Positions 1-47,545 of a stretch of 47,545 nt of DNA are shown piece after piece (the stretch's first letter is position 1; the number at the start of each line of letters is the position of its first letter). The DNA comes from Candidatus Scatovivens sp. (GTDB taxonomy: Bacteria > Bacillota > Clostridia > TANB77 > CAG-508): NCBI GenBank assembly GCA_045648625.1, contig JAZROJ010000002.1, positions 1 to 47,545 on the forward strand, read 5' to 3'. Under the pieces are notes generated by a model, which saw only the letters and a list, made by a program, of their open reading frames with translations, was not told the origin of the DNA and made no database searches. The position numbers and the translations under genes were made by a program.

Positions 1-860
1 AAAATATAATTGTTACTAACTGTCAAATAACACATTATAAAATTCCTGAAAAATTTAATAATTATAAAATAGTACAATTAACAGATATACATTCAATAAG
101 AAGTATAAAACAAAAGGATAAAATAATTACTAAAGTAAAAGAACAAAAACCACATACTATATTTATAACAGGGGATTTGATTGATTCTGACTATTATTTA
201 AAAGAAAGTAGTAAATATCAGGCAAAAGAAATCGAAACACCAGATGGATTAACAATAGAATTTGTTAAAGAATTAACTGAAATTGCAACAGTTTATTGGG
301 TTTATGGAAATCATGAAATGATGTTACTTGATGACCCTGAGAACAATGTATTTAAAGTAGCTTTAGAAGAATTAGGAGTTATTCTTTTAAATAATAAAAT
401 AGAAGAAATTAATATTGAAGGAGAGACTATAAGCTTAGTAGGAATGCAAGACCCAGCTACTTTATACAAAGATAAAAAATATGCTAATGTTGGTGAAAAT
501 AATAAAGATAAAGCTAAAAAAATGTTAGATGATTTATTTAATAATCAAGAAAATAACTCATATTCACAAGAAAAATTTACAATACTTTTATCACATAGAC
601 CAGAATATTTTAAAATATATACAGGATATCCGATAGATTTAGCATTAACAGGTCATACTCATGGTGGAATTGTTAAAATTCCAGAAGTAGGAGGGTTATA
701 TGCTCATCCTCAAGGATGGTTTCCAACATATTCAAGTGGAGCATATAAAGATGGAGAATTCCAGATGATAGTTGGTTCTGGTATAGGATATTCAAAAATA
801 CCAATTAGAATCTTTAATCCACCAGAAATTATATCAATAACACTTAATAGTGTAGATTAA
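1..860 (+). CDS. Calcineurin-like metallophosphoesterase, 5'-truncated by the window edge
   Basis: Frame 3 is open from base 3. Upstream of the track's TTG start it reads ...KIVQLTDIHS...TIFITGDLIDSD, followed by GNHE and GHTHGG, the D-x-H / GD / GNHE / GHxH metallophosphoesterase motif series. Stop at 858-860. Confidence 0.85.
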   Translation, partial: NIIVTNCQITHYKIPEKFNNYKIVQLTDIHSIRSIKQKDKIITKVKEQKPHTIFITGDLIDSDYYLKESSKYQAKEIETPDGLTIEFVKELTEIATVYWVYGNHEMMLLDDPENNVFKVALEELGVILLNNKIEEINIEGETISLVGMQDPATLYKDKKYANVGENNKDKAKKMLDDLFNNQENNSYSQEKFTILLSHRPEYFKIYTGYPIDLALTGHTHGGIVKIPEVGGLYAHPQGWFPTYSSGAYKDGEFQMIVGSGIGYSKIPIRIFNPPEIISITLNSVD

Positions 861-1070
861 TAAGGGCAGAAAATATACTAATTTAAATAGTAGATTTATA
901 TTAAATATTAGGATAAAAATTTTATTTTATATATTATAATTAAAAATAAATTAAATTTTGAAGAGTAGTGATAAACAAAAAAATATAAAATTAAAGAATG
1001 GCAAATAAAACGTCAACTGAAAAGGTAAATGCATTATTATGTAAATAAAATAAAAAAATCAAATAAGTGA

Positions 1071-1099
1071 TTGAAAAAAATAAAAATATATGTTATTAT
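1071..1099 (+). promoter_or_regulatory. Candidate sigma-A promoter of the pheST leader
   Basis: TTGAAA (1071-1076), 17-nt spacer, TATTAT (1094-1099), just upstream of the T-box leader. Confidence 0.5.
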
Positions 1100-1105
1100 A
1101 TTTTA

Positions 1106-1372
1106 TGTAAAATTTAATAAAGCCGATGAAAAAGCAAAGTAAGTAGATAGAAAATGTATTAAAGAGAGAATAAATTGTAAGCTGAAAGTTTATTCATACA
1201 TTATTTACTGAAATTTCACTTTTGAGGTTTTGGATTGAAAATATAGTAGGTTCAAACGATAGCAACGTTATAGCTATAATGAGGTTAGTTTAAAAAAGTT
1301 TAAATTAATAAAATTAGGTGGTAACACGGAAATATTCGTCCTATGCAGTAGAAATATTGCATAGGATTTTTT
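1106..1372 (+). promoter_or_regulatory. T-box leader (tRNA-Phe sensing) with intrinsic terminator
   Basis: Stem I-type elements AGAGAG (1163-1168) and GCTGAAAG (1181-1188). Candidate specifier TTC (1193-1195) followed by A. T-box motif AAATTAGGTGGTAACACGG (1311-1329). Terminator hairpin CCTATGCA (1340-1347) / TGCATAGG (1358-1365) plus a T-run (1367-1372). pheS lies downstream. Confidence 0.85.
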
Positions 1373-1455
1373 GTTTAATATTAAAGTTTGTTTTTGTATT
1401 AAATAAAATGCTACACGTGTTAATTGTTCTAAGCAGAAAATAAAGGAGGTATAAA

Positions 1456-2505
1456 ATGAAAGAAAAAATTAAAGAAATTCAAAGAGATGCCGAAGAGAAT
1501 ATTGCAAAAATACAAAATTTGCAAGAATTGCAAGAATTAAAAGTAAAATTATTAGGTAAAAAAAGTGAACTTTCATCACTTTTAAAAGGACTTGGAGGGT
1601 TAACTCCAGAAGAAAGACCTATAATTGGAGGATTAGTAAATGAAGCAAGAAATCAAATTGAGGAAAAGCTTGCTGAGGCTGAAAAAGTTTTTAAAGAGAA
1701 AGCTATTTCAGAAAAGTTAGAAAAAGAAAAAATAGATATTACAATGCCTAGTGTAAAAATAAAAAGAGGAAGTAAACACCCTATAAATAGAGTTATAGAA
1801 GAGATTCAAGACCTATTTGTTTCTATGGGATATGATGTAATAGAAGGTCCAGAATTAGAAACAGATGAATTTTGTTTTGAAAGACTAAATCTTCCACAAG
1901 GACATCCTGCAAGAGATATGCAAGATAGTTTTTATATTACTAACGAATATTTATTAAGAACTCAAACTTCAGCAGTTCAAGCAAGAACAATGCTTGCAAA
2001 TGAAGAAAAATCTCCAATTCGTATGATTTGTACAGGTAAAACATATAGAAGAGAAGATGATGCAACACATTCTCATCAATTCAATCAAGTTGAAGGTTTA
2101 GTAATTGATAAAAAAGAAATGAATGTATCTTTAGCAGATTTAAAAGGAACTTTAGAAGTTTTTGTTAAAAAAATGATAGGAGCAAATTCAGAATTAAGAT
2201 TTAGACCAAGCTATTTTCCTTTTACAGAACCTTCTTATGAAGTAGATGTTACTTGCTTTAAATGTGGTGGAAAAGGTTGTCCACTTTGCAAAAAAACAGG
2301 TTGGATAGAAGTTTTAGGAGCTGGAATGGTACATCCTCATGTATTAGAAATGAATGGATATGACCCAGAAAAATATGCTGGATTTGCATTTGGTACAGGA
2401 ATTGACAGATTAGCAATGTTTAAATATGGAATCACAGATATGCGTTATTTATATACTAATGATGTGAGGTTTTTAAGTCAATTTGATAGAAAGGATGAAG
2501 AATAA
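1456..2505 (+). CDS. pheS: Phenylalanine--tRNA ligase alpha subunit
   Basis: RBS AAAGGAGG. Class II aaRS blocks ([43 protein letters not shown]). Preceded by a Phe T-box and followed by pheT. Confidence 0.97.
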
Positions 2506-2555
2506 TCTTGTAAAGATACTAATTTATTTACAAAATTAGATTTTGGAGGTAAGAA

Positions 2556-4922
2556 ATGATATTAAGTAAAAACTTTTTAAAAGACTATGTTGATATAGAT
2601 GTAGATGTAAAAACTTTAGCAGAAGATATGACTAGAGTTGGAAACGAATATGATAGTGCTGAAAAACTAATACCTAGTACAAAATTAATAATTGGTAAAG
2701 TATTAGAATGTGAAAATCATCCTGATTCTGACCATTTGCATGTTTGTAAAGTAGATATTGGAACAGAAGTATTGGATATTGTTTGTGGTGCACAAAATGT
2801 AAGAGCTGGAATTAAAGTTATTGTTGCACAAGTTGGAGCTGAACTTCCAGGAGATTTCAAAATAAAAAAAGGGATGATTAGAGGACAAGAATCTAATGGA
2901 ATGATATGTGCTTTATATGAAATTGGGCTTGACAAAAAATTCCTATCTGAAGAAGATAAAAATGGTATTCATATTTTGAGTGATGAAGCACCTGTTGGGG
3001 CAGATCCAATTGAATATTTAAAATTAAATGATGAAATAATCGATTTTGAACTTACAGCAAACAGAGGAGATTTATTAAGTATATTAGGAATGGCTTATGA
3101 AGTAGGAGCTATTTACGGAAAAGAAGTAAAAGAGCCAGTTCTATCACACAAAGAAGAAGGAGAAGACTTAAACAATAGTTTTTCAGTAAATGTAAATACT
3201 GATAATTGTAAATTGTTTTTAGCTAGAAAAGCTTTAAATGTAACTATTAAAGAAAGTCCAGATTTTATAAAAAATAGATTAATAGCTTTAGGAATAAGAC
3301 CAATTAACAATGTAGTAGATATTAGTAATTATGTTATGATGGAACTTGGGCAACCTTTACATTTTTATGATGCTGATAAATTAGAAAACTGTATAGAAAC
3401 AAGAATGGCCGAGCAAGGAGAAAAATTAACAACATTAGATGGTATAGAAAGAGAATTAGAAAATACTGATATAGTAATTTCAGATGGAAAAAGAGCTATA
3501 GGATTAGCTGGAGTTATGGGTGGTTTAGACACAGAAATCGTAGAAACAACAAAAAATGTATTAATAGAAGCAGCTATATTTGATTCTGTAAAAGTTAGAA
3601 AAACATCTAAAAAAATAATAAGAAGTGAAGCTAGCAATCGTTTTGAAAAAGGATTAGACCCAAATAGAACTTATATGGCTATGGCAAGAGCTGTTAAATT
3701 ATTAGAAGAATATGCCAGTGCTACAATTCAAACAGGAACTGTTGTATATGATAAAACTGATAAAACAGAAAAGAAAATAGATATTACAGTAAATGATATT
3801 AATACACTTTTAGGAACTTCAATAGAAAAAGAAGAAGTTTTAAATGTATTTAAAAAATTAGGATTTTCTTATTTAGTAGAACAAGAAAAAATTACTGTAA
3901 TAGTACCAACTAGAAGATTAGATATTTCTATAAAAGAAGATTTAATTGAAGAAGTTGGAAGAATTTATGGAGTAGATAATATTAAAGGAAAATTACCTAC
4001 AGTACCAATGAGAATGGGAAGTGTAAATAAAACAGAAAGAGGAATTAGAGATAAAATGGTTTCTCTAGGTTTAAATGAAACTTTATCTTATATATTAATT
4101 AATGATAAAGAAGTTCATAAATATACAAACGATTCATTTGAAGAGTTATCTTTATTAGATCCAATGACAGAAGATAGAAACACTTTAAGATATAGCTTAA
4201 TCCCTTCTTTATATAAAATTTATGAATACAATAAATCTCATTATACAAAAGATGTTTGTATATTTGAAATAGGAAAAGGTTTCTGGAAAAAAGAAGAAAT
4301 TTATGGTGAAGATACAAAATTATGTGGTTTAATGACTGGAGATTATTATTTAGGAATAGGAAATAAAAAACAAGTAGATTTCTATATAATAAAAGGAATA
4401 GTAGAAGAGGTATTAGATTATTTAGGATATGGAAATCGTTATAGTTTTGTATTACCAAAACAAAATTTAAAAGAATTCCATCCAGGTCAAGTAGCAGAAA
4501 TAAATGTTAATGGAGAAGTTCTAGGAGTGATTGGTAGAATTCATCCAGAAATTTCAAAAGAACCAGTATTTGTATTTGAAATAAACTTACAAAAATTATT
4601 AAATAAAAAAGTAAGTAAAATGAAATTTAAAGAAATTTCTATTTATCCTACAATTAAAAAAGATATAGCAATTATGTTAGATAAAAAGGTAACTTCAGAA
4701 GAAATTTCAAAAGTTATAAAAAAAGCAGGAGGAAACTTGTTAGTAGCTCAAGAAATGTTTGATATATATACTAGTGAAGTATTAGGAGACAAAAAAAGTG
4801 TTGCTTATTCATTAGCATTTGGTTCAAATACAAAAACTCTAACAGATGATGAAGTAAATCCTGTATTAGATAAAATAATTGAAGCATTAGAAAAATCATT
4901 AAATGCAGAATTAAGAAAATAA
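2556..4922 (+). CDS. pheT: Phenylalanine--tRNA ligase beta subunit
   Basis: 788 aa. N-terminal tRNA-binding domain (GKVLECENHPDSDHLHVCKVDIG), then B3/4 and B5 regions and a C-terminal FDX-ACB-like end. Starts 50 nt after pheS with RBS GGAGG. Confidence 0.97.
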   Translation: MILSKNFLKDYVDIDVDVKTLAEDMTRVGNEYDSAEKLIPSTKLIIGKVLECENHPDSDHLHVCKVDIGTEVLDIVCGAQNVRAGIKVIVAQVGAELPGDFKIKKGMIRGQESNGMICALYEIGLDKKFLSEEDKNGIHILSDEAPVGADPIEYLKLNDEIIDFELTANRGDLLSILGMAYEVGAIYGKEVKEPVLSHKEEGEDLNNSFSVNVNTDNCKLFLARKALNVTIKESPDFIKNRLIALGIRPINNVVDISNYVMMELGQPLHFYDADKLENCIETRMAEQGEKLTTLDGIERELENTDIVISDGKRAIGLAGVMGGLDTEIVETTKNVLIEAAIFDSVKVRKTSKKIIRSEASNRFEKGLDPNRTYMAMARAVKLLEEYASATIQTGTVVYDKTDKTEKKIDITVNDINTLLGTSIEKEEVLNVFKKLGFSYLVEQEKITVIVPTRRLDISIKEDLIEEVGRIYGVDNIKGKLPTVPMRMGSVNKTERGIRDKMVSLGLNETLSYILINDKEVHKYTNDSFEELSLLDPMTEDRNTLRYSLIPSLYKIYEYNKSHYTKDVCIFEIGKGFWKKEEIYGEDTKLCGLMTGDYYLGIGNKKQVDFYIIKGIVEEVLDYLGYGNRYSFVLPKQNLKEFHPGQVAEINVNGEVLGVIGRIHPEISKEPVFVFEINLQKLLNKKVSKMKFKEISIYPTIKKDIAIMLDKKVTSEEISKVIKKAGGNLLVAQEMFDIYTSEVLGDKKSVAYSLAFGSNTKTLTDDEVNPVLDKIIEALEKSLNAELRK

Positions 4923-4966
4923 TAATAGTGATTTATTTAACAAAATTTATCATGTATATAAAAAAA

Positions 4967-4998
4967 CACCAAGAGTTTTGAAACTCTCGGTGTTTTTT
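4967..4998 (+). terminator. Intrinsic terminator after pheT
   Basis: Stem CACCAAGAGTT (4967-4977) / AACTCTCGGTG (4982-4992) with one mismatch, loop TTGA, T-run 4993-4998. Confidence 0.8.
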
Positions 4999-5077
4999 GC
5001 TTTAGTTGTGCGTATTCCTAAACTAGAAATAGTAACAGGAATGCCTAAGCGAAAGTGCGCTTAGATTACGACTCTTT

Positions 5078-5590
5078 TTAGGACTGCGCCAGGGTATCCG
5101 TTATCCAAACATGGAGATATTTAGGGTTGCTCTTGCTTCTTCCAATTACGGCAACGACAAAACTCTTCGGGTCGACAACAAATTCTTTGTCGAAATACCA
5201 AGTGTCATCGTCAATAAACAGCGGCATGGTTTTGAATGCAAATAAGTCTTTGGATGATAATGTATGATTCTTAACTTTTTGCATAATCATAGTTGCTGTT
5301 GCTTTGGAACGAAGCATATCTGTCATCCGATGCTCAGGGACAATATGAACGACAATTTTTTCCGATTCCAGTTCTTTTTCCATCATTCGATTCAAAAGCT
5401 TATGGGCAATAGGATCTTTGGAGAAGAGTTCCGAGATTTTGGAGATATCTTCCTGGTCTGCAAATGTCTTCGGACCGATAATGTACCAGAAGCCAAGAAG
5501 ACTACGATCAGAAACCCACGAAGGCCTAGATTCCTTCTGCTGATACATAAACCGGATTGCGTCGTTTACCTGGGTGTTGATGTTTGCCAT
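5078..5590 (-). CDS. Hypothetical 170-aa protein, no family recognised, in a GC-rich insert
   Basis: RBS AGGAG 6 nt before the ATG, with its own consensus promoter (5673-5701). G+C is 54/120 = 45% in 5081-5200 (hand count), against low-to-mid 20s % in native genes. No TM segment or motif I recognise. Confidence 0.7.
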   Translation of the reverse strand: MANINTQVNDAIRFMYQQKESRPSWVSDRSLLGFWYIIGPKTFADQEDISKISELFSKDPIAHKLLNRMMEKELESEKIVVHIVPEHRMTDMLRSKATATMIMQKVKNHTLSSKDLFAFKTMPLFIDDDTWYFDKEFVVDPKSFVVAVIGRSKSNPKYLHVWITDTLAQS

Positions 5591-5672
5591 GATGTACTCC
5601 TAAAAAAATATAAAATTTGTATAGAGTCGTAGATTCCCAAGTAGGAACCAAAACTACTCAACATACTATTAT

Positions 5673-5701
5673 AGTATAGCACGATTGACATAAAATGTCA
5701 A
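5673..5701 (-). promoter_or_regulatory. Sigma-A promoter of the 170-aa gene; the -35 lies inside a perfect palindrome
   Basis: On the - strand: TTGACA (5701-5696), 17-nt spacer, TATACT (5678-5673). The -35 is one arm of TTGACAT-AAA-ATGTCAA (5685-5701). Confidence 0.6.
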
Positions 5702-5756
5702 ATTGCTAATCCTTACATATATTAAATATTCTATTTATTAGGAGATTTGTGATAAA

Positions 5757-5790
5757 ATGAAAAAGCATGGGAAGTCCCATGCTTTTGATA
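5757..5790 (-). terminator. Intrinsic (bidirectional-looking) terminator after the PfkB kinase gene
   Basis: Stem AAAAGCATGGG (5761-5771) / CCCATGCTTTT (5776-5786), 4-nt loop, A-run on one side and T-run on the other. Starts 8 nt past the kinase stop. Confidence 0.8.
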
Positions 5791-5797
5791 TTTTGCA

Positions 5798-6805
5798 TTA
5801 CCGATTGATATCTTCTGTGATACCCTTTTTGTGTTTTTGGATGATATTTTCAACTTCTGATTTGTTAGAAATTAAAATATCACCTGGAATGGTGCATTTT
5901 AAAGCTGAGAAAGCATCTCCATATTCTTGCGCAATTTGGCAAGAATAATTGAAATTAAGCAAGCCATAAAGTACACCAGCAATATAGGCATCACCACTAC
6001 CAACTCTATCTATAACATCAATATCATAAGGTTTAGAAGAGTGATAATATTTTTCTCCAAACTTTTGAAAAATAAGAGAAGAGAATTGGTGATGGCTTTG
6101 ATCAATAACTTTGCGTTTAGTGGAAACAATGTTTTGGATGTTATAAGTTTTCGAAAATTTTTTTAAAATTTCTTCATGTGTTCCTGTACATCTAAACATT
6201 TTCCTGCAAGTTTCTTCTGAAATAAAGAGAATGTCAACATAAGGTAAAATTTCCTCAATTGTTGCTTTAGCTTCTTCTTCACTCCAAAGATTGGCCCGAT
6301 AGTTTACATCAAAAGAGATTGTAGTATGACAAGCCGCAAAAGATTTTATCATCTCTATTGCGGTTTTTCGAGTGTTTTCACTTAAAGCAAGTGTTATGCC
6401 TGTTGTGTGAAAAATTCTCGCAGATGAAAAGAAATCAATTCCATAATCTGCAAGAGTGCTTTCAATAAAACTACTATTTCTTCTGTCATAAACCACAGAG
6501 GGGGTACGCGGGCGAGAGCCTTGTTCATAATAATAAGTTCCAACTCGCTGACCTCCATGTGCAATGAATTCTGTATTGATATTATACGAATTCAAAAAAT
6601 GTTCGACCCATCTGCCCATAGAATTGTCCGGAAGTTTTGTTATAATAGCTGTTTTGAGGTTTCCAATAGTGGAAATGGCAGCAGAAACATTAACTTCTGC
6701 TCCTCCTAAAGCCATTCTAAGCAAATCTGTCCTTTCAAGCCTCTCAAATGGGTTGTTAGGTTCGAACCGGATTAAGGGTTCTCCAAAGGTAATAACATCA
6801 TACAT
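5798..6805 (-). CDS. PfkB-family carbohydrate kinase (2-dehydro-3-deoxygluconokinase-like)
   Basis: 335 aa. N-terminal ITFGEPLIRF...GGAEVNVS and C-terminal DRVGSGDAYIAGVLYG (PfkB signature 2, GxGD). RBS AAGGAGG. Visibly GC-richer than its flanks. No partner sugar-acid genes adjacent. Confidence 0.85.
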   Translation of the reverse strand: MYDVITFGEPLIRFEPNNPFERLERTDLLRMALGGAEVNVSAAISTIGNLKTAIITKLPDNSMGRWVEHFLNSYNINTEFIAHGGQRVGTYYYEQGSRPRTPSVVYDRRNSSFIESTLADYGIDFFSSARIFHTTGITLALSENTRKTAIEMIKSFAACHTTISFDVNYRANLWSEEEAKATIEEILPYVDILFISEETCRKMFRCTGTHEEILKKFSKTYNIQNIVSTKRKVIDQSHHQFSSLIFQKFGEKYYHSSKPYDIDVIDRVGSGDAYIAGVLYGLLNFNYSCQIAQEYGDAFSALKCTIPGDILISNKSEVENIIQKHKKGITEDINR

Positions 6806-7075
6806 AAAGTACGCCTCCTTATTAGTATTTATTTAATGATGTTTGCAAAATATCTTTTTACCTCACTTATAATTTTTTGTGAGACAAAAGATTAAGCGTT
6901 GGTATTATATCAGGAAAAACTACTTTTTTCAATAGAATGTAAATACATAAAATCAAAATAAAACCTACAGATTGATTTTTTTGAATTTTAACTATATAAT
7001 AATCAAAAATTTAAAAGAAAGGGAGTAATCAATTAAATAGATTAATATTTCTAGATAACTGATTATACGAAAAAT

Positions 7076-7978
7076 ATGGAGAAAAATTTAGATTTTTTAC
7101 ACAAACTACTTTTAGAACAATTTGAAGAAAATATAGTAAATAAAATTATAGAAGGATATGAAGCAAAGAGAAAAGTTTCATTAAGAGTAAATACCCTAAA
7201 AACAGATAGGGAAAAAATAAATGAGATATTAAAATCAAATGACATTAATAGCACAAGTGTAGAATTTTACAAAGAAGCTTATATAATAGAAAATGCAAGA
7301 GAAGATAAAATAAAAGATTTAGATATGTTTAATAATGGAGAAATTTATTTACAAAGTCTATCTTCAATGATACCACCAATAGTGCTAAATCCTAAAAAAG
7401 GAGAAAATATTTTAGATATGGCAGCAGCACCAGGTGGAAAAACAACACAGATGGCTGTTTTATCAGAAAATGAGGCTATGATTACAGCTTGTGAAAAAAA
7501 CAAAATAAGAAGTGAAAGACTAAAATATAATTTAGAAAAACAAGGCGCAACTAAAGTAAATGTAATGGTAGAAGATGCTAGAAATTTAAGTGATTATTTT
7601 TCTTTTGATAAAATATTATTAGATGCTCCTTGTAGTGGAAGTGGCACAATATCATTAAAAGAAGAAAATACATACAAAAGTTTTTCTAAAGAATTGATAG
7701 AAAGATCTGCAAAAACACAAGAACAGCTTTTAACAAAAGCTTTAAAAATATTAAAATCAGGCGGAGAAATGGTTTATTCAACTTGTTCTATACTAGCTAA
7801 AGAAAATGAAGATATTGTAAATAAAGTTTTGAAAAAATTTAAAGCTGAAATTATACCAATAGAAGATGAATGGACAAAAGAAATACCAAAATTACCAGTA
7901 AAATTAAAAGGAACATTATGTGTTTGTCCAAATGAATTATATGAAGGATTTTTTGTAGCAAAAATAAAAAAAGTATAA
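7076..7978 (+). CDS. RsmB/RsmF (NOL1/NOP2/Sun) family RNA m5C methyltransferase
   Basis: DMAAAPGGKT (SAM motif I), DAPCSGSG (motif IV Pro-Cys), YSTCS (motif VI Thr-Cys). Confidence 0.85.
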   Translation: MEKNLDFLHKLLLEQFEENIVNKIIEGYEAKRKVSLRVNTLKTDREKINEILKSNDINSTSVEFYKEAYIIENAREDKIKDLDMFNNGEIYLQSLSSMIPPIVLNPKKGENILDMAAAPGGKTTQMAVLSENEAMITACEKNKIRSERLKYNLEKQGATKVNVMVEDARNLSDYFSFDKILLDAPCSGSGTISLKEENTYKSFSKELIERSAKTQEQLLTKALKILKSGGEMVYSTCSILAKENEDIVNKVLKKFKAEIIPIEDEWTKEIPKLPVKLKGTLCVCPNELYEGFFVAKIKKV

Positions 7979-8070
7979 AAAATATTTAATAAATTAAGAA
8001 AAAAATATTGAATTTTAATTAAAAAACACCTAAAAAAGAGCATAAAACAGCAATAAAAATGCAAAAAAGC

Positions 8071-8098
8071 TTGCATTTGTGATATTTTGTGATATAAT
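8071..8098 (+). promoter_or_regulatory. Candidate sigma-A promoter of tig
   Basis: TTGCAT (8071-8076), 16-nt spacer, TATAAT (8093-8098). Confidence 0.55.
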
Positions 8099-8138
8099 AA
8101 ATAGGCATGTTTTAAGGAAAGAAATTGGAGGAATTAAA

Positions 8139-9593
8139 ATGAGTGTAAAAGTTGAAAAGACAGAAAACAAAAATGAGTTAAAATTAGAATTTAAAGTAGA
8201 AGCAAAAATATTTGATGAAGGAATGAAAAAAGTATTTGCTAAAAGTTCTAAATACATTAGTATACCAGGATTTAGAAAAGGAAAAGCACCAATGAATATT
8301 GTTGAAAAATATTATGGAGCAGAAATTTTCTATGAAGATACATTTAATGAAATAGTACCAAGCATATATGATGAAGCTATCAAAGCAGAAAAATTAGAAG
8401 TTGTTAGCAAACCAAATATCGAAGTAATCCAAATAGGAAAAGGACAAGAATTAATATTTACAGCTATAGTTCAAACTAAACCAGAAGTAAAACTTGGAAA
8501 ATATAAAGGAATTTCATTAGAAAAAAATGAATATAAAGTAACAGACCATGATGTAGAACACGAATTATTACATATGGCAGAACACAATTCAAGAATGGTT
8601 ACAGTAACAGATAGACCAGCAGAAGATGGAGATATAGCTGTAATTGATTTTGTTGGAACTGTAGATGGAGTAGAATTCGAAGGTGGAAAAGCTGAAAATC
8701 ATGAATTAGAATTAGGAAGCGGAACATTTATCCCTGGTTTTGAAGCACAAGTAGTTGGAATGAAACCAGAAGAAGTAAAAGATGTAAATGTTAATTTCCC
8801 AGAAGATTATTTTTCAAAAGATTTAGCTGGAAAACCTGCAGTATTTAAAGTAACATTACATGAAATCAAGAAAAAAGAATTACCAGCAATAGATGATGAA
8901 TTTGCAAAAGATGTTAGTGAATTCAACAATCTTGACGAATTAAAAGCTGATATCAAATCAAAAAAAGAAGCTCAAAATGCAGATAGAGCAAAAGCAGAAT
9001 TAGAAGAAAAAGCAGTAAGAGCAGTAGCAGAAGCATCAGAAGTAGAAATTCCATCAGGAATGGTAGAAGTAGAGCTTGATAATATGGCAGAAGATATGAA
9101 TAGAAGATTATCATATCAAGGAATTTCTTTTGAACAATACTTACAAATGTTAGGAAAAACAATGGCTGATTTCAGAAAAGAAAGTGAAGAACCAGCTAAA
9201 GAATCTATAAAAATGAGATTAGTATTAGAAGCTGTTTGCAAAGATGCTAAAATCGAAGTTTCTGAAGAAGAATTAAATAGCAAAGTTACAGAACTTGCTA
9301 CAAGCTATGGAAGAAAAGAAGAAGATTTAAAAGCAAATGAAGGCTTAATGAATCATATTGCAGAAAACGCAAAAACAGAAAAAGCAATAAAAACAATCAT
9401 TGATGAAGCAAAAGTAAAAGTTGTAGAAGTAGAAGAAGAACATGAATGTGAACATACAAAAAAAGCTGCTAAAAAAACAACTACTAAAAAAACAGCTAAA
9501 AAAGAAGAAAAAGTAGAAGAAAAAGCTGAAGAAAAAGAAGAAGTAAAAGAAGCTAAAAAAACATGTAAAAAATCTACAAAAAAAGCTGAATAA
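8139..9593 (+). CDS. tig: Trigger factor with a Lys/Glu-rich C-terminal extension
   Basis: I place the start at ATG 8139 (RBS GGAGG 8127-8131, N-terminus MSVKVEKTENKNELKLEF) rather than the track's 8079. FKBP-type PPIase core (IDFVGTVDGVEFEGG). Followed by clpP-clpX. Confidence 0.93.
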   Translation: MSVKVEKTENKNELKLEFKVEAKIFDEGMKKVFAKSSKYISIPGFRKGKAPMNIVEKYYGAEIFYEDTFNEIVPSIYDEAIKAEKLEVVSKPNIEVIQIGKGQELIFTAIVQTKPEVKLGKYKGISLEKNEYKVTDHDVEHELLHMAEHNSRMVTVTDRPAEDGDIAVIDFVGTVDGVEFEGGKAENHELELGSGTFIPGFEAQVVGMKPEEVKDVNVNFPEDYFSKDLAGKPAVFKVTLHEIKKKELPAIDDEFAKDVSEFNNLDELKADIKSKKEAQNADRAKAELEEKAVRAVAEASEVEIPSGMVEVELDNMAEDMNRRLSYQGISFEQYLQMLGKTMADFRKESEEPAKESIKMRLVLEAVCKDAKIEVSEEELNSKVTELATSYGRKEEDLKANEGLMNHIAENAKTEKAIKTIIDEAKVKVVEVEEEHECEHTKKAAKKTTTKKTAKKEEKVEEKAEEKEEVKEAKKTCKKSTKKAE

Positions 9594-9616
9594 TAAATAA
9601 GTTTATTAAATTTCAA

Positions 9617-9650
9617 AGAGAGTACGAAAGTACTCTCTTATTATTTATTT
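9617..9650 (+). terminator. Intrinsic terminator after tig
   Basis: AGAGAGTAC (9617-9625), loop GAAA, GTACTCTCT (9630-9638), then a T-rich tail. Confidence 0.75.
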
Positions 9651-9699
9651 TAATGTCGAAAAACGAAACATAAAATTACAAGAAATTTACAAATAAATA

Positions 9700-9728
9700 T
9701 TGAAAAAAAATAGCATTTAGTATATAGT
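9700..9728 (+). promoter_or_regulatory. Candidate sigma-A promoter of clpP
   Basis: TTGAAA (9700-9705), 17-nt spacer, TATAGT (9723-9728). Confidence 0.5.
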
Positions 9729-9804
9729 AAGTTAGAGTTTAAAGGAAATACAAAAAAAGAAATTTAAAACAAGAGATTATTAACAAAAAGAAAGGATGAT
9801 AAAA

Positions 9805-10407
9805 ATGTTAGAAAACAGTTTAGTACCATATGTTGTTGAACAAACAAGCAAAGGAGAGAGATCATATGATATCTTTTCTAGATTATTAAAAGATAGAATT
9901 ATATTTTTAGCAGAGGATGTAAATCCTGCATCAGCTAGCTTAGTAGTAGCTCAATTATTATTTTTAGAATCAGAAGATCCAGATAAAGAAATCTTTTTAT
10001 ATATAAATAGCCCAGGAGGGTCAATTACAGACGGAATGGCTATAGTAGATACAATTAATTATATTAAATGTCCAGTATCTACAATTTGTATAGGAATGGC
10101 AGCTAGTATGGGAGCAGTACTTTTAGCTTCTGGAGCAAAAGGAAAAAGATTTGCTACACCAAATGCTGAAATTTTAATTCATCAACCATTAATAGCTGGT
10201 GGAGGACTTTCTGGTCAAACTACAGAAATTAAAATTCATGCAGACCATATGGTTAGAACAAGAGAAAAATTAAATAAATTATTAAGTGAAAGAACAGGTC
10301 AAAGCTTAGAAACAATAGAAAAAGATACAGAAAGAGATAATTATATGACAGCTGAACAAGCTTTAGCTTATGGACTAATTGACGGAATACTTGATAAAAG
10401 AAATTAA
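9805..10407 (+). CDS. clpP: ATP-dependent Clp protease proteolytic subunit
   Basis: [18 protein letters not shown], catalytic-Ser block GMAASMG, IHQPL. ATG 9805 has better RBS spacing (AAAGGA 9790-9796) than the track's 9796; either start is possible. Confidence 0.95.
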
Positions 10408-10554
10408 AAAATAGAAGCAAAAGCAAAATAACAAACATAAGATATACCAATTATAAAAGATAAAAGAGAACAGTTCTGTTTTCAAAAAGTTTAAAAAATG
10501 GAAAATAGAACCGTCCCTTTTTCCAATAATAGGGAAAGGAAGTAAAAAAAGAAT

Positions 10555-11850
10555 ATGGCTAAAAACCAAGAAAGAATTGTTAAATGTTCATTTTGTGGCA
10601 AACCACAAGAAATAGTAAAAAAAATAATTGCAGGTCCAGGAGTATATATTTGTGATGAATGTGTTACATTATGCCAAGATATCATAGATGAAGAAGTTTA
10701 TGATATTCAAGAGCCAGTTACAGAACAAGAAGAAATGCCAACACCTGCAGAAATAAAAAAAGTATTAGATGATTATGTAATAGGTCAAGAAGAAGCTAAA
10801 AAGACATTATCAGTTGCAGTGTACAATCATTATAAAAGAATTAACAATCTAGACTTAATTGATGATATAGAAATACAAAAAAGCAATATATTATTATTAG
10901 GTCCAACAGGATGTGGAAAAACTTTATTAGCTCAAACTTTAGCAAAAACACTAGATGTTCCTTTTGCTATAGCAGATGCAACAACATTAACAGAAGCAGG
11001 TTATGTAGGAGAAGACGTAGAAAATATTCTTTTAAAATTAATTCAATCTGCAGATTATGATGTTGAAAAAGCTCAAAAAGGAATAATATATATTGATGAA
11101 ATTGATAAAATTACTAGAAAATCTGAAAATCCATCTATTACAAGAGATGTTAGTGGAGAAGGAGTACAACAAGCTTTACTAAAAATAGTAGAAGGAACAG
11201 TTGCTTCTGTACCACCACAAGGAGGAAGAAAACATCCACATCAAGAATTTATACAAATAGATACTTCAAACATTTTATTTATATGTGGAGGAGCTTTTGA
11301 AGGATTAGATAATATCATAAAAGATAGAACTGGTAAGAAAACAATAGGTTTTGGAGCCAAAATAGAAGGTAAATCTGAGGAAAATAGAACTGAAATTTTA
11401 AAACAATTATTACCACAAGATTTATTAAAATTTGGATTAATACCAGAATTTGTCGGAAGATTACCAATAGTTGCAACACTTGAGGCGCTTACTAAAGAAG
11501 CTTTAATAGATATTGTGACAAAACCTAAAAATGCTTTAGTAAAACAATATAAAAAATTGTTTGAATTAGATGGAGTAGAGTTAGAATTTGAGCAAGAAGC
11601 TTTAGAAAAAATCGTTGATAAAGCTATAGAAAGAAATACTGGAGCAAGAGGCTTACGTTCTATTATAGAAGAAATTATGAGAGATGTTATGTATGATATT
11701 CCATCAAATCATAAAATTGCAAAATGTACAATTACAAAAGAGACTGTTGAGAATAAACAACAACCAGAAGTTGTAATTGATGAAACTAGACAAAAAGAAA
11801 ATGTAAGACCTAAAAGAAAAGTTAAAAACAAAAAGCAAGAAACTGCTTAA
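10555..11850 (+). CDS. clpX: ATP-dependent Clp protease ATP-binding subunit ClpX
   Basis: N-terminal C4 zinc finger (CSFCGK...CDEC), Walker A GPTGCGKT, Walker [10 protein letters not shown], sensor GARGLR. Confidence 0.97.
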
Positions 11851-11860
11851 TAATTAAAAT

Positions 11861-11926
11861 AAGTATATGAGTTTAATTTTAGATACGCAAAATATTTGCT
11901 TTCATTAAACTTATATACTTTTTTTG
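11861..11926 (+). terminator. Long-hairpin intrinsic terminator after clpX
   Basis: AAGTATATGAGTTTAAT (11861-11877) pairs with ATTAAACTTATATACTT (11904-11920), followed by TTTTTT. Confidence 0.7.
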
Positions 11927-11951
11927 TAAATAAAATGTAACGTAAATTTGC

Positions 11952-11980
11952 TTGTGTCAAGATGCTATTAGAGCTATAAT
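11952..11980 (+). promoter_or_regulatory. Possible promoter of the surface-protein gene
   Basis: TTGTGT (11952-11957), 17-nt spacer, TATAAT (11975-11980). The -35 is weak. Confidence 0.35.
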
Positions 11981-12076
11981 AAAAGTGTGTATTTAGTATA
12001 AAAAATATAAGAACAATAAATTTTACAATTTTTGAAACTTAAAAAATAATAATTGAAAGAAAAAGGAGAACTAAAG

Positions 12077-14176
12077 ATGTTGCAAGAGAATGAAAGAAGA
12101 TTGCAAGAAGAATTAGAAAGCTTAGAGAATTTAGAAAAATTAAGTATAGAAAATTCAGTAAATGATAAAAAAGCAAATTATAAAGCGCGAAAAAGAAGAA
12201 TAAGAGTAGCATTTACAAAAGTAAGTTTAATGGCAATGCTATTAATATTATCAACATATGCATGGTTTACAACTCAAAAAGATATTTCTATTTCAAACTT
12301 AAGAGGAACAGTAGAAGTAGCAGAAAATATGGAAATATCTCTAGATGCAAAAACTTGGAGTCAAGAAATAGATTTAAAAGAAGCATCAAGTAAATTTGCA
12401 ACAGCCCAAACAACAAGACAAAATGCATTTAAAATAAGCCCAACAGATACAACAACAGATGATTATATAACAAGAGCAGGAGCAATTTTACCAAAAGAAT
12501 TATTACCAGTATCAACAGCAGCAGAAAAAGATATAACAGGGTCATGGGTAGATGGTGCAACAACAAATACATATTCAATAATGCCATTTTATGAAGGAAA
12601 AGCAACAGGAACATCATTATCAGAAATAGCAATGTGTAAAGAATATAACGAAGATGACGAAGTAATGGAAGACAATGGATATTTTGCATTTGATATATAC
12701 ATAAGAAATACATCACAAGATGGAGCAGATGATAAATTACAATTAAACATAAATTCAGCAGTACAAGTGCTAGCAAATAATATAACAAATCCAATGCCAG
12801 GGCAAACAAATGAAATAATAAATAAAGTAGTAAATGGAACAAATAGAGAATATAAAGGAAATGAAGATTCAGGACTACAAAATACAGTAAGAGTAGCACT
12901 AGCATTATATGGAGAAAAACAAGCAGATGGAACATTAAATGGACTAGCAAGTGCAACAGCAACCCAAAAAGAAATATTAACAGCAACAAAAGATGCGACA
13001 ATAACAGATATAGCAATATGGGAACCAAATGCATATGACCACGTAGAATACATAGTAAACAATAATAATAAATTAACAGATGGAAGTGGAGCAAAAACAG
13101 ACGAACAATTAAAATTTGACCACGGAGAAGCAGTAGAAACATATGGCTTAAAAAGCACAGCAATAGGAACAACAATAGAAAATGTGTATGATATAGCAAC
13201 AACAGGACTAGATAATCCAAGCACATTTAAAACAGATAATAATAAAGATGCAAGCACAGGAAAAGTAACATCATATAGAATAAAAACAACAAACAATAAA
13301 CCAATAAATATAACAAGCATAGATAGTACAGAAGCAGCTACAGATTATTTTATGCTAACATCAAATACAGTAAGTAGATTAAGAGTATATATCTGGTTAG
13401 AAGGCCAAGATGTAGACTGTATAAACCAAGCATCATATGGTGGAGGTATAGAAGTAGACTTAGGACTAACAAAAGATGACTTTGTAGGAGAATCTGGAGA
13501 AGGAATAGAAAATAATACACCAGTAGCAGGAGCAACATTAGCATCAGCAAGAAATACCGATATAGGAGATTATATAGATTTAGGTGGAACAAGTTATGTA
13601 GGAACATCTAGTACAGCAGATGATTGGAGAATATTCTATGTAGATGAAGATAATGATAAAGTATATGCAATATTAGCAGATTACTTACCAGCAATATATG
13701 TACCAACAATAACCGGTTTAAGTAAAGATAAAGACACATATACTTATAGTGTATGGTCAGATGGCGATGCATATGCATTAGCAGAAGCGTTAGATGGAAC
13801 AACAGATGGAGATGCATGGAATTTCTTAGCGAATGGATATAGTACAGAAGTAACTGGAAGTCCAACAGGAGAACTGTTAAATTTAAGCTATAAAGCCAAA
13901 GAAAATCTTACAAATTATGACTATAAAAATAATTTAACACTAAATGGAGATTTATACGCACCTCACACAGAAGAGATAGATAATGGATCAAATACTTGCT
14001 TGGGCTATTGGTTGGCTTCAACTGATGACGATAGCTTCCTGTGGATTGTGTACTATGGTTGCTGTCTGGACCCCTCTTACTGTGGCGATAAGTATTATGG
14101 CTGCCGTCCCGTAGTTTCTCTGTCATCTGGAATCCTTGCAACTGAAGAAGATGATGTATGGACATTATCGAAATAG
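12077..14176 (+). CDS. Large secreted/surface protein: charged N-terminal extension, SipW(TasA/camelysin)-type signal-anchor, DUF1566/C-type-lectin-like C-terminus
   Basis: Start moved to ATG 12077 (RBS AAAGGAG 12062-12068). A ~45-aa coiled, charged leader is followed by KRRIRVAFTKVSLMAMLLILSTYAWFTTQKD, which matches the T-x-A-x-F-(T/S)-D class of SipW-dependent signals. The Thr/Asn/Ala-rich body has no enzyme motif I recognise. The C-terminus is YWLAST...LWIV..G...K...CRPVVSL. Confidence 0.75.
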   Translation: MLQENERRLQEELESLENLEKLSIENSVNDKKANYKARKRRIRVAFTKVSLMAMLLILSTYAWFTTQKDISISNLRGTVEVAENMEISLDAKTWSQEIDLKEASSKFATAQTTRQNAFKISPTDTTTDDYITRAGAILPKELLPVSTAAEKDITGSWVDGATTNTYSIMPFYEGKATGTSLSEIAMCKEYNEDDEVMEDNGYFAFDIYIRNTSQDGADDKLQLNINSAVQVLANNITNPMPGQTNEIINKVVNGTNREYKGNEDSGLQNTVRVALALYGEKQADGTLNGLASATATQKEILTATKDATITDIAIWEPNAYDHVEYIVNNNNKLTDGSGAKTDEQLKFDHGEAVETYGLKSTAIGTTIENVYDIATTGLDNPSTFKTDNNKDASTGKVTSYRIKTTNNKPINITSIDSTEAATDYFMLTSNTVSRLRVYIWLEGQDVDCINQASYGGGIEVDLGLTKDDFVGESGEGIENNTPVAGATLASARNTDIGDYIDLGGTSYVGTSSTADDWRIFYVDEDNDKVYAILADYLPAIYVPTITGLSKDKDTYTYSVWSDGDAYALAEALDGTTDGDAWNFLANGYSTEVTGSPTGELLNLSYKAKENLTNYDYKNNLTLNGDLYAPHTEEIDNGSNTCLGYWLASTDDDSFLWIVYYGCCLDPSYCGDKYYGCRPVVSLSSGILATEEDDVWTLSK
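13997..14130 (+). other. Candidate diversity-generating-retroelement variable region (VR) at the 3' end of the surface-protein gene
   Basis: A content is 19/134 = 14% here, against 83/180 = 46% in 12602-12781 of the same gene (hand counts). The codons are almost all NNY (gat gac gat agc ttc ... tac tat ggt tgc tgt ... gac ccc tct tac tgt ggc gat). The protein motif is YWLAST-x5-LWIV-x2-G-x10-K-x3-CRPVV. No TR or RT in the window. Confidence 0.45.
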
Positions 14177-14216
14177 AAGAATAGAAAAATATAGAAATAG
14201 TGTATTATAAACTTAA

Positions 14217-14253
14217 AGAGAGCCTTTAGGCATTAAGTCCTAATAGGCTCTCT
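14217..14253. terminator. Bidirectional terminator shared by the convergent surface-protein and pseudouridine-synthase genes
   Basis: AGAGAGCCT (14217-14225) / AGGCTCTCT (14245-14253). The right arm overlaps the stop codon of the - strand gene. Confidence 0.65.
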
Positions 14254-15142
14254 AAAATTTATTCAAAATTTCTTTCATATCTTCAGATAAATCAATTTCA
14301 AGTGTTAAATTGTTATGAGAAATAGGATGGATAAAAGAAACCTTATATGCGTGTAGAGCTTGTCTAGAAATTAAATTTGAAGTATTACCATATAAAGAAT
14401 CTCCTAATATAGGGTGGCCTATATGCTTAGAATGTACACGAATTTGATGAGTTCTACCGGTTTTAAGAGTAAATTCTACTAAAGAAAGTTTTTGATTACC
14501 AATTTCAAATTTTTTTATTAAATTATAATGTGTAACAGAATAATCACCATTAATAGAAATTTCTCTTTCTATTATAGAATTTTCTTTTCTAGCAATAGGA
14601 GCATTAATAGTTCCTGTGTTATTTTCTAAGTGCCCTTCTAAAATTGCAATATACTTCTTTATGTAGTCATTTTGTTTCATTTGACGTATTAAGGATTCTT
14701 GAACATATTCATTTTTAGCAAAAATAACAATTCCAGAAGTATCTTTATCTAAGCGATTAACAGGTCTAATTTTTCTTTTGATATTTTTTCCTTTAAAATA
14801 ATAAGCTATACCATTTGAAAGACTATCTTCATAATGTAAGATAGATGGATGAACTGGTAGATTATAAGGTTTATTAATCATAAGTAAATATTCATCTTCA
14901 AAAATTATATTTAAATCCATTTCTTTAGGAAGAATATTTTCAGATTCTTCTTCAAAATCAATATCAACTTCAATAATATCATTTAAATGTATTTGTGCTG
15001 TAACATAAACTTTTTCTCTATTTAAAAATATTCTTTGCTCATTTTTTAATCTCGATAAAAGTCTATTTGAAATTTGAAAATGTGAGATAAGAACTTGTTT
15101 TACAGTTTGATAATTATTGTCTAAAACTTTATATTTTAACAT
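14252..15142 (-). CDS. RluA-family 23S rRNA pseudouridine synthase (RluD-like)
   Basis: S4-like N-terminus, catalytic-Asp block NRLDKDTSGIVIFAK, GRTHQIRVH. Confidence 0.9.
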   Translation of the reverse strand: MLKYKVLDNNYQTVKQVLISHFQISNRLLSRLKNEQRIFLNREKVYVTAQIHLNDIIEVDIDFEEESENILPKEMDLNIIFEDEYLLMINKPYNLPVHPSILHYEDSLSNGIAYYFKGKNIKRKIRPVNRLDKDTSGIVIFAKNEYVQESLIRQMKQNDYIKKYIAILEGHLENNTGTINAPIARKENSIIEREISINGDYSVTHYNLIKKFEIGNQKLSLVEFTLKTGRTHQIRVHSKHIGHPILGDSLYGNTSNLISRQALHAYKVSFIHPISHNNLTLEIDLSEDMKEILNKF

Positions 15143-15255
15143 AAATCTCCTTTAATAGAGCAACACATTTAATAGTTTTTTATTTAAACATGTTTATGTG
15201 TGCTCAATGCCTGTTTACGTGTCAAATTTTACTATGTAAAATTTTGTGCATACAA

Positions 15256-15284
15256 ATTATATTTTCTAATATCGAAAAAGTCAA
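15256..15284 (-). promoter_or_regulatory. Sigma-A promoter of the pseudouridine synthase gene (~105-nt 5' UTR)
   Basis: On the - strand: TTGACT (15284-15279), 17-nt spacer, TATAAT (15261-15256). Confidence 0.55.
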
Positions 15285-15324
15285 GAAAGTTACGTATTTA
15301 AAGAAGATAAAATTGTATAAAATA

Positions 15325-15352
15325 TTGTAATATTTTAATACTATGATATAAT
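15325..15352 (+). promoter_or_regulatory. Extended -10 promoter of rubredoxin-tcdA
   Basis: TTGTAA (15325-15330), 16-nt spacer, TGaTATAAT (-10 at 15347-15352). Confidence 0.55.
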
Positions 15353-15419
15353 AAATGCGAATTTAGAATATGTATATTATTTTAAATTAATAATCAAATA
15401 TTAAAAGGAGGAAATAATT

Positions 15420-15554
15420 ATGAACAAATATGTATGTAAAATATGTGGTTATATCTATGATGAAGAAGTAGAAGGAACAAAATTTGAAGATTTACCAGAA
15501 GAATGGGTATGTCCAATGTGTGGAGTTGGAAAAAATATGTTTGAAAAAATGTAA
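15420..15554 (+). CDS. rub: Rubredoxin (44 aa; below the ORF-track length cutoff)
   Basis: My translation is [44 protein letters not shown], with both CxxCG / CPxCG knuckles. RBS AAGGAGG 8 nt upstream. Confidence 0.9.
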
Positions 15555-15565
15555 AGGAATAAAAT

Positions 15566-16297
15566 ATGTTAGAACAATTTTCTAGAACAGAATTATTAAT
15601 TGGAAAACAAGGAATAGAAAAATTACAAAAATCAAAAGTAGCAATTTTTGGAATCGGTGGAGTAGGTTCTTATGTTGTTGAAGGGCTAGCAAGAGCAGGA
15701 ATTGGTTATTTTGCATTAATTGATAATGATAATGTAAGTAAATCAAATATAAATAGACAAATAATAGCAACACATCAAACTATTGGAAAATCTAAAGTTG
15801 AGATAGCAAAACAAAGAATTTTAGATATTAATCCAGATGCAAAAGTAGAAATTTTTCAAGAGTTTTTTAAAACAGATAGCAATAACTTTTTTGATGAATC
15901 TTTTGATTACGTAATAGATGCTATTGATACAGTATCTGCTAAGATAGAACTTGTTATAAGAGCTAATAATCTTAAAGTTCCGATAATATCTTGTATGGGA
16001 ACAGGAAATAAATTAGATCCAACTCAATTTGAAGTTACTGATATTCATAAAACTAGTGTATGTCCTTTAGCTAAAGTAATGAGAAAAGAATTAAAATTAA
16101 GAGGAATAAAAAAACTAAAAGTACTTTATTCTAAAGAACAACCAATAAAAATATTGAGAGATGATGAAAATGCAGAAACTGAAATTTTGGAAAAAAGCAC
16201 TGTAAAAACCTCACCAGGAAGTATTTCATTTGTTCCATCAGTAGCAGGATTGATTATTGCAGGAGAAGTAATAAAAGATATTATAGAAATTAAATAA
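15566..16297 (+). CDS. tcdA: ThiF-family tRNA threonylcarbamoyladenosine dehydratase (TcdA/CsdL-like)
   Basis: GIGGVGS Rossmann loop, DNDNVSKSNINRQ, ~240 aa length class. Confidence 0.8.
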   Translation: MLEQFSRTELLIGKQGIEKLQKSKVAIFGIGGVGSYVVEGLARAGIGYFALIDNDNVSKSNINRQIIATHQTIGKSKVEIAKQRILDINPDAKVEIFQEFFKTDSNNFFDESFDYVIDAIDTVSAKIELVIRANNLKVPIISCMGTGNKLDPTQFEVTDIHKTSVCPLAKVMRKELKLRGIKKLKVLYSKEQPIKILRDDENAETEILEKSTVKTSPGSISFVPSVAGLIIAGEVIKDIIEIK

Positions 16298-16411
16298 ATA
16301 GAGTTTAACTCATACAACAATATTACAATATAATATTTAACTATCTATAATATAGTAATTTTACTTAAACAGTCTCAAAGATTAACTAAAATATAAATTA
16401 ACATAATGATG

Positions 16412-16440
16412 TTGACATAATAAAGTAAAGGTGATATAAT
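16412..16440 (+). promoter_or_regulatory. Consensus sigma-A promoter with no annotated gene downstream
   Basis: TTGACA (16412-16417), 17-nt spacer, TGaTATAAT (-10 at 16435-16440). Confidence 0.6.
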
Positions 16441-16521
16441 AACTCCAGTCTTGAATTCGTATGTGAATTCAGAGAGGGAAGTTCTACCATGCTTTATTTT
16501 GTTTAAAATAAAACATAATAA

Positions 16522-16548
16522 AAAAAGCATGGGAGACCATGCTTTTTG
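16522..16548. terminator. Bidirectional intrinsic terminator; its 5' arm can alternatively pair with an upstream copy of the 3' arm
   Basis: AAAGCATGG (16524-16532), loop GAGA, CCATGCTTT (16537-16545), with an A-run on the left and a T-run on the right. An identical CCATGCTTT at 16487-16495 gives a mutually exclusive hairpin. Confidence 0.65.
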
Positions 16549-16633
16549 GTATAATTATGGAACTGTTGTAGCCATAACATATCAAAAAATAAAACATGGT
16601 CACCAAATGCATAACGCACCCTTTATAAAGAAC

Positions 16634-16693
16634 TTAATATAAAAAAAGAAGTAACTTTCTTTTCTTCAAAAATTTTTGTTGCAGAAAGACCAT
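16634..16693 (-). CDS. Possible 19-aa mini-ORF (MVFLQQKFLKKRKLLLFLY) with a strong RBS
   Basis: AAGGAGG, 5 nt, then ATG (16693). It is convergent with the orphan promoter and ends toward the shared terminator. No homology evidence is possible here. Confidence 0.2.
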   Translation of the reverse strand: MVFLQQKFLKKRKLLLFLY

Positions 16694-16736
16694 ATACGCC
16701 TCCTTAAGTATAGATCTTTTTGAAGTTTTTCTTTGA

Positions 16737-16770
16737 AAGCAGCCCCTACTAGGGCTGCTTCCTTTATTTT
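16737..16770 (+). terminator. Intrinsic terminator (+ strand)
   Basis: AAGCAGCCC (16737-16745) / GGGCTGCTT (16752-16760), 6-nt loop, then CCTTTATTTT. Confidence 0.65.
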
Positions 16771-16818
16771 GTAGGAGAGTTTTTTTTATCATTAAATTGT
16801 GCTTTAACAACACAAAAC

Positions 16819-16847
16819 TTGAATATTATGTAAATGTATGATAAAAT
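16819..16847 (+). promoter_or_regulatory. Extended -10 promoter of the DUF1385-like gene
   Basis: TTGAAT (16819-16824), 17-nt spacer, TGaTAAAAT (-10 at 16842-16847). Confidence 0.5.
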
Positions 16848-16889
16848 AACATAGAAATTTTTAAAAACAGAAGGAGTTGAATAATAGAT

Positions 16890-17720
16890 ATGCAAAATAA
16901 CTGTTTTGCGCGGTCTCATAAAAACGGAATATACTTTTATTCCCAAGTTTTACCTGGAATTGTTTTAAATGCTTATCTTGACGAAGAAGATAATTTTCAA
17001 AAAGAAATAATTATCAGAGACATAGATAAGAACTATGAAAAAGAGCAAAATCCAAAACGCTTAAAGAATAGAAAAATATGTAATTTTCTAAAAATTCTAT
17101 TAGCAAGTATCATTGCATTAGCTGTTGTTATATTAGTAGGATATTTAATATATTCGTATATAGGTACAAATAGTGCTATGGTTTTAGCAGCTATTATGTA
17201 TAGTATGACTGTTATATTAAAAACAATAACTTTTGCTACCAGTTCATATGATACAAAAAAGGTACATTCAGATGGTAGAAGTACAGCAAAATTTCATTCT
17301 GCTGAGCATATGGTATATACAGCATATCATCGTTTAAACAGAGTTCCAATGTTTAATGAATTAAAAGAGACTACTAAATTTTCTAAAAATTGTGGTTCTC
17401 TTGCAGTCATTAGACGGTGGGTATACGAGATACTGTTTTATGTAATGTATTTGCTAATTGTTTTATATTGTGTGTGTGGATTAAATTTGCTAGTGCTTGC
17501 GGTTTATACTTTAATGGTAATACCGCTTGTTATTATAGAGAGAAAGTTTAATTTTTTTATGTTCTTAGAAGTGTTTTTCTTGTCCAAACCTACAGATAAA
17601 GAACTGAGGTTAGCTTTAAAAGGACTAAAAGAGACTCTTAAAATGGATAATCAATTAAAACAATTTTTGGAAACTGGTGATGAGATTTTCTTAATTGATA
17701 TTGCTAAACACAGTGCTTAA
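16890..17720 (+). CDS. Polytopic membrane protein, DUF1385 (YqhQ)-like core
   Basis: KFHSAEHMVYTAYH...KFSKNCGSLAV resembles the YHGAEHKVINCYE...RLHYRCGSSF block I recall from B. subtilis YqhQ, but the GGQAVxEGVMM N-domain is missing. At least 4 TM segments. Two in-frame CGG codons (16911, 17415). Confidence 0.45.
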   Translation: MQNNCFARSHKNGIYFYSQVLPGIVLNAYLDEEDNFQKEIIIRDIDKNYEKEQNPKRLKNRKICNFLKILLASIIALAVVILVGYLIYSYIGTNSAMVLAAIMYSMTVILKTITFATSSYDTKKVHSDGRSTAKFHSAEHMVYTAYHRLNRVPMFNELKETTKFSKNCGSLAVIRRWVYEILFYVMYLLIVLYCVCGLNLLVLAVYTLMVIPLVIIERKFNFFMFLEVFFLSKPTDKELRLALKGLKETLKMDNQLKQFLETGDEIFLIDIAKHSA

Positions 17721-17752
17721 ATCCAAAGGTAAAACTATTCTAAAAATTTCAG

Positions 17753-17790
17753 AAAACACGAAGCGAAAAAATGCTTTGTGTTTTTCTTTT
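17753..17790 (+). terminator. Intrinsic terminator
   Basis: 12-bp stem (17753-17764 / 17773-17784, one G-U pair), 8-nt loop, T-rich tail. Confidence 0.75.
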
Positions 17791-17829
17791 TATTTGTTAT
17801 AATAAATTTGTAAAAAATATTTATTTTTT

Positions 17830-17856
17830 TGAAACCAAATAAGGTTTTAAATTGTA
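17830..17856 (+). promoter_or_regulatory. ECF-type (autoregulatory) promoter candidate
   Basis: TGAAAC (17830-17835), 17 nt, TGTA (17853-17856). Compare the SigW-class TGAAAC-N16-CGTA. Confidence 0.35.
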
Positions 17857-17880
17857 TTATTAACAGATAGGAGGTAAAGC

Positions 17881-18357
17881 ATGCGAAACCAAAAATATAT
17901 AGAAGAAATATTAGAAAAATATTCAGATATGGTATATAGAATAGCATTAACAAGAACTGGAACAGTAGAAAATGCAGAAGATATATATCAAGAAGTTTTT
18001 ACAAAATTTAGTGAAAAAATGCCAAACTTTGAAAGTGAAGAACATGAAAAAGCTTGGTTTATAAGAATTACAATTAATTTAAGCAAAAATTTAAAATCAT
18101 CTGCTTGGAACAAAAGAATAGTAAATTTGGATGAAAATATTGAATTTAACACTCAAGAAGAAAGCAATGTATTTACAACTGTTTGTGAATTACCTCAAAA
18201 TTACAAAACGGTAATTTATTTAATGTATTATGAAGGATACAAGGTTAAAGAAATTGCAAATATTATGCAAAAAAGAGAAGGAACAATAAAAACCTGGCTT
18301 TTTAGAGCAAGAGATATTTTAAAAGAAAAATTAGAAGGAGGATTTGAAAATGAATAA
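17881..18357 (+). CDS. ECF-subfamily RNA polymerase sigma-70 factor
   Basis: 158 aa. Region 2 (AEDIYQEVFTKF...AWFIRITIN) and region 4 HTH (KVKEIANIMQKREGTIKTWLFRAR). RBS AGGAGG. Confidence 0.9.
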   Translation: MRNQKYIEEILEKYSDMVYRIALTRTGTVENAEDIYQEVFTKFSEKMPNFESEEHEKAWFIRITINLSKNLKSSAWNKRIVNLDENIEFNTQEESNVFTTVCELPQNYKTVIYLMYYEGYKVKEIANIMQKREGTIKTWLFRARDILKEKLEGGFENE

Positions 18358-27742: not shown

Positions 27743-29041
27743 ATGAAAGATAATTTTAAAGATAAATTTAATTGGAGAAGATTAGATAATTCAGCCAAAA
27801 TTTTTCCTATGTCTACTGGTGAGAAATATAGTACAGTATTTAGAATATCTGTATTATTAAAACAAGAAATAAAACCAGAACCATTAAAAAAAGCGGTGAT
27901 TAATGCTTTGGAAAAATATGAATCTTTTAAAGTAAAATTGAAGCCAGGGCTTTTTTGGTATTACCTAGAATATAATCATAAAGAGCCTATAATTGAAGAA
28001 GAAAGAGATTATCCATGTAAATATATAAATCCTAGAAGTAATAATGGATATTTATTTAAAATTACTTATTTTAAAAATAAAATTAATATAGATATTTTCC
28101 ATGTATTAACAGATGGAAACGGTGGAAGCATCTTTTTTAGAGAGATAATATATACTTATTTAGAAATGTGTTATCCTGATGAACTAAGTGAAGAAAACAG
28201 ACAACTTAGAAAAATAGAATATGATATGGAAGATAGTTATATTAAAAATTATAATAAAAATGCAGTAGCTGATTCTTTAGGAGAAAGAGCTTATTCTTTG
28301 AAAGGAAAGACTATAAAACTGGGTGCAATTAGTGCTATTCATCAAATTATAAATTTAGAAGATTTAAAAAAAGAAACAGAAAAACATGGAGTAACAGTTA
28401 CACAATATTTAACAGCTGTATTAATTTATGTTATTTATCACCAAAACTATGTAAGTGGTAAAACAGAAAAGCCAATAAAAGTGTGCATACCAGTAAATTT
28501 AAAAAAGTATTTTCCTTCGAAAACAATGTCAAACTTTTTTTCTTATATTACAATTTCAGCTAAAATTAAAAAGCAAAATTTAAATAGTTTTGAAAAAATT
28601 GTACAATATGTAAAAAAAGAGTTTGAGAACAAACTAACAGAACAAGAAATTCAAAAAACAATGTCTGGAAATGTAAAACTTGGTAATCATATTTTAATAA
28701 AAATTATACCTTTAATATTAAAAAATATTATAGTAAGATTAAGTTATTTAGAAATTAGAAAACATACAACTGTTACATTTTCTAACATAGGAAGAGTTGG
28801 TATTTTAGGAAAATATCAAGATTATATAGATTATTTTTTAATGCTAATTGCGCCAGAATCTGTAGAGAAAATTAAATGTTCAAGTTGTACTTTTGAAAAT
28901 AAATTTGTGTTTACATTTACATCAGTTCTTAATAATAATAAAATAGAAAAAGGTTTTTACGAATTTTTAAAAGACAGAAATATAAGTGTAAATATAGAAA
29001 GTAATGGTGTTTTAGATGATATATCCGCAGAAATTAAATAA
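27743..29041 (+). CDS. HxxxD-motif acyltransferase/condensation-domain-like protein, function unknown
   Basis: 432 aa. FHVLTDGNGG matches the HxxxDG catalytic motif of the condensation / alcohol-acetyltransferase superfamily. RBS AGGAGAG. Confidence 0.55.
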   Translation: MKDNFKDKFNWRRLDNSAKIFPMSTGEKYSTVFRISVLLKQEIKPEPLKKAVINALEKYESFKVKLKPGLFWYYLEYNHKEPIIEEERDYPCKYINPRSNNGYLFKITYFKNKINIDIFHVLTDGNGGSIFFREIIYTYLEMCYPDELSEENRQLRKIEYDMEDSYIKNYNKNAVADSLGERAYSLKGKTIKLGAISAIHQIINLEDLKKETEKHGVTVTQYLTAVLIYVIYHQNYVSGKTEKPIKVCIPVNLKKYFPSKTMSNFFSYITISAKIKKQNLNSFEKIVQYVKKEFENKLTEQEIQKTMSGNVKLGNHILIKIIPLILKNIIVRLSYLEIRKHTTVTFSNIGRVGILGKYQDYIDYFLMLIAPESVEKIKCSSCTFENKFVFTFTSVLNNNKIEKGFYEFLKDRNISVNIESNGVLDDISAEIK

Positions 29042-29579
29042 TAGAAAAAGAGAAATAATATTTAAAATTTGTATAATATTTTCAATATTTTTGGCTTTAA
29101 TATTAAAACTTATAAATCATTTTGTCGCTCCAAATTTTCCTTGGGCAGAATTAGCTAATTGTGGTATTTTATACATTTGGGTTGTAGTAATTTACTCAAT
29201 AAAAAGAAGTACTAATATAGCAGGACACATATTAGTACAAATGCTTGCAATATCGGCGGTATCTCTATATGTTGATAACACAACAATAGGAAACGGCTGG
29301 TCTGTGTATATAGCAATACCCATAATAATAATGATAAGTAATATATCTATGTTAATTATGAATATTATATTTAACAAATCTTTTATAAGATATGCAATTT
29401 ATCAATTAATAATTTTTTTAATTAGTTTGATTCCTATAATACTTAGTCTAAATAAAGTAATAGAACTTAAATTATTAATTATAATCGCAACAACATCTTC
29501 TTTTATAAGTTTGAGTTTTGGATTAGTTTTGTGTTTTAAAGATGTAAAAGAAGCCATAAAAATGAAATTACATATGTAA
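29016..29579 (+). CDS. Polytopic membrane protein, function unknown; overlaps the upstream gene by 26 nt
   Basis: 187 aa, at least 5 hydrophobic helices. The overlap with 27743-29041 suggests translational coupling. Confidence 0.55.
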   Translation: MIYPQKLNNRKREIIFKICIIFSIFLALILKLINHFVAPNFPWAELANCGILYIWVVVIYSIKRSTNIAGHILVQMLAISAVSLYVDNTTIGNGWSVYIAIPIIIMISNISMLIMNIIFNKSFIRYAIYQLIIFLISLIPIILSLNKVIELKLLIIIATTSSFISLSFGLVLCFKDVKEAIKMKLHM

Positions 29580-29630
29580 CAAGTTATTAAAAATAAATAA
29601 TAAATATATTAATTTTTTTCTAAAAAAGCA

Positions 29631-29660
29631 TTGATTAAATATAAATTTATTTTATATAAT
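29631..29660 (+). promoter_or_regulatory. Candidate promoter of desulfoferrodoxin
   Basis: TTGATT (29631-29636), 18-nt spacer, TATAAT (29655-29660). Confidence 0.45.
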
Positions 29661-29794
29661 AACTAGAACAAAGGGGTAAATTTTTAATTAATTATTTATT
29701 TATATAATTTCATTTGCCCCGCATGTGTTTGCATGCCAAATTTTAAGATAATAAAATTTGTGTACATTAAATAAAAATTAAGGAGGATTTATTT

Positions 29795-30175
29795 ATGAAA
29801 AAGAATGTAAGATTTTATCATTGTCCAATATGTAACACAACATTTGGATTAATAAATGGAGATACTGAACATATGACTTGTTGCGGAAACAAAGTTGAAG
29901 AATTAAAAGTAAATTCAGTTGACGCATCTGTTGAGAAACATACTCCAGTATATGAAAAAGTAGAAGATGAAATAGTTGTAAAGGTTGGGTCTGTAGAACA
30001 CCCGATGGAAAAAGAACATTATATTATGTGGGTTGCTCAAGTAACAGATAACACAACAACTAGAGTAAGATTATATCCAGAACAATCTACAGAAACTAGA
30101 TTTCCGTATATACCAGGTTCATTCTTATATGCTTATTGTAATAAACATGGTTTATGGGAAACTATTGTAGAATAA
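29795..30175 (+). CDS. dfx: Desulfoferrodoxin (class I superoxide reductase)
   Basis: N-terminal desulforedoxin-like CPICN...CCGN, then EKHTPV, HPMEKEHYI, CNKHGLW (centre II ligands). Confidence 0.9.
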   Translation: MKKNVRFYHCPICNTTFGLINGDTEHMTCCGNKVEELKVNSVDASVEKHTPVYEKVEDEIVVKVGSVEHPMEKEHYIMWVAQVTDNTTTRVRLYPEQSTETRFPYIPGSFLYAYCNKHGLWETIVE

Positions 30176-30271
30176 TATAGCCAAGTTCATATTAATAAAT
30201 GAAAATTAATAATCCTTTCTAATATATATAAAAGATTTTGTGGCACTAAAATATAAAGAATTTGCGAAAAA

Positions 30272-30300
30272 TTGACAATTAGCAAATATCATGATAAAAT
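30272..30300 (+). promoter_or_regulatory. Consensus-like promoter of the CofE-like gene
   Basis: TTGACA (30272-30277), 17-nt spacer, TAAAAT (30295-30300). Confidence 0.55.
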
Positions 30301-30371
30301 TTTGATGCAGTAAAATACAGAAAAAACACTGTATCCCCACAAATCTAATTAGGTACTAGGAGGAAAGAAAA

Positions 30372-31571
30372 ATGGTTGGTGACAGAAAACGGAGTGGAGT
30401 TATTTCGCAAGGAATAAAAACACCCGTAATCAAACCAGGTGATGATTTGCAAGAAATTGTTATATCATCAGTTGAATCGGCAATTGGTTGCTCATTTAAG
30501 GATGGAGACATAATTGGTGTGACAGAGGCTGTTGTGGCTATAAGTCAATCAAATTTTGTTACACATCAAGATATAAGCAAAGACATTGCCAAAAAGTTCG
30601 CAAATCCAAAAGAACTCGTTGTTGTTGATCCTATCCAGAGTCGAAATAGATTCTTGGATATCTTAAAAGCGATTGCAGCAACACCGTCATTGGAGAAAAT
30701 CTATATTATTATGACCTATCCAACTGACGAAGTAGGAAACCGCTTGATTTCAGATCTTGAAATTATGGAAAGTGGAATAAACCCCTACCAAGACTGGTTT
30801 ACTGCAGAAGAGTTTTATAACGAGTTCGGTATTCCAAGCCATCCTTTTACAGGGAAAAATTATATCGAAGAATATACCAAAGCTTGTAATGGAAAAGCTG
30901 AAGTAATTCTTTGCAATGATTTTTCACATCTTTGGGCTATTACCGAGTGTGAAAACTTTTTGATTTGCAGTATTCACAGACGTGAGCAGACCAGAAAAAT
31001 TATCAACTTGGCATCAATGCTGATTGGGCTTGGACAACAGACCATTTATGATTTGTCTGAAATAATGAACGAATCTATTGATGGGTCTGGTTACAACGAA
31101 GAATTTGGTGTTTATGGAAGTAATCTTATGGCTGGAAACAGACTTAAGCTTATGCCAAGAAATTGCCAAAAATTCGTTGAAGAAGTTCAAAACAAAATTC
31201 TTCAAAAGTATGGCAAACGCGTAGAAGTGTTTGTTTATGGCGACGGAGCTTTCAAAGATCCTGTTGGAGGAATTTGGGAACTCGCCGATCCAAAAACAAC
31301 TTTGGGCGCAACTTCTGGACTTATGGGTACTCCGAAAGAAGTAAAGCTTAAATTCATTGCTAGTGCAAATGATGGTAAAACAGCAGAGGAAATCGAAGCC
31401 ATTGTTGCAAATGAAAAAGCTAAAAGAGAAGCAAGTGAAGATATTACAGGTGAAAATTCCTTAGGAACTACACCAAGACAAATTACAGATTTGCTTGCAT
31501 CTCTTGCGGACCTTACCACAGGAAGTGGAGATAGACAGACACCTGTTGTCTTCATTCAAAATTATCTGTAA
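30372..31571 (+). CDS. F420-0:gamma-glutamyl ligase (CofE)-like protein, long Firmicute form; GC-rich
   Basis: 399 aa. N-terminal GIKTPVIKPGDDL...IIGVTEAVVAISQ resembles the CofE-family fold as I recall it. RBS AGGAGG. G+C is 46/120 = 38% in 30371-30490 (hand count). In-frame CGG at codon 7. Confidence 0.6.
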   Translation: MVGDRKRSGVISQGIKTPVIKPGDDLQEIVISSVESAIGCSFKDGDIIGVTEAVVAISQSNFVTHQDISKDIAKKFANPKELVVVDPIQSRNRFLDILKAIAATPSLEKIYIIMTYPTDEVGNRLISDLEIMESGINPYQDWFTAEEFYNEFGIPSHPFTGKNYIEEYTKACNGKAEVILCNDFSHLWAITECENFLICSIHRREQTRKIINLASMLIGLGQQTIYDLSEIMNESIDGSGYNEEFGVYGSNLMAGNRLKLMPRNCQKFVEEVQNKILQKYGKRVEVFVYGDGAFKDPVGGIWELADPKTTLGATSGLMGTPKEVKLKFIASANDGKTAEEIEAIVANEKAKREASEDITGENSLGTTPRQITDLLASLADLTTGSGDRQTPVVFIQNYL

Positions 31572-31619
31572 ACCAATACCAGATAGAAACCTTTTGTATA
31601 AGGGGTTCTAAAAACAAAA

Positions 31620-31666
31620 GGCATGTTATATTGAAATAAATAATTTCAATATAAACATGTCTTTTT
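31620..31666 (+). terminator. Strong intrinsic terminator
   Basis: 17-bp stem GGCATGTTATATTGAAA (31620-31636) / TTTCAATATAAACATGTC (31644-31661, one bulge), then TTTTT. Confidence 0.8.
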
Positions 31667-31756
31667 GTGTAGAAAAATTTTATATGTAAATTGTTGCAAA
31701 ACAACCAATTTTAGTATATCATAATATATTATTATAGGGTAAAATAGGAGAAAACT

Positions 31757-32455
31757 TTGGAAAGAATAGATAAAATTATAGGGGCACAGACAAATTATTC
31801 TCGAAAAGAAGTAAAAAAATTAGTAGCTCAAAAAAGAATTACTGTTAATGAAAATGTTATTACTTCTTCAGATGTAAAGGTAGACACAAAAAAAGATGTA
31901 ATTAAATTAGATGGAAAACAAATAAACATAAAAGAGTTTGTTTATTTAATTTTACATAAGCCACAAGGTTATATTTCGGCTACAGAAGATAGAAATATGG
32001 CTACAGTTCTAGATTTAGTTCCAGAAGAATTTTTAAATCGAGATTTATTTCCTGCTGGTAGATTAGATAAAGATACAACCGGTTTAATGATAATTACAGA
32101 TAACGGAGAATTTGCACACAATATTTTGTCACCTAAAAAACATGTAAGTAAAACATATGATGTTACTTTAGATATTCCTGTTAACGAAAAAATGGTACAA
32201 GGATTTAAGAGTGGAGTAAAATTAAATGATGGGGAATGTAAATCTGCAATAATGGAAATTACCGGAGAAAACACAGCATTAGTAACACTTACAGAAGGAA
32301 GGTATCATCAAATTAAAAGAATGTTTGGTTGTTATGGAGCTAAGGTTATTAAACTTCATAGAATTAAAATAGGAAATTTGACACTTCCTGAAGATTTAAA
32401 ATTAGGAGATTGCAGAGAACTTACTGAAAAAGAGTTAAATATGATAACTCAATAA
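31757..32455 (+). CDS. RsuA/RluB-family 16S rRNA pseudouridine synthase
   Basis: TTG start after AGGAG. S4 N-domain, GRLDKDTTGLMIIT, GRYHQIKRM. Confidence 0.88.
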   Translation: MERIDKIIGAQTNYSRKEVKKLVAQKRITVNENVITSSDVKVDTKKDVIKLDGKQINIKEFVYLILHKPQGYISATEDRNMATVLDLVPEEFLNRDLFPAGRLDKDTTGLMIITDNGEFAHNILSPKKHVSKTYDVTLDIPVNEKMVQGFKSGVKLNDGECKSAIMEITGENTALVTLTEGRYHQIKRMFGCYGAKVIKLHRIKIGNLTLPEDLKLGDCRELTEKELNMITQ

Positions 32456-32575
32456 AATTTAAAACTATAGTTAAAATTTTATTATATTAATCATTTTATT
32501 TAATATAATTTAAAGAATTGATAAAAAATATTTTTATAATATAATTACTTAGATAATTATAATGGAGGCTTATTT

Positions 32576-35500
32576 ATGCTACAAATAAAAAATATATCTA
32601 AACAATATAAAACTGGAGATTTAATACAAAACGCATTAAGTGATGTCAGTTTAAATTTTAGAGAAAATGAATTTGTTTCAATTTTAGGTCCATCAGGCTC
32701 TGGAAAAACAACATTACTTAATATTATAGGCGGATTGGATCGTTATGATAACGGAGATTTAATTATAAATAATGTCTCAACAAAAAAATACAAAGATAGA
32801 GATTGGGATTCATATCGTAATCATACAGTAGGTTTTGTATTTCAAAGTTATAATTTAATACCTCATCAAACAGTATTGGCAAATGTTGAATTAGCTTTAA
32901 CTATTGGAGGAATATCGAAAAAAGAAAGAAAAAGACGAGCTTTAGAAGCTTTAGAAAAAGTAGGATTAAGAGAGCAAGCTCATAAAAGACCTAATCAGAT
33001 GTCTGGAGGGCAAATGCAAAGAGTTGCTATAGCAAGAGCTTTAGTAAATAATCCAGATATATTATTAGCTGATGAGCCGACAGGTGCATTAGATACAGAA
33101 ACAAGTATTCAAGTTATGGAATTATTAAAGCAAGTAGCAAATGACCGTTTAGTAATTATGGTTACTCATAACCCAGAACTTGCAGAAGAATATTCTACAA
33201 GAATTGTAAAATTAAAAGATGGAAAAATAATAGGAGATTCAAATCCTTTTAACATAGATGAAACAACTTTAGAAAAACCAAAACATAAAAATTTAGGAAA
33301 AGCATCTATGTCTATGTTTACGGCATTATCTTTAAGTTTAAATAATTTGCTTACTAAAAAAGGACGTACAATTTTAACAGCATTTGCAGGTTCTATAGGA
33401 ATTATAGGTATTGCATTAATATTGTCTTTATCAACAGGATTTCAAAATTATATAGATAAAATTCAAGAAGATACTTTGTCATCATATCCTTTAACTCTAA
33501 CATCAGAAACAGCAGATGCAACTTCTATGTTGTTATCAATGACAAGTCAAAATAAAGAAGAAAGCATTCCAGAAAAAACAATAAAAGAATCTCAAAATAT
33601 GGCAGAAATGTTTTCAAAAGTTGGTACAAATGATTTAAAAACTTTTAAGAAATATTTAGAAAGTAACTCAGAAAAAATAGAGAATATGACATCATTAGTT
33701 AGATATACTTATACTGTAAGTCCACTAATTTATACTAGAGATGTAAATGAAAAAATTACACAAATAAATCCAAGTACAATGTTAAATTCTTTAATGGGAA
33801 GCTCTTCAAATATATTAACTACTGCTACAACTACATCTTCTATTTTTAGTGAATTTATTGATGGCAATGATGAAATGCTAAAAGAACAATATAAACTAGT
33901 AGAAGGAAAATGGGCTGAGAATTATGATGAAGTAGTTTTGATTTTACCAGATGAGCATACAGTATCTGATTTATTGCTTTACAGTTTAGGATTAAGAGAT
34001 AGTAAAGAATTAGAAGATATGATTACTAAAATAATGAAAGGTGAAGAAGTAGAAAATAAAAATAAACCTTTAGAATTTTCTTATGAAGAATTAATGAATA
34101 CATCTTTAAAATTAGTAAATCCATCAGAAACATATAAATATAATAGTAAATATAAAATCTATGAAAGTATGACAGATGATAAAAAATTTATGGAGGATGT
34201 ATATAAGAATTCAATAGATTTAAAAATCGTTGGAATTATATGTCCTAAAGACACTTCTAATTCAATTAGTTTAATGGCTGGAGTAGGATATACAAAAAAA
34301 TTAACAGAATATGTAATTAATGAAGCTTCACAATCTGAAATAGTTAGAAAACAATTATTAAATAAAGATATAAATGTTTTTAGTAATAAACCTTTTGATG
34401 ATGATGAAAAGGATATTGGATTGGATTTTCAAGATATGATTTCTATTGATGAAAAAATGTTATCATCAGCTTTTGGAGTGAAAATTAATGAAAATGATAT
34501 ATCTAACATGACAAGTGGATACATTTCTGAAATATCTTCAGCGATTACTACTGATACAACAAAAGCGCAAACAGCTTTTACAAACACATTAACAAATTTA
34601 ACAACAAATTTATTAAAGGATTATATAAACAAAAATGCAGTAGCTGGAATTGCAACAATAAAATTAAGTCAGGTAGAAAGTGTAGTAAATGAATTTATGA
34701 CACTAGATACAACCAAAGTCTTAATGGCTAATTTAGAGGCAGAATATGTAATTCCTCAAGATGTATTTAGTTCTACGTATACAGATTTAATAAAAGGATT
34801 TTTAGAGCAGTATATAGCAATGATGTCATCACAGCAGCAACCCAATAATCAAAATGGATTAGAACAAGAAAATCAGAACGGCAATCAAGTAAATGAAAAT
34901 AATAACTCTTCAGAAGAAGGCAACAATACAGATCAAGAAAATAATCAAAATAATCAAGTTGAAACAGAACCTAGTGCATTTTTAGTAAGTCAAGCAGTAG
35001 ATACAATGGTAAAAGCATTTGTAGAACAAGAAATGATAGTTTCGCTAGCTCAAACTTTTGCAGGAAAAATGACAGAAGCTACAATGCAAAAAACAATTCT
35101 AAGTAAAGTTGGAGAATTATCTCAAAGACTGATGGAAAGTATGGCAAGTGCATTTAATGTAGACCAAAATAAAATTGCATCAGCTTTTAAATTTGAAATG
35201 ACAGAAAATGAGATAAGACGTATATTTGAAGCCATGTCTACAACTACCGTAGAAAGTGCAGATTCAAATTTAATTTCGCTTGGATATCAAGAATTAGAGT
35301 CACCAACAGCTATATCTTTTTATTTTAATGATTTTGCTTCAAAAGAATTATTTATAGATTTTTTAGATGATTATAATGAAAAAATGGAAAAAGAAGATGA
35401 TGAGAAAGTTATAAAATATACAGATGTTACAGGAATTTTAATGTCTTCTGTAAAAACCATTGTTGATAGCGTAAGTTATGTATTAATAGCATTTGTAAGT

Positions 35501-35869
35501 ATTTCTCTAATTGTTTCTTCTATTATGATAGGAATAATAACATATATTTCTGTATTAGAACGTACAAAAGAAATTGGAGTATTAAGAGCAATAGGAGCTT
35601 CTAAAAAGAATATTTCTTCTATATTTAATGCGGAAACTTTTATAGTGGGCTTATTCTCAGGTGTGTTAGGAATAACAACAACTTTAGGCTTATTAGTACC
35701 AATAAATGCTATTATTCATAGTATAAATAAAGACATTACAGCTTTATTACCAGTAGAAGGAGCTGTAGTTTTAGTAATTTTAAGTGTTATTTTAACATTA
35801 ATTGGAGGAATAATTCCTTCAAAACATGCAGCTAAAAAGGATCCGGTATTAGCTTTAAGAAGTGAATAA
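32576..35869 (+). CDS. Fused ABC ATPase + FtsX-type permease (MacB-like) with a very long extracytoplasmic region
   Basis: Walker A GPSGSGKTT, signature MSGGQMQR, Walker B LLADEPTGALD. TM at ~260-290. C-terminal FtsX 3-TM bundle (KEIGVLRAIGASKKNI). Asn/Gln-rich tract around 34832-34972. Confidence 0.88.
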   Translation: MLQIKNISKQYKTGDLIQNALSDVSLNFRENEFVSILGPSGSGKTTLLNIIGGLDRYDNGDLIINNVSTKKYKDRDWDSYRNHTVGFVFQSYNLIPHQTVLANVELALTIGGISKKERKRRALEALEKVGLREQAHKRPNQMSGGQMQRVAIARALVNNPDILLADEPTGALDTETSIQVMELLKQVANDRLVIMVTHNPELAEEYSTRIVKLKDGKIIGDSNPFNIDETTLEKPKHKNLGKASMSMFTALSLSLNNLLTKKGRTILTAFAGSIGIIGIALILSLSTGFQNYIDKIQEDTLSSYPLTLTSETADATSMLLSMTSQNKEESIPEKTIKESQNMAEMFSKVGTNDLKTFKKYLESNSEKIENMTSLVRYTYTVSPLIYTRDVNEKITQINPSTMLNSLMGSSSNILTTATTTSSIFSEFIDGNDEMLKEQYKLVEGKWAENYDEVVLILPDEHTVSDLLLYSLGLRDSKELEDMITKIMKGEEVENKNKPLEFSYEELMNTSLKLVNPSETYKYNSKYKIYESMTDDKKFMEDVYKNSIDLKIVGIICPKDTSNSISLMAGVGYTKKLTEYVINEASQSEIVRKQLLNKDINVFSNKPFDDDEKDIGLDFQDMISIDEKMLSSAFGVKINENDISNMTSGYISEISSAITTDTTKAQTAFTNTLTNLTTNLLKDYINKNAVAGIATIKLSQVESVVNEFMTLDTTKVLMANLEAEYVIPQDVFSSTYTDLIKGFLEQYIAMMSSQQQPNNQNGLEQENQNGNQVNENNNSSEEGNNTDQENNQNNQVETEPSAFLVSQAVDTMVKAFVEQEMIVSLAQTFAGKMTEATMQKTILSKVGELSQRLMESMASAFNVDQNKIASAFKFEMTENEIRRIFEAMSTTTVESADSNLISLGYQELESPTAISFYFNDFASKELFIDFLDDYNEKMEKEDDEKVIKYTDVTGILMSSVKTIVDSVSYVLIAFVSISLIVSSIMIGIITYISVLERTKEIGVLRAIGASKKNISSIFNAETFIVGLFSGVLGITTTLGLLVPINAIIHSINKDITALLPVEGAVVLVILSVILTLIGGIIPSKHAAKKDPVLALRSE

Positions 35870-35890
35870 CATGATGGTATCAAAAATAGA

Positions 35891-35919
35891 TTGACATAAA
35901 ATCTAAAATGTGTTATAAT
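35891..35919 (+). promoter_or_regulatory. Consensus extended -10 promoter of the asnA leader
   Basis: TTGACA (35891-35896), 17-nt spacer, TGtTATAAT (-10 at 35914-35919). Confidence 0.7.
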
Positions 35920-35925
35920 AAAAAT

Positions 35926-36226
35926 GCGTTGATGAGGAAAAGTAACTTTAAAATTCATATCAGTGAGTTGGGTATAGTGTGAACCAATTATGGATTTATT
36001 GTGAAAGAACACCTCGGAGCAAACTACCGAAAGATATTTTTAGTAGGCTAGTTCGGAAGCAAACCGTTATCTAATTGCTATGCTTGTTAGAGCAGAAAAA
36101 GAGATTACTAAAAACACATCTCATTTTTTTATAAAAGAGATTTTTATATATTTGTTTAGTAATAATTTAAGGTGGCACCGCGGATACCCGTATTCGTCCT
36201 TATTGTAGGATGATACGGGTATTTTT
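35926..36226 (+). promoter_or_regulatory. T-box leader (tRNA-Asn sensing) with terminator
   Basis: GTGAAAG-AAC-A (specifier AAC 36008-36010 followed by a purine). T-box motif AATTTAAGGTGGCACCGCGG (36165-36183). Terminator ATACCCGTAT (36184-36193) / ATACGGGTAT (36213-36222) plus a T-run. Confidence 0.85.
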
Positions 36227-36245
36227 GTATAAGGAGGCCAAAATT

Positions 36246-37211
36246 ATGAAAGAATTAACTTATTTAGAAACAATAAGACAAATTGCAGAAATTAAAAAAC
36301 ATTTTGAAAGTCAAATAGAGGTAAGATTAGGACTTACAAAAGTCCAATGTCCAATATTTATAAAGACTTCAACAGGATTACAAGATCAATTATCTGGAAC
36401 AGAAGAATCTGTAAAATTTAAAAAAGGAGATGAAGATTTTGAAATCGTACATTCTCTTGCTAAATGGAAAAGAGAAGCATTAGGAAAGTATTGTTTTCCT
36501 ATACACACAGGTTTATATACTGATATGAAAGCTATAAGAAAAGATGAAACTGTAGATGATATTCATTCTCTATATGTAGAACAATGGGATTGGGAAAAAG
36601 TTATAGGAGAATGTGATAGAACAGTAGATTTTCTTAAAGAAACAGTAAGAGCTATTTATAAATCTATCAGACAAACATCAATTATGATGAAACAAAAATA
36701 TCATTATTTGACTTTGGATTTACCTAAAACAATTACTTTTATAACAAGTCAAGAATTAGAAGATATGTATCCAGATAAAAAACCACAAGAAAGAGAGCAA
36801 TTAATAACTAAAGAAAAGAAAGCAGTATTTATAATAGGAATTGGTGATGAACTAAAATCAGGAAAAAAACATGATAGAAGAAGCCCTGATTATGATGATT
36901 GGAGTTTGGATGGAGATTTATTAATATATGCAAAATCTTTATCAAAGGCTATAGAAATAAGTTCTATGGGAGTAAGAGTAGATGAAAAAGCATTAAAATA
37001 TCAATTAGAAAAATCAAAATGTATGGATAGAATAGATTTACCATACCATCAAAAGATATTAAAAAAAGAAATACCGTATACAATTGGCGGAGGAATAGGA
37101 CTATCAAGAATTTTAATGCTTATACTAGAGAAAGAACATATAGCAGAAGTTCAAGCCTCTAGTTGGGAAGATAAAACTTATAAGGAATTAGAACATATAA
37201 AGATGTTGTAA
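36246..37211 (+). CDS. asnA: Aspartate--ammonia ligase (asparagine synthetase A)
   Basis: Start moved to ATG 36246 (RBS AAGGAGG 36231-36237), because the track's 36210 lies inside the leader terminator. AsnA blocks SLYVEQWDWEKVI and GGGIGLSRILM. Confidence 0.92.
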   Translation: MKELTYLETIRQIAEIKKHFESQIEVRLGLTKVQCPIFIKTSTGLQDQLSGTEESVKFKKGDEDFEIVHSLAKWKREALGKYCFPIHTGLYTDMKAIRKDETVDDIHSLYVEQWDWEKVIGECDRTVDFLKETVRAIYKSIRQTSIMMKQKYHYLTLDLPKTITFITSQELEDMYPDKKPQEREQLITKEKKAVFIIGIGDELKSGKKHDRRSPDYDDWSLDGDLLIYAKSLSKAIEISSMGVRVDEKALKYQLEKSKCMDRIDLPYHQKILKKEIPYTIGGGIGLSRILMLILEKEHIAEVQASSWEDKTYKELEHIKML

Positions 37212-37258
37212 TGAAACTAAATAAAAACTAAAATACTATATTTTATTGAAGTAGTAAG

Positions 37259-37296
37259 ATAAAAGTAGTCATTAAAGTCTACTTTTATTTTTTTAT
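37259..37296 (+). terminator. Intrinsic terminator after asnA
   Basis: ATAAAAGTAG (37259-37268) / CTACTTTTAT (37279-37288) plus a T-run. Confidence 0.75.
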
Positions 37297-37379
37297 AAAA
37301 AAATTTTGCTTTTCTATTAAATAATATGCTATGAATATCTAATGTACACAAATTTTTTTAAATAAAATTCAAAAAAATA

Positions 37380-37408
37380 TTGTACAATAAAAAATTAAGT
37401 GATATAAT
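37380..37408 (+). promoter_or_regulatory. Extended -10 promoter of rex, overlapped by a 13-nt palindrome
   Basis: TTGTAC (37380-37385), 17-nt spacer, TGaTATAAT (-10 at 37403-37408). GTGATATAATCAC at 37399-37411. Confidence 0.55.
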
Positions 37409-37440
37409 CACATCGATAAAGTTTTATCGAGGAGAAAAAT

Positions 37441-47545: not shown

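Follow-up and report, generated by a model that had tools for sequence, protein, structure and literature searches.

Why should one gene of an AT-rich gut Clostridia genome end in a block that is so poor in adenine? In the window (the whole stretch of DNA analysed, 47.5 kb), A makes up 42% and G+C 28% of the bases, versus 14.2% A (19 A in 134 nt) and 49% G+C at positions 13997..14130 of the plus strand. A sequence-only reading had taken this block for the variable region (VR) of a diversity-generating retroelement (DGR), placed on a DUF1566 or C-type-lectin-like scaffold. The DGR part of that reading is upheld here, because of the A-poor, NNY-rich signature of the block, its homologous position and conserved flanks, the complete cassettes carried by relatives, and its wholesale divergence from the closest orthologue: a 106-nt segment, 14009..14114, is very probably the VR of a DGR target.

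Probable target gene and protein architecture

The target gene occupies 12053..14176 on the plus strand if its 707 codons are counted from the TTG at 12053, as in the list of open reading frames; the corresponding database entry (P0001, 100% identical to the window protein) starts at the ATG at 12077 and has 699 aa. Pfam hits identify its neighbors as clpX (10555-11850) on one side and a convergent gene for an RluD-like pseudouridine synthase (14252-15142, minus strand) on the other. In the translation, some 50 charged residues precede a hydrophobic segment (12206..12268, plus strand; RKRRIRVAFTK-VSLMAMLLILSTYAWF), which looks like a signal anchor that would leave the remainder of the protein extracellular. 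Residues 2-65 form a single long helix in the AlphaFold2 (AF2) model, and the STYAWFT motif of this region is invariant across the family. The anchor is followed by a beta-rich N-terminal domain (12269..13489, plus strand; AF2 pLDDT 81.5), which represents a widespread family of proteins of roughly 400 aa. Most of its 517 homologues cover only ~62% of the query, and the C-terminal lectin-like extension is present in only a handful of the family members. Searches of Pfam and NCBIfam with this domain gave zero matches, and a comparison of its model with the PDB returned nothing at E ≤ 0.001. The gene after clpX in one related locus (L005) was considered, on the basis of synteny, as a homologue of the N-terminal domain, a suggestion that tblastn did not support.

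The C-terminal part (13535..14173, plus strand) carries the VR near its end and, judging from the AF2 model and from structure and profile hits, would be a C-type-lectin-like domain of the DUF6273 type. A 228-aa segment ending in the block was modelled with a pLDDT of 91.9 and a pTM of 0.88. Its top structural matches in BFVD are phage DUF6273 proteins (E values of 5.7e-5 to 1.9e-4, probability 1.0, TM score ~0.5); BFVD proteins annotated as DUF1566 also match, at E values of 4e-3 or weaker. The best PDB matches, 9qa6 and the C-terminal domain of Lcl (8q4e), are weak, with a Foldseek probability of 0.90, a TM score of 0.54 on the target, and an E value of 2.6e-2 for the latter. At the sequence level, a Pfam search with the window protein gives nothing at E ≤ 1, and the protein falls below the threshold of the DUF6273 profile (PF19789), which is matched at E ≤ 0.01 by 19 of 63 family members; two homologues, P0128 and P0123, score 29-30 bits against a cutoff of 23.5. 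The window protein would thus join DUF6273 only by way of transitive homology and its predicted fold. Neither this protein nor any of its family has a Pfam match to DUF1566, to which the structural similarity is weak. As modelled, then, the scaffold is a divergent DUF6273-type domain, with DUF1566/Lcl as a weaker structural neighbor; the lectin-like fold proposed earlier stands, and DUF1566 gives way to the nearer DUF6273. Published work describes DUF6273 as a C-lectin-like DGR target domain in which the VR sits C-terminally (PMC11792537, PMC10743442). The model presents the VR as an exposed beta-hairpin with flanking loops, and the gene product as a whole is predicted to be a membrane-anchored protein with a C-terminal DUF6273-type lectin-like domain.

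Base composition of the A-poor block

All A counts given in the sequence-only reading were reproduced, including 83 A in 180 nt (46%) at 12602-12781 and the return of A-richness (39%) at 14131-14176; the translation of the block, CLGYWLASTDDDSFLWIVYYGCCLDPSYCGDKYYGCRPVVSL, and the NNY codons listed from it were likewise correct. Among all 134-nt windows of the 47.5 kb, an A content of 16% or less is found only at starts 13991-14006, making the block a unique minimum. Such a skew could in principle come about without any special mechanism, from loops rich in Cys, Tyr, Gly, and Asp, from local codon selection, or by chance, and the amino acid composition of the block by itself does lower the expected number of A from ~57 to ~33 per 135 nt. 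However, when the amino acids of the in-frame block (45 codons, 13997-14131, 135 nt) were held fixed and codons were sampled from the usage of the window, the observed values (20 A versus 33.5±2.4 expected, 4 third-position A versus 15.5±2.3, and 66 G+C versus 46.4±2.1) were each reached in 0 of 20,000 simulations. Since simulations with fixed residues never came down to the observed A count, the signature goes beyond amino acid demand, and the depletion is not merely an effect of amino acid composition. A fused homologue, P0004 (locus L001), encodes the domain with ordinary A-rich codons (A content 0.34-0.41), and therefore the domain itself does not impose the bias; another fused homologue (L002) shows an intermediate depletion (0.24-0.31). 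With the block also standing as the only minimum of its kind in the window, an origin without any special mechanism is effectively refuted and hardly credible.

The codons themselves follow the same trend: 32 of the 45 end in C or T, with an NNC:NNT ratio of 14:18, compared with 11% NNC in the genes of the window (a four-fold enrichment of NNC, P = 3.6e-6). A hypothetical template of genome-like composition with every A randomised would fit the observed base composition almost exactly; this fit was rejected as a coincidence, because the real templates of the clade have an A content of ~0.33 and avoid A in the third codon position.

Homologous blocks and DGR cassettes in related Clostridia

A scan of species-representative genomes detected a homologous block at ~30 loci in AT-rich (26-32% G+C) uncultured gut Clostridia, where the A content is 0.12-0.30 between TGGTTGGCTTC and CGTCC and 0.36-0.45 across the locus. 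The alignment of the family proteins is conserved apart from the stretch from GYWLAS to RPVVSL. One of these loci, L043, carries a full cassette beside the target gene, consisting of a MutS-like gene (MutS_I, E = 1e-9), bAvd (E = 4.3e-11, above the Pfam cutoff), an AAC-rich template repeat (TR; 1933-2044 of that locus, the VR being at 806-920), and a reverse transcriptase (RT) gene (RVT_1, E = 3.6e-13) with a YVRYQDD motif. When a VR from a separate contig of this genome (L031a) is compared with this TR, 21 of 112 positions differ, all of them TR adenines and all at codon positions 1 and 2; two further VRs differ from it by 19-21 A-mismatches and 6-8 others. At least six blocks of the VR type, distributed over four contigs, occur in this genome alongside a single TR, and three of them are close to that TR. 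Remote targets therefore occur in this clade, as its VR blocks are dispersed over contigs. TR/VR pairs of the same clade were also found in L051, L049, and L120, and the templates of the relatives are rich in AAC and AAT, in agreement with the AAY-type template that had been deduced from the window sequence.

Limits of the probable variable region and its flanks

Homology with proven TR/VR pairs of these relatives, along with pattern matching, sets the limits of the putative VR at 14009..14114 (plus strand; TGGTTGGCTTC ... CGTCCCGTAG, 106 nt). The earlier placement of the VR at the 3' end of the gene holds; its extent, given as the entire A-poor block, is slightly reduced. The anchors TGGTTGGCTTC ... 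CGTCC..TAG and the place in the domain are common to the window VR and the VRs of L043, L031, L051, L049, and L120, which differ from their TRs in an adenine-specific manner. Within these limits, homologous VRs and TRs and the orthologue P0002 delineate a hypervariable core of 22 codons, TDDDSFLWIVYYGCCLDPSYCG.

The 3' flank (14115..14135, plus strand; TTTCTCTGTCATCTGGAATCC) is where an IMH-type recipient-marking element would be expected, and it may function as one. The VRs of the family have a common 3' flank, GTAG|TTT(C/G)TCTAC(C/A)ATCT, whereas the TRs run on as GTAG|(C/A)TTCT.AAAAA. The window flank, GTAG|TTTCTCTGTCATCTGG, comes near the consensus of the VRs and departs from the flank of the TRs, although the encoded VVSLPSS could equally explain its conservation. 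A search for a conserved hairpin or cruciform 3' of the VR, as in the Bordetella phage, revealed no consistent element across ~30 VRs and none after the window VR.

Search for a template and a reverse transcriptase

The statement that the window contains neither a TR nor an RT was confirmed. An ungapped scan allowing mismatches only at candidate A positions and blastn with 7-nt words detected no TR-like repeat in the window, the best candidate having 28 non-A mismatches in 134 nt; tblastn with the proteins of the clade found no RT, Avd, or MutS-like genes in the 47.5 kb; and a profile of 30 DGR RTs gave a best E value of 0.16 (1e-78 for the positive control). Outside the window, a strict template pattern of 106 nt, in which every non-A base X of the VR was recoded as {X, A} (TGGTTGGCTTCAAMWRAWRAMRAWARMWWMMWRWRRAWWRWRWAMWAWRRWWRMWRWMWRRAMMMMWMWWAMWRWRRMRAWAARWAWWAWRRMWRMCGTCCNGTAG, the form that a cognate TR would take), had 0 matches in viral contigs and 0 in metagenome contigs, collections in which the VR itself was also not present. 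The 80 loci recovered in an RT-based metagenome scan include several templates belonging to this clade, none of which is cognate to the window VR. All clade TRs differ from the window VR by at least 17 non-A mismatches, and the L043-type TR is longer than this VR by two codons; the VR nevertheless aligns to the clade TRs with a score of 75, versus 41±8 for codon-shuffled versions of it (maximum of 200, 68.5). The pattern of the template 3' end matched viral contigs seven times, in no case with a TR-like stretch upstream; these matches are read as chance and do not point to phage carriage of this DGR clade.

A window devoid of TR and RT, with a sharp-edged 49% G+C block in a 28% G+C genome, is also what would be left by gene conversion or horizontal transfer from a G+C-richer homologue, with no retroelement involved. 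Nevertheless, an equally sharp block occupies the same place in ~30 AT-rich genomes, and wherever sources can be identified they are intragenomic AAC-rich TRs that differ from the VRs only at adenines. Where the flank pattern matches G+C-richer DNA at all, the translation is unrelated or contains stops, and the excess of NNY codons with near-absent third-position A mirrors the TRs of the clade. Such a recombination patch is accordingly considered quite improbable. On the DGR reading, the block would have been written from a TR elsewhere in the same genome, with the window gene as a remote target.

Variation between relatives and possible present activity of the system

The only close orthologue of the window protein, P0002, is 78% identical to it overall, as judged by protein comparison, and the VR is the one segment in which the two differ wholesale. 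The lowest-identity 22-residue window of their gapped alignment coincides with the VR (3 of 22 residues); in an ungapped comparison by eye, just 1 of the 22 core residues matches while the flanks are identical, and the chance of one match or fewer at 78% identity is 3e-13. One segment, DKYYGC, is identical in P0001 and P0002 despite having codons that contain A, which counts against free mutagenesis of those residues. The block was also considered as a frameshifted version of the P0002 sequence; the other two frames, read by eye, do not resemble it.

Many VRs of the relatives are frozen. Within 90%-identity clusters, there are 2 variable columns in the VR windows versus 211 outside, so the A-poor block is no proof of ongoing diversification. 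The VRs are identical in three assemblies of one species, and a collapse of identity in the VR is seen only where orthologues share 85-93% identity outside it. All these observations could suit an orphaned or fossil VR, that is, a block written by an ancestral DGR whose cassette has since been lost or inactivated, leaving a fixed binding site under purifying selection. Such a VR would be a special case within the DGR explanation, different from it solely in present activity, and the 47.5 kb with no cassette and the decay of cassettes in relatives (the RT of L043 is split, and both Avd and RT are truncated in the decayed cassette of L021) speak for it as well. On the other hand, the A content of the window block (0.14-0.16) is as low as that of VRs with a perfect match to a resident TR (0.13-0.15), whereas the fused homologues of L002 and L001 are intermediate and undepleted, respectively. 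In qualitative terms, a long-orphaned block in a 28% G+C genome would be expected to drift toward A and T at synonymous sites. Orphaning thus is a serious possibility with somewhat less than an even chance; that the VR is still served in trans by a DGR is about a toss-up.

Proposed mechanism and implications

In a DGR of this type, the TR would be transcribed and copied into cDNA by a dedicated RT, probably with the help of bAvd and a MutS-like accessory protein, with misincorporation taking place opposite the template adenines. The cDNA would then substitute for the VR, directed by the common 5' homology and the recipient-specific 3' flank. By such adenine-specific misincorporation, AAY template codons could turn into any of ~15 residues, while scaffold codons that lack A would stay fixed. 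Previous work already covers the mechanism as well as the domain family and remote targeting, and the gain is a catalogue entry with its context. The target gene is predicted to encode a surface determinant that binds ligands and evolves fast in an uncultured lineage of gut Clostridia, with the 22 core residues as the likely specificity-setting positions. It also illustrates that a DGR target can be recognised by composition alone from one contig while the cassette lies elsewhere. DGR surveys, however, should take into account that the A-poor signature outlasts strain-level VR variation and marks past rewriting, not continuing rewriting.

A more speculative idea, which we hold to be rather unlikely, is that this AT-rich lineage may run chromosomal DGRs with MutS-like and Avd components as a system that writes rarely and then keeps the result: one cassette would serve many dispersed targets, whose VRs would undergo wholesale replacement on the time scale of speciation and in between be steadier than the remaining protein. 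The targets in such a system would be pilin-like proteins and the rare fusion to a conserved membrane-anchored protein seen in the window. In that case, the A-poor VR blocks of genomes would mostly be end-products of selection and not running diversifiers, and the target gene would add a new scaffold on which a DGR-tuned lectin is displayed.

Comparison with known DGR systems

The closest counterparts of the window protein are the DUF6273 (PF19789) DGR targets of Faecalibacterium prophages (Lelie, CP11, Roos, and Pioen) and the "tentaclin" targets nd4 and nd12 (PMC11792537, PMC10743442), which have the same type of domain. In the Faecalibacterium prophage targets, as in the window protein, it is the C-terminal end of DUF6273 that contains the VR. 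The DUF6273 targets also resemble the window protein in having a VR made up of a beta-hairpin and loops on a lectin-like globule, and the relatives of the window gene in having an AAY-rich TR. However, the phage targets function in receptor binding or in the tail and have their cassette within the same prophage, whereas the window gene is chromosomal, located between clpX and rluD, has its domain fused to a membrane-anchored cellular protein, lacks a cassette within 47.5 kb, and remains below the Pfam threshold.

The L043 cassette, which belongs to an organism other than that of the window, is similar to the MSL-containing DGRs of "Architecture D" described by Wu et al. in 2018 (PMC5758913), including the Legionella DGR, in that it combines a MutS-domain-I accessory gene with avd, TR, and RT on both strands. 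Like those DGRs, it lacks an association with phage and serves several dispersed targets. The Treponema denticola DGR (PMC4891356, PMC5758913) is comparable in that several targets at a distance from the RT depend on a single TR, with the VR at the C terminus of a surface protein with a C-type-lectin fold (TvpA); it has a different accessory gene, HRDC (PMC5758913). In T. denticola, the TR/VR pairs were demonstrated within one genome, whereas no TR cognate to the window VR turned up in the window or in the viral and metagenome contigs searched. TvpA belongs to a different lectin-fold subfamily. Finally, the C-terminal domain of Legionella pneumophila Lcl (PDB 8q4e; DUF1566) is a weak but consistent structural neighbor that has a YW..S ... 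RPV-type motif, already noted in the sequence-only reading, in common with the window protein; at the sequence level that protein does not match DUF1566, and DUF6273 is closer to it.

The proposed target gene and its product

The A-poor block at positions 13997 to 14130 lies at the 3' end of a plus-strand ORF (12053-14176) that encodes 707 amino acids from a TTG codon at 12053, or 699 if the ATG at 12077 is taken as the start, as in protein database entry P0001. This ORF lies among housekeeping genes: rsmF, tig, clpP, and clpX precede it, and it is followed by an RluD-like gene in convergent orientation and by thiF. An inverted repeat (AGAGAGCCTTTAGG-CATTAAGT-CCTAATAGGCTCTCT, 14217-14253) between the convergent target and RluD-like genes was not called a terminator in a consensus scan because it lacks a T run. 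Elsewhere in the window, there are two T-box leaders (1117-1346 and 35920-36204, plus strand; 112.6 and 98.8 bits, over the Rfam gathering score) and no tRNA genes. Directly downstream of a gene for an ECF-type sigma factor (17881-18357), the plus-strand gene at 18344-20350 codes for 668 aa with a full-length Beta_propel domain (E = 3e-163). The stretch from 5050 to 6850, with a G+C content of 32-41% versus ∼25% around it, contains minus-strand ORFs at 5078-5590 (170 aa, no Pfam or PHROG match) and 5798-6805 and may be a foreign island.

The target protein starts with ∼50 charged residues, a single hydrophobic stretch (VSLMAMLLILSTYAWF), and a beta-rich region of ∼420 aa. This region belongs to a large family of ∼400-aa proteins that has no Pfam or NCBIfam assignment, and its AF2 model (pLDDT 81.5) found no neighbor in the PDB. 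Only a few members of that family carry the C-terminal extension (P0002, P0003, P0004, P0006, and P0016, the last truncated upstream of the variable region [VR]). The 228-aa C-terminal domain has ∼70 homologs of its own, mostly ∼390-aa proteins from gut metagenomes; Pfam DUF6273 matches 19 of the 63 aligned members, and the domain of the window protein has no Pfam match. A prepilin N-methylation motif is found at the start of 10 of the 63 homologs (P0123, P0128, and eight others), which suggests that in these Clostridia the lectin-like domain varied by diversity-generating retroelements (DGRs) is often borne by pilin-like proteins. The best structural neighbors of the AF2 model of this domain (pLDDT 91.9) are phage DUF6273 proteins (E = 5.7e-5, probability 1.0, TM ∼0.5), and its PDB matches, the Thomasclavelia IgA peptidase 9qa6 and the C-terminal domain of Legionella Lcl (8q4e, a DUF1566 protein), are weak only. 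The “DUF1566/CLec-type scaffold” proposed in the sequence-only reading is therefore right as a fold, with DUF6273 being the nearer family. Published work describes DUF6273 as a C-type-lectin-like target of DGRs, with the VR at its C-terminal end (PMC11792537, PMC10743442).

Composition of the block

The gene body is rich in A (83 of 180 nt at 12602-12781), the block contains 19 A in 134 nt (14.2%) at a G+C content of 49%, and A is back to 39% immediately 3' of it (14131-14176); our recount thus reproduced all the A counts, and the resumed A-richness, claimed from the sequence alone. The window overall has 42% A and 28% G+C, and among all of its 134-nt windows the block is the only one with ≤16% A. 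When codons were redrawn from the window's own usage for the fixed 45-residue translation of the in-frame block (13997-14131, 135 nt), the expected numbers of A were 33.5 ± 2.4 at all positions and 15.5 ± 2.3 at third codon positions, with 20 and 4 observed, and that of G+C was 46.4 ± 2.1, with 66 observed; each of the observed values was reached in 0 of 20,000 simulations. Moreover, NNC accounts for 14 of the 32 pyrimidine-ending codons of the block versus 11% in the genes of the window. This skew exceeds the effect of amino acid composition, and a pure composition or codon artifact is a most improbable explanation.

Homologous blocks and DGR cassettes in related Clostridia

The family protein alignment is conserved throughout apart from the GYWLAS-to-RPVVSL stretch, and at this same spot the homologous genes of AT-rich organisms have A down to 0.18-0.22 and G+C up to ∼0.5. 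A scan of species-representative genomes with the conserved DNA flanks of the block, TGGTTGGCTTC and CGTCC..T.GTTT, returned 42 loci. Approximately 30 of these come from uncultured Clostridia with 26-32% G+C (goat ileum, rabbit, mouse, chicken, and Hadza human samples), and their blocks have an A content of 0.12-0.30 versus 0.36-0.45 for the locus; the remaining loci, from G+C-richer genomes and with unrelated or stop-containing translations, were treated as unrelated. VR-type blocks that break the reading frame (L030 3376-3491 and L036 1626-1741, 116 nt each, and L041 7357-7469, 113 nt) are either targets that have become pseudogenes or artifacts of assembling a hypervariable stretch.

Comparison of every VR-type block with every fetched locus for a partner showing adenine-only mismatches led to a template repeat (TR) in L043, a locus from a goat-ileum MAG. 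This locus contains a complete DGR, with a target gene (95-949, VR at 806-920), a MutS-domain-I accessory gene (1141-1575, E = 1e-9), bAvd (E = 4.3e-11), the TR (1933-2044, ...GCTAACAACGCTAACAACGTGATGAATGTGAACTACAACGGCAATGTTAACAACAACAACTATAACAAC...), and, on the strand opposite to the TR, a reverse transcriptase (RT) gene split into two ORFs (2380-3335; RVT_1 E = 3.6e-13, YVRYQDD motif); it corresponds to the MSL/avd “Architecture D” of Wu et al. (PMC5758913). The VR of L031a, which lies on a different contig of that genome, differs from this TR at 21 of 112 positions, every one of them a TR adenine at codon position 1 or 2; in two more VRs, 19-21 adenine mismatches are accompanied by 6-8 mismatches of other kinds. 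At least six VR-type blocks are spread over four contigs of this genome, three of them close to the TR and the other three >12 non-A mismatches away, so dispersed remote targets occur in the clade. A second cassette (L021) is decayed, with Avd and RT present as fragments only, and an RT-based metagenome scan revealed further TR/VR pairs of the same type (L051, L049, and L120) and additional TRs (L080, L048, L053, and L054-57). All these TRs have an A content of ∼0.33 and, except for a shared GTA codon, avoid A at third codon positions, which is why the VRs, including that of the window, contain many NNC codons and little A, synonymous sites included.

Proposed assignment of the block as a VR

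The window block bears both anchors of the family's VRs. Its 3' flank, GTAG followed by TTTCTCTGTCATCTGG, is near the VR consensus (GTAG, then TTT(C/G)TCTAC(C/A)ATCT) and unlike the TR flank (GTAG, then (C/A)TTCT.AAAAA). In a DGR-aware alignment to the clade's TRs, the window VR scored 75 versus 41 ± 8 for codon-shuffled controls (maximum 68.5, n = 200). In the best such alignment there are 17 non-A mismatches, and two codons are absent, which rules out the TRs found in the clade as its cognate template. The only close ortholog, P0002, is 78% identical overall and has identical flanks (GYWLAS and DKYYGCRPVVSLSS), and the variable core, equal in length in both proteins, is the 22-residue window of lowest identity (3/22 in the gapped alignment and 1/22 when compared ungapped by eye); the chance of ≤1/22 matches at 78% identity is 3e-13. 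P0004, a more distant fused homolog encoded by L001, has the same domain in ordinary A-rich codons, and A depletion is intermediate in another fused homolog, P0003 (encoded by L002), so the domain itself does not force the skew.

Together, the shared anchors and flank, the A-poor codons, the adenine-only TR/VR pairs in relatives, and the divergence of the core from P0002 support the proposal that the block is a DGR VR, and it very probably is one, its gene being either a remote target or an orphaned one. Replacement of the segment by recombination with a G+C-richer donor, to which the high G+C content of the block could also be ascribed, is improbable next to this evidence. Searches of the window for a TR and for RT, Avd, and MutS-like genes found none, as the sequence-only reading had stated for TR and RT. 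The strict pattern obligatory for any adenine-only template had 0 matches in viral and metagenome collections, and the template 3'-end pattern gave chance matches only in viral contigs. The odds that a TR and RT elsewhere in the genome continue to act on the VR in trans appear to be about even. The signature of the VR would show DGR writing, not continued rewriting; A-poorness equal to that of VRs matching a resident TR argues for recent rewriting only qualitatively.

Stability of VRs and comparison with known systems

In eight 90%-identity clusters of homologs (P0121, P0129, P0145, P0137, P0148, P0159, P0141, and P0126), each with 3 to 11 near-full-length strain-level variants, 2 variable alignment columns fall inside the VR windows versus 211 outside; by our estimate from those counts, the rate outside would predict ∼27 inside. 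Identical VR DNA was found in three assemblies of one species. Among orthologous pairs, VR identity is 100% where the remaining protein is >95% identical, and many pairs with 85-93% identity outside the VR have 14-47% within it. This pattern of VRs frozen within clusters and replaced between orthologs suggests that, at the consensus level, rewriting in the clade is rare and saltatory; the fixed VRs look selectively maintained.

Modest added interest comes from the apparent freezing of the clade's VRs after rewriting and from the fusion of the lectin-like domain to an uncharacterized membrane-anchored protein; DGRs, DUF6273 targets, MSL-type cassettes, and remote targets have all been published already.
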